Of a DNA stretch of 64,000 bases, positions 1 through 64,000 are shown one piece after another. The notes below the pieces were generated by a model. That model saw nothing but the letters and a program-made list of their open reading frames with translations. It was not told the DNA's origin and searched no databases. The stretch lies in NCBI GenBank assembly GCA_030704615.1, contig CM060731.1:70928001-70992000 (forward strand), given 5' to 3'. Position 1 is the first letter of the stretch; the number at the start of each line of letters is the position of its first letter. Source of the DNA: Takakia lepidozioides. Lineage: Eukaryota > Plantae > Bryophyta. The position numbers were made by a program, and so were the translations under genes.

Positions 1-590
1 CTAGCAGGTAAGTCGGATCGGTGCCATATGGATATTCGGCGCCGAATTTCCATCCTGCAGGTAATTCGAATCGTGGATGAATGGAAATTCGGCGCCGAAT
101 TTCCATCCAGCAGGTAAGTCGGATCGGTGCCATATGGATATTCGGCGCCGATTTTCCATCCTGCAGGTAATTCGAATCGTGGATGAATGGAAATTCGGCG
201 CCGAATTTCCATCCAGCAGGTAAGTCGGATCGGTGCCATATGGATATTCGGCGCCGAATTTCCATCCTGCAGGTAATTCGAATCATGGATGAATGGAAAT
301 TCGGCGCCGAATTTCCATCCAGCAGGTAAGTCGGATCGGTGCCATATGGATATTCGGCGCCGAATTTCCATCCTGCAGGTAATTCGAATCGTGGATGAAT
401 GGAAATTCGGCGCCGAATTTCCATCCAGCAGGTAAGTCGGATCGGTGCCATATGGATATTCGGCGCCGAATTTCCATCCTGCAGGTAATTCGAATCGTGG
501 ATGAATGGAAATTCGGCGCCGAATTTCCATCCAGCAGGTAAGTCGGATTAGTGCCGTATGGATATTCGGCGCCGGATTTCCACTCGCCAT
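1..590. repeat. Tandem array, 106-bp period (two 53-bp subunits), each subunit carrying the palindrome (G)GAAATTCGGCGCCGAATTTCC; runs off the window start
   Basis: Unit starts at 1, 107, 213, 319, 425 and 531; the core ATGGAAATTCGGCGCCGAATTTCCAT is a perfect 26-bp palindrome. Confidence 0.97.
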
Positions 591-965
591 TTATTTCTGA
601 GCGAGGAATTACCTTCGTGCAGGTAATTCCCATATAAGAATTACCTTCGTGCAGGTAATTCGCATACAAGAATTACCTTTGTGCAGGTAATTTCCAGATG
701 ACAATTACCTTCCTGCAGGTAATTCCAATCGATGTTTATTCCTCGTCCAGAATTACCTGCACAAAGGTAATTCTCATCTGGAAATTACCTGCATGAAGGT
801 AATTCTTGTATGTGAATTACCTGCACGAAGGTAATTCTTATATGGGAATTACCTGCACGGAGGTAATTCCTCGCTCAGAAATAAATGGCGAATCGAAATT
901 CGGCGCCGAATATCCATATGGCACCGATCCGACTTACCTGCAGGATGGAAATTCGGCGCCGAATT
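507..965. repeat. Large inverted repeat (dyad) centred at ~737, with arms of ~220 bp and a 24-bp spacer; inner part has 8 palindromic GAATTACCT-N6-AGGTAATTC sites
   Basis: Sites start at 606, 638, 670, 702 and at 750, 782, 814, 846; spacer 726-749. The mirror-image ORF translations 283..669(-) and 806..1060(+) confirm the inversion. Confidence 0.95.
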
Positions 966-2245
966 ACCTGCTTGAAGGAAATTTGGCGAACCGCCCTACC
1001 TGCGCGGATGGAAATTCGGCGCCGGATTTCCATCCGCGCGCATCCGAATTACCTGCTTGAAGGAAATTTGGCGCACCGCCATCCTACGCGGATGGAAATT
1101 CGGCGCCGGATTTCCATCCGGGCGCATCCGAATTACCTGCGCGGATGGAAATTCGGCGCCGGATTTCCATCCGCGCGCATCCGAATTACCTGCTTGAAGG
1201 AAATTTGGCGCACCGCCATCCTACGCGGATGGAAATTCGGCGCCGGATTTCCATCCGGGCGCATCCGAATTACCTGCGCGGATGGAAATTCGGCGCCGGA
1301 TTTCCATCCGCGCGCATCCGAATTACCTGCTTGAAGGAAATTTGGCGCACCGCCCTACCTGCGCGGATGGAAATTCGGCGCCGGATTTCCATCCGGGCGC
1401 ATCCGAATTACCTGCGCGGATGGAAATTCGGCGCCGGATTTCCATCCGCGCGCATCCGAATTACCTGCTTGAAGGAAATTTGGCGCACCGCCCTACCTGC
1501 GCGGATGGAAATTCGGCGCCGGATTTCCATCCGGGCGCATCCGAATTACCTGCGCGGATGGAAATTCGGCGCCGGATTTCCATCCGCGCGCATCCGAATT
1601 ACCTGCTTGAAGGAAATTTGGCGCACCGCCCTACCTGCGCGGATGGAAATTCGGCGCCGGATTTCCATCCGGGCGCATCCGAATTACCTGCGCGGATGGA
1701 AATTCGGCGCCGGATTTCCATCCGCGCGCATCCGAATTACCTGCTTGAAGGAAATTTGGCGCACCGCCATCCTACGCGGATGGAAATTCGGCGCCGGATT
1801 TCCATCCGCGCGCATCCGAATTACCTGCGCGGATGGAAATTCGGCGCCGGATTTCCATCCGCGCGCATCCGAATTACCTGCTTGAAGGAAATTTGGCGCT
1901 CCGCCCTACCTGCGCGGATGGAAATTCGGCGCCGGATTTCCATCCGGGCGCATCCGAATTACCTGCGCGGATGGAAATTCGGCGCCGGATTTCCATCCGC
2001 GCGCATCCGAATTACCTGCTTGAAGGAAATTTGGCGCACCGCCATCCTACGCGGATGGAAATTCGGCGCCGGATTTCCATCCGCGCGCATCCGAATTACC
2101 TGCGCGGATGGAAATTCGGCGCCGGATTTCCATCCGCGCGCATCCGAATTACCTGCTTGAAGGAAATTTGGCGAACCGCCCTACCTGCGCGGATGGAAAT
2201 TCGGCGCCGGATTTCCATCCGCGCGCTTCCGAATTACCTGCGTGA
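960..2245. repeat. Tandem array, ~138-bp higher-order period (85+53 bp), containing the ~38-bp near-palindrome GCGCGGATGGAAATTCGGCGCCGGATTTCCATCCGCGC and AATTACCT-N6-AGGAAATT
   Basis: About 9 higher-order units read directly; the spurious ORFs over the array repeat every 46 aa. Confidence 0.97.
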
Positions 2246-2468
2246 GGGAAATTCCGGGACTGTTTTCGTCTATTTTCTTCCGACATGGAGGGCTTCATCC
2301 GACATTTAATTGCGCAGTTGGGCAATAAATGTCGACGGCCGTCGCTTATTATTCGGGCTGGCGACGCATGGCTTCCTGGACACGTACCCTAAATCTCATG
2401 CTATACTTGGCTTAACATGGTATTCCAGGCATGTACCCCAAAAAAGGAGATCTTTTTGGCTGGGACTT

Positions 2469-5400
2469 ATGCCGCCTGAAGGGCGTGGCTCTCCTGAGAG
2501 AGACCTCAGATCCAGACCGCGGCGGAAGTTGAAAGCTCTGTACTACGGACGACGGCCAATCTCTCGCATGGCCAAACTGAAGCTCCAGCAGGAGATTCCA
2601 GTGTCTTGCTCACAACCTGCGCCAACTGAAGCCGAGTACTCTCAGGCAAGCCACTTCTGCTTTCGGTTTGTTCGATTTCTTTTTTGCTTTCGCTTCGTTA
2701 CCTCGCTTTGTTTCTGCATCTTCATCCTGGCTTTGCTTTATGAGTGAACTTTAGATAGTTGACTGAACCTTAGATTGTTTGCAATGCGTGTGCAAATCCG
2801 GCAGCTCTGGAGAAGGCTGCTTGTGCATGTCATTCTTAGGCAATGGTTGCATTTGTTTTCATTGTTGTTGCATGGCTCTCCATACTTCCTAAACTTGTTA
2901 TGTTTTCATTTTTGCTACATGATTGCTGCTATGGTGGTTGCGCTGCTGCTTTTTGCACCACTGTTGGTGTTCACGATTTTTGTCAATCACAGAGTGACGA
3001 CGAGCCCGGCACGCTGGTGGTATCATCGACAGCTCCAACTCATCGCATGTTTGAATCGCCCAACTTGGGGCGAGAGGGCAAACTTAAATCTTTTGTTGGT
3101 GGACGGGAGGACTTGCAACGAGATTACGATAGAGTAGGCATTGGGGAGGTTGGTGCAGGCGGCATGGCAGGTGAAGGGCGTGAGGACATGAGGACAGCAG
3201 ATCCGGCAATGGAGGTTGTTCATGCACATGCAGTAGGGCCCGCCCACGCAAAGAAAAAGAAGAAAGCTAAGCACATGCAATCCCCGGCGAGAGAGCAGTC
3301 ACGGGCTGCGGAGGGGGGAGTGAGCAGTGCGCGCGAGGGTGTCAGTTCGCCTCAATCAAAGGTGGTCGTCCTGGAGGGCTCCCCTGTTGCTAGCCCTAGT
3401 AAGAAACAGAAAGCCCGTGAGAGGGCAAAAGAGAGGGCAAAAGAACAGACGAGACAGAATGCTAGCAAGGAGGAAAGACAAAAGGCAGCTGAAGAGGCCC
3501 GGGTGCCCAAATGACAGATGCCAATGTAAGCGAGGGACACACAGAGACGGTGGATCCCTACAAGACACCACAGAGAGGCAGTAGCACACCGGTTAGACCA
3601 TCGCGGGCAAGTGCAGCCCCCGCAATTACCCATACGGTGGAGAGTGGAGGAGAGGAAAGAACACCTGAAAGAGCACCGATTGTGCAAGTTCGAGGTGAAG
3701 CCAGGGAGAGGGCAGTAGAGACGACGAGAGTGCTGGAGGTGGTTTCGCAGGTGGCTGACCCTGTTGAGGAGGACGACATGGATGTTTCTGACCAGGATGA
3801 CATTCTCCCGGACATCCCCAGGCCCCAAACCCGGAGCATACAGGCTGGATTTGGCGGTCTTGGTGGGCTGCCGGAAAACCCCTCTGCAGCAGACGTCATG
3901 TCTGAGGCGGATATGAAGTTGGCCGCTGCCAAGATGTTGGAGGCAACCCACAGCAACATTGGCAGGGTGCTGGGGGGCATGGTGTACCCGGCCAAGCTTC
4001 GAATTCCCCTTTGCCGCTTGGTGTCATTGCAGGTGGTGAGACCTGCCCTCCCAGGCGATATCGACAAGCTGAAATTCTCTTTCCGGGATGGATATCGAAT
4101 GGGGTCTGCCGCCTTTTACGTTTCCATTGAGAACGACCACGGAGCTTCCCGTGCCCACACTTCCGATGAGGTGGACAAATGGGGTCCCCATTGGCAAACG
4201 CGAAATGAGGAGTTCGAGAGATCGATTGCTAGTGATCCTCTTTTCCAGCACATGTCCGGTAAGATGTTCTACGTGTGGGACGGCAATCATCGCCTCCTGG
4301 CATGGATGGAGCACATTGCCCAAGCCCACCCCAACGATCTCGATTGGCATTTCGCCGTCGATTGTGTTGTGCTGAAGGTTGCGGGGCCCAAAGATCGCAG
4401 TCTTCTCAAAGCTGCAATGGCCGACATCAACTCGTAAGCTACAACCCCTCTCGCTTTTGGACTTTGAATTTGGAAGTCATTTCATTGCGAATCCTCATAT
4501 ATGATGAAAATTCCCATTTCAGTATTGTTTGATGGAAATGTGGCACTGCAGGGTGACTGAGAATGCCTTCATTGCCACCAACTTGTCCCATATGCTCTTC
4601 CGAGTGAAGGATGTCGGGAGGCAGGGGGTGGAAGAGTTTGCCAATTCCCTCAGTGCCGACCTCCTGCGCAAGTCGGAGGCAAAGGCAGACAGAACCTGGT
4701 ATAGGCTGAGCGTCGACGCCATGGTGGACTACATATTTCGGGTAAAGCTCCTGCAGTTTTGTTGAGCTAATTTGTCTCTCCTCCCCCAATAGAAGAAATT
4801 GTGTTGAGCAGGATCTCTAATCTTATGTGCTGCTTTTCGACAGACGAAAATACAGCAGGATTTGGCACATGCGCGGAGGTTCTACATGGAGTCAGAGGAG
4901 AAGAATCCAACCCTCCCGGAACTCGAATCGTATGTCAAAGCTGCGGAGGTGAGGGCCCGCATAAAGTACAAGTCGCGGATGGTAAAGTACGTGGCCATAG
5001 CTGATCCCGCCCTTGGTGCCGACTTTCTGGTGGAGGTGGGAAAGCACTACTCTCGCGCTCTGAAGCCCACGATGACATTGGAGAAGCTCCATCGTCTAGC
5101 CACATCCTGTGTGGATGCAACAGAAAAGGTGATACATTCTTAACCAAATTGTGGTGGCAACAACTCCTTTTTGTGGTGTTTGGCGCTTACGAATATGCTG
5201 GGTGGTTGGACAGACCCGGTGGCTCCAAATCTGGAATGGTTCCCAAAGTACCAGGGACATGTGGAGCTTCCCCAAACCGGACAAACTCTCTGACCCCACA
5301 TTCGACATGTGGATGAACCGCATGACATGGTGGTTTCAGGTACTTCCCCACGCTTCGTTTGGGGCTTGTACTCTAGTAGGGGGTTGATTCATTGTATTTT

Positions 5401-8400
5401 TTGAGGAAAGCGATCTGATGGACAATCTCCACAGGTGACGACGAATGCGCAAGAGCAGCTGGACACACAAGCACATCAGTTCAAGATGGAGATATCTCCT
5501 GCAGCAGAGAGCCTGCGTGACTATGTGACGAGGTACTTTCTGCTCTACAAAACCAACCTATTCTTTCGGGAGATAGCAGATGCTCGCCGGAGCCACGAGT
5601 TCACCGACCAGCCGAACGCGGACAAAGCAGCAATGCGCCTTCTGTACAGGTACATACGCGCTGCCTTTCTTTCAAGTCCTGGCATTTCAGGATGTTAGAG
5701 GCCTAAGTGGTGTTAGGGAAAATGGCGCCGAATTTCCAGTCAGGGCTCCGAAAATGGCAAAGTCCCTAGACTGGCTGGCCCGGAACTGGAAATTCGGCGC
5801 CATTTTCCAGTTCCAGGCCCTATTGCCGTTCAGGGACTTAGCCATTTTCGGGCTAAGTCCCTAGTGTGGCTGGCCCGGAACTGGAAATTCGGCGCCGTTT
5901 TCCAGTTCTAGGCCCTATTGCCGTCCAGGGACTTAGCCATTTTCGGGCTAAGTCCCTAGACTGGCTGGCCATGAAGTGGAAATTCGGCGCCATATTCCAG
6001 TTCCAGGCCCTATTGCCGTCCAGGGACTTAGCCATTTTCGGTCTAAGTCCCTAGGGTGGCTGGCCCGGAACTGGAAATTCGGCGCCGTATTCCAGTTCTA
6101 GGCCCTATTGCCGTCCAGGGACTTAGCCATTTTCCGGCTAAGTCCCTAGACTGGCTGGCCCTGAAGTGGAAATTCGGCGCCATATTCCAGTTCCAGGCCT
6201 ATTGCCGTCCAGGGACTTAGCCATTTTAGGTCTAAGTCCCTAGGGTGGCTGGCCCGGAACTGGAAATTCGGCGCCGTATTCCAGTTCTAGGCCCTATTGC
6301 CGTCCAGGGACTTAGCCATTTTCGGGCCAAGTCCCTAGACTGGCTGGCCCTGAAGTGGAAATTCGGCGCCATATTCCAGTTCCAGGCCCTATTGCCGTCC
6401 AGGGACTTAGCCATTTTCGGTCTAAGTCCCTAGGGTGGCTGGCCCGGAACTGGAAATTCGGCGCCGTATTCCAGTTCTAGGCCCTATTGCCGTCCAGGGA
6501 CTTAGCCATTTTTTGTGTAAGTCCCTAGGGTGGCTGGCCCGGAAGTGGAAATTCGGCGCCGTTTTCCAGTTCCAGGCCGTATTGCCGTCCAGGGACTTAG
6601 CCATTTTCGGGCTAAGTCCCTACACTGGGTGGCCCTGAAGTGGAAATTCGGCGCCATATTCCGTTGTAGGCCCTATTGCCGTTCAGGGAGTTAGCCATTT
6701 TCGGACCTCATTGGGTTTTTCATGAATGCAGGTACTGTAAGTTCTCGCTTTTGGAGAAAGGTCATCTGTCTTTCGAGCCACCATTCTTCCTGGCATGGAG
6801 GAACCCTGGGGCTGACTCCATGTACACTGACGATATTGTGAAGGAGTGGCATCTGGAACATTTGCGTGATTGCCCTTGGTATGTGGACCTTCCGCCCGGC
6901 TCGCTCGACCCATCCGAGTTTCAATTGAAGCTGGATGCTGAATTCCGACGAAACCGGGCTCCGCTGCCTCCGTTGGGTGCAAAAGAGGCAAAAGCGCTTG
7001 CGAACTCCAGGAAAGCGGCAGAGCTTGCTCAGGCAGGAATTCAAGAGAAATTGCATGAGAAGAGTAAAGGTCAAAGGAAAAGGACAAGGAAACAGGTGAC
7101 TGCAGTAACACCCAAAAAGAAGAAAACCATCGGGGCATCGGAGGAGGCGCAGGAGGGGACCCAAGAGAGTGACTCCGACGCCGATTTTGTTCAAGGTCCT
7201 GCGACTGCTGTTGCTCCTACCCAGTCACCGGTCGTCCGGGTTCCCAAGTCAGTTCGGAGTGGGACTGGCTCTGCCAAGAAGTTGGCATTTGAGGGCGAGC
7301 CTACACGGCGGTATTCGGCGGTGACGTTTACGCACAGGCCAAAGCTAGAACCTCCAACCATCATCCAATGCGTCAATGAGAGCTTCCTTGACGCTCTCGC
7401 TGCCAGGGCGAAGAAGGTGGCACACAACAAGTCTCTGGCGGAGCAGAAGGGAAAAGCCAAGAAGAGGGCTGCCGGTACAGAGCCTAAAGACACCCCTGGT
7501 TTTGAAGCCATGATGGAATTCTTCACGGCTGTGAGCACGAATTGCAAGAGCACTCGGGGGGGGTTGAGGTGGAGAGAGCTTGCGACATGATTCTCCTCGA
7601 CATTCCAGATGGGGAGCTGCTGGAGGGCCTGGATGGTGTGCCCACCTGGAACAGGTTTACTGAGGACTACTGGAAAGCCGGGTTTGGGCTGGCGGGGATG
7701 CTTCTGGATGACGGTGGATGTGTGGTTGTCCTTGCCACGAGAGGGAAGACCACAGAGAATGCGGTGGCAAGGTGGACACCGAAAAGTGTCACCCCGGTCC
7801 TCCTCAGAAAATGGTTCTGCATCAGTACGCAGGGGTTGCGAACAGAGGGCCAAAGTGTAAGTTATCAATCTATTGCATTCACTTCATATTGTGGTGTATG
7901 TTAAGTAGACCCTGGAATTGATCCCTTCTTTGTTGGATGTGCAGACATTGGTGTTTGAGGCATATTGCTTTGTGAAGAGAGGGTCTACGTTCAAATTCCG
8001 CAACGACGGTCGTCTTGTTGATGCCGCTGTGGACCCTGTAACCTACGATGTCCTCTACAACTATGTGCCCCACTCTAGTATGCCGAAGGACACAAAGACA
8101 GGCAAACCGTGGCGGTACAGCCGGACCCGAAGCCCTGCTTTCATCCAAACCCTCATGGAGACGTGCTCGGATGTCCAAGGGCGGATTCTGGACCTCACAT
8201 GCGGCACGGGTAAGCCTTCACGTGCTCAGTTTGTCCCCTGGCCCCATTGCAATTGCATGCCGCAAGCTATTAACCGCCCGCTTTGTTCCTCAGGTGCTTC
8301 AATGTGGGCAGGGACGTTGTCCGACAGGCATGTGTTCGCCTTCGAGCCAGATACTGCCCTCCACAACTCGGAACTTGCAGCGGCTGAACGTCTGCCGAAA

Positions 8401-9081
8401 GAGGAAGAGGCATCCTCGGAGGATGAGGAAAAATCCGAGAAGGAGCAGGGGGAGGAAGTTGGGATCGAGGCCGAGGAGCCCCCGGTTTACGAGTGAGTGG
8501 TGGCATTGTAAGTTGCCTCCAGATTTTGTGAGGCACCTCCCTCCGCTCTCTTATTTCATTGAAAACCCTTTCTGGTTGTGCTGGTATTGACATTCTTCAA
8601 GTGGATTTGTTCTTACTGTAGGATGCCAAGTACTGCCGGAGGGACGTCTACACCGGAGTTCATGGGCAGGAGGAACGTGCCTTTTTTTGCCAGGGGAGAT
8701 TTCATGCCTAGTCCAGAAAGGGAGTACATCCTGCCTACTTATGCTGCCCGGCTTGCTTCGGTGTCCATTAGGAGGTGTTCCGAACGTAGTCGTGTACAGC
8801 AGATTTTAGACGAGGCAAGCCTCAAGAAAATGAAGATGAGGGAGGAGGCAGCAGCTATTAGAGCCCGTCGGGCTCGTAGATTTGTGTTGGATTCTGCTGA
8901 GGAAAGTGGGGGAGAAGACGCAGAAGATTCCCAGGAGGTGAGGTGGACAGTCCCCCAAGGAGAGGACGGGATTTTTGAGAGGCATAGTGGAACTGATGCA
9001 TCACAGAGCTCGGAGGATGAGGGGGATGAGGGGGATGAGGAAGAAGGTGGGGCAAGTTCCTCGGAGGGTGTAGGAGAGTAG
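2469..9081 (+). CDS. Multi-exon gene, ~1,490 aa: disordered N-terminus + ParB/Srx-like N-terminal domain + helical region + beta-class N6A/N4C DNA methyltransferase-like domain + acidic tail
   Basis: Predicted exons: 2469-2645 (GC donor), 2993-4433, 4552-4741, 4844-5128, 5214-5339, 5435-5649, 6732-7856, 7945-8209, 8294-8492, 8622-9081. All splice phases are compatible. The model needs one extra base at each of two homopolymers (AAA ~3510, G8 7556-7563). Motifs: IPLCRL..VVRP..IDKLKFSF..G..FYVWDGNHRLLA (DGNHR 4279-4293); motif IV-like MILLDIPDG (DIPDG 7599-7613); RSPAFIQTLMETCS; motif I ILDLTCGT|GASMWAGTLSDRHVFAFEPD, which is only assembled by splicing intron 8210-8293. The 5' exon is the least certain. 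Confidence 0.85.
5720..6705. repeat. Intronic tandem array, 95-bp period (190-bp dimer), ~10 units, each with two hairpins: GGAACTGGAAATTCGGCGCC..TTCCAGTTCC and AGGGACTTAGCC-N7-GGCTAAGTCCCT
   Basis: Unit anchors at 5766, 5861, 5956, 6051, 6146, 6240, 6335, 6430, 6525 and 6620; lies inside predicted intron 5650-6731. Confidence 0.95.
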
Positions 9082-9564
9082 TGCCCATTCCGGCTATGAC
9101 AGTTAGAACACACTTGTATAGACGTGGCTTGCCACAAAATTTGCAATAAAATGTTGCATTTTAAGTCCACTGGTGCCACATTCCAACTTCACATGACCCT
9201 ATTTCCGTGCCTCCTAACCCTATTTCCGTGGACTCACAATGGTCTGCTCATGCTTTTTTTTTTTCCGCTCATGCTCATGCCGCTCATGCTCATGCCGCTC
9301 ATGAAATAGCAGCCCCCCTGAAGAAGACGACCACCAGTTCGCCCACTTGTGGCCAGCATCTCCTCCGCTTCACACTAGAAGCCCAAACTTGGTTGCCATA
9401 GCGTTGAGCTATGCAACGCCGCTCTTCAACATAGGCTACCCACCTCTCTATCCATGGCAAACCTGCAACCTGTTCGCCTTTGCACTCTTCCGCTTTGGAT
9501 AGGCTCATGCACGGCTCCCTGCACTCTAGGTTGAACTGCTTCTCACTCAAAGTTCACTCAAGAA

Positions 9565-10477
9565 GCTAACTTGCAGAATTCAACATGGAAGAAGAAAGAT
9601 TCTGATAAGAGGAAAAAACAAGGTGAAATGTATTGAAGAAGGTTCCCTCATTAGCAGTGTCCGATTTTATCAATTGTGGCGCCGCTGCTGGCACTGTGGC
9701 TTTCAGTTGACAATCTACCCATGCAGGTTTCTTGTAGCTATCCTTCCACAAGGAATCATAGGTAATGTGAAGCTTGAAATGCGGCCCTCTTGGATGAATC
9801 TGGACCCACACTCTATCCTTGCTCCTTCAGCTATCCATGCCTATGCACAAATCATGCATACATCCTTGCCTTGCTGCTAGCAGCTGACAATGACAGCCTA
9901 CATCTATTCTAGGAAACACCCTAACTCAACTTATCACTCTAGTTCATATGCTCAATTGCATCTGCTACTTTTTGTAATCCAACAGGCATTCACCTTTTTG
10001 CTCGATTGTCCCACCGTTGACTGGGTCAGAAAAGTATTCATTCCACAGCTTTTCCTCGTCTCTGTTACCTGTTTCTGGATACTTATCCTGTTGTCACATT
10101 GGCAGTATCATGTCAAAGTCACTCCAAACTATTTAAGGTTCACTCAACCAGCTAACTTGCAAAATTCAACATTTAGGGCCGATTCTGATAAGAGGGAAAA
10201 ACAGGGTGAAACGTGTTGAAGAAGGTGCCTTCATGAGCAGTGCCTGATTTTATCAATCGTGCCGATGCTGCTGCGGCTTCCAGTTGACCATCTACCCATG
10301 CAGGTTTCTTGTAGTTATCTTTCCACAGGGAGTCATAGGTGATCTGAAGCTTGAAATCCGGCCCTCTTGGATGAATCTGGACCCACACTCCATCCTTGCT
10401 CCTTCAGCTATCCATGCCTCTGCACAAATCATGCATACATCATTGTCTTGTTGCTAATAACTGACAATGACAGCCTA
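9565..10477. repeat. Direct duplication of ~330 bp (9565-9900 and 10151-10477)
   Basis: GCTAACTTGCA...CTGACAATGACAGCCTA occurs twice; the minus-strand ORF translations are near-identical. Confidence 0.85.
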
Positions 10478-10626
10478 GAATTCATGCAGCAAACATGATA
10501 CCATATCTCGTTCAACCATACCACCCAAACCCAGAATTAGGACAACACTTTGATTCCATCCACTGTCACCAAAGTCGGTCCAATATCACCCCTTCAGTCA
10601 AGTGCAATTATAGGCTGACTTCCCAC

Positions 10627-11451
10627 CTATGCTGCGTAGACCCCACTATCATTTCCCGTGGATATGCCAAAACCAATGGCCAGCTTCTCATTGTGGTGGC
10701 AAAGAGAAAATTCATTTTCCTCCTCCCCCACATCATGCAATACAAAGTGTCTGTCAGGCACATACCCCGCCTCCTTCATCTTCCCAGACAATCTTCTCAA
10801 CTCAGCATGGATTTCCTTAATTCTGGGATGCAACTTGTCATCTACAGCAAAGTGTGCACCCTGTTGCCAACCTCAATGCAGCAGCGACCTGGCTCCTTTC
10901 TAACCCCTCTGACCTTCATCATTCTTCTCACCTTTGCAGTATTATCCCACTTGCCAGCTGCAGCATACATGTTTCAGAGCAACACATGAGGATAGATGTT
11001 GCTGCACGTTCAACCATCTCCACATTGCCATGGATTCTGCAGGCACCAAGCAAAGCTTTCCACACCACAGCACCTGGATTTATGGGCATTTTATTGATCA
11101 GATTCACTGCCTCATCTGGTTGTCCCGCACGTCTAAGAAGGTCCACCATGCAGCCAAAGTGCTTTACTGTCGGAGTGACACCATGATCTTGACTCAGGGA
11201 ATCAAAGTAGTGTCTTCCTTCATTCAGTAGGCCAGCGTGGCTGCATGCAGAGAGAACACATATAAAGGTGATATTGCTCGGCTTCAAGCCGTTCTTTTGC
11301 ATTTCTTCAAATAGTTGCACGACCTCCCTATGACAACCATGATGTGCATATCATGTCATCGCATTCCACGACACCACATCTCATTCAGCCATGTTGTCAA
11401 ACACTCCCTTTGCATCCTCCATGCACCCACATTTGGCATACATGTCCACCA
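10627..11451 (-). pseudogene. PLS-class PPR E/DYW pseudogene fragment
   Basis: ITFICVLSACSHAGLLNEG..HFGCMVDLL..VWKALLGACRIHG; HPRIKEIHAEL..GYVPD..CHHNEKLAIGFG. Frameshifted, DYW C-terminus missing, 5' part cut by a LINE. Confidence 0.9.
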
Positions 11452-12673
11452 GGTCAGGTCAGCACTTCCCCCTCTGCGTTCTTGGGGAGCTGGGCATTGA
11501 TTGCCCCTGCCCTTGCATCCCGCTTTTTATGCAGTCAACGACCCCTATTCATGGACCCCATTGCTCATGTCGACACTGACATCTTCATTTTCCAACAACA
11601 TCTCCGCTCTGCACGAGATCTTCTTCCGGCACTGGCGCATCTTCCTCCTTTCGAGCAGTTGTTTGCCTACAGGAGACTCTCATGGACCACGTGCACCGAC
11701 ACTCCTTCTCCGGCATGCTTTCCAAAAGCTCTTCCTCTGACGTGCATCGTGCCAGGCTTCTATCTTGTGCAGGGCCAGGTGCAGGCGCATGACTGATAGC
11801 TCGACCCACCATCACCCCCTTTCGTTTGTCATTACCCATCTTTGCCACGGCTCTTCGTTTGCGACTTGGGCTACCGCATCCTTCTGTGTTAGGTCTGCGA
11901 CATTGTGTTTGCCATCAGCCTATCGACGCACTTGTTATCCACCTCCTTCGATGTCCATGTGGGGGAGATTGCACCGCCACCCATGACGTTGTCCGAGACG
12001 TTGTCGCATCGATTACGCAAGAGGCTGGTTTCCATGTCCTGCGAGAGCAATCTCATATCCTCCCTTCTCATACTCTTCAGTCCACACGACAATGCGTCGA
12101 CATCATCCTGTCTAAAGATGGTCTTCGCACCCTAGCCGACGTTATCATTGCTGACCCTACCCGATCCGACCTACTTTCCCGTTCGGCATCCTCTCAGGGC
12201 TCCGCGGCTTCGGTTGCTGCTCAAGTCAAGGAACGCGACTATCGGGACAGACATCCTACCGACACTTTCATCCCCTTGGCTGCAGAGATATTCGGCTGTC
12301 TCCATCGCCAGTTTGACGACCTACTCTGTTCAAGTGCCCATCAAGCGCCCAAAACAAGACCACGGGCATTCCTTATGCCTCTGTTCTTGTGACCTTTTAC
12401 AGACAAAAAGTGGCCGTTGCATTACAAGGAGCTCAAGCAGTGGCCATTTTACATCGGGCGGACGTAGCTGGATCGGCTTTATCCCACCTCCCAACTCTCC
12501 CAAACGTTACACCCATGTTGCCCTCCGACCTACTTCAGGGAGTAGGTTGGGATGACTGATAAGTTTGAATAGTTTAGTTCAGCTTGCTTCCCTTCCTCCC
12601 TCCCTTGTTCTTTCCCAGGTTTGGGGATTTTTCCATCATATGTTCAAATACCTCATGTTTCCTATAAATAAAA
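11452..12673 (+). mobile_element. 5'-truncated non-LTR retrotransposon 3' end with zinc knuckle and restriction-like endonuclease (CRE-like/RLE type)
   Basis: LRLRLGLPHP..CVC..HLLRC..THDVVRD..VDII..DVIIADP..K..Y..FIPLAAEIFG, then FYRQKVAVALQGAQA in another frame; A-rich end ATAAATAAAA; abuts the broken PPR gene. Confidence 0.75.
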
Positions 12674-13523
12674 CTGTACAAGTTTACATCAATGCAGAGC
12701 TGCTGTTGTTGACGCAGTGAGCATCACCAAGGTTGAGGCAATCGCCCCTTTGGCAATCACAGAAAGGTCTGGAGATGTAAAAAAAAGTGACAATTGGCCC
12801 ACATGCCAAATTTAGACCTATTAGAATATACAACTCATACTTGCACATACAGCACTGACAATCTCTTTCTGTATTTCTCTGACTGGGAGAACATCTGCAT
12901 CAGCAGGAGGAAAACCCCCTGTATCACATCTACACAAGGTAGGGAGAGGTAGGGAGGTAGGGGTGTAGTAAACTTTATTTCCTTGTAGCCAGAATATCAA
13001 ACTCTATGCACCAGGACCAGGACTCTTTGGACTAAACCCTGGTACACAAAAACCCACGATTGACTCCAGCAGGATGCAAACCTAGCGGGTACTACAGTGC
13101 CTCCGGGTAAATCAACATGCAAGTCAATTGCAGGGAACGTGACTATTTCAATCTGGAAGTTGCAGATCCGAATGTAAATCTTCTGTACATCATGGTGAAG
13201 CAGTCCTAAGAGATTAACAATCTGCACCAGAGCTGATGGGCATAGAACTGTGTATAGTCTACAGAGGGTAGACTAGTGGCGCCGAGCCCTAAGGTTAATA
13301 GTGTTACTATGTAACTTTCCTTCGTAGCATTCAGTTGTTACGATGTTGTTGCTTCCAACTCTCGGAAGTTCCATGCGTCCGCTTGGAGAGAGCATGACCC
13401 AGACCCTTTCCTTTCCTTGTGGAGATTGGATGAGAGGCCTTACAATGTGGATCAGATTGCTGTTTCAATCTGTGGAGCGGAAGTGGGTATGCAGCTTGGC
13501 AGTGTCGTGTCCGAGATACCTGC

Positions 13524-16400
13524 ATGAGATGCCTATTACGCCTGCCCAACCTCCAGGAAAACGGAAGAAAGGTATGTCCATGCAACTCTCTATATCAGTT
13601 TCTGTTCTCCAGCGCAAAGTTTTGTAATACACGTGTTGAGTCTTGCAGGATGGCAGGCTTGAATCAGGCACAGTTGTTTGTTGGACTTAAGACTGGCAGC
13701 CGGGGTACCCGCACAAGCATCACTTCTTTTCAAAAAGGATCAGGAGTGGGGGTCAACAAGGACTCATCGCGCACTTGTGGGGATGTGCGCACACTATCTA
13801 AGGCAGGGCGACTCGAAGAGGCGCTGCACCTTTTGAACCAACCAGGCATTCAGGCCGACTCGACTGCTTACGTCTGCATTTTGCAGGAGTGCACCATCAA
13901 AAGAAGCCTAGCAGAAGGAAAGCAGGTGCATGCCCACATTGTGCAATGTGGATTCAAATCAGACATCTTTCTACTCAACACCCTTGTCAACGTGTATGGC
14001 AAGTGCGGAAGTGTGGTAGATGCACACAAAGTGTTCGACGAAATGCCTAAACGAGACATGTTTACCTGGAACATAATGATATCAGGATATGCCAAGCATG
14101 GGTATGGTAGGGAGGCATTGGAGATCTATGAGGAAATGCAACAGGAAGGGGTTATTCCCAATAGGGTCACGTTCATTTCTGTTCTGAATGCGTGTGCCAG
14201 CCTAGGAGACCTGGGAAAGGGAGGAGAGGTACATGTTGACTTCATCAAGACTGGAGTTGCACCTGATGTCATCCTGGAGACTGCACTTGCTGATATGTAT
14301 GGGAAATGCGGGAGTTTGAAGGATGCACGACAAGTGTTTGATACTATGGCTAAGCGAAATGTGGTCTCATGGAATGCAATGATTACAGGATATTCTCAGC
14401 ATGGGTGTGGCTGGGAGGCTTTCGAGATCTACAAGCAGATGCAGCAGGAAGGGGTGACGCCCAACAGGATAACATTTATCTGCATTCTCAAAGCGTGTGC
14501 CAGCCTGGGAGATGTGGGGAAGGGCAAAGAGGTCCATGCTGACATCAAGAAAGCTAGGATAGCACGGGATATCATTCTGGACACTGCGCTTGCTGACATG
14601 TATGCGAAATGTGGGAGCATGAAGGACGCGCATCAAGTATTTGACAGTATGATTGGACGGAATGTGGTCTCTTGGAATGCCCTGATTACAGGATATGCTC
14701 AGCATGGGTGTTATAAGGAGGCTTTGGAGACCTATGGCCAAATGCGTCGAGAAGGGGTGATTCCTGACCTTGTCACTTGCATTTGTGTTCTCAATGTGTG
14801 TGCCAGCCTTGGAAACCTGGAAAAGGGCAAAGAGGTCCATGCTGATATAAGGGAGACTGAATTGGTGCCCAATATTAATTTGGAGAATAGCCTCATTAAC
14901 ATGTACGCCAAATGTGGGAGTGTGATGGATGCACGTAGAGTGTTCGAGAACATGTATGAACGAGACGTGGTCACATGGACTGCACTGATCAATGCTGAGT
15001 GTGGTAGGGAGGCTTTGAAGCTCTATGAGGAAATGCAACAGGAGGGGGTGATTCCCAATAGGGTCACATTCATTTGTGTCCTCAACGCATGTGCCAGTCT
15101 ACGGGACCTGGAAAAAGGCAAAGAGGTCCATTGTGACATAATGAAAGCTAGCACTGCGATAAATATTAATGTTGAAAACAGCCTTATTAATATGTATGCC
15201 AAGTGTGGGAGTGTCAAGAATGCACGTGAAGTGTTTGAGAGAATGCCCGAACGAGATGTTGTCTCATGGACTGTGATGATCGATGCTGAGTGCGATGCTG
15301 AGTGTGCTAGGGAGGCTTTCAAGCTCTATGATCAAATGCAACAGGAAGGGGTGATTCCCAACATGATCACGTTCGTTTGTGTTCTCAATGCATGTGCTGG
15401 CCTTGGAGACCTGGAAAAGGGAAAAGCGGTCCATTGTGACATCATGAAATCTGAAATTGTGCCAAATATTAATTTGGAGAATTGCCTTGTTAACATGTAT
15501 GCCAAATGTGGGAGCATCGTGGATGCACGGCAAGTCTTTGAAAATATGGCCGAACGAGACGTGGTTTCCTGGACTGCGATGATCGATGCTGAGTGTGGTT
15601 GGGAGGCGTTGGAAATCTATGGGCAAATGCAGCGGAAAGGGGTGAGACCCAACATGGTCACATTCATTTGCGTTCTCAATGCATGTGTCATTCTCGGAGC
15701 CCTAGAAAATGGCAGAGAGGTCCATGAGGACATCATCAAAGCTGGAATCGCATCACACATTAATTTAGATAATAGCCTTGTTAACATGTATGCCAAATGT
15801 GGGAGCGTGAAAGATGCACGTCAAGTGTTTGACAGTATGGCTGAACGAGACGTGGTCTCATGGACTGCGATCATTGCAGCTTATTCTCAACATGGTTGTG
15901 GTAGGGAGGCCCTGCAACTATTTGCACAAATGCAACAGGAAGGGTTCAAGCCAAATGGCATTACCTTTATATCTGTTCTCTCTGCATGTAGTCACGGGGG
16001 CCTAGTGGATGAAGGTTGCCACTACTTTGATTCCATGGATCGTGATCATGCCCTCACACCTACATTGGAGCATTTTGGGTGCATGGTGGACCTTCTTGGC
16101 CGTGCAGGGCGATTGGAGAGGGCAGAGGATATTATTCAGAATATGCCAGTCCATGCAGATAGGTCAGTGTGGGGGGCTTTGCTTGGCGCCTGTAGGATTC
16201 ATGGCGAGTTGCAGGTAGCAGAACGTGCTGCAATAGGCCTTCTCAAGTTGGATCCCCAGCATGCGGCACCATATGTGCTGCTATCAAACATCTATGCTGC
16301 AGCTGGTCGGTGGGATGATAAAGCAAAGGTGAGGAAAATGATGGTGGACAGAGGTCTCAGAAAGGAGCCAGGGCATAGCTCCATTGAGGTTGACAACTAG
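13524..16400 (+). CDS. PLS-class pentatricopeptide repeat protein with E1/E2 domains (organellar RNA-editing factor family); E+/DYW truncated
   Basis: Seven P-L-S triplets (each with YAKCG or YGKCG), then P2-L2-S2 and E domains ending KEPGHSSIEVDN*. The in-frame E+ start MHTFVVEGKVHPH follows the TAG. True start is uncertain (in-frame ATG at 13650). Confidence 0.93.
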   Translation: MRCLLRLPNLQENGRKVCPCNSLYQFLFSSAKFCNTRVESCRMAGLNQAQLFVGLKTGSRGTRTSITSFQKGSGVGVNKDSSRTCGDVRTLSKAGRLEEALHLLNQPGIQADSTAYVCILQECTIKRSLAEGKQVHAHIVQCGFKSDIFLLNTLVNVYGKCGSVVDAHKVFDEMPKRDMFTWNIMISGYAKHGYGREALEIYEEMQQEGVIPNRVTFISVLNACASLGDLGKGGEVHVDFIKTGVAPDVILETALADMYGKCGSLKDARQVFDTMAKRNVVSWNAMITGYSQHGCGWEAFEIYKQMQQEGVTPNRITFICILKACASLGDVGKGKEVHADIKKARIARDIILDTALADMYAKCGSMKDAHQVFDSMIGRNVVSWNALITGYAQHGCYKEALETYGQMRREGVIPDLVTCICVLNVCASLGNLEKGKEVHADIRETELVPNINLENSLINMYAKCGSVMDARRVFENMYERDVVTWTALINAECGREALKLYEEMQQEGVIPNRVTFICVLNACASLRDLEKGKEVHCDIMKASTAININVENSLINMYAKCGSVKNAREVFERMPERDVVSWTVMIDAECDAECAREAFKLYDQMQQEGVIPNMITFVCVLNACAGLGDLEKGKAVHCDIMKSEIVPNINLENCLVNMYAKCGSIVDARQVFENMAERDVVSWTAMIDAECGWEALEIYGQMQRKGVRPNMVTFICVLNACVILGALENGREVHEDIIKAGIASHINLDNSLVNMYAKCGSVKDARQVFDSMAERDVVSWTAIIAAYSQHGCGREALQLFAQMQQEGFKPNGITFISVLSACSHGGLVDEGCHYFDSMDRDHALTPTLEHFGCMVDLLGRAGRLERAEDIIQNMPVHADRSVWGALLGACRIHGELQVAERAAIGLLKLDPQHAAPYVLLSNIYAAAGRWDDKAKVRKMMVDRGLRKEPGHSSIEVDN

Positions 16401-16434
16401 ATGCATACCTTCGTTGTGGAAGGCAAAGTGCATC

Positions 16435-16590
16435 CACATGATCTTGACTCATGGGATCAAAGTAGTGATGGCCCTCATCCACCAGGCCCAAATGTTTACA
16501 GGCAAACACAAGACATACATAGGTGCTACAGTCCGGCTTCAAGTTCAGAAGGTCCACCATGTAGTCAAAATGCTCCACTCTAGGAGTGAG
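16435..16590 (-). pseudogene. Short inverted, rearranged PPR fragment
   Basis: Minus-strand VEHFDYMVDLL..TYVCLVFACKHLGLVDEGHHYFDPMSQDH. Confidence 0.75.
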
Positions 16591-16594
16591 GAGT

Positions 16595-17970
16595 GAGGGC
16601 ATCAAGGATGGCCGTAAAGTGTTCGACAACATGGCACAACGTGATGTGGTCTCATGGAACACAATGATTGCAGGATATGCCCAGTGTGGGTGTAGCAGGG
16701 AGGCTTTCAAGAAGTATAAGCAAATGACACGGGAATGGGTAGCACCTGACAAGGCCTCATTCATTTGTGTGCTCAATGTGTGGCAGCCTAGGAGCCCTGA
16801 AGAAGGCAAAGAAGTCCATGCTGACATCATCAAAGCTGGGATTGCATCATTCATAAGTTTGGAGAATGCCCTTGTCAATATGTATGCCAAATGTGGGAGT
16901 GTAAATGATGTGGGTGAAGTTTTTGACAACATGGCTCAATGAGACGTGGTCTCATGGAGTGCAATGATTGCAGGATATGCTCAGCAGGGATGTGGTAGGC
17001 TTGCTTTTGGGACGAATGAGCAAATGATATGAAAGGGGTACCACCCAACAAGGTGACATTTATTTGCGTTGTCAATGCATATGCCGTCCTCGGAGCCCTA
17101 GAAAAAGGCAAAGAAGTTCATGCTGACATCAGCAAGGCTTGAATTGTGTCGTATATTTTGAAGAATACCCTGGTTGACATGTATGCCAAACGTGAGAGTG
17201 TGAAGGATGCACGTCAAGTGTTTGATAGTATGGCTCATTGAAATGTAGTCTCATGAACTATGATTGTGGGATATGGTCAGCATGGGTGTGGTAAGGAGGT
17301 GCTCCAATTATTTGAACAAAGGCGACTGGTGTAGGCCGATTGGATGTGGCAGAGGACTTTAGCAAAATACCAATCGAGCCAGGTGCTTCAGTGTGGGCAC
17401 CCTGCTTGGTGCCTGCAGATTTCATGGGAATGTGGAGGTAGCAGAACGTGTAGTGAATTGCCTTCTTAAGGTGGATTCACAGGATGCTGGAATTTTTTGT
17501 GCTGCTATCAAATATCTATGCTGCTGCTGGTAGAGTGGGATGACCAAGCAAAGATGAGAAATCTGATGCAGGACAGGTGTCAAAAAAGAGCCAGGATGCA
17601 GCTCCATTGAGGTGGATAACGGGGTGCACATTTGTTGTAGAAGACAAATTGCATCCCCATATGGAGGAAATCCATACTTAGCTGAAGAGATTGTCTGGGC
17701 TAATGAAAGACGCCGGGTATGCGCCTGACACATGCTTCATGTGGAGGAGAGGAATTCTCTTTGCTACCGCAGTGAGAAGCTGCCCATTGCCTTTGGGCTT
17801 ATCAGGACTGCCCCTGGGAGACCTCCTCTTGTCATTAAAAACCTTCGCATGTGTGGTGACTGCCGCATAATCACGAAGTTCATATGATACTGGGCGAGCA
17901 ATTGTTGTACGGAATGCCAACCGCTTTCACCAATTCTAAGATGGGGTTTATTCTGTGACGATTACTGCTG
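16595..17970 (+). pseudogene. PLS-E-DYW PPR pseudogene
   Basis: PLS repeats with stops and frameshifts, E domain, GYAPD, SEKL, IKNLRMCGDC, ANRFHQF and a degenerate DY* end at ~17970. Confidence 0.9.
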
Positions 17971-19183
17971 AAACAGCACCATGCATGGGACAGCTTAATA
18001 ATGTAAAGGATGGGCAAGGTCATCAGTCGTCCTTATTCTTGTAAGCAGGCATGTGAGCTGCTGCCTATGGCAGCAGTAAGATGACCAAACTCTCACTGGA
18101 AGTCTGGCAGAGAGATCTGACAAAACTGTGCCAGAAGCTTGCATTTCATGCATATGAGTTTGTTAGTTTAGGTACTTAAAACTAAGATATCCCTTGGGCT
18201 CTAATTTGTCAGGATAACAGTTATGTCAATAAGGTAAATCATATGCCCTGAGTGTAATTTTTATGAGGATACCTTTATCAGAGTGCCCCACTTTTACAGG
18301 CTGTTGACAATCTTGCCATGTCAAGCCTCTGCCAGCTACTTTTGATATGAGAAAGATGGAAAGATGGAATACCCTGCCATCTATTCAGGATTTCCTCAAA
18401 CTCTGTCACCAAATGCTCAGATGAACAATGGTGTTGTTACAGTTACACAGGTGCTATCAATGCAGCTTTTTGCAACCCAATTGGCATGCCAGAGCCATGA
18501 CATGGACCTTGAGTTGCTTAGGGAGCACTTGTATGTGCAGCCTTGCGACATGGTTGATTATGATTCAGATGTGGTGAAGATGAGGAGGACGAAGAATCAC
18601 ACATGAAGAATTTGAACGAAACCCTAAGGTTGGACGGATGATTATCGTGTTTCTGGATGAGAACTGTTAGATCAATGTCCTCAACGGCTCTATAAGTTCA
18701 AACACGGTCTCTTCAAGAAGGAAGAAATGGAACAAGTGATGAGCATAGTGGGGATTGGTGTGCATGGAGGCTCGCTTTCCATTATTATCACCGTCAAGAA
18801 TGATTTGAAAGATGGTGGGAAGCACATAAGTCGGCACCAGGGCCAGGATCCGAGTTGCATAGTGATTCGGAGGAGCTCCGAGACAAAGGAATCTACAGCA
18901 CAGAGCCAGGGTCAGACAGCGGAGGAGGAGGAGGGGCCAACAGGATCAAGAAGTCATCCATCTGTCATGTCACTGGGAGGTACGATTTTGTACTCCTCAT
19001 GGGATTCCCACCCCTGCGATCCTGTAATCAGGCACTTTCAATCAGAGTCTCCTGTAGACCTCAGTACTGTGGCTGCAGCGAGAGCCTGAAGCAGATATTC
19101 AGATTGGAAAGACATGTAGATCAGGTGGCAGGATTTTGGTTTTCTTAATGTAAGGGGCAATTCGTTTTGGTTGTCGAACGCAG

Positions 19184-22100
19184 ACAGTGCTCCGGCAGCT
19201 GATGCTGAGGGAGAAAGCAGAGGAGATCATCGCGAGGAGACATTTGGCGGTTCAAGTTCTCAAAAACACGGCGATGGATTGCCGAGTACGCCTACACTAA
19301 AATCCGGTGTGCACTTGGCTGAAATACCAGTGGATCTCAGCCCAGGGTTTCGCAGTGTCGCTGCTATGGCGGGATGGGATGATGAGGCGTTGCTGTTGGC
19401 AGCTCTAGGCCATGATTCACCGCTACCTTCATTAAATAGAGGAACGGGCCACGGTACACCCGAAGCTCATCCGGTTGGCTGCCCCAACAGATGTGGCAAG
19501 TGTCCTTTATGCTGTGAGAGGAAACGAAGTACTCGCACACCTGGGCAGGCCGCTACCCCATTAAGTGCCGCCAGAAGGTAAGAATGCCTTGCAATCTCTA
19601 CTAATCCATGTCTTTCGTTTGAGTGTTATCCTCTCCATAGTCGCACAGGGTCCCCGCACATGTGGCGGAGAACCTTCACAATATCGACTCAAGCCGATTA
19701 TGAATGGAAGTGGACCAGTTGTGAGGAGCCCCTGACAACTGAGCGTTGGTTATTTGGAGCTAAAAGCTCAATCTCTGTGCATGCTTGAATGTGGTGCTGC
19801 AGGTACCGAAGACTACGAAGGCAATCTGGCAGTGTACGATCCGTAGAGCCCCTTCCTATGGCAGAGTTGAGGGCTGAATCCGACGGAAATGGAGCGCGAC
19901 ATAACAGGCAAGACGGCATACACCATTTTACTCCTCGGCTGTCTCCGTCGCGAGGTGAGTTGTGTGCCTTCCTTTAAGAGAATTTCGGTTCTCTGGGGAA
20001 AATGTAGGGTTCAGGTGCAAATACTGCAGCTAATATTTCATCTTTAAATTTTAACAAGTACGAATGTACAGCATTATGTTTGGTTAGGGCTGAGCTTTCT
20101 GTAACGTGATTGGTGGTGTGGAATTTCAGAGCTCAATTGAACAGCTCTCAGTGAATCATTTTCCATTTCAGTAGACCAGTCTTATTAGCCCTTAAGCTTG
20201 GAGGAACAACTACTATTTGGGACTACTATTACCTCACATCAAAACAGTGAGGAGATGTGGGGCTCACCCTAAATCTTCCTTGAATTGTGCACTGTGTTGT
20301 CACGGCAGTTTGAAATACAATTTTCATGTGTCTTCATGTGTGCCTTACAAGAACTACTTCAGTTTTTTGGGTAAAAAATTGACTAACTTTGGGGAGGGTT
20401 CTGGCACATACATGCCAATTCCAACCTGTGCAATTTTGTGAGGACGGGATTCTAACTTTTGAGAGTTAACTTTACAATAGATTGATTGCCTGATATTAAA
20501 CCCTGTGAAATGTCACTCTCACTTTGCCCTTGCATGCTCTCTCCTACAATTGCAATGGATGAATCCCACACTGCAGGTTTATGAGTATGGTTTGGCAGTA
20601 GCAGTTCCTGCACTCAATATAGTGTTATCGAGAGAGCAACACTCAGTTGCATGTATATGGGTGATGAATGAGTGGGCATGTTCACAGGTAGTCTGCAGCA
20701 GCAAGCATTAGGTTCAGGAGGGGAAGGGAACACAAATCGAGAAGGATATTTGAAGAGCCAAAGCCCACAAGATGGAAGAAAAAGCAGTATTCAAGAGGCG
20801 CAGCCTGTGTGCCTCGATGAATTGCGTGAAGAGCTCTCCTGTGCTGTAAGTAGTGTGTAGGTCTTACGATTCCTGCTTAAAGGTCTAGCACACCCTTCTC
20901 GATTGTGTCTCTCCAAATCTCTACCTTCACATTTCAGCATCCTCTACATTGTTGATTTCTCTAAGTTCTTCAGCTCACTGGATTTGTCTTTCCCTTGATC
21001 TCCAGGTCTGTCTGGCCTCTGCCAATGAGAAGATTTCATGTGTTTGATGCTACATGGCATGGGTAAATGCAGGTTTGCTTGGATATATGTTTTGAGCCCT
21101 CCACCACAAGTTGTGGCCACAGGTCAGTAGTCAGTACCTAGGGTAGGAGTGAGAATTTTAGGTTCAAGCAAAGGACAATGAATACTCTGCTGGACAGTTG
21201 TGGTCACCCTCACTAAACTTGTTCCTCACCACTTTCTGTTGCCTCTCTGCTCGCCTTTTTGCAAGCTATTGATCGCTAGACCCAACACTGACTCTCTCAT
21301 AACAAAAAATCTGTCCTTGGTTGTGAAAGGTTCTGACGTGATGCATGATTTCCAGCTTTTGCCGAAGTTGTTTGCAATCTGTGCTCCAGAAATGTGGCCT
21401 TCGCTGCCCAAAATGCAGAGAGCATTTGAAGTATATACTTTCTCTCCACTGTGTATGTGTGTGGATATTTGTCTTTCTTCTTTCAAAACTGTCTTCAATT
21501 TCAATGATGCTTTGATATAAAGATCTGTGTTGCTGACGTCTAAAATGGCTAGAATAAATTCTTACGAGGTGAGTCCTTTTAAGGAAGGAATCTTAGCAAT
21601 AGAAGCTCCCATCCTACTTAGCTCCCCCTTCTTCCCCAGCTCTCGCTCCGACCAGGTCTGTGGCTACATGCAACGATCAAAGCCTTATGAAATAGCCTCC
21701 TTCCTCTCCCTGTCTGCTTTGTTTCTCCTATGCTTTTTGGGCTTTTGTGGTTGTCATGAAGCTCTTTTCTCTCTTCTTCTTCAGCTTTAGTTGCTGGTGG
21801 GCTGTTTGTGGCCCCTCTCTCTTTTATTTCTTCCTCTAGTCCCATAAGCTCTTAGAGCTTCCCGCGGACGTTATAAAATACTATTTCATTCCGTCTCGCT
21901 TCATTCTCACTCTCGAGAGTAGTTCTTAATTTTCTACCCTGTCTCATGAGCCCTCCCTGTCTCATGAGCCCTCCTTCTGTGGATATTATAAGTTTTCTTT
22001 CTTTCAGTCTCACACACGCCCACACACAACCAGGCCTAGGAGAGTCTAATGAGTACACGTCTACCTCTATTGGGGTATGGAGCTCAGACAGATTCTTGGG

Positions 22101-22684
22101 TTGCATTCATGGCATGAGTCTCTAAGAGGTGTCCAGTGTTAACAGACACTACTTAGTCATAAGTTGGAGAAAGGAGTAGCTGAACACTCGACTGACAATT
22201 TGCACGTCGCTGGGATTACAGAAGCAACTTGGTGAAAGCTTGCCCAGTCAATACGGTACTTTGGAACACCATACAAATTTTGTTTCCACGAGAAACCTCC
22301 ACAAAACTTGAGGAGAAGCGCTCCAGAAATTCAGACGCACTGTCTGCAAAGGTAAGCCTTGATGAATCTCGTCCAACTGGAATTGTACGGAGGACAGGAC
22401 GGTTGATGCCCTGGAGTCACCTGCCCACTTCAGAGAGAGTTTCTACTGCGAGGCCAATCGGTAATTTTCGGTCGTTTCGACGAGCCTCTGTGGTACTAGA
22501 GGCCCTGCAGGCCTTGTCTGGCAATGCGGAGGCTGAGTCTGTGGATGCATACAGTTCAAGAAGGGGCTACAACAGAAGGATTACTAGCACAGGATCTGAG
22601 AGAAATGAGCGAGCTAGGACACAAGAACAGGTGGACGCAACCTTAGCGGCAAGGCTGTCTGCGTCAACCATATCTCAGTCATAA
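19184..22684 (+). CDS. Plant C3HC4 RING-finger protein (putative E3 ubiquitin ligase); 5' end uncertain
   Basis: Exons ~19184-19577, 19803-19954, 20688-20845, 21073-21122, 21356-21430, 22222-22684. Spliced product: SPGFRSVAAMAGWDDEALLLA..LREELSCAVCLDICFEPSTTSCGHSFCRSCLQSVLQKCGLRCPKCR..CPVNTVLWNTIQILFP. Confidence 0.88.
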
Positions 22685-24969
22685 GCCCCACGAACAGAGG
22701 GACACACTCGTTGCTCGCCCTTGTACCACCGGAAAGTTATCAACTCCCAACTGGTCTCATATTAGTGGTGTTTACTACAAACATTCATTTCTGACAGGGC
22801 TAGGCGGGTCTGTCTTGAATTGATAAAACGGTGAAGGTCATCGGTTGCATTCCATGCAATTATGAATGCAGGTAACACTCATTATTTTCAGCTAGAGGTT
22901 GACAATTGCAGTTCAGCAGTGGCAATTTGCCTTCTGATCCTATACCTTTGAGAATACGAATGACATGGCATAATCTGGCTGATGTGCTGATGGCTAGACC
23001 CAACAGTGATTGCGGGCTGTTCCAGAGTAGCGACCAGACAAATGTCTAAAATCTGCCATAATACATGTCATCATCATCTCATGATCCATGGATTTGAATT
23101 TTCCAAGCGCGGTTGTGGCTTCCTTGAAAAGTGGAAGACCGTGGGTTTTGTGGGCGGCGCTCCTCTCAGCTCCTCTCACTTCACGACATTACATTTGTTT
23201 TTCAACGTTGTGCCCTGTCTACAGTGCTCTCTTTGTAGTACTCTGTTTATACAGTAGTGGTGATGTAGGACGTACTTGCATCTTTCTCTACCATGTTGGA
23301 ATGTCAAGATGTTTTCAACACCAAATCTGTTGCATTCTTAGACAAAGCTAGGAATGAAGATGTGAAGAGTGAGCTCGAACTAGAGGCTGGGGATGTTGGT
23401 GGGACCGTTGCATTTGATGGAGTTCATGGATTTGATGTACTTCAATGTGATCTTATTGCTTACATGAGGGCTAAGATGCAGAACCCTCAAGATGGTATCT
23501 TCAGCAAGGTGGACCTACAGTGGACTCCACATGTGACTGTAGGACATGGACAATACAAAGACACTTGTACCGCCATCATACCATGGTCATGTGTCTGATT
23601 TCAATGAAGGGGAGCAGAACAATCATCAATTTCCTACTAGTTTCACCAAAGAGGTCATGAAGAGAAATGCTCCTGGATCCATCACCCATCCACGGGCAAA
23701 CAATAGCACTTTGCTTGTGAGGTGAGCTATCAAGTGCACTATCAAAATTGTTCTTGGAGCTCAAACTTTGTGTTTCAAACATGTATTGCATCTGATATAT
23801 ATTTGGAATTTGTGAATAGGTATCGTTGTTATTATGGCCTTGAAGACTATAGTCAAATGGTGGTTCATGATGTGAGAGCACTACTCATAGCTATCCAAAA
23901 GAAGCGAAAACAGAAAGTTCAGCTTAAAGGGAAGAAGAAATAAAAAAACCAAGTGAAAGCAGAGTGAATGCACCCAGATGTGGAGTTTGGCAAACACTCT
24001 TAAGAGGTACAGAATATGGAGGTTCGAATCTCATTTAAATCAAGGCATGCTCACTCCAATGAAAAATGAGGGAATTGTTGGAGACGATGTTGTCTATCCG
24101 ACTACAGGCTCATAGGCAACACCTCGGAGTATAGGACAAAGTTCTCTAGGTCCTGGTAATTTCTCAAAACTGTGTAACAAAATGAAGCCCATACATGAAG
24201 TTTTCGAACAAATACTACAAGTAGCATGTGAAAATGATGTACTACAGGACCATGTCTTGATAGACTTGAAAGCTCTTAGGGCAAACAACAAGACATGATA
24301 GCTAGAGGCATTAAAAATATAGAACACCAAAAAACACCAACATTTTTTCCAGTGGCAGAGGATGGTGACAAGCGATTGAAACGTCATAGAGGCATTCTTG
24401 AAGGGATTGCACCCAAGACCACCAATCGGCAGGAATGGGCTCGTAAGCGCATACTCATATAGGCTACACATATGTCCTTAGCAACGCCAGCTTCTGTATT
24501 GCATGCACATGGACGTAGATTGTTGGAGTTATGTTCACACCATAACATCTGTTTTTCGTTCTGCTTTGAAATTTGTATTTTCCTGGACATGCTTTAGTAT
24601 CAAGCAAAGTATTCTCAAGCACAAGTTCACTTCTTACATGTTATTGTATTACTTGTGTGTGTTCATATTGTATACATCTATCGTACTCATGGTGGTATGT
24701 TCAATTATGTGGAATATTTTACCTGTTCCTATGTTGTGATGGTGTTGCCAATAGATTCATGCTTCTTCTTTCTGTTAAGTACACATCTACTGGCATGGCA
24801 TAATAGGTTTACTTGGGGGCAGAACATAAATACACATTCATAATACCCTATGTGTTGGGAATTCAAAGAGTCGGGCCCGAGTCGGGCTTTCAATAAGCAC
24901 TACTATGTACACATTTTGATTTTGTCACGGTCTCTAGGGCTCTCGTTATATTGCTCTACAATTTTGTGC

Positions 24970-25408
24970 TATTGGATATGTCCACTTCAGCATTTAGTGG
25001 AAGGCCAAGTCAGCACATTGTGAAGACTTAACACGTAAATGTACACTGAGGGATCGGGGGTTACTGCAGGGTTAGCTAGTGCACGTAGCATATAATCTGC
25101 ATGGCAGCCTCTCCTGGGCGGGAGAGTAGAGTCAAGGTTTAGACAATCCTGCAGGACTGTTCTCTTCTTGTTCTTGAGAGTGAGGAGTGCGTCCTGTGTG
25201 AAGGACTGAGATTTGCCTGAGCTAGGGATTAGCAAGAGGCTAAGTAAGTGTATGCTCTAGTACCAAGCCTTTGGTACACAGCATGTAAGTGACTAATTGT
25301 TTAATATATTCTGATTGCCCGTCAAGCAAGTGTGTGTGTGGAGTCAGCTTGTAAGAGTTGTGATATGTTAGTACCCTAGGTACTGTAGCTGTATTGGTAC
25401 TTCCAATA
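24970..25408 (+). repeat. 5' LTR of Ty1/Copia element (TATTGG...CCAATA)
   Basis: Near-identical copy at 44813-45247; followed by PBS GGTTATGGGCTC at 25409. Confidence 0.92.
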
Positions 25409-28400
25409 GGTTATGGGCTCTTGTGCTATCCTGTAAGCTGCGCCTCCGTGTGTGTCGGAGTATATTGGTTTTCTTGCCGGACTTTTAGTATTAGCCCAGT
25501 ACATAGTAGTCTGTTTCTCTACATTCTTTGTTTTCCCTCTTTTTTAGTATATCTCGTGTGTGTCAGTTCTTGGTATCTGCCATGGCAGAGACTAGCCATG
25601 AGCATCTAGGTTACATATCTAGGTTCAAGGGGTCCAACTTTCACCTCTGGAAGTTTCAGATGAGAGCCATACTTCTTGGAAAAGACTTGATGGAAGTAGT
25701 AGATGGGACAGAGGCAAAACCTGCTGAAACAGCAACCGGAGAGGAGAAAGTAGCTTGGAAGAAGAGGGATAATGCTGCCTACAGTCTTTTGACACAGGCG
25801 CTTGATGAGGTGGTCTTGCCATACATTATGAGTTGTGTGACATCAAAGCAAGTCTGGGATACGCTCAAATTGTATCACGAACAGAATGCTTCCGAGAATG
25901 CTCACACGCTCCAACAAGACTTCTATAAGTGCGTGATGGTCGATGAGGAGACTGTTGCGAGTTTTCTTGGCCGCTTACAGCTCATAGTCCAGCAGTTAAC
26001 AAGTCGTGGAGATACGACGTTCAATGAGCAAGAGGTGATATCCAAGATCCTATGCAATCTTCCTGGAGGGTTCGATACTCTCATACCTGCATGGAGAATG
26101 CAGGCGGCAAAGAGCAAGACTCTTGCAAACTTAACTCTGCAGCTTCTTCAGACAGAAGGGATGCTCAAGAGTCGTGCGGATGCGAGCGTAGCAACAGCAG
26201 CGGCTTATTTGGCATCATCTACAAGAGGCAAGAAGCCATCGGACTATACCCTTGAAGAACGTGCGGCAAGACGCAAGGAGATTGATTCAGGTAGCAAGAA
26301 CAAGCCATTGGGGTTCAAGGCCTATATGGCAAGTGACTCAAGTTTTAGCTCCAGTAGAGTGCGTGAGTCCACTTTTTGGTATGTCGACAGTGGGTGTACT
26401 GAACATATGACGGACAATCGATCTTTCTTCTCGACTTACAAAGACATCTCGATGGAGAATCGCCCAGTAGAAGGTATCGGTGGGGTGATGCTCCAAGCTG
26501 TTGGAGTCGGGGACATTATAATCAAGATCAAGCATGCTGACGGGTTTACCTATGGAGTGCTAAAAGGTGTAGTGCATGTTCCAAATCTTGGCCGGAATTT
26601 ATTTTCGTCATATGTTGCAGCACAGCAAAAGCATTATACTCTACACATGGACATTGAATGTCATTTGCTGGAGGAAGGGAAGGTTGTGATGACTGGAGTA
26701 GTTCACAACAGGATGTGTTGAATGCAGTTTGAAGCTATCCCACCTGAGGACACCCTCTCTGCGATGTCCGCCAGCACAGTTGGTGCACCGACAGTCGCAC
26801 AATGCAAGCAGTCGCTTGAACTTTGGCATCAGAGGTTCTCACACACCAACCATGCGACAATACAGATGATGGCATCGCAGGAACTGGTTGAAGGATTGTT
26901 GTTCACCAGTAAAAATCATCAGTTCTGCCCGGGATGTGCGTTTGGAAAACAACATCGAAACCCATTCCCAACCACTGAGCCCAGGCAATGGTCACAATTT
27001 CCAGGTGATCTTGTACACACAAATTTTTGTGGTCCTTTAAATGTAACATCAGTGGGAGGGGCTCTGTATATTTGTTTGTTCAAGGATGACTCATCCGGGT
27101 TCAGAGTAATTGAGTGTCTGAAGACTAAGCCAGAAACTCTTGCTGCATTCAAGCGGTTTGTGGCTCAGCTCAAACGTGAGACAGGCAACTCAGTGAAGAT
27201 CCTCAGAAGTGATCGTGGTACAGAGTACACAAATGGAGCCTTCATGAGATACTTGGATGAACAGCAAATCAAGCAAGATCTCACCATCGCGTTCACGCCA
27301 GAACAGAATGGCTCCTCGGATCGGGAGAATAGAACGATTATTGAGGCTGTAAGAACCATGTTACATGCGGCACATGTACACATTAGGTTTTGGGCCGAAG
27401 CAGCTCACACAGCAGTATACACGTTGAATCGAACAGTGTCAAGAACGACATCTGGGAAAACACCGTATGAGGAATGGTATAAGCTCAAACCGTTAGTAGC
27501 ACATCTCAGAGCATTTGGCTCGGATGCATATGTGCACATCCCTAAAGCGCTCAGAAAGAAACTCTCGGCAAAGAGTAGAAAGGGTGTTTTCATGGGCTAC
27601 TCCGCCACAAGTAAAGGATATCGAGTGTGGATCAATGAACTGCGTCGTATTGAAGAAAGCAGGGATGTTCTCTTTGATGAGAACTTCAGTGAAGCCGATC
27701 TCAGCGGGAACCAATCTGATCCCATGCCATGGCTTCGAGTTGAGGGCGACCCAGTACCAGTTTTCGCACCAATTATTCCACCAGCACCACTGGCAGCACC
27801 CATACCGCACCAAGACGTTGTTAGTAGCCCACTTGTAATCAGCTTCCCCAATAGTGGCTCTAGGGATCCCGCAGACATGGACACCAATGATCCAGAAGAC
27901 GATCAGTTCATAGATCAGCGTCTGGATGACGAGATGCGGGATGTTGAAGCATTAGCAGCAGCTTCGAGTGGACATGACCTGTGGGAGAACATGGGGGCCC
28001 AAGACGAACTCATGGCAGAGGTCCAACAAGTTAACGCGGATCAGCAGGAACCAGCCCTTGGAGCCAGACAACGGAATCCACCTGAAAACGAGACGTGGGC
28101 CATCGAAGATCTACCAGCAGGCCGGAAAACAATCAAATGCAAATGGGTGTTTAAGTTAAAGCTCTGATGGATCAGTACACCGTTACAAGGCACGGCTTTG
28201 TGCAAAAGGCTTCACCCAACGAGCGGGAGTGGACTATAAAGAAACGTTTAGCCCGGTTGTCAAGATGGACTCTATCCGCACAATCTTATCCATAGTGGCT
28301 GCAAAGGATTTGAACATCCAACAATTTGACGTCCGCACAGCGTTTTTGTATGGTGAACTTGATGAAACAATCTACATAGAACAGCCCGTCGGGTTTGGAG

Positions 28401-28843
28401 ATTTCTCGGTACCAGGGCGAGTTTGCATACTCAAGAAGGCCCTTTACGGACTGAAGCAGTCCCCGCGTGTCTGGAACAAAAAGTTCGACAGTTTTCTCCA
28501 GGAATATGATCTGGTCGTATCAGAGGCCGATTGTTGTGTATATGTGAATAAGCAAAATCCAAAACTCATTATTTGCATATGGGTGGACGATGGCATCGTG
28601 GTGAGTACACTATATGACTGCATTACTGGCATCATGAATTATATGAAGGGCGCATTCCACGTCACACATGGATTGGCAGAAGTCTACGTGGGGCTCCATA
28701 TCACAAGGGATCGAGACCGCCGTCTGATTCACATTGACCAGCGGCGATATCTGGAGCAAGTCCTTTAGCGTTTTGGCCAGGAGCACTCTAATCCAGTAGC
28801 TGTCCCAGCAGACCCTCACGGCGCAGGGCACACTACAGCAAAT

Positions 28844-28898
<55 letters not shown>

Positions 28899-29416
28899 GC
28901 GATGCCAGCCGCGCCCCCACGCCCCGCGCGGTGCCGAGCGTGCGACGCCAACCCCGCGGAGCGTGTTTGCGACGCCGGGCCGTCGCAGCCAAACCCCGCG
29001 GGCCGCCACCTGGTGCCGGGGCCAGGCGGCGACACCTGCGTCGCACGGAGTGATGAAGGGCAAATGGCAGCCCTTTCGTGTGACGCCCAAACGTCGCCCC
29101 CAGCGAAGGGCAGAAGGCAGCCCTTTCGGGCGACGGCCGCTCGTCGCACGCCGGAAAAAAAAATACCCTTCTTTCATCGCAGCCCTTGGCATGAAGGGCA
29201 AAAGGCCCCTGCGTCGGCCGGGCGTCACAAACTGCCCGGCTGCCCTATTCTTGCAAGAAAAAAAAAAAAAACGGGTCACAGTGTGCGACGGCTGGCCGTC
29301 GCCGTGTGCGACCCCCGGCCTCATAAATCCATTCAAAAAAACAGGTCGCATATGGCGACGGTTGGCCGTCGCCGTTTGTGACCCCCGGCCTAAAAACCGC
29401 AGGTGGCGACGCGTAC

Positions 29417-32400
29417 CTCCTCCAATTCCTGCTGTGCAGGCAACCCTCGCACAAGTCACACCAAGTGACTTCCATGCTGCATTGCAAAAGATGGATACTG
29501 AGGCCGTGGAAAATTCAGGTGATGAAAACCCCGTGTTATTACTTGAAACCTTGGCTTTGGAAAATTGGGTTGCACTTGGCATCATGGCAAATAAGAATGG
29601 CAGGTACCTGGAGAAGCTCCAGGAATTAAATACTAAAATGATTGAGGTACTGGAAGATGATGCCGAGGAGCTGATACAATGGGAAAAGAAGGGATCAGCC
29701 ATTGAGGCAGCTCTTAGAATGGCGAACCCAGAAGATGACCAGACTGTCTCCACGCAGAAATCTACAAACACATCTGAAAAAGACTTCATCCCTTCTGTAA
29801 GTAATCACCCAATCCTTGGGCACATGATTTTACCGGATGAAGAAAAAGAGGCAGTGAGAGAATTCTGTGAACAAGTAGAAATCTCACAAGTGGAACAAGA
29901 AAGGGCAGCAGGTGCCACTCCTGGAATCTGCAATTTGTCCCTTGGTTGCCTCCCCGTGCAGTTGAATTAGAGGTTGCCAATAACGATCACATGATGTGGC
30001 ACCCACATGCTAATATCAATTTATTGGCACCCATTTCTATTGAAATGTGGGTCAAATGGGGCAACATAACTCCTGCTGAATGCAGTAGGTGTGCACAGGA
30101 TGCTAAGGAGGGTTTTCAGAGAATAAAAAAGGAACCTATTGCTGTGGCATGGCCACTAAGGACCTTCTACTACAAGCTCTGTGACAAAGGTGAGAACCTT
30201 ACCCTGAGGACCAAAAATGACTTGCCGACTGGTTCGGCCAGATCCAAAAATCACAAGAGTCAACTCTTCAACTGGCATGGTCCCTACATAAGATGTAACT
30301 GTGGACAAGGAGGGGCACCCTCTTCTTGCATTGGGAGTGTTGCTTGGTTTGACCATATGGTATGGTATATGCTGAACAATCTGATTGTGTTCTTCCCTGA
30401 TGATGCCTATCCTTCGGTGCAAACCAAGTATTACAACTTTCTGGTATGGATCATGCGGGCTGCCAGATCGGCCATTCTTGCACAAATTACCTTCCAGATG
30501 ACCCGGGGCTTCATAATGGAAGCAGCTTGTGAATTCTCAATTGACCCCCAAGCCAAGTTGCTTGGGAAGTTAGGAGAATCCAAGGGGGCAGATACATTGA
30601 GAAACTTGTGAAACCTGGGTTTTTTTCAGACAGCCTTCCCAGGCCACAATTCAACAGCTACAAACGGCAGCGTATGGAGGGGCAGACGCCTCCTCAACAA
30701 GGCAAGAACAATGCCACTCGAGGCAGAGGTACCCCTGGTCGTGGAAGAGGTCTCTACCAAAGAGGAGGACGCTCTGGCAGGGGGCAATACTCTACCAACA
30801 CCTCTGAGAATTCAAGAGCAACGAATCGGTCATCACTTGGGGGTTCGGGTGCTAATTCCAGTACCACCATCAACATCGCCAGCCAGGAGTCATACAAGAC
30901 TCGTCGTATCACTGACAAGTTCTCCCCAATACGCAAACGAGATTTTGGATCATGGACAGATCTTTAAAAATCTCATTTTTGGTATGTTCCTCTACTTTGC
31001 ATGTGCAGATGCGTTGTTTGGTCTTGAGGATGGTTGTAGACAAATTGAAACTCATGCCCATGGCAGGAAATTCATAAAACAGGCAGCAAAACCTGCTCCT
31101 TGGGATTCATTCATGTTATACCCAAACCGTGGTATGGAGTGGATAAACCCTAGGAACTTGATAAAAGAAGCTTTTTTGGAATTTGGACAAAATGACTTGG
31201 CTATTCTCATCGATGAGATAGTCTTTGGATGGACATATCATAAACAAAGCAGCTCTGAATACTATCAGCCTGCTGCTGTTTTCCGTGATTTTTGCTTTAT
31301 GCAAGACCTGATTCACTCACCAGATTGTCTATGTGACAGTGCCAAGAGGTTTCATGATTTTCGGGATGCGGATACAAAAACAGAATTCCATCTATCTGGT
31401 TCTACACCTACGCAACACGTACGTACCATGGACCTAAATATTATTAGACACGCAAGGCTGAAAGAACTATTCAGCCTAGGTATGAATCACATCCCTCTCA
31501 AACGTACTTTGCTGAAAGACGTTGTTGAACAAGTGTCTCTGGCTTTCCATAGAACCTGTGAAATTTTACATATAGACCCATGTGAATCTTGGGCAGCATC
31601 CTGCAGCCAATGGGTAAAAAACACATGCTGGGATAGATTGAAACAAAAAGCCGGCAGAGGAAGGTACGACTTCACTCACCATGAGCGCAATCCTCTTACT
31701 GTAAAAAGGCAAAAGATGAACTTTCATGGCTTCTCAATCACCTGTATTTTTCTGGTCTTGACAAGGCTAACAACAACGTATGTTTTTATGTGTGTGAAGC
31801 ACATAAGAACTCAAGCCTTCCACAGATTGATGGGTAAAGACTTACACCATGCAAGCAAGCTGAGGTTGGCTGCCACCTGACCTTGTTCTAGGAAACATTT
31901 CCGTGGAAATACAGAGTCTGATTCCGGAGATACCTGCTCCCTCTGTAGATTACCTTACATTATGGGAATCTACAAGCTACATAAGAAAAAATACAGATGG
32001 ATTACCAATGCCCATAAATGTGTTTTCAGTGAACTTGCTAGCCTTCTTACAAGGGCTACCATGGATCTTCTACCATTGGTAAAGAATGGGCCAAGACAAG
32101 GCTGGATACTTATGAGCAATTTTTCAAAGTATCTACTGCTATGTATTGGATTATTGATTCCATCACTGACTTTACACTAAACCTGCCTGAAAAAGTCCAT
32201 AACATCTTTGTTGCTGACATTACACAATGCTATGAGAACATACCTTTGACAGGACAGGATAACTTAGGGGACGCCATTGAATACGTGGTGAAGATTGCAT
32301 TCCAGCAACACCATCGGTCTCACCCCCGAGCACGTCATACTCTATGGATTCCAGCCAAAAATGGTACTTTCGGAAAAAGTAGATGGGGCACGTCTTCCCC

Positions 32401-33180
32401 AAAATCAGGTACCTGGATTGAACTTTCTGAAGTCAAACTACTTATGCTCCACAAATGGCTTATGTCACACTGTTTTGTCGCCTTAGGGGACCGTGTATGG
32501 CAGCAGATTTCTGGAATACCTATGGGTTTTTCATGCTCACCATTATGGTGCAACATGTACTTCTTTCTTATGAAATCAAATTCATCTTAAGGCTTGCAGC
32601 TTTAGGACAATTCCAGCTTATGCCTATGTTTAAATCTTCCTTCAGATACATTGATGATATATGCTGGCTAAATGTGGGTGATGCAATGCTATTCCTGGAC
32701 CCACGGGCAGACAGAAACAGCAACAACCCTTGGTGGATCTACCCACTCAATGTAGTGGAGATCAAACCTGAGCTACTACGCACTAAAAACGATTCCAATA
32801 CGTGGGGTTGGAAGCTTGTTTCATGAATATCCAGATTACAGTCTCAAACTGACACAGGTGAGTTCCATTTCCAGAAATATGACAAGAGAAGACTACTTCC
32901 TTTCTCTTACACTCAATATATCCAGTTCTTATCCAATAGGCCTGTGAATCAATCTTACAACATTGTGATTTCACAAGTTGTGCCTATTCTATACATTTCC
33001 AGCAATGCTGATTTGGCTGGGAAGGAGTGTAGCATTCTGATTAACACTCTTGGGAGGAATGGTTTCAAGACCAGAAAACTTGCTCGTATCTTGACAAAAT
33101 TCCTTGAACGTGGTTCATTCCCTGGCCTGCTCTTCCTGTACAAGAGCTTATTGAGAAACTGAAAGGTACTTTCTAAAAAC
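29417..33180 (+). mobile_element. Penelope-like retroelement (Naiad/Chlamys-like RT): 5'-truncated upstream ORF with RGG-rich tail plus RT ORF, frameshifted
   Basis: CxC linker SPDCLCD (31326-31334), HVRTMDLNII, GMNHIP, DKANNN, IYKLHKKKYRWIT, FVADITQCYENIP, QISGIPMGFSCSPLWCNMY, FRYIDD (32647), IYP, YDKR, SNRP..YNIVISQ. Confidence 0.85.
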
Positions 33181-35034
33181 CTATACAGAGCTAAGTTATA
33201 CCATTGAACTCTACGTTCTTTTCTAAGTGATACTATACTAGTGTTGCTATGATACATTTTATGCCATCATTTCATTCTTGATCCGAGGAAGTGAGGATGT
33301 AGGATTCTACTCCTTTGGATAAATATTATCTGAGGATAGAACTACATGGAAGAGGGAAAACCTTATGAGAAGAGGTCTGGTATGCACTCCCTTACGGGGT
33401 GAGTGCATACCACACTTACTCCGTAAGGTTCTGCCATGCCAGGGGATTGGCTGGTGGGTCCCTCTCTCTCCCTCTCTCCCTCTCCCTCTATAAATCTTTG
33501 GATTTCATCTGGCCTTAACCTTTTGAGGTTATTTAGTTTTCATCCCTGCCTTTTTCATCCAAATCTGGATGATTTTATTTTATTATTGGATGATGAAACT
33601 TAATATACAGAAAGCTAGAGTTACCATCTATTTTTTTCATCTAAACTGGATGATCTACATAAATAATGGTTACCTATTATAAAATCCAAGAGAATAATAA
33701 AACTACCATCATAAATGATGGCAGTTATTAAACCTAAACCTATACCATAACCCTAAAAGATACATTTCTATGGGATGTCATCCAGTGACAAAATGCCTAT
33801 CTTGGTAAAATGTGATATTTCATCCATCCTGGATGAAAAATCGGGAAGTTTTGCCTAAGCAGGCCGACACACTTCAAGCACTGAACTCGTGCTTCAGTGA
33901 ACCTTGATGATGCGCCGTATAAACCTGCTCCCCTGCTGCTACATGGTACTCGTGATTGCTGGCTCTTGGGATGCGCAGTGGTGGTTAAACAGATTCTTCT
34001 ATGGCAGACGACAAAGCCGTGATTGCTCTGATCAGGAACTCATGGTTCTTTATTTTGCAGCGGCGCTTTTACTCCTTGTTGGGAAGTACTCTATCCCTAT
34101 TTATCTACAGATTACTTGTTGCTCTCTCTTCGTGTATGAGCCACTCTCTAGCTGTGAACGCTTCTACTCTGATTGCGTTCTATTGGAGACAATCTGTTGG
34201 ACGCCATGGCGCAGGGCATACCACAAACACTCAAGGTTTTTTGAGTTTACCATTGCTTGAATTGTGATCTGTACTTGCTTTAGAATTCAACACTGACATG
34301 GATAGCAACTGTGAAGACCTGCCACTTACCTGCTGCATCCTCACTAACACACATCGCTATGTGGTGGTTTTTGGGACGGGCACAGGTGAGGGTCTTCACT
34401 TGTCTTGATTTCTTGAAGCTTGCAGTTCCTGTTCTTGCAAGTGTGGATACTGCTGCTGCCTAAGCTGCTGATGCCATCTGCTGTTTCAAACTGCCACCAT
34501 GCCGCTTCAGACCTGCTCCAAGATTGCTCCAATGAGGATATGCTTCTCTCCTTACCCTGTTTATGGTTTTTTACAACCACATTTGCATGTGTAGGAGTTT
34601 AGCTATGAAGGATACAAGGATACAAAATAGCAGTTATTACTTTGACTGCCTTGATACTTGGCTCTGAAATGAGAACTCTTGGTATGACTCTGATGGATCA
34701 AAAGGATAGGCTTTGATAGATAACACACATTCTTCAAGGCCCTCATATCATTTTGGTTTCATGGCTTGATAACAAACTGGGGTTTCTGAGCTGCTCTTTC
34801 ACCTTGGCAGAACTACTTTATGTGGCCTTAAAATACCATTCTAGGCCTATACCTGCTTAAGGGGGCTCTACACTGTTGTTTCTTCTTCCTTTTTAAGAAT
34901 CTTGCTTATATCTTGGTTCTAAAACATCATCTTCAAAAACAAACCTGCAATCTGGTTTTTGAAATGAGTTTAAAATGGATTCTTGAGATGATGATGTGTA
35001 CTATGGTGCTTTCATGATATGAATGACCTGGAAT

Positions 35035-35455
35035 CCCACCCTCCCGCCCTATTTTTCAGAGACCCTGAAATGTAATTGGGTATTCAAATGAGATTGTAAA
35101 CATGAAAGAGAATGTTAGATGGTGCCCTGTAAAGGGCTGTTTTGTCTTTCAATGACAATGACCTTAGCGGTCTTGTCCATGTCTTGACATGACATGTATA
35201 TCTTCCCTCTCTTTCGTGCTGCTCACAAAAAAAAAAAAACCACAGAGGGAAAGAGGGGGTAGAAAAAGTTAATAAGAGAGAGGGAAGATATTCACGTCAT
35301 GTCAAGACATGGACAAGACCCATAAGGGTCATTGTCAATTAAAGACATTAAACAGCCCTGGATAGGGCACTATCTCACATTTCCAGTCTTGTCAAATCAT
35401 CCCAAAAAGACACCACCCAATTATCCAAGACAAAACAGGGTGGGAGGGCGGGGTC
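35035..35455. repeat. Imperfect inverted repeat (tail-to-tail modules) around an A-tract; third copy at ~38845-38965
   Basis: GGTCTTGTCCATGTCTTGACATGAC..TATCTTCCCTCTCT at ~35169-35212 and its reverse complement at ~35277-35320. Confidence 0.85.
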
Positions 35456-37119
35456 TGTTCTTGTGTGGGACAAGATAAGATATCGCCGTCACTGTGCATG
35501 CTGCAAGGCCTACCTGTACATATACCAGCAGCTTACCAATTCAGCCATGAATTATGGCATGTCATGCATCAGCCAAGGCAAAAGGACCAGCCTGCATTTT
35601 GTCAGTATCTCAGTATCCACACCAAGCAGTCCAACTTGATCCAGATGAAGTAGATTCCATATCATTTGTATTCACCCCGAGACATGTGATCATACAAGGT
35701 ATCAAGGGAATGTGAATGCAGCCTGTCAGATTGCAGGTTCAAGATTTGTACCAACAAACAGCATGAACAGCCGAGATCCAGCCTCTTTTGTATAAAAAAC
35801 AGATGGCAGGTCATAGGCCTGATGTCATGACAGATCCAAAACAGTAGGTAGGATTCCATTGCAGCTTACCATCCTCATCCTTCAGGAGTTCCATGCTAAA
35901 GACATGCAAAAAACACCTTACTACGATCCAGTACACATCAGAAATGGGCCTGATAAGGAGCAGGGCAGTACCCTACCAGGCTGCCGCCTAAAACTTCAAG
36001 GCCATCAGATCCATAGTTACCCAAAACCGCCAAAAACATACCACCAAAAACCAGATCCTCTTTGGCCAAAATAACTTACAACCTAGCCTAGTAATCCACA
36101 GGCTGTGCTGTCAAAGATTAAAATGTAGGTTTGTATGCAAGCCTTAGGAGACAAGCCCGTTAGGCCGAGCTGTGCATCGGCGGCAGAACGACAAAGGCCA
36201 GAGTGCAGGCTGGAGCATATCAAGTCAAGGGCAGCTGGGTTGAAGTCGGGGCTGCAGCCAGCAACCACCTCATAGCGCGCACAACCCTAAAGTGGAGGGT
36301 GTTGAATGCAGTTGGCCTTGCTTCGTGCAGGCATAATCTAGGGAAATGTGGACATAGCTGCCCATATCCCAATCTGCATGCTCAAGAACCTTCAAAGTAG
36401 GTGAGGATCCTCACCTGGTCCCATCACAAGCCCCCACAAAAACCAACAGGTTAGTGAGGATTGTGGAACCCCAGGTGAATCACAGACCCTCACACTTGTC
36501 ATCGATGTCAACTAAGAAACTCAAAAGCAAGAGAAAGAGATAAGAACATGAGAATCCCTAAAATATAAAGGCACCTTAAGCGATTGGGGGAAGAGGGTTA
36601 TGCGCCATCACCACCCGCAGCAAGCCGCTTCCACAAAGCACATAAGCAATGAAGCACAGCAGGCACAAACGCAAGGCACTAGAAAAGAGGGAGAGAACTT
36701 CCCATCATAAGCATCCTTGCTAAGCATAGAAAAAGCCAGAGGAGGGAAGATGCCACTGCTTTCATAGCGGTATTTCCCGCTGCAAGAGAGACAAGGCGCC
36801 GCCTTCGCGCCCCCCCCAGGCGCTCGTCCAGCATGGGTACGACACCACAAACGGGGCAGCAGCCACCGAAGCACGCACGCCATAACATTCTCCTCGCGAG
36901 TTCAGAAGCACATCGCGTGCTTCTGAAGCGAGAGAGACGACGACGACATAGGGTTCCCCAGATTTTTCATCCGCGGATGAAAATGGTAGGACGATTCCAT
37001 AAACCCTGACGGATTTCATCCGTAGCAAGGTAAAAAATAGGTTTTGGGGTAGGGGTTAGGGTTTCCACCGTAATTAATCATAATTAGGGATAGTAAAGAT
37101 CAATCCCAGGTCATAATCT

Positions 37120-40100
37120 ATGGTGCTCGTGCTGCAGATACCTTGAGCTGCCAATCGTTGAGTGTTTATGGCTCCTGTGAGCGACGCCTGGGCGAGCTCT
37201 TTAAGGCGATGGCGGTGGCTTAGAGATGAGGGAAGACTCCCTGTCTCAGTTGTTTGTTTCTTTTGCTGCACAAGGCAACCGCGGCAGTGGTGGCGGAGGC
37301 ACCACCTGCATGCCTACGACGTTTCCCTAGGAGCCCTCCTCTGGATCTTTGATGAATGGCGAAACAAGGAAGTCTCTCTCCCTCCCTTTATAAACCCTAC
37401 CTTTCGAAACCAAGCTCTTTTTTTCTTGTGCTTGGCAAGACCTTGCTTTGGTTAAGGTAGCAGTGTTGTGGTGCTGCCAGAGTCCTCCCTGCACGGTTAG
37501 GCTTGTGGAGAGATGGCGACTCTCCCCCAAACAGTAAAAAAAGGTTCTTTTTTCTGTTGGTTTTGCTTCCTTACTTGCTTTGGCATTCTCTGCGCTTAGA
37601 TTGAAGTGTATTTGACCTCGATAGCAAGTGTGGAAGCCTGCTACTCACCTCGTACATCCTCACTAACTCACAATGCGTTGTGGTTGTTTTTGGGACGGGC
37701 ACGGGTGAGGGCTTCCACTTAATATTCTGATGTCTAGGTGTGGCTGGATGCCAAGGGGAAGGAATCGCTTGCCAGGGACTCATCCTAAAATGTTGAAAAA
37801 CTAAACTACTCTATGGTTTTTTTTCTTGATCCTGCCTCTTTCCTTCCTTGATTTTTGAAGAACAAGTGTAATGCTTTCTACGATGGGCTAGTTCAGCCCA
37901 GCCAGTGGAAAACCTCAGTTATGTTGTGACGGCCGGGTTTATGATGGCTTGTGTGGGAGGCACACATCTGTTTTCCAGGCCCTAGTTTGCTTTGCTTACC
38001 TTATGGTAGTTGGAAACAAATTGAGAGGCTGCAAGGAACTGTTTGTTGCAGCTACTCGGGTACCTCTGTTGGTATAAGACCCCTATTATGTTCCAACCCA
38101 GATGGCTTTGTTAGCTAGATGCTTAGGCCAGGGTATGGTGAAGTTTCTGCCTGTGGCTATTCGGCTGACACTAAAATATGGCAGTAATATAAATGGTAAC
38201 TGGTTTTTGAGGCAGCCAGGGTGGTCAAGTGGAAATACCCCCTGGACATGGTATAATGACATGGTCAAATGTGGAATGATGTGAAGGGTGTACTGACAGT
38301 ATCATATACTGTCACAGGATGTGTATGCAGTCCTTTATATTTACCTTGCTTTGTCATGAGCTTTGATTTTCAGCTGTAGCAAGAAATAAAGGTATAGAGG
38401 TGTTATGGAAAACTTACCAGACATATCCACATCCCCTGTGGGGGCAAGCTGTACTGCACACCAATCTAAACAAATACTGGCAAGGCAAGGTATTTAAATC
38501 TGTGATATCCAAGTGTTCCTTTCTTTTTTAAGAAAAACCTCCATGACACCAATGGGATTTTAGTAAGTATGCTTGGATTACAGCTTGCAGATAGTAAATC
38601 TGTATGACTATGTGACGTGCACCACATCAAGGCCAAAATATGGCCAAGTACCCGCCATCCCACCCAGACCTCTGTAAGTGTATCATGATCATGACTGGTG
38701 GTCAATCAGCATCAGTGGCATACTCTTTGGGTTATGAATAATACTGACATGAACACATTACTGTGCATGGATGTAATTCTGGATTTTCTAAGCTTGATGG
38801 TTGATGGATGGTGCCACTGTTAAGTGGCTGATATGTCTATTTATTCTTTCATGACAACGACCCTAGGGGTCCTGTCTTTGTCTTGACATGACAAAACGTA
38901 TCTTCCCTCTCTTTTTTGTTGTTCACAAAAGTAAACAACCCACAAGGGAGAGTGGGTGCAGAAAAAATTAAAAGATTGTACTCATAAGACGTTGTTTGCC
39001 GTAGCCTTGTGGCCATTGACCCCGCGCCCAGTTTGAGCGAAAAAAAAAGGGACAGAACCTGCCTCTGTCAGGGGCTGACGTTGGTAGTAAGACTTTTTGT
39101 TGGTAGTAACACTTGGATATCACAGATTTAAATACCTTGCCTTGCCAGTATTTGTTTAGATTGGTGTGCAGTACAGCTTGCCCCCACAGGGGATGTGGAT
39201 ATGCCTGGTAAGTTTTCCATAACACCTCTATACCTTTATTTCTTGCTACAGCTGAAAATCAAAGCTCATGACAAAGCAAGGTAAAATTAAAGGACTGCAT
39301 ACACATCCTGTGACAGTATATGATACTGTCAGTACACCCTTCACATCATTCCACATTTGACCATGTCATTACACCATGTCCATGGGGTATTTCCACTTGA
39401 CCACCCTGGCTGCCTCAAAAACCAGTTACCATTTATATTACTGCCATATTTCAGTGTCAGCCGAATAGCCACAGGCAGAAACTTCACCATACCCTGGCCT
39501 AAGCATCTAGCTAACAAAGCCATTGGGTTGGAACATAACAGGGGTCTTATACCAACAGAGGTACCGAAGTAGCTGCAGCAAACAGTTCCTTGCAGCCTCT
39601 CAATTTGTTTCCAACTACCATAAGGTAAGCAAAGCAAACTAGGGCCTGGAAAACAGATGTGTGCCTCTCACACAAGCCATCATAAACCCGGCTGTCACAA
39701 CATAACTGAGGTTTTCCACTGGCTGGGCCGAACTAGCCCATCGTAGAAAGCATTACACTTGTTCTTCAAAAATCAAGGAAGGAAGGAAAGAGGCAGGATC
39801 AAGAAAAACCATAGAGTAGTTTTAGTTTTTCAACATTTTAGGATGAGTCCCTGGCAAGCGATTCCTTCCCCTTGGCATCCAGCCACACCTAGACATCAGA
39901 ATATTAAGTGGAAGCCCTCACCTGTGCCCGTCCCAAAAACAACCACAACGCATTGTGAGTTAGTGAGGATGCACGAGGTGAGTAGCAGGCTTCCACACTT
40001 GCTATCGAGGTCAAATACACTTCAATCTAAGCGCAGAGAATGCCAAAGGAAGCAAGGAAGCAAAACCAACAGAAAAAAGAACCTTTTTTACTGTTTGGGG

Positions 40101-40504
40101 GAGAGTTGCCATCTCTCCACAAGCCTAAACGTGCAGGGAGGACTCCGCCAGCACCACAGCACTGCTACCTTAACCAAAGCAAGGTCTTGCCAAGCACAAG
40201 GAAAAAAGAGCTTGGTTTCGAAAGGTAGGGTTTATAAAGGGAAGGAGAGATACTTCCTTGTTTCGCCATTCATCAAAGATCCAGAGGAGGGCTCCTAGGG
40301 AAACGTCGTAGGCATGCAGGTGGTGCCTCCGCCATCACTGCCGCGGTTCCCTTGTGCAGCAAAAAAACAGACAACTGAGACAGGGAATCTTCCCTCATCA
40401 CTAAGCCACCGCCATTGCCTTAAAGAGCTCGCCCAGGCGTCGCTCACAGGAGCCATAAACACTCAACGATTGGCAGCTCAAGGTATCTGCAGCACGAGCA
40501 CCAT
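37120..40504. repeat. Long inverted repeat: ~1.4-kb arms (37120-38517 and 39108-40504) with a ~590-bp spacer
   Basis: Mirror-image ORF translations (e.g. 38102..38284 + and 39341..39637 -); arm ends located by direct reading. Confidence 0.95.
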
Positions 40505-41267
40505 CGCTCCTCATAAGCCGCCATCGCGCGCGCTCACGCAGCGCAAAAAGAAAGACACATTAGGGGTTGCGCAAGGTTTTCCCCTGTCTGGCCCGTCATC
40601 CATCCTTCTCAGGATGAAAAACATCCGCCAGTCTGTCCGCCCGACGGACGTTGTCCGTTTCTCATTCGTGGTTCCTGATCTCTCCCTCTCTCTCCCTCTC
40701 TCTCCCTCAGGACACTGGGCTTATGGAATTGTTGTCCCGACTTCCATCCTTGAGGAAATTGAAAAAAATTGCAAAATTGGGGTGCAGGGAATTTTGGATG
40801 TTCTTTATCCAAAAAAAATTAATAAAAAAACTATATTTTTAGTGAAATATTTCTTCACTAAAAAACCTGTGAAACTCCCATCAGTTTCTATTTTTTCAAT
40901 CCAACCTGGATGAAAAAAAAGACTTCATCTGACATGACCTAAATACAGGGCCAGACAAGTTTTTTTTATATAAAAAATCCCCCATGTTTTTCATCTAATC
41001 TAGATGAAATACGAATAAAATGGGGGGGGGGGGGGTGTGACTGAGCTCGTGGTGCTCAGCAGCTGGTGGTGGTGCTCAGTCACTTCCCCCCCCCCCCCCC
41101 CCACCTTTTTCTTTTCTCTTTGTTGCCCCCTCTCGAGACCCCGAGCACTTGCTGCTCTCAGCCCCCGACATGCTAGGTTTTTTTTGTTTTTGATTTGGAA
41201 TGTTCCTAATGAGGCCAACTTGTGGATTTGCATGACAGGTGCCAGCTTATGGGGAAAGAGAAGAAGT

Positions 41268-43325
41268 CCCATGCCCCAAAGAAAGGGGCGGACAATCCGT
41301 TTGCTCTGTCGGCACGTGTGACCCGCCAGGGCGTCTCACGGCTAACCAGCCCCGTCGACAGCCGCAGCCAGAGGCTCGTCTGCCCCCCGAGGCCAGTACC
41401 CCCCCCCTCTTGTCCACAACTTGGATGCGCCAGGGGCCGGCTCAGCCAGCTCTCCTATTCGGAGGTTGTTGCTGAGTCGGATGCTCAGTTGAGCACACCC
41501 CCGGCACCAAGACGGTGAAATGTACCTTGGCAACCACATCACCCGTTCGGGGCCCGGTATGGGCACCTTTTGGATGTCACCCCCATAGCGACCCCTTCCT
41601 CCGCAGCAAAGGCTGCACTTGCCAAGGCCCAACGTCAGGTTCAAGGGCCTTTGAAAGCCTCCATTGCCAGCCCATTGTTGTCGATGAGGGAGGAGGAGAC
41701 AAGGAGGGCCAATGAAGTGGCCAAAGATAGCGAAGCGCCTCGAAGAAGTCAAGCCGGGTGAGGGCTTCTACCCTGATACGCATTTGGGGGGGGGAGAGGA
41801 GGAGGGATGGGCCGGTTCAAAGTAGCCTAGCCGATCAGCAACACCCGCCCCTGAGCCTGAGCAATCAGCAAAGAAGGGCCTGGACTACGGGGCGCCGCCG
41901 CCGGCTATGCTCCACATCTGGAATCTACTTCCAGTGGCGCTCCGGGAGGGGATACAGCGGGCACATCCGGAAACGGGGACTCCTCCCACATCGGGTGACA
42001 CCAGGGGTGAGTTAAACAAGCTTGCAAAGGTACAACTGTCGCACCTTGTTCCATGATTTATCCTTTCCTTTGCATGCATGATTTTCTTTGTTGTTTGTTT
42101 CTTTTTTGAATTTGGAGGGGTTATTTGTCTTCAGGAGGCAGCAACATGGCTGGCCTCATTGGTGCAGTCCAATGGGGTTGCCAATGAGGGAGAGCACGTG
42201 GTGTTCATGAAGGACCCGAACACCAAAGGTAAGATGAAGAGGCCTCGATCTCCCGAGATCCCTTTTACCATCAATGAAGGGGCTGCCGAGGAGAGAGAGA
42301 GAAAGGAGAGGGAGAAGGAGAGAGAGGAAGTAGCGGGGAAGGGGAAGGGAAGAAGAAAAGAAGAAAAAGAAAAAGAAGTCCCATGGAGAGGAAGGGGTGA
42401 GTGTGCATGCGGGGGAGGGCAGTGGGGTAACAAAGGAGCCGGGGAAGGAGGCTACAAAGAAGGGAGAGGGGGTGGGATGGCTTGGCGATACAGGAGGAGT
42501 GGAGTTGGCAAAGATTGTGGTGCCCACCGGTGGAGGTGAATCGCCATGGTGACCCCTGCGGTGCGTTCTGGGAGGCTATGAAGAAGCCAGCCCTTCGAAC
42601 TCGCATTGAGGTGGTTCCCTTTGCACATCGAGTGGGCTGATCAGCACTTTGGCGCGAAGCGGGCATATGCCCGTGAGTTAGATCGCCGGTTTTCGGGCAA
42701 TTGGAGTGACACAAGCGCGATGGAGATGGTGGGGCGAAACTTGAAGGACAGGAGGTACCGTGCCAGACAGATCATTCAGAGGGCAATGGAAAAGGGGGCC
42801 ATACCCAAACCACCTTATGGAATTACACAGGTTGGAAAATCTTGAATCACGTCACCTTCCATTTGTCGCATGTGCATTAATGAGGTGGATTCGATGCAAC
42901 GTATGTGTGTAATTCACTAATTGTTGGGGGGCGGGGGGGGCATAGGTATCGTGGGATGCACTCATTGCGGGAGAGACTGATGTCGCAAACAAGGCCAAAT
43001 TTGACCGGGCACGCAAAGCAACAACAGTCCGCCTTGACAAGCACGAATCCACACACAAGTGGGGCGCCGGCGGATCCAAGGGTTTTATCTTGCGATTTGT
43101 AAGTCGTACTTCCCTATGGATTTTGTTATGTCTTCTTTCGGGCTCCATCATCGCGAAGAACTGACTTTAATTTGTGGCATGTGTAGCAACACCCGTTTGA
43201 GAGGAAGCCATCTCCGGTAGAGTACAACTACGCCAAGGAGCATGGTTGGCAATCCCTCATGAAGAACATGGCCAACACAGAGGGGATGAGTGCACTATGC
43301 TTGCCCAATTGTGTACCTGCTAACT
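41268..43325 (+). pseudogene. TnpA-like (Transposase_24-like) accessory gene of the first CACTA element; spliced and frameshifted
   Basis: AYARELDRRFSGNWS..LKDRRYRAR..PKPPYGITQ|VSWDALI..KFDRARKA..THKWGAGGSKGF, with GT-AG introns; lies within the CACTA ends. Confidence 0.55.
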
Positions 43326-44812
43326 CAGAGAAAGGGAACTGTAAGTTCTCCCATCCCCAAATACAAAACCAGGAAAAAAACAAAAAACCACCCCCAATTC
43401 ACCCCCAAAATGAACCCCCAACCTCCCCCCACCAGGCTGCCCTCGCGACTGCAGCACGTCGCCAAGGCGACGTGTTTTTTGGGCGGGGGTCGCAAGCAGC
43501 GACGGTCGGGCGTCGCAAACCCATTTGCAGGCGGCAACGCCGAGACCCCCTGCGACGTGTTTTTTTAGTCCAGGGGTTGCGGAGACCGCCACCCTGCCCG
43601 CGCCACGTTTTTATTTTTGATTAAATTTAAAACAAAAGCGACGCCGGAGCGTCGCAACAACCCACGCCCGGGCGTGGCGGAGAAGGACTCCCTGTGTTTT
43701 GTGCCACGCCCAATAGTCGCTGCAGCGACGCACGGGCGTCGCTTGGCGTACCACCCGGCTGACTCCCGGGCAGGTTAGAAAAAAAAAAGGATGCGACGCC
43801 GCGCCGGCGCCCCCACCAACGCCGTCGGCTGGAGGGCCGCGACGGCGAGACGTCGCTCGACCCCCATACGTCGCATTTTTGGGACGTCATTTTGGCGACG
43901 CCCTTGCGACTGCAGGGCGACGGCCGAGCGTTGCAAATTCTGCGCCTCCCGCGTGCCCGAAAAGGGCGTTTTCCCGACGCTGCGGCGTGGCGCGGGCGTC
44001 GCAAAGGCCCCCCTTTTCCTATAGTGGCAACTCATGCTTGGTAACAAGGACACAATCACGGAGCCCATTGCCAAGTATCCATACCGAGAATGTGTTGGCT
44101 ATCTTCAATGGGCATCCCTAGGTACACGGTTTGACATCACGTACTTTGTCAACAATGCCTCACGTTTCAGCAGCCGCCCCAGGAGCATCTATGTGACATC
44201 TGTCAAACGAATTCTGAAGTATATCAAGGGAACGTTGGGACATCATATCACGTATGGCCCTAGTGACCATCTACACCAACTTACCGCTTACTGTGATGCA
44301 GATTTCGCATCAGACCTTGACGACAGGAAATCCAGGTCAGGTTTCATCCTTATGCTAAACACCGGACCCGTGGCTTGGGGGAGCAGGAAGCAGACATGTA
44401 CTGCGGTGAGCACCACTGAATCCGAATATGTTGCTGCCTGTCTTGCCCCTCAGGAGCTTTTGTGGATGCGCAGACTTCTAGCAAGCGTTCGTTCTCCACA
44501 ACGTATCCCGACAACCTTGTTCTGTGATAATCAGGCAGCGATACGATTGGTCATCAATCCTGTCTTCCATCAGAAAACTAAGCACATCGATACGAAGTTC
44601 CACAAGACCCGTGACGCCCAACATGATGGTGATATCTCCCTCACGTACATACCTACAGCGGATCAGATCGCAAATTTGCTGACCAAGCCGCTACCCCGAG
44701 ATCGCTTTGTTCGCCTTCGAGACTTAGGAGGAATGACAATTCCCCTTGACTCCCAGTAATGCACGGTGTTGAAGTGGGAGACGTGTTAAGTCAAGATAGT
44801 GCTGAGTGGGAG

Positions 44813-45247
44813 TATTGGATATGTCCACTTCAGCATTTAGTGGAAGGCCAAGTCAGCACATTGTGAAGACTTAACACGTAACTGTACACAGAGGGATCGG
44901 GGGTTAATGCAGGGTTAGCTAATGCACGTAGCATGTAATCTGCATGGCAGCCTCTCCTGGGCGGGAGAGTAGAGTCAAGGTTTAGACAATCCTGCAGGAC
45001 TGTTCTCTTCTTGTTCTTGAGAGTGAGGGGTACGTCATGTGTGAAGGACTGAGGTTTGCCTGAGCTAGGGATTAGCAAGAGGTTAAGTAAGTGTATGCTC
45101 TGGTACCAAGCCTTTGGTACACAACATGTAAGTGACTACTTGTTTAATATATTCTGATTGCCTGTCAAGCAAGTGTGTGGAGTCAGCTTGTAAGAGTTGT
45201 GATATGTTAGTACCGTAGGTACTATAGCTGTATTGGTACTTCCAATA
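44813..45247 (+). repeat. Shared LTR: 3' LTR of Copia copy 1 and 5' LTR of copy 2
   Basis: Preceded by a PPT and followed by PBS GGTTATGGGCTC (45248) and a new gag. Confidence 0.92.
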
Positions 45248-48222
45248 GGTTATGGGCTCTTGTGTTATCCTGTAAGTTGCGCCTCCGTGTGTGTCGGAGT
45301 ATATTGGTTTTCTTGCCGGACTTTTAGTATTAGACCAGTATACAGTAGTCTATTTCTCTACATTCTTTGTTTTCCCTCTTTTTTAGTATATCTCGTGTGT
45401 GTCAGTTCTTGGTATCTGCCATGGCAGAGACTAGCCGTGAGCATCTAGGTTACATATCTAGGTTCAAGGGGTCCAACTTTCACCTCTGGAAGTTTCAGAT
45501 GAGAGCCATACTTCTTGGAAAAGACTTGATGGAAGTAGTAGATGGGACAGAGGCAAAACCTGCTGAAACAGCAACCGGAGAGGAGAAAGTAGCTTGGAAG
45601 AAGAGGGATAATGTTGCCTACAGTCTTTTGACACAGGCGCTTGATGAGGTGGTCTTGCCATACATTATGAGTTGTGTGACATCAAAGCAAGTCTGGGATA
45701 TGCTCAAACTGTATCACGAACAGAATGCTTCCGAGAATGTTCACACGCTCCAGCAAGACTTCTATGAGTGCGTGATGGTCGATGAGGAGACTGTTGCCAG
45801 TTTTCTTGGCCGCTTACAGCTCATAGTCCAACAGTTAGCAAGTCGTGGAGATACGACGTTCAATGAGCAAGCGGTGATATCCAAGATCCTATGCAATCTT
45901 CCTAGAGGGTTCGATACTCTCATACCTGCATGGAGAATGCAAGCGGCAGAGAGCAAGACTCTTGCAAACTTGACTCTGCAGCTTCTTCAGACAGAAAGGA
46001 TGCTCAAGAGTCGTGCGGATGCGAGCGTAGCAATAGCAGCGGCTTATTTGGCATCATCTACAAGAGGCAAGAAGCCATCAGACTATCCCTTTGAAGAACG
46101 TGCGGCAAGACGCAAGGAGATTGATGATCGGAAGAAGAACACCGATTGCTGGAAGTGCGGTCATCCTGGCCATCGGGGTCGTGAGTGCATGGCATCAGAA
46201 GAAGACCAACAGATTTTCCAAGAGTCACAAAATGCCAAGAAACGAGCTACCAAGATGGATTCAGGTAGCAAGAACAAGCCATTGGGGTTCAAGGCCTATA
46301 TGGCAAGTGACTCAAGTTTCAGCTCCAGTAGAGCGCGTGAGTCCACTTTCTGGTATGTCGACAGTGGGTGTACTGAACATATGACGGACAATGGATATTT
46401 CTTCGCAACTTACAAAGACATCTCGATGGAGAATCGCCCAGTAGAAGGTATCGGTGGGGTGATGCTCCAAGCTGTTGGAGTCGGGGACATTATAATCAAG
46501 ATCAAGCATGCTGACGGGTTTACCTATGGAGTGCTAAAAGGTGTAGTGCATGTTCCAAATCTTGGCCGGAATTTATTTTCGTCATATGTTGCAGCACAGC
46601 GGAAGCATTATACTCTACACATGGACACTGAATGTCATTTGCTAGAGGAAGGGAAGGTTGTGATGACTGGAGTAGTTCACAACAGGATGTATCGAATGCA
46701 GTTTGAAGCTATCCCACCTAAGGACACCCTCTCTGCGATGTCCGCCAGCACAGTTGGTGCACCGACAGTCGCACAATGCAAGCAGTCGCTTGAACTTTCT
46801 CACACACCAACCATGCGACGATATAGATGATGGCATCGCAAGAACTGGTGGAAGGATTGTTGCTCACCAGTAAAAATCATCGGTTCTGCCCGGGATGTGC
46901 GTTGGGAAAACAACATCGAAACCCATTCCCAACCACTGAGCCCAGGCAATGGTCACAATTTCCAGGCGATCTTGTACACACAAATTTTTGTGGTCCTTTA
47001 AATGTAACATCAGTGGGAGGGGCTCTGTATATTTGTTTGTTCAAGGATGACTCATCTGGGTTCAGAGTAATTGAGTGTCTGAAGACTAAGGCAGAAACTC
47101 TTGCTGCATTCAAGCGGTTTGTGGCTCAGCTCAAACGTGAGACAGGCAACTCAGTGAAGATCCTCAGAAGTGATCGTGGTACAGAGTACACGAATGAAGC
47201 CTTCATGAGATGCTTGGATGAACAGCAGATCAAGCAAGATCTCACCATCGCGTTCATGCCAGAACAGAATGGTTCCTCGGAATGGGAGAACAGAACGATT
47301 ATTGAGGCTGTAAGAACCATGTTACATGCGGCACATGTACACATTAGGTTTTGGGCCGAAGCACTATGTGAAGAACCCTGCTCCTCCATTGCAGTGGTTG
47401 CTCCTCAAACACTCCCATCTCCTTACATTCTCGCGCATCAAGTATGCGTGAGTGTTAGAGGACTGTTTGGGACTTAGACGCTTTTACGGGATCTGTGGGG
47501 TACCCTTAATTTTTACACAGACTGAGACCAACATGAGCCTTAGGGGTGACAGCAACAGGCTTTAGGGGGAGAGAGATCACACACAGCCGTCACAGCCCAA
47601 CACAAGCCAGTCACAGCTTCGCACAGCCGACACAGCCCAACACAGCCAACACAGCCAGTCACAGTCAACACAGCCCGTCACAGCCAATTGTCCGCGACCA
47701 CTCCGGGAACCACTTGGTAGTAAACAGGATTACTGGAGAGTCGAAACAGACAATGTGGGCCCACGGGGGCATTTCAGTCCATGAACCACTGCGCATTCAT
47801 TGCACCCATGACTCGGCAGCACATTTGCTGACGTGGCTTTCACAAAAAGAGGTAAACTAAATGTGGCCCTTGGGGGAAGAATAGATATTTTAATACGTGC
47901 TGCCTCCACTGGCAAGACAAGGATGCAAGTGCTGCGTCGGACATGGCGGGACGTGGGAATGGAAATCCAGACACGGCAAGGCCTTCGTATACTGTGACGC
48001 GCGTAGTGGCTTCTTCTCAGAACGGTGTGACATCGGGGTCTTGTCATTCATCATTTACAGAATGTGTTGGATGGAAGCACGATGGAGCGCGCATACGGGC
48101 ATGCCCTTCTGGCATCAATTCCCAAGTATCCACGCAAGGTGAGGCTGCTGAATTGGGTTTTTGCCCGTCTAGTTTTCTGACAGCATGCTCGAAACGTTCA
48201 TAGTGCCATTGAGTGCATCGCA

Positions 48223-48925
48223 ATAATTTGATGTGTAGCTGCTTTTCCATTTCACAAGTTATGCAGAAGGCGTCACAAAAAGAAGATCGCAAAGACGTCA
48301 AGGCTGAAGAATATGCCCTTTGGTTGTGAACTACAATCATATCATGCCAAACCCATTTTGCCCACGCAGATGAGGGAGACATTCTGCATTTGCGAGTGGG
48401 ACTTAATTCCTCTAAACCCAGCTTGAAGGCAGTTGTGACACCAGAGAAACTGGAAACTACCTCCAAGAAAGTTGAAACTCGCAAGATAGTCATGTATTCA
48501 TCTCATTATCTCCAACTGGGATTCGAGTTATCATCCGACCCTTTACATGTGCGCTGGAATGGAGTATAATTCTGGTTTAGGCAGTTATTGCCACCAGAAT
48601 TCGCTTCTCCAATTTTTACATTTAAGGATGTGTCTGTGTTTATGGCACTCTTTCTCCCAAGGAGGCCTAAGTACCCCCCTGTACTTGCAAGAATTTGATG
48701 TGTAGCTGCTTTTCCCTTTCATAAATTATGAAGAAGCAGTCGCAGAAGAAGATCGCAAAGAGGTCAAGGCTGAAAGCGTTCATTAAGGTTGTGAACTACA
48801 ATCATATCATGCCAACCCAGCGGCGGCAGATGGTGTCATGAGACATTCTGCGATTTCCGCATAGGTGGACTTAATTTTGATGTTGACTTGAAGGCAGTTG
48901 TGACACCAGTGAAATTGGAAACTAC
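48223..48925. repeat. Diverged direct duplication of ~240 bp (48223-48460 and 48692-48925)
   Basis: AATTTGATGTGTAGCTGCTTTTCC...GAAGGCAGTTGTGACACCAG..GGAAACTAC occurs twice. Confidence 0.8.
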
Positions 48926-49817
48926 AGGTTAGATGATGGCGTGCTGCATCCGACATAAACCTACATTTGACATTCAGGCTTAGGATTCATGCAATTGGTG
49001 CTAGTCAGGCCTGCACAGTTCCAGAGCACAAGTGGGAGCCCATCCGAGGGATGGGGACCTCGTAAGTGCTTCTTCATTTTGTACTCACCTTGTTTTTGCA
49101 TCGCACTTGTGCTACAAGGGGCAGAGCCATTCATTTGGCTGGAGGTTCAATTCCTCTACAAGTGAGCTATTCTCTCACTACAATCAGTTAGATGCTGGTT
49201 GCTGGATTTGCGGCTCTGGGGTGTCTTGCCAAGTGCTTGCAGGGATCAACGTTAATGTGGACGTGGCAGTACATGTAGCAAAAAAGCTCATTCGCTGGTG
49301 AAGAAGACCATGTTGCAACACATATGTCATGCTATTGCTTCGAAGTGCTGTTGGGCAGGTGGGAGAATGCAACAACGGTGAGAAGGAAAGCAAGGGAAGC
49401 ACAAAAAGGTGTCGTTGGTCTTGCTCCTTTGGAGACACCCCCCATTCCACTGGTCTTTGTTCCTAGAAAGCATGCAGCTGGGCCAAAAATATGCATGCAC
49501 ACATTCACGTCTACTTCCCGTACATGAAGACGATCCTCTCCTCACATGTCAGAAACAATATTGGCAGAACAAAAAAAGGTTTGTTCACAAGACAGTACGG
49601 ACCACATATCGGGACATTATCGATACTATTAACTGTCTCGCCCTTGCGCGCTTGCAGGACTGTACAAAATGGGTTCTAAGGACAGTAAGAGTCCTTAGCA
49701 TAGCTCTTGTCTATGAGCTGCTGGCTTAATGGACACTAAGATTCAGCTGGGCTCACTATCTATATCCAAAATAATCTTCCCCTTCACTACCCACATCTGC
49801 AATTTGCCTTGCGGTAA

Positions 49818-52800
49818 TTAATTACCCTGGAATGTCTTCCTCATTAAAGGTAACTGCTCTTCCAAAGAGACTGGTTCGGCCGTATCTGGTAGATTTTGTG
49901 GTTCCCTCAGACCCTCGTGGTCGGCATTCTCCCCTAGGTCCAGATCATGGACGTCGGCCACGACTCGTTTGGCCCGGGGTCCTTGTGAAGAACCACCTTC
50001 CATCCCGGCGCATGGGTGTCATCTGAAAGAAAACTTGCTCAACTTGCGATGGGAAGATGAATGGCTCTTCATCTTTGTGGTAGCATTTTTCTGAAATCAG
50101 CAAGGAGGAACCCGTACTCATCCCGTTTCATGGTGGCATTCTCTCCTAACCATATTGGCTTTTACCCAGAACAACGGAATAGAATTGGCTTCACAAGACC
50201 ATAGTCTAGTTTAAGGATCTCTTTGATCACTCCTACATATTGCACATGGCATGAATGAAATTGGATTCTGATCTCGTGCACAGCTCCTACTCTCTTGTTC
50301 AAAAAATGATGCCACTCCGCTGTCGTAAGTCACCAGGAGGCTGGTGTTGGCATCGTCCACTCTATAGTGATTGCCATATGCTTTCATTGACCGGTACGAA
50401 GTGGCAATCAGCCCTGGGGGGAATGACAGACTCACCATGCCCTCATCTGGGTCCTCGTTCTCTGATGCGTACACTGCAATTGCAGATCTGACCCACACTG
50501 TAAAGGGCTGCAGCTCCTCCATTGTTGTGTGGGTACTCCACGGGGATCCGTGCCTACGACCGCCCCTCCGCCATGCTTTGCAAATGCACTCCGTTCCGTT
50601 TTCAGGCGGACCTTCTCCGCTGCGTACTTTCTGGCAGAAACAAATAGAAGCTGCAACTCAGTCCCCCTGACCAACACCGTGTTGTACATGCATGCCACAT
50701 GCAGAGTGTGTGTCCTTTCAAGCACACTGTAGTGATGCAGCCTACTTCATAATCACTTGCAAGCAACAACCAAGATCTACGAAACACCCTCTGTAGTCGT
50801 CTGAAGCACCCTGTTAGTACACGATCCCACTCCCATAGTGGCCGGAATGACTTGTGACAATATATATGTAATTCCAGCATACAAAGACCATTAAGAATAG
50901 CACATGAGGGATGTAAGTTGGCACCACTGTCTCCATGGTGTCATGGTTGTTGTGTTTGTTCAGCACATAATCATGTGCCACATCCCGAAGGCGCGGGGGC
51001 TCATGGCACGCTTTGTTCCACCACCTTCTAGGACCTCGCCTACAACTCCTTCTTCCTTGTTCTTGTCCCAACACCGTCGTTGTATTGCATCAAATGAAGA
51101 CATATACTCTGTCATGAAGCCCAGGGCTTCGTCGCGGATATAGCCCTCCGCCATACTCCCCTCTGGCCGTGCCATGTTGCGTACATACCCCTTCAGATCC
51201 TTCATGTACCTCTCCATGGGGTACATCCACCGGCTGGCTATGGGCCCACACACATGCAACTCCTCTACAAGATGCACTAGCAAGTGCGTCATGACGTCAA
51301 AGAATGATGGAGGGAATTCTTTTCCAGCAAACATAGGGTCATAGCCACATCCTCATGCAACGATGTAATGTCCCTCGGATCCCACACCTTCGCACAAATC
51401 TTCCTAAAACACTCGACTTACACGCATTATGGCTGTTCGAGGACCTGGCGCCATCGTACCCGAATGCACACTGGCAAAATCTGTTGCATCATCACGTGTA
51501 GATCATGTGACTTCATCCCCGACCATTTTTGTTTATGGCATGCTTTTGGAAAGCACCCGAGAATCCGGTTGGCACTTTCATGGCTCCCAATGTCTTCAAA
51601 AAATCCTCTTGCTCTGATTTGGTCAGGACGTATGATGCTGCTGGCGCATGAGCACTTTGTCTGGTCTATTTGGATCAGGCCTTAGCCACAGATGTGACCG
51701 TATCCCTTCAATCTCCATGTCCTTTCGTACGTTTATCGTATCCTTCTCCCAAAGATAGTCTTCAGAATGTTCTTGCAGAAGTCTTTTCACAATGCATGGG
51801 GTCCAGGAGGTACCGCTGCAAGAGGTTCTGAAATGCCAAATGTCCTCCCATGAGACCAAGTTCTATGGGCAAAAAAGTAGTAGAATATGTGGCAGAAGTT
51901 GTCCATGTTACTACATTCTGCTTTCAACAACTCCAACGATCCTCTCCACAGTGAGGTGTACGACTTCAACATCTACTGGCATAGTAGTTATATTGACTTA
52001 GGAGTTGGTGGAAGGACTCCTGACAGTAAAGGTAATTCCAAGAAGCACAATGTGAAAGAAAGTGAGTGAATGGGGGGGGGGGGATTCATGCACCTTCCAG
52101 TATGGCAAAATCCCAAAGGATTGTCCGGCGCTTCACCCGTGCTCCATGGCTGGATCCGCACTACTTCCGTCTATCTCCCTCCAATCTCCATGAACGCCTC
52201 TTTCTCCTTTGCAAATTGCAATGTCTCCTCGGTCTCCTCACATTGGTGCCATTCTCTTTCAAACATTCCATTGAAGTGCCTTCCTGCTCGTCGGTAGGGG
52301 TGGTTTCTTGCAAGGTAACGTCGATGCCCCATGTATATTGTCTTCCCTAGTGGCTTTGAGTGCCGTGAATCCACATAGGCCCACAAATGGGGCACCCTTT
52401 GTAGCCCTTCGTCTTGCAACCCGCAACAAGGCCATATATGCGGGGAAAATCGTGGTTGACCACATGAGTATTGGCACGGAGGGTGTGAAACTCTGTTGCC
52501 CTACTGGTTTCAAAATGTCGTAAGCTTCAAACTCCAATCCATAGTTCCTGTAGCTCTTCAATCAAATGGTTGCAAATACACATCTATGTTTGCATTTGTC
52601 ACGGACTCCTTGCCTGGAATCAAGAGAGACAACATGACAAAGAATTTCTTTGTTTGTCAACCATGGTGGCAGGTTGTATGCCACCAACTGCAACGGGCCA
52701 TGTGGACCATGTGCAACTCTTTGAATCCGTATGGGTTTACTCCATCCGTAGATACAGCCAATCGCACATTGCGTGGGTCCTCGGCAAAATCGGGCCAAGT

Positions 52801-53930
52801 TGCATCTATATGCTTCCATGCAAAGAATCTGGGACATGCCTTACCAAACCATCGTTTGAGGCATTCCTGGAATGCCAAGTCATGAGCTCACTAATGGTCT
52901 TGCATTTGTACATTCGTAATAGACGGGGTGATAAGGGGAAAGTGCCTCAACACCTTGGCTGGCTGTTGTAACCTGCCCACATCATGGTATCGGGCTGCAC
53001 CGCATTTGGGGCACTCCATAGCATCCTTGTACTCTCTTCTGAAAAGTACATGTCCTTTTGGACATGCATGTATTTTCACGTAGTTGAGGCCGAGCTTCCC
53101 AATCATTTGGTTGGCCATGTGACAGCTTTTTGGCATTTCATTTGGTTGTGGAAGCAAGTTCAGCCGAAGCAAAGAGACAACTCGTCCACAAAATGGTCTG
53201 AGACACCGTGGGTTGTGCACAGGTTCATCAACAGCATGGTGGCAGCAAGCTTTGTGGATTTGCATCCCTCGTACAGTGGCACACATGCTTCTTCTAGTGT
53301 CATGTGTGCAGAATTCAATTCTCCATCTCCACCTCCTTCCCGCCTTCCCCCACAATTGAAATGCCTTCATTTCTGCGTCATCCACCATCCCTCATTGGTT
53401 CTCAGCGGCATCGTTTGTGGAAGCCCCCTCTTTAGCACGCCATGATGTGGCAAATGCATTCTGCAACCTTTCGAGTGAATCTCCATCCCCTCCGTCCCCA
53501 TTGCCTGCGTCTCTTCCTGCGCCCATGACATAGTCCTGCGGCGCCTTCTCCATGTATGTCTCCCTCGGGGTTTGCATTGTTCAATTGTGCCCACTCCTCA
53601 TCGTCCTTCGTCTGCAGGTCCATCTCCAATCCCACACCGAATGCCTCAGTGTCTTTGTGGTGAAGAGAGTGTGCACACACGTCCTCAGATCTACTTGTTG
53701 CCCAAACAACGTTCACATGGCAGGCATCCTGAAAGCCCAAGGGCTCGGGCACGTGCCACTTCTCTTTCCCACAACCTGTCCCTCGGTTTTCTGTCTACAG
53801 GGGTGATTAATTGGAAGTCCTCCGCATGGGCGAGGGGAACTCATTTTTGTTGGGGAGCCTCTTCAATGCTGTTTGTGCACGCCGTTGCAGGGGCCGGATT
53901 CTCCTTTGCAGAGATTCCTTCAATTTGGCT
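49818..53930 (-). pseudogene. CACTA TnpD-like DDE transposase (Transposase_21, DUF4218 and DUF4216-like regions), frameshifted
   Basis: KIHACPKGHVLFR..CPKCGAARY..KVLRHFP; WKHIDATWPDFAEDPRNVRLAVSTDGVNPYG; YNLPPWL; FPPSFFDVMTHLLVHLVEE..GP..RWMYPMERYMKDLKGYVRNMARPEGSMAEGY. Confidence 0.92.
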
Positions 53931-55684
53931 CTGACCACTCCCATTTCACTACCGTAATTCCCTCCTCCTGCAATCTCAATTTGAAAGGTTCACCGCCACC
54001 TTTGGCAAGAAGACAGTTTGACATTTTATACCAACCGTTATTCCTCACAATGATGAAAAGTTACACCAACAGCAAACCATTTAAAAGCCATCACGATGCT
54101 TCCCCTCATAATAGGCTCTTTCAACAAAACCTGAGAGAAATGACCAAGTTCGACTCAAACAACGACATCCTGGAAAACAACCTTCTCTACAGTTCGTGTG
54201 TGTGTGAGGAATCGGAGGACGTACGTGGAATTTCAATTTTCACGATTGACTACGTGGATCGTGGGCATATGGTAAATGTGTATGAAATCTGTGCATGAAG
54301 TTGTGAACAGACCTGACTACAAGGCCAGAACCTGCGCCTCCTGGTTTTCGCCCCCCTTATCCATCTCCAATCCACGTTTCGGCGGACAATCCCTTTCCGT
54401 TGTCCGTGAAATTGCACCGTGGCGGGAGGGAGTCCATTTGTGGCGGCTCTATCACCATGGCGGGAAGGGGGAGCATGTAAAACGAGCATCACCCGGCCAC
54501 TCTGCTCACTTCATTTGCTGTTTGCAGCTTCTGCCACCATCTTTCTTACTTAATTCTGATTCTTGCAATGCTGCCCTTGAGACAACTGCAAGTGACCGGA
54601 TCCTTTGATCTCGCATTCAAAGACACTACGTGTACAGATTGCAGACCCCAAATGCCTGGAGAGAAATGCCAAAGGGCATTCAATGCATGCACGGTTTTTT
54701 TGCGCTTTTGGGAAACGGAGTTGAGTGCATAGGAGGCGTGTTTTGCCCGAGTTTGCTGCCGAGCCTATCCTGCATGCCTGCAGCCAGCGGCTTTTGCACG
54801 TTAGGCAGCAGTCCCCTCTGCTGTATGATTACCATTTGTGGTACAGACTCACCGGCCTCCCCTGTCCACTTGGGTCTTGGATGCGACTTATGGAGTATGT
54901 AGACAGAGTTGCTGTCGCGTAGGTACACCAAAATCTCCCATGTAACATAAACCCATTTCTCATTATGCTTGCATGTGAATCCACGGGGTAATTTCCATGT
55001 TATCCCAGCTGATGTGGGTTCGCAAATTCTCGGTGTATAGGTGTGGTGTGAGGGGACCTCAACCTGGCATTGTGCGATGGGTGTCGAATGGACCCTTCTC
55101 TGCGATGGGAGAACCACTACGTTGAGTTTTGTTTTTGCTGAATCATTTGGCAGAGCACTGTGTTCACTTCTCACACATCATGCACATTTTCTCCAAGAAT
55201 GCATGTAAAGCGGAGCCATACAACGACATCATTGCAGTGTGTTTCCTTCACCTAATTTTGAACGAAAAAAGTTAACGGATCCATGTCAGTTGTGTGAATC
55301 ACTACAATCTAGTTGTCTGGAGGATTGTAAGTGGTTTGGGTTTAACGTCTCAAAGTCGAAAAGGCCATAGTGTCGGATGCACGACACGTGTTCATATTTG
55401 AAATCAACAATGGCCGGATCTTTCACTACAGATCGGGGGGTGTGTGATCACACTCCCCTCCTTGTCCTTCTTTCCTCCTTTGCATGTCTTGGTCTTCCTC
55501 GCCTCGTCTTTGTCTTGGTCATGGTCTATGTCCTCGCTCGTCTTCATCTTTGTCATGGTCTATGTCCACGCCTAGTAAGAAGCGCTCGACCGCCGAGGCA
55601 AGCATCACCTCCTCCCACTTCTGCACATTCCTCCGCCCCGCGGTGCGAAGGAGCCCCCGCCTGGCTCGACTGAATCCGGTACAG

Positions 55685-58600
55685 ATGGCGTCGTTGCGAG
55701 AGGGAAGGCAGAGCGGTGGGCGATCTTCGAGTTCGGATTTTGACACAAGCGAGTATAGCATGGGCGACGACGATGAGGTGGAGGACAGTTCGGAGGAAAT
55801 TGCACCTCCATCTGCAGAGTCTCTCCAAAGATGCGCAAACGGCACAAAACCACCGCGCTCATGAGGTGAGTTCTCCTACCCTACTTGTGTTCTGGGCGTT
55901 GAGTTCTCCTGAAACTGAAACTGGGATGCACATATCCACAAAGTTGTTCCAAACGGATGTTCGTAGTATACAGGGCAGTAGAAGAAGAAGTGTTCTTCAG
56001 TTTCAATTTCCCTTGCTGCGCCCTATGCAGCTGGACATAGGCGGTCCTCCCGTTCAGGTTTTCCAATCTGCCAGTCTCTATCCGTAGGTTGTGGAACCCA
56101 CCCTGAACCGCCCCAATGCCCTCAAGAGGGAAGGAGGTAAGGGTGCTGAAAGGTAATTTGGTCTGAAGATTCTATCATCGCGGAGCACCAAGAATGTCTC
56201 TCGATAGAAGTGGAGCTTGTTGTGAGATTGGGTAGCATCCAAGTTCTCTTGACATGTAATTTCCATAAGCTCTCTCCGAATTAGTCTGTTGCGGTCATGT
56301 AATGGATGTGATGTCCACCTCATGTGGGTTCATTGTAATAGGAAAAGCAGTAGAAAGTCCGTTACGTTTCAATAAACTGTCCACTCGAGCATACCAGGAG
56401 TTCCCGAAACCTGCAACTTTGAGCCTCATAGATGTTGTGAGGGCCCTTGCAATAGCCCTTTGGGTGGAAGGGCCTGCAATCTATGGAGAAAGATTGTAAG
56501 CCTGAATTGTGCCTCGGATTGCAATGGTACACATGCGAACTCTGCACTAGGATCTGAGATGGAGTTGTGCTCCTGGCGCCAAGCATTGCTTGGAGAAAAG
56601 ATGACTGTAATGGTTCCAAATTCTTTTCCCACCAGAGACAGGGACACCAGGTGCCCAAAACTCACAACCATTGATGGTAGCAGGGCTGACGACGGTGTCA
56701 AACAACCACTTTTTGGTCGGGGGATGCCGCAGATGTATTTGCTTGCATTTGGCGTGAAGGCGGACGGAGGCCGCCTTACCTTTAGTCAATCTGTCCAAGG
56801 CAGTGGCTGCAAAGTGAAACTTGGGGGAGTGGGAACCAGACCTAGGTACCGGTATGATTTGACAATCTCAATTTCCTGCTGGTTGAAGATGAATCTACGA
56901 TCAGCCTGGCCATTGAAGACCATGATCTTGGTCTTGCTAAGATTGACTTGCATCCCATAGTCTTTGCAGAACTGTTCCAAAATTTTGAATGGCGTTGCAG
57001 AAAGACCGGGGATTGTGCCAAAAGGGCAACATCATCAGCGTAGAGGAGATATGATTGGGCAGAAAATGAAGTTAGGCAGAAAACATCCCTGAACATGGTT
57101 TCAATTTGTGTCATGGGGGAGGACATCGTGGAAAAACCTTCAGGTCTACCACTGTGTGCAGAGGGACTAGTTTTTAGGTCAAGGAAATGTTGCTTTGTCA
57201 CGTCATTGCACCTCTGTTGGAGTACGCATTTGCTATATGCGTTGATAACTCTAACGAGGCTAGGTCTGCAATATCCTTTCAATTGAATTGTGTCTGCACC
57301 TGTGTTTACCAACATTGAGAGTCTTTAGGCCTTTTGGGGCTCCGTTGCTGGGCTCCGCCATACAGCCATTTGCTGATTGTGTGAATAGATGTCCACTGGA
57401 TATGTGCAAAACCCGGATGGATGTTCTGTTTCCTGGTAAGTTTCATGTGGTATTGATGTGAACCCGCCCACATTCTGTTTCTCACTTCACCAATGAATGG
57501 GCTTACATGTTATGAGGACATTTTGTCCCTCTCCTTTTCAGTTTTTGGCACTTTGCGCTGCAGGGGAGTGGGTTTGAGGTCAGCCAATCCATAGTTGTGG
57601 TTGTGGGATGGTTTGTGCTCTGGTGACGTTGTGTTCAGTAGGACTACAACTGATGCACCTTGTGTGTGGGATGTTTTTGGCAGCGGAAGGGGAGTGAAGC
57701 TGCAGCAAAGCACTCACAGCCACCACACAATGCCAACCAACACCAACCTTGGCACCCACCCCCTGCCGGATGGTCTCCACAACAGAGTGCACCATGGGGA
57801 GCCCCCCCTGCTTCGGGGTCGTGGCGCTGGCTTCCTGATGTTGCCACGTCACAATGGGGCCTCCCACATCTCCATACGGCCCTCCCCCCTCCGGCACACA
57901 TCAGTCACCCCCCACAACGTATGACGGCGCTGCTCCAGAGCATGGGGGCAGGAAACGGACATCAGATCTGAGGAAGGAACAACATCATGCCATGAAACAA
58001 TGGGAAGGAGATGGAGAGGGAAGGGTGGCTGCAGGGCTAAAGCGCCACAAGGTGAGGTGCATGGAAATGGAGTCATCAATGCTGGCTGCGAAGGTAAGGA
58101 ACACTGGCAGCGTGATTTGCGTGGCCTGGCATTGCGTTACCTTGACTCAAGCGTACAAGACATTGACCAGCAGTCCCAGAGTGCCATGTCAACAGTAATA
58201 GAGGGCATAAATGGAATGTACGAGTACACACCTATCCTGCCAATCGTGATTTTATAGTGAAGCAATGTGGGAAGATAATGAAAGGAGAAAGAGCAAAACT
58301 GAAAGATAATGGGCGAAGACTGGTGTGAGGCCAATGAACACTGAACCCGCCTATTGGGATAAGCTTGTTGCCTACTGGGAGTCCCCTCGTGGACTTGCAA
58401 AGGCTGAAGGGATGAAGCAAGCGCGTGCTTGTGTCACGAACCCCTCGCGTTGGGGCCGGGCAGGAGTTGCAAGCCAAGCAGCCCGTTTGGTAATCTCCCT
58501 CACCCCCTTCTCATTGCTCTTACGTTGTGGCATGTTCTGATGGAAGAGACACCCACGAGTGGGTTTTATTGCTTGTGCAGAATTAGTTGTTATGTGATAT

Positions 58601-61060
58601 GCAGGGCAGTGCTTTGTCCATATGCTCCTGGCATTTTGTACTGACAGTGTGTGGATGGGCAAATACAGAAAAGACGCAAAGCGCGGAGCCCGTCACTGTC
58701 CGAGCTCGGGGCGGAGTGCAAGAACGCTGCGACTGGCACCCCATCAGAGTCTGTTTTGAGCCAGGTATGTTTTGAAGTCCGGTTTCCATTCATGAATCTG
58801 TTGTTGTACTAAGATTTGGTGGGTATGTGGGGCCCCCACGCATGGTACATGAGGGGTGTTATGCCAAACCTAGCCATCTCCGAATGCCTGAAATCCTGCA
58901 CATTCGGCCTCTTCTTCTGGTTTTTAACAGTACGGATGGGTGTTTGTATGCGTAGGGAGCGGGGAACTCAATGGCAGCCCGCATCGGGGCCCTGGAGAGG
59001 CTTGCGGCTCTCTCTGCGGAGCGGGAGAGGGAATGGAAGCACAACTGAAGAAGATAGTGGAACTCATGATGGGGCAAAAAGGGGGTGTGACGGGTGGCAT
59101 TATGGAAGACCCCCTGTTGCGACCATTGTACCTAACAAGGAGGAAGTAATTGTAGTGGGTAGGGATGTGACAGAGGTCCGGGCTGTTTGTTGATGATATT
59201 CACAGTGGGGGCAGGGTCCACTCGTTGAAGAGGGAGAGGTCCAGCAAGTTGGTGGGGATGACATGGACGATGGGGGGGTCATTGCTCATGATGGGGGAAA
59301 AGGGGAAGCTATAGTGGGAGAGGGTGGTAGTTTGCCTGGTCCAGGCTGCAGGGGGACCAAAACTTTGCCCTCCGGGGTGACTGTTGTCTCCCAACCCACT
59401 GAGGTGAGACCCCGTGACACCCCTTCAAAAGCTCCTTTCATAGAAAAGTCGAAACTAATTGTTCTAGACCTGAACGGGATCTTGTGCCACTCTATTCCTA
59501 ACTTTCAGCCCAACCCGAGGCGTCATTGGCCATGGGTGTTGACCACCAACAAGTATGTTTTCCCAAGGCCCCAGGTCTGCGAGTTTTTAAACCTTCTCTT
59601 CCGGTATTTATACGTTGGGATAAGAGGAGTGTGACCCCTTGACAGAGAAAACCCCACAAAAGGGCTGCCGTACAGAACTTACAGAAGAAACTGTCGAGGG
59701 TGTGGTCGGAATTTTCTGGATTTAACGAATCCAACACCCTCCTAGTGGATGATTCACCACACAAGGGGAGGGGGAACTCCCCTTTGAACATGGTCCATCC
59801 ATTGTCGTTTGATGTCACTGGCAATGTCAGTGAGGGGCCCGATTCAGACTACCTTTTAGAAACAGTCTGGCCCTACTGCCAAGATTTGTTTTGCTCCAAG
59901 GATGTGCGTGTCTTCACAAGCACGCGGAGGCTGACCCCAACTGGCAGCTTGAATGTGGGAGAGGATGGGGTCGTTGGGGGAAGTACTTCTACGCCCATGC
60001 AGGTGAAACTAACCTTACTGTTTGCAACATGACATCGAAGCCAAAGTCCATGTTTGTTTTGTTCCCCCTGGATGCCCTCTCACGCAAGGCTGGCACTATA
60101 TGTTTTGCAGGGACCACATGTACACGGAGTGGCAGTGAGGTCGAATGTGAAGAAGGTGGGTCCTGCACCTACGACCATAGTGCTACGGCAGCAGCATTCC
60201 AGATTCCCCCCCCCTGGCATGAGGAGGCAGCGCCCAAGGTATGGTTGTTCCCAGCCCCTCTCCGCAAACCTACTTGGTTGGTTTCCTTTATGGATACACT
60301 TCCTAAAGCGTTGCAATGTGTATTCATTGCAGGTGAGCAAGAGGAGTGGGCTGTCCCCGGCACCATCATCGCAGGACGTGGTTCCCCAGGCATGCATTCA
60401 TGGCTCCTTGCTTTGCCTGGCTGGTTTTTAGTAGGGTTATTTTTGCCAGGAAGTTGTAGTGCTAGGGTCTGAGCAGGGTGTTTGTTAGCTTGCTCCGTGG
60501 AGGTGTGTTTATACCATTGCAACCACCAGAGTTCATGTTATTCTTATCTGTCTGACTAAACCTCTTTTTGTTGCTGCAGTTGAAGACACGTGGGCAGCTT
60601 TCCTCAGTTGCCACCCTCAGCGACGAGCTTCGCTTCAAGGTACGTTGGTACACCGTGAATTGGCTGCTGATTCAGTATTGTGGCAACCAAGATCGTTTCC
60701 ATGCCCAGCTGCGCTTGACTTTCACCCTGTCATTGCTATATTTGTTGCTGAGTGGACCCTGATGTTGGTGTCTGCAGATATCAGATCCTGTGTTTCTCCT
60801 GAACCCCCATGACAAGCGGTCAAAGACAGCCGCCGCCAAGGCGGAAGTGGTGGGAATAGCCGGGGTTGACAAGTTCCACTGCAAGGACATTCGATCCGGG
60901 TGGTACAAGGTGAAAGTCCACGAGATCATGCTTCCAAGTGTTACATTGCCTTGCCCAAATGTGGACGATGCCCCCCCCAGACCACACTAGCGCACGTGAA
61001 AGGCACGGTGACTCTGTGGCCAGAGAAGAGTATGAGGAAAGGTAAAAGTATCAAGTGACA
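55685..61060 (+). pseudogene. TnpA-like CACTA accessory gene: Transposase_24-like region + FCP1/NIF HAD-like domain + C-terminal Tnp1/En/Spm-like domain; multi-exon and frameshifted
   Basis: YWDKLVAYWESP..KQARACVTNPSRWGRAG (~58350-58470); KLIVLDLNGIL..FPRPQVCEFL..KKLSRVWSEF..NTLLVDDSPHK (59450-59810); FHCKDIRSGWYKVKVHEI..LPCPN..TLWP (60780-61030). Exon structure and 5' end not resolved. Confidence 0.6.
56078..57090 (-). mobile_element. Degenerate non-LTR retrotransposon RT fragment, probably within an intron of the TnpA-like gene
   Basis: YLLYADDVALLA..LQR; FCKDYGMQVNLSKTKIMVF; VKSYRYLG; LFDTVV.P..GCEFW; RALGRFRVGS. Confidence 0.8.
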
Positions 61061-62859
61061 TTTCATGTTTGTAGTCCCTGTTGGGTGTGTAATGATACTC
61101 ATAGAAGTGTGTATGATACTCACGTTACCAGTTTTGAACATTTGGGCCATGACAATTTAAGTGATGTCCGGAAACCATGTATGTTGGCATTTAGTCTTGC
61201 TCATATGCAGGTGTGTCGTGACGGTCTCTAATTTGAATGTAATATCACATTTCCTGACTTGTCGTCGTGTCCGTCCACCTTCTATGTGTATGTGTGATGG
61301 TCTTTGGTCTCCCTGTTGCCTCGTCTATTTGGTTCATTAGCGTGATGTTGTGCTTGCATCGTGGTCTGTGTTCTCAGTCTCGCCTAGTATCATTGCTTCT
61401 CAATTCCCCCGGCATATGGGTGAACCACTAAAACCAGTAGAATGCATCAGAACCATATTTTCAGCTTAGAATGCAGGTCAGTTGGAAACTCACACAAACC
61501 ACTACGAGTGCTCATTTTTCGTGCTTTCCTACTGTAGTGCAACCAACTAGCACAGTGGCAGCGGTGTTGGCCAAAGCAGTCCCGAGATGGCACAAGCACT
61601 CTGCGTCTTTCCACTAGCAGTCGTACCCGTCATTGCCATTGTGTGGGGACGACGCCACGCGTCGACCCACACACTCTCCACGTGGTCCCCATGGATTCGT
61701 CTGCCAGAAGTTGTGCAGTTGACTTCGCCAGTGGCTGTTGCGACGTCACATGCAGCACTCCAAGTGATGTGGCCGACTGCGATGTGGCGTCTTGGGCCCG
61801 TGGCCACGCGGCAGCATTGCCGCTCGTCGCGGCGCCGCCACATCGGCATCCACGTGCGCATCCACATCCGCGTCCATGTGTCACCGCGCCCCGGGTGAGT
61901 CAGTCCACTCATCCGGAGGAAAAAGTCAAAGTCAGCCCAAAAGGTCAGACACATGGGCGGCCCGCCTGGTTACGCCACGTGGTTCTTCAGCATTAATCGC
62001 ATTAATCGCATTAATCGCTGAGCAGTTGTTCGCGCGTCTGCGTCCTTTACCACTCCAATCATTGGATGTCCAACCCAACTACCACGTCTGTTGTAAACTA
62101 GTCTGTTGTAACTTCCAGTCGATCCCAGTTTTTTGACTTTTACGACTCAAAATGAGTCGTTACCCCAGTGGTAAATGACACGAATGCTTCTAGTGTGAAG
62201 CCGATCTCAACGGGAGCCAATCTGATCCCATGCAATGGCTTCGAGTCGAGGGCGACCCAGTACCAGTTTTCGCACCAATTATTCCACCAGCACCACTGGC
62301 AGCACCGTTACTGCAGCAAGACGTTGTACTCAGCTTCCCCAATAGTGGCTGTGGGGATCCCGTAGACATGGACACCAATGATCCAGAAGACGATCAGTTC
62401 ATAGATCAGCGTCTGGATGACGAGATGCGGGATGTTGAAGCTCTAGCAGCAGCTTCGAGTGGACATGACCTGTGGGAGAACATGGGGGCCCAAGACAAAC
62501 TCATGGCAGAGGTCCAACAAGTTAACGCGGATCAGCAGGAACCAGCCCTTGGAGCCAGACAACGGAATCCACCTGCACGTTTTGGGGATTGGATTTATCA
62601 TGTTAACAGGAACTCCTATGCATGTGTTGCCAGCATGGACGACATGCCAGAAGAGCCAGAGACATTCGAGGAAGCGAGTGCAGCTACGGCGTGAGCCTAG
62701 CCGCGTGAGCCCAGGAGCTCGACTCACGCTTTGCCCTCTAAGCGTGAGCCCAGGGGTTTAGTGGAGGAAGAAGCAGGCCCCATACCCGAGTCCTCTGTTT
62801 AGAGAGGGTCCTATTGTCATGGAAGCAATTATAGCGCTTAAAAAAAGAGGTATAGAAAG

Positions 62860-64000
62860 AATGGAATGGTCATTGTGAAACTTACTGAGGTTTTCTTATT
62901 GAAGAAGAGGTGAAAAAAAAAGGCTGGGTGAGTCATCATGAATCTTATTTAGGGATTCTTGCATGAACAAGAGACAAGAAAAGTTTGGATGCTCATTGTC
63001 AAGCTATCTGACGTTTCCAGTATTTTATCCATGGTGGATGGATGATGGATGGATGACATATTGAAGGAGAGGTTAAAAATAATGAGGATGGGCAAGAACA
63101 GGCCCCAAAATATGACCCCTCATTGTGAAACAGGCAATGGTTTTTGTTAATGTAGATGAGGTGAAAATTAAACAGATGGTCATCTTCAAGCTTATTTAGG
63201 CTTTGTTTGTGAAGAAGATGTGTAACAAAATGAGCGGTTTATTGTGGAACTTGTTCAGGTTTGTGTTATTGAAGATGAGGTGAAAAAAAAACACATGGTC
63301 ATTGTGATTGCTTATTTAGGGTGTGTTTGTGAAGAAGAGGTAAAAAAAAACATTGAGCATCCTTGTGAAACTTGTTTAGGATTCTGTTATTGAAGAAGAG
63401 GTGAAAAAAAAAGTTAAGCTCTATCATTGTCAAACTTGTTCAGGTTTCTGTTATTGAAGAAGAGGTGAAAAAAGATTTCAGATGGTCATTATGAATGTTT
63501 ATTTAGGGTTTGTTTGTGAAGAAGAGGTGAAAAAAATATTAGATGGTCATCATGAATGCTTATTTAGGGTTTGTTTGTGAAGAAGAGGTGAAAAAAAAAG
63601 TTGAGCTCTATCATTGTCAAACTTCTTTAGGTTTCTGTTATTGAAGAAGAGGTGAAAAAAAAACCAGATGGTCATCATGAATGCTTATTTAGGGAATAAA
63701 TTAGGGATTGTTTGTGAAGAAGAGATGAAAAAAAACTTGAGCTCTACCATTGTCAAACTTCTTCAGGTTTCTGTTATTGAAGAAGAGGTGAAAAAAAACC
63801 AGATGGTCATCATGAATGCTTATTTAGGGTTTGTTTGTGAAGAAGAGGTGAAAAAAATTGTGCTCTATCATTGTCAATCTTGTTCAGGTTTCTGATGATG
63901 AAAAAGAGGTGAATAAAAAATCAGATGTCATCATGAATAAATTAGGGTTTGTTTGTGAAGAAGAGGTGAAAAAAAAACTTGAGCTCTATCATTGTCAAAC
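62860..64000. repeat. AT-rich satellite of ~57-62-bp monomers (two types, mostly alternating) anchored on GAAGAAGAGGTGAAAAAAA; runs off the window end
   Basis: Repeated GAAGAAGAGGTGAAAAAA followed by either CAGATGGTCATCATGAATGCTTATTTAGGGTTTGTTTGT or GTTGAGCTCTATCATTGTCAAACTT. Confidence 0.9.

Follow-up and report, generated by a model that had tools for sequence, protein, structure and literature searches.

The eight regularly spaced palindromic sites near the start of the 64-kb stretch of DNA analyzed here (the window) mark, in a judgment that we hold at slightly better than even, the center of an old fold-back duplication within a satellite of putative protein-binding palindromes, which lies upstream of an accessory gene of transposon type that encodes a ParB/Srx-fold domain. 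An earlier note on this DNA had described the sites as an origin- or centromere-like dyad. Rather than acting as an origin of replication or a centromere, they most likely arose as a side effect of how the repeats evolved, and it is improbable that the dyad as such constitutes a new functional element.

Eight copies of the 24-bp site GAATTACCT-N6-AGGTAATTC, each with 0 to 1 mismatch in a pattern search, are found where the earlier note had placed them: four make up the left-arm sites (606, 638, 670, and 702, spanning 606–725) and four the right-arm sites (750, 782, 814, and 846, spanning 750–869), the latter being mirror images of the former, with 8-bp linkers and, as for the other repeat features described below, no strand assigned. 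The exact 32-bp phase is recovered by TRF as two 32-bp arrays (606–726 and 750–869), and the N6 centers and 8-bp linkers do mirror each other between the two sets, unit by unit. At ≤2 mismatches, the site pattern matches 23 times in the window, compared with 0.01 matches expected from shuffles. The basic building block is an 8-mer half-site (GAATTACC or, as its complement, GGTAATTC) that recurs exactly every 16 bp between 606 and 862 and alternates in orientation; the phase that defines a 24-bp “site” is arbitrary, being one of two equally valid phases. The proposal that these sites line one face of the DNA survives in part, in that a 32-bp spacing is arithmetically ≈3 helical turns, but the half-sites inside a site are 16 bp or 1.5 turns apart and thus lie on opposite faces of the helix. 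Mirror-partner sites are 88 to 100% identical with linkers that are identical or nearly so, and units within one arm are ≈86% alike (TRF). The dyad is AT-richer (GC 0.39, CpG observed/expected 0.7–0.9) than the arrays that flank it (GC 0.50–0.59, CpG observed/expected 1.5–1.6). A metagenome scan with the 24-bp site returned 10 isolated single sites and zero arrays, which is at chance level by a rough estimate.

The symmetry extends well beyond these sites. An inverted-repeat search identifies a palindrome with arms of 219 nt at 507–725 and 750–968 that are 93% complementary and separated by 24 nt, with the left arm composed of one 106-type unit, a 36-bp leader, and the four 32-bp units. The arms have diverged by 7%, with 15 differences in 219 positions, 10 of which are transitions, mostly at CpG, a pattern that suggests that the region was methylated. 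Folded as single-stranded DNA, the palindrome is predicted to form one long hairpin (−242 kcal/mol, z = −44). Reading 507–968 as a MITE was considered and rejected, as no target-site duplication is recognizable in the sequence at 507/968 and the arm ends merge into arrays. A self-comparison of the 64-kb window revealed no other copies of the dyad or of the block within it. Between the arms, half-sites have changed at 1 of 72 positions and spacers at 6 of 48 (Fisher p = 0.016), a lower half-site divergence that could signal constraint; we do not take it as selection because the half-sites contain no CpG and most arm differences are CpG transitions, such that CpG decay explains the pattern.

The 24-bp core (726–749) consists of a linker, a degenerate half-site (734–741), and a second linker. 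It had been described as unique, and it is indeed nonpalindromic, with no internal symmetry found, but it is related to the array. The 16-bp lattice is held across the core, with the inner sites starting 48 = 3 × 16 bp apart, and the central 8-mer at 734–741 matches the half-site at six of eight positions; the joint probability of lattice fit and half-site-like 8-mer by chance is ≈5e-4. The core thus derives from the array and not from foreign DNA. Lattice positions just beyond the two sets of sites, at 590 and 878, are weakly half-site-like.

The dyad is embedded in two longer arrays built from the same half-site. The left outer arm (1–582) is a tandem array with a 106-bp period made up of two 53-bp modules, of which 5.5 copies are found in the window (TRF, 98% matches) before the array runs off the window start. 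Each 53-bp module harbors a 22-bp palindrome, GGAAATTC-GGCGCC-GAATTTCC, followed 8 bp on by a GGTAATTC-type half-site. The right outer arm (959–2254) is a tandem array of ≈9 copies with a 138-bp period and a higher-order period of 275 bp (TRF, 97–98%). Its unit comprises one diverged 32-bp module and two 53-bp modules (138 = 32 + 53 + 53), and the right array therefore contains nine more diverged 32-bp units. Internally, the flanking arrays are 97 to 98% homogeneous (TRF). The GGCGCC-centered palindrome dominates the flanks, with 31 copies in 1–2254 at ≤2 mismatches, and its arm differs from the dyad half-site by a single base; each unit of either flanking array also contains one pair of half-sites spaced 16 bp apart. 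The satellite can thus be described as one half-site (GGWAATTC) in two arrangements, a GGCGCC-centered 22-bp palindrome in the 53-bp module and a 16-bp-spaced pair in the 32-bp module, with the shortest-period repeats at the center of the block. Expressed in helical turns, the repeat periods (32, 53, 85, and 95 bp) are nearly integral. The 22-bp palindrome had no matches in the bacterial and archaeal genomes scanned. The elevated CpG observed/expected ratio of 1.5 to 1.6 is a property of the arrays at 1–582 and 997–2254, as compared to 0.45 to 0.6 in the remainder of the window; either these CpG-rich arrays arose very recently or they have been protected from CpG loss through methylation. The earlier note had held that the arms continue into different arrays, and the periods do differ (106 versus 138 bp), but the two arrays are homologous in inverted orientation, with an alignment score of 151 compared with 79 in forward orientation. 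The entire block is thus one diverged fold-back centered at 726–749.

The order of events can be read from the repeats themselves. The unit-specific spacers are mirrored between the arms, which means that the four-unit array predates the inverted duplication, and the ranking of similarities, from ≈86% among units within an arm to 88 to 100% between mirror partners and 97 to 98% in the flanks, places the array first, the inversion-duplication second, and the expansion of the flanks last. Any two neighboring sites are mutual inverted repeats, which makes this DNA ideally suited to fold-back priming once it is broken or to fork-associated template switching. Such events leave a short nonpalindromic spacer between the priming repeats (reviewed in PMC7999016), and the 24-nt core between two sites matches the expected spacer. 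Among the mirror pairs, the innermost sites show the lowest identity (88%), which fits a pre-existing priming pair, even as the difference from the other pairs is not significant. We infer the following sequence. A run of four 32-bp modules would have arisen and diverged, after which a break or a stalled fork in this self-complementary DNA would have allowed a 3′ end to fold back on the neighboring site, such that the array, the leader, and one 53/106-bp unit were copied in reverse and the loop was left behind as the 24-bp core. The 53-bp-based arrays on either side may then have expanded independently, or homogenized, to give the 106- and 138-bp periods. Inverted duplication of four units that already formed an array explains the dyad symmetry more simply than does an origin or partition design. 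The most likely role for the block as a whole would be to offer densely packed binding sites to a protein encoded by the element; within it, the dyad would have no separate role and its sites would be auxiliary at best because they are missing a conserved CG-N4-CG center (see below).

The repeat block ends at 2254, and ≈200 bp later a gene begins that reads away from the dyad center. The intervening spacer (2255–2469, plus strand), which extends from the repeat block to the first ATG of the gene and is not repeated elsewhere in the window, presumably contains the promoter and the 5′ leader. The gene is a multiexon gene of transposon-accessory type on the plus strand at 2470–9081, an approximate extent compiled from ORF pieces with exons unjoined. 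Its first conserved domain, in the exon part at ≈4003–4434 (plus strand), is a ParB/Srx-fold domain that harbors the motif WDGNHR and has 83 homologs of up to 50% identity on metagenome and eukaryote-like contigs. An AlphaFold2 (AF2) model of this domain built on the homolog alignment (A1) has a pLDDT of 82.8, and the top Foldseek matches to the model are all ParB, Noc, KorB, PadC, or sulfiredoxin (Srx), with a probability of up to 0.99 and E = 0.02. Comparison of the model with the Caulobacter ParB N-domain (residues 42–137) gives a VIA Z of 9.6 and an rmsd of 2.0 Å over 94 residues. These comparisons show that the domain, as modeled, folds like the ParB N-domain, a correspondence that covers the nucleotide-binding N-domain only. 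Pfam searches of seven exon pieces, taken singly, returned nothing relevant, nor did NCBIfam searches with alignment A1 or PDB profile and single-sequence searches for the ParB-like domain. The region past the N-domain is modeled with low confidence (pLDDT 38–77) in the homolog P0007:1–216, a stretch that takes in the counterpart of the following exon; no helix-turn-helix is callable after the N-domain in this model, and no part of the protein was identified as a sequence-specific DNA-binding domain. Farther downstream, the ORFs at 7542–7904 and 7918–8496 contain DIPD followed by DLTCGTG, a motif-level reading that points to a candidate methyltransferase-like part; these exons, searched one by one, gave no Pfam or PDB sequence match.

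Several additional features of the gene and its surroundings deserve mention. An intronic tandem array at 5756–6704 contains 10 copies of a 95-bp unit with a higher-order period of 474 bp, and this unit harbors two palindromes, a variant of the GGAAATTCGGCGCC palindrome that dominates the flanks and a separate GGGACTTAGCC...GGCTAAGTCCC. The ORF at 2843–3514 and the ParB-domain ORF at 3511–4437 share an ATGA overlap in different frames (window 3505–3515), which could reflect a short intron, a frameshift, or a true gene start at 3511. Just past the gene end, two 352-bp direct repeats (9549–9900 and 10135–10477) that are 86% identical and 234 bp apart may have arisen by local duplication or may belong to a small element with terminal repeats. 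The window comes from a plant-type nuclear genome, as it holds PPR genes and copia retrotransposons. An ORF at 13524–16400 encodes a 958-aa PPR protein with a 303-bp internal tandem period, and PPR pseudogene-like fragments are found nearby on the opposite strand (10928–11320 and 16357–16932, both minus). Copia-type gag-integrase stretches are located at 25528–28167 and 45367–47477, the first followed by a run of 53 G at 28844–28896, and an AT-rich tandem array with periods of 61, 121, and 187 bp (63139–64000) runs off the window end.

We also examined the loci around ten homologs of the gene (L001, L002, and L013–L022). Palindrome arrays adjoin or sit inside the ParB-like gene in relatives, and the palindromes themselves are lineage specific. 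The closest in design is that of L013, where a 96-bp array with twelve palindrome copies conserves the 8-6-8 design found here with a GGCGC center and ends at the ParB exon; in this locus, which comes from another sample, palindromes occur in two tiers, with three long copies 190 bp apart (7940–8360) upstream of the 96-bp array (8831–10010). L017/L018, L019–L021, L022, and L001 each have their own recurring palindrome, with differing arms and a CG-N4-CG center in all. This center is common to the palindromes of six relatives, whereas the dyad sites lack it in either phase. In L019–L021, the palindromes are perfect, 40 to 52 bp in length, have a GTCGGCAACGAC-type center, and lie upstream of the ParB ORF (e.g., L020, 1461–1512); these relatives occur in many moss-type metagenome contigs. 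The L017 palindromes are spaced by 427, 257, and 256 bp, which are not whole helical turns. A dyad comparable to the 4 + 4 sites was found in none of the ten relatives' loci scanned.

With these findings in hand, we see nothing to support reading the dyad as an origin of replication or a centromere: genes for an initiator or a partition ATPase are not seen, and an inverted duplication is the simpler account. Seven ORF pieces from 2.8 to 12.4 kb and the ten largest ORFs from 25 to 60 kb gave no match to a Rep-like or other initiator, and no ParA-type partition ATPase was noticed on reading the ORF lists of the window. As a candidate AT-rich unwinding element, the dyad is only mildly AT-richer than its surroundings (GC 0.39 versus 0.50–0.59). 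The idea of a parS-like array fares better, in that dense, phased palindromes do lie beside a ParB/Srx-fold gene, but the dyad sites do not share the CG-N4-CG center of the relatives' palindromes. A stronger proposal, that the 4 + 4 dyad was designed as the nucleation or pairing center of a transposon-encoded, eukaryotic ParB-like system akin to oriP or parC, strikes us as very unlikely, as does the corresponding scenario in which the protein would load there, bridge the arms, and mark or maintain element copies, be they extrachromosomal or integrated. The adjoining ParB-fold gene, the lower GC of the dyad relative to its CpG-rich flanks, the near-integral helical periods, and the better conservation of half-sites than of spacers all speak for such a design. 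The last of these is explained by the absence of CpG from the half-sites, however, and the helical phasing is not kept in L017; furthermore, only the ParB N-domain is seen in the protein, a partition ATPase was not noticed, the sites are without the CG-N4-CG center, and 0 of the ten relatives' loci scanned harbor a comparable dyad.

The earlier note had offered as an alternative a head-to-head junction of element termini, for which we see little probability. The two ends might belong to two elements, to one element with reversed ends, or to a fossil circle junction, and each arm would be a long terminal repeat with short-period binding sites beside the terminus and the downstream gene reading inward, as maize MuDR genes read inward from their terminal repeats. 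An arm of ≈219 nt at 93% does resemble the long terminal repeats of Mutator-type elements, the repeat period grows outward from the center, from 32 to 53/106/138 bp, and is shortest at the center as expected with two termini, and the gene starts ≈200 bp past the right-arm array and reads away from the center. Weighing against this reading, the core derives from the array (≈5e-4 by chance), as would not be expected of target DNA caught between two insertions; in addition, there is no recognizable target-site duplication at 507/968, and neither a transposase nor a matching inverted array or terminal repeat was found downstream or elsewhere in the 64-kb window. That the palindrome arises from an assembly artifact, either a fold-back chimeric read or a misjoin in repeat DNA, is barely credible. 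Highly repetitive and self-complementary regions such as this one are a known source of chimeric long reads, but artifactual fold-backs are expected to be perfect; the earlier note had discounted an artifact on the grounds that the arms differ at several positions, and the 15 differences in 219 positions and the arrays of different period into which the arms lead strengthen that argument. Finally, a hairpin-RNA locus, in which a transcribed inverted duplication would give rise to dsRNA and small RNAs that silence the element family, is quite unlikely in our estimation. The predicted hairpin is near-perfect (−242 kcal/mol, z = −44), the CpG transitions between arms suggest past methylation, and the inverted duplication involves the 5′ region of a transposon gene, as in Mu killer (PMC3440606), but what has been duplicated is noncoding repeat DNA. 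Rfam gave only miRNA-hairpin matches that are below threshold (38 bits against a gathering score of 83) and that we attribute to generic hairpin similarity.

Clustered, phased palindromes or iterons beside the gene of the protein that binds them are a hallmark of ParB–parS, R1 parC, F sopC, and EBV oriP, and R1 parC and EBV oriP, the latter with its family of repeats plus dyad symmetry, further exhibit a two-part, dyad-like layout. The present locus differs from these plasmid and viral partition and origin sites in the 1.5-turn spacing of its half-sites, and from the bacterial and viral systems generally in its setting on a nuclear, plant-type chromosome with no ParA, Rep, or EBNA1 equivalent seen. 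Bacterial parS is read by a helix-turn-helix domain; here, the dyad sites are unlike parS and no helix-turn-helix was found in the low-confidence model. The Foldback (FB) transposons of Drosophila offer a second structural parallel, with kilobase-long inverted arms of tandem subrepeats and a short, nonrepeated center. Long inverted arms of tandem subrepeats around a short center are likewise found here, but FB elements have their simple short repeats at the outer termini, whereas here these are at the center; moreover, the right arm adjoins a gene instead of target DNA, and the outer left end lies beyond the window.

Closer in presumed origin are the large palindromes generated by fold-back priming at short inverted repeats in Tetrahymena rDNA, yeast, and CHO cells (reviewed in PMC7999016), with which the palindrome described here has in common an inverted duplication around a short nonpalindromic spacer that is flanked by short inverted repeats. 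Those cases reach chromosome-scale palindromes or amplification, while here the duplicated stretch spans only ≈220 bp up to the point where the arms part, and a divergence of 7% marks the event as old. Our locus also resembles Mu killer of maize, which arose naturally by inverted duplication of a Mutator-type element's terminal or 5′ portion; Mu killer duplicates transposase coding sequence and is transcribed (PMC3440606), unlike the present locus, in which only noncoding repeats are duplicated.

The pairing of a ParB-like gene with its own palindrome arrays as a means of transposon self-recognition or modification was proposed only recently, in algae, and the locus described here bears on that proposal in several ways. 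Its anatomy is unusually clear, with one 8-mer half-site in two spacings, 32- and 53-bp modules, and an event order that can be reconstructed; the GGCGCC-centered palindrome and the 16-bp-spaced half-site pair provide clean probes for a first binding test; and the dyad exemplifies how self-complementary satellites may give rise to fold-backs of higher order that one could wrongly take for origins. In the literature searched, we found no description of a ParB-like accessory gene with palindrome arrays in land plants. The features of the algal module that are present here are an N-terminal ParB/Srx fold and palindrome arrays, at 1–2254 and 5756–6704. Sola1-1_Ec32 of Ectocarpus encodes a transposon protein with a ParB-like and an N4C/N6A methyltransferase part, for which self-binding and modification are proposed (PMC12477816, which cites green-algal cases from Iyer, Abhiman and Aravind 2011). 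The protein encoded here is likewise of transposon type and starts with a ParB-like domain, but its methyltransferase part is a motif-level reading with no Pfam or PDB match, and the palindrome arrays found here have no reported counterpart in the passage of that article consulted (PMC12477816). A further parallel is PAG3, an accessory gene of the red-algal Plavaka elements that is adjoined by tandem inverted-repeat arrays and encodes a ParB-like domain at its N terminus; the authors propose that its product binds the transposon that carries it and modifies that DNA (Petroll et al. 2025, bioRxiv 10.1101/2025.02.11.637652). In PAG3, the partner domain is a 2OG oxygenase, the carrier is a Plavaka element, and the arrays are not described as forming a higher-order dyad or fold-back, in contrast to the fold-back present here in a land-plant-type genome with PPR genes. 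The design as such is already published for algae, and this locus adds a land-plant-type example.
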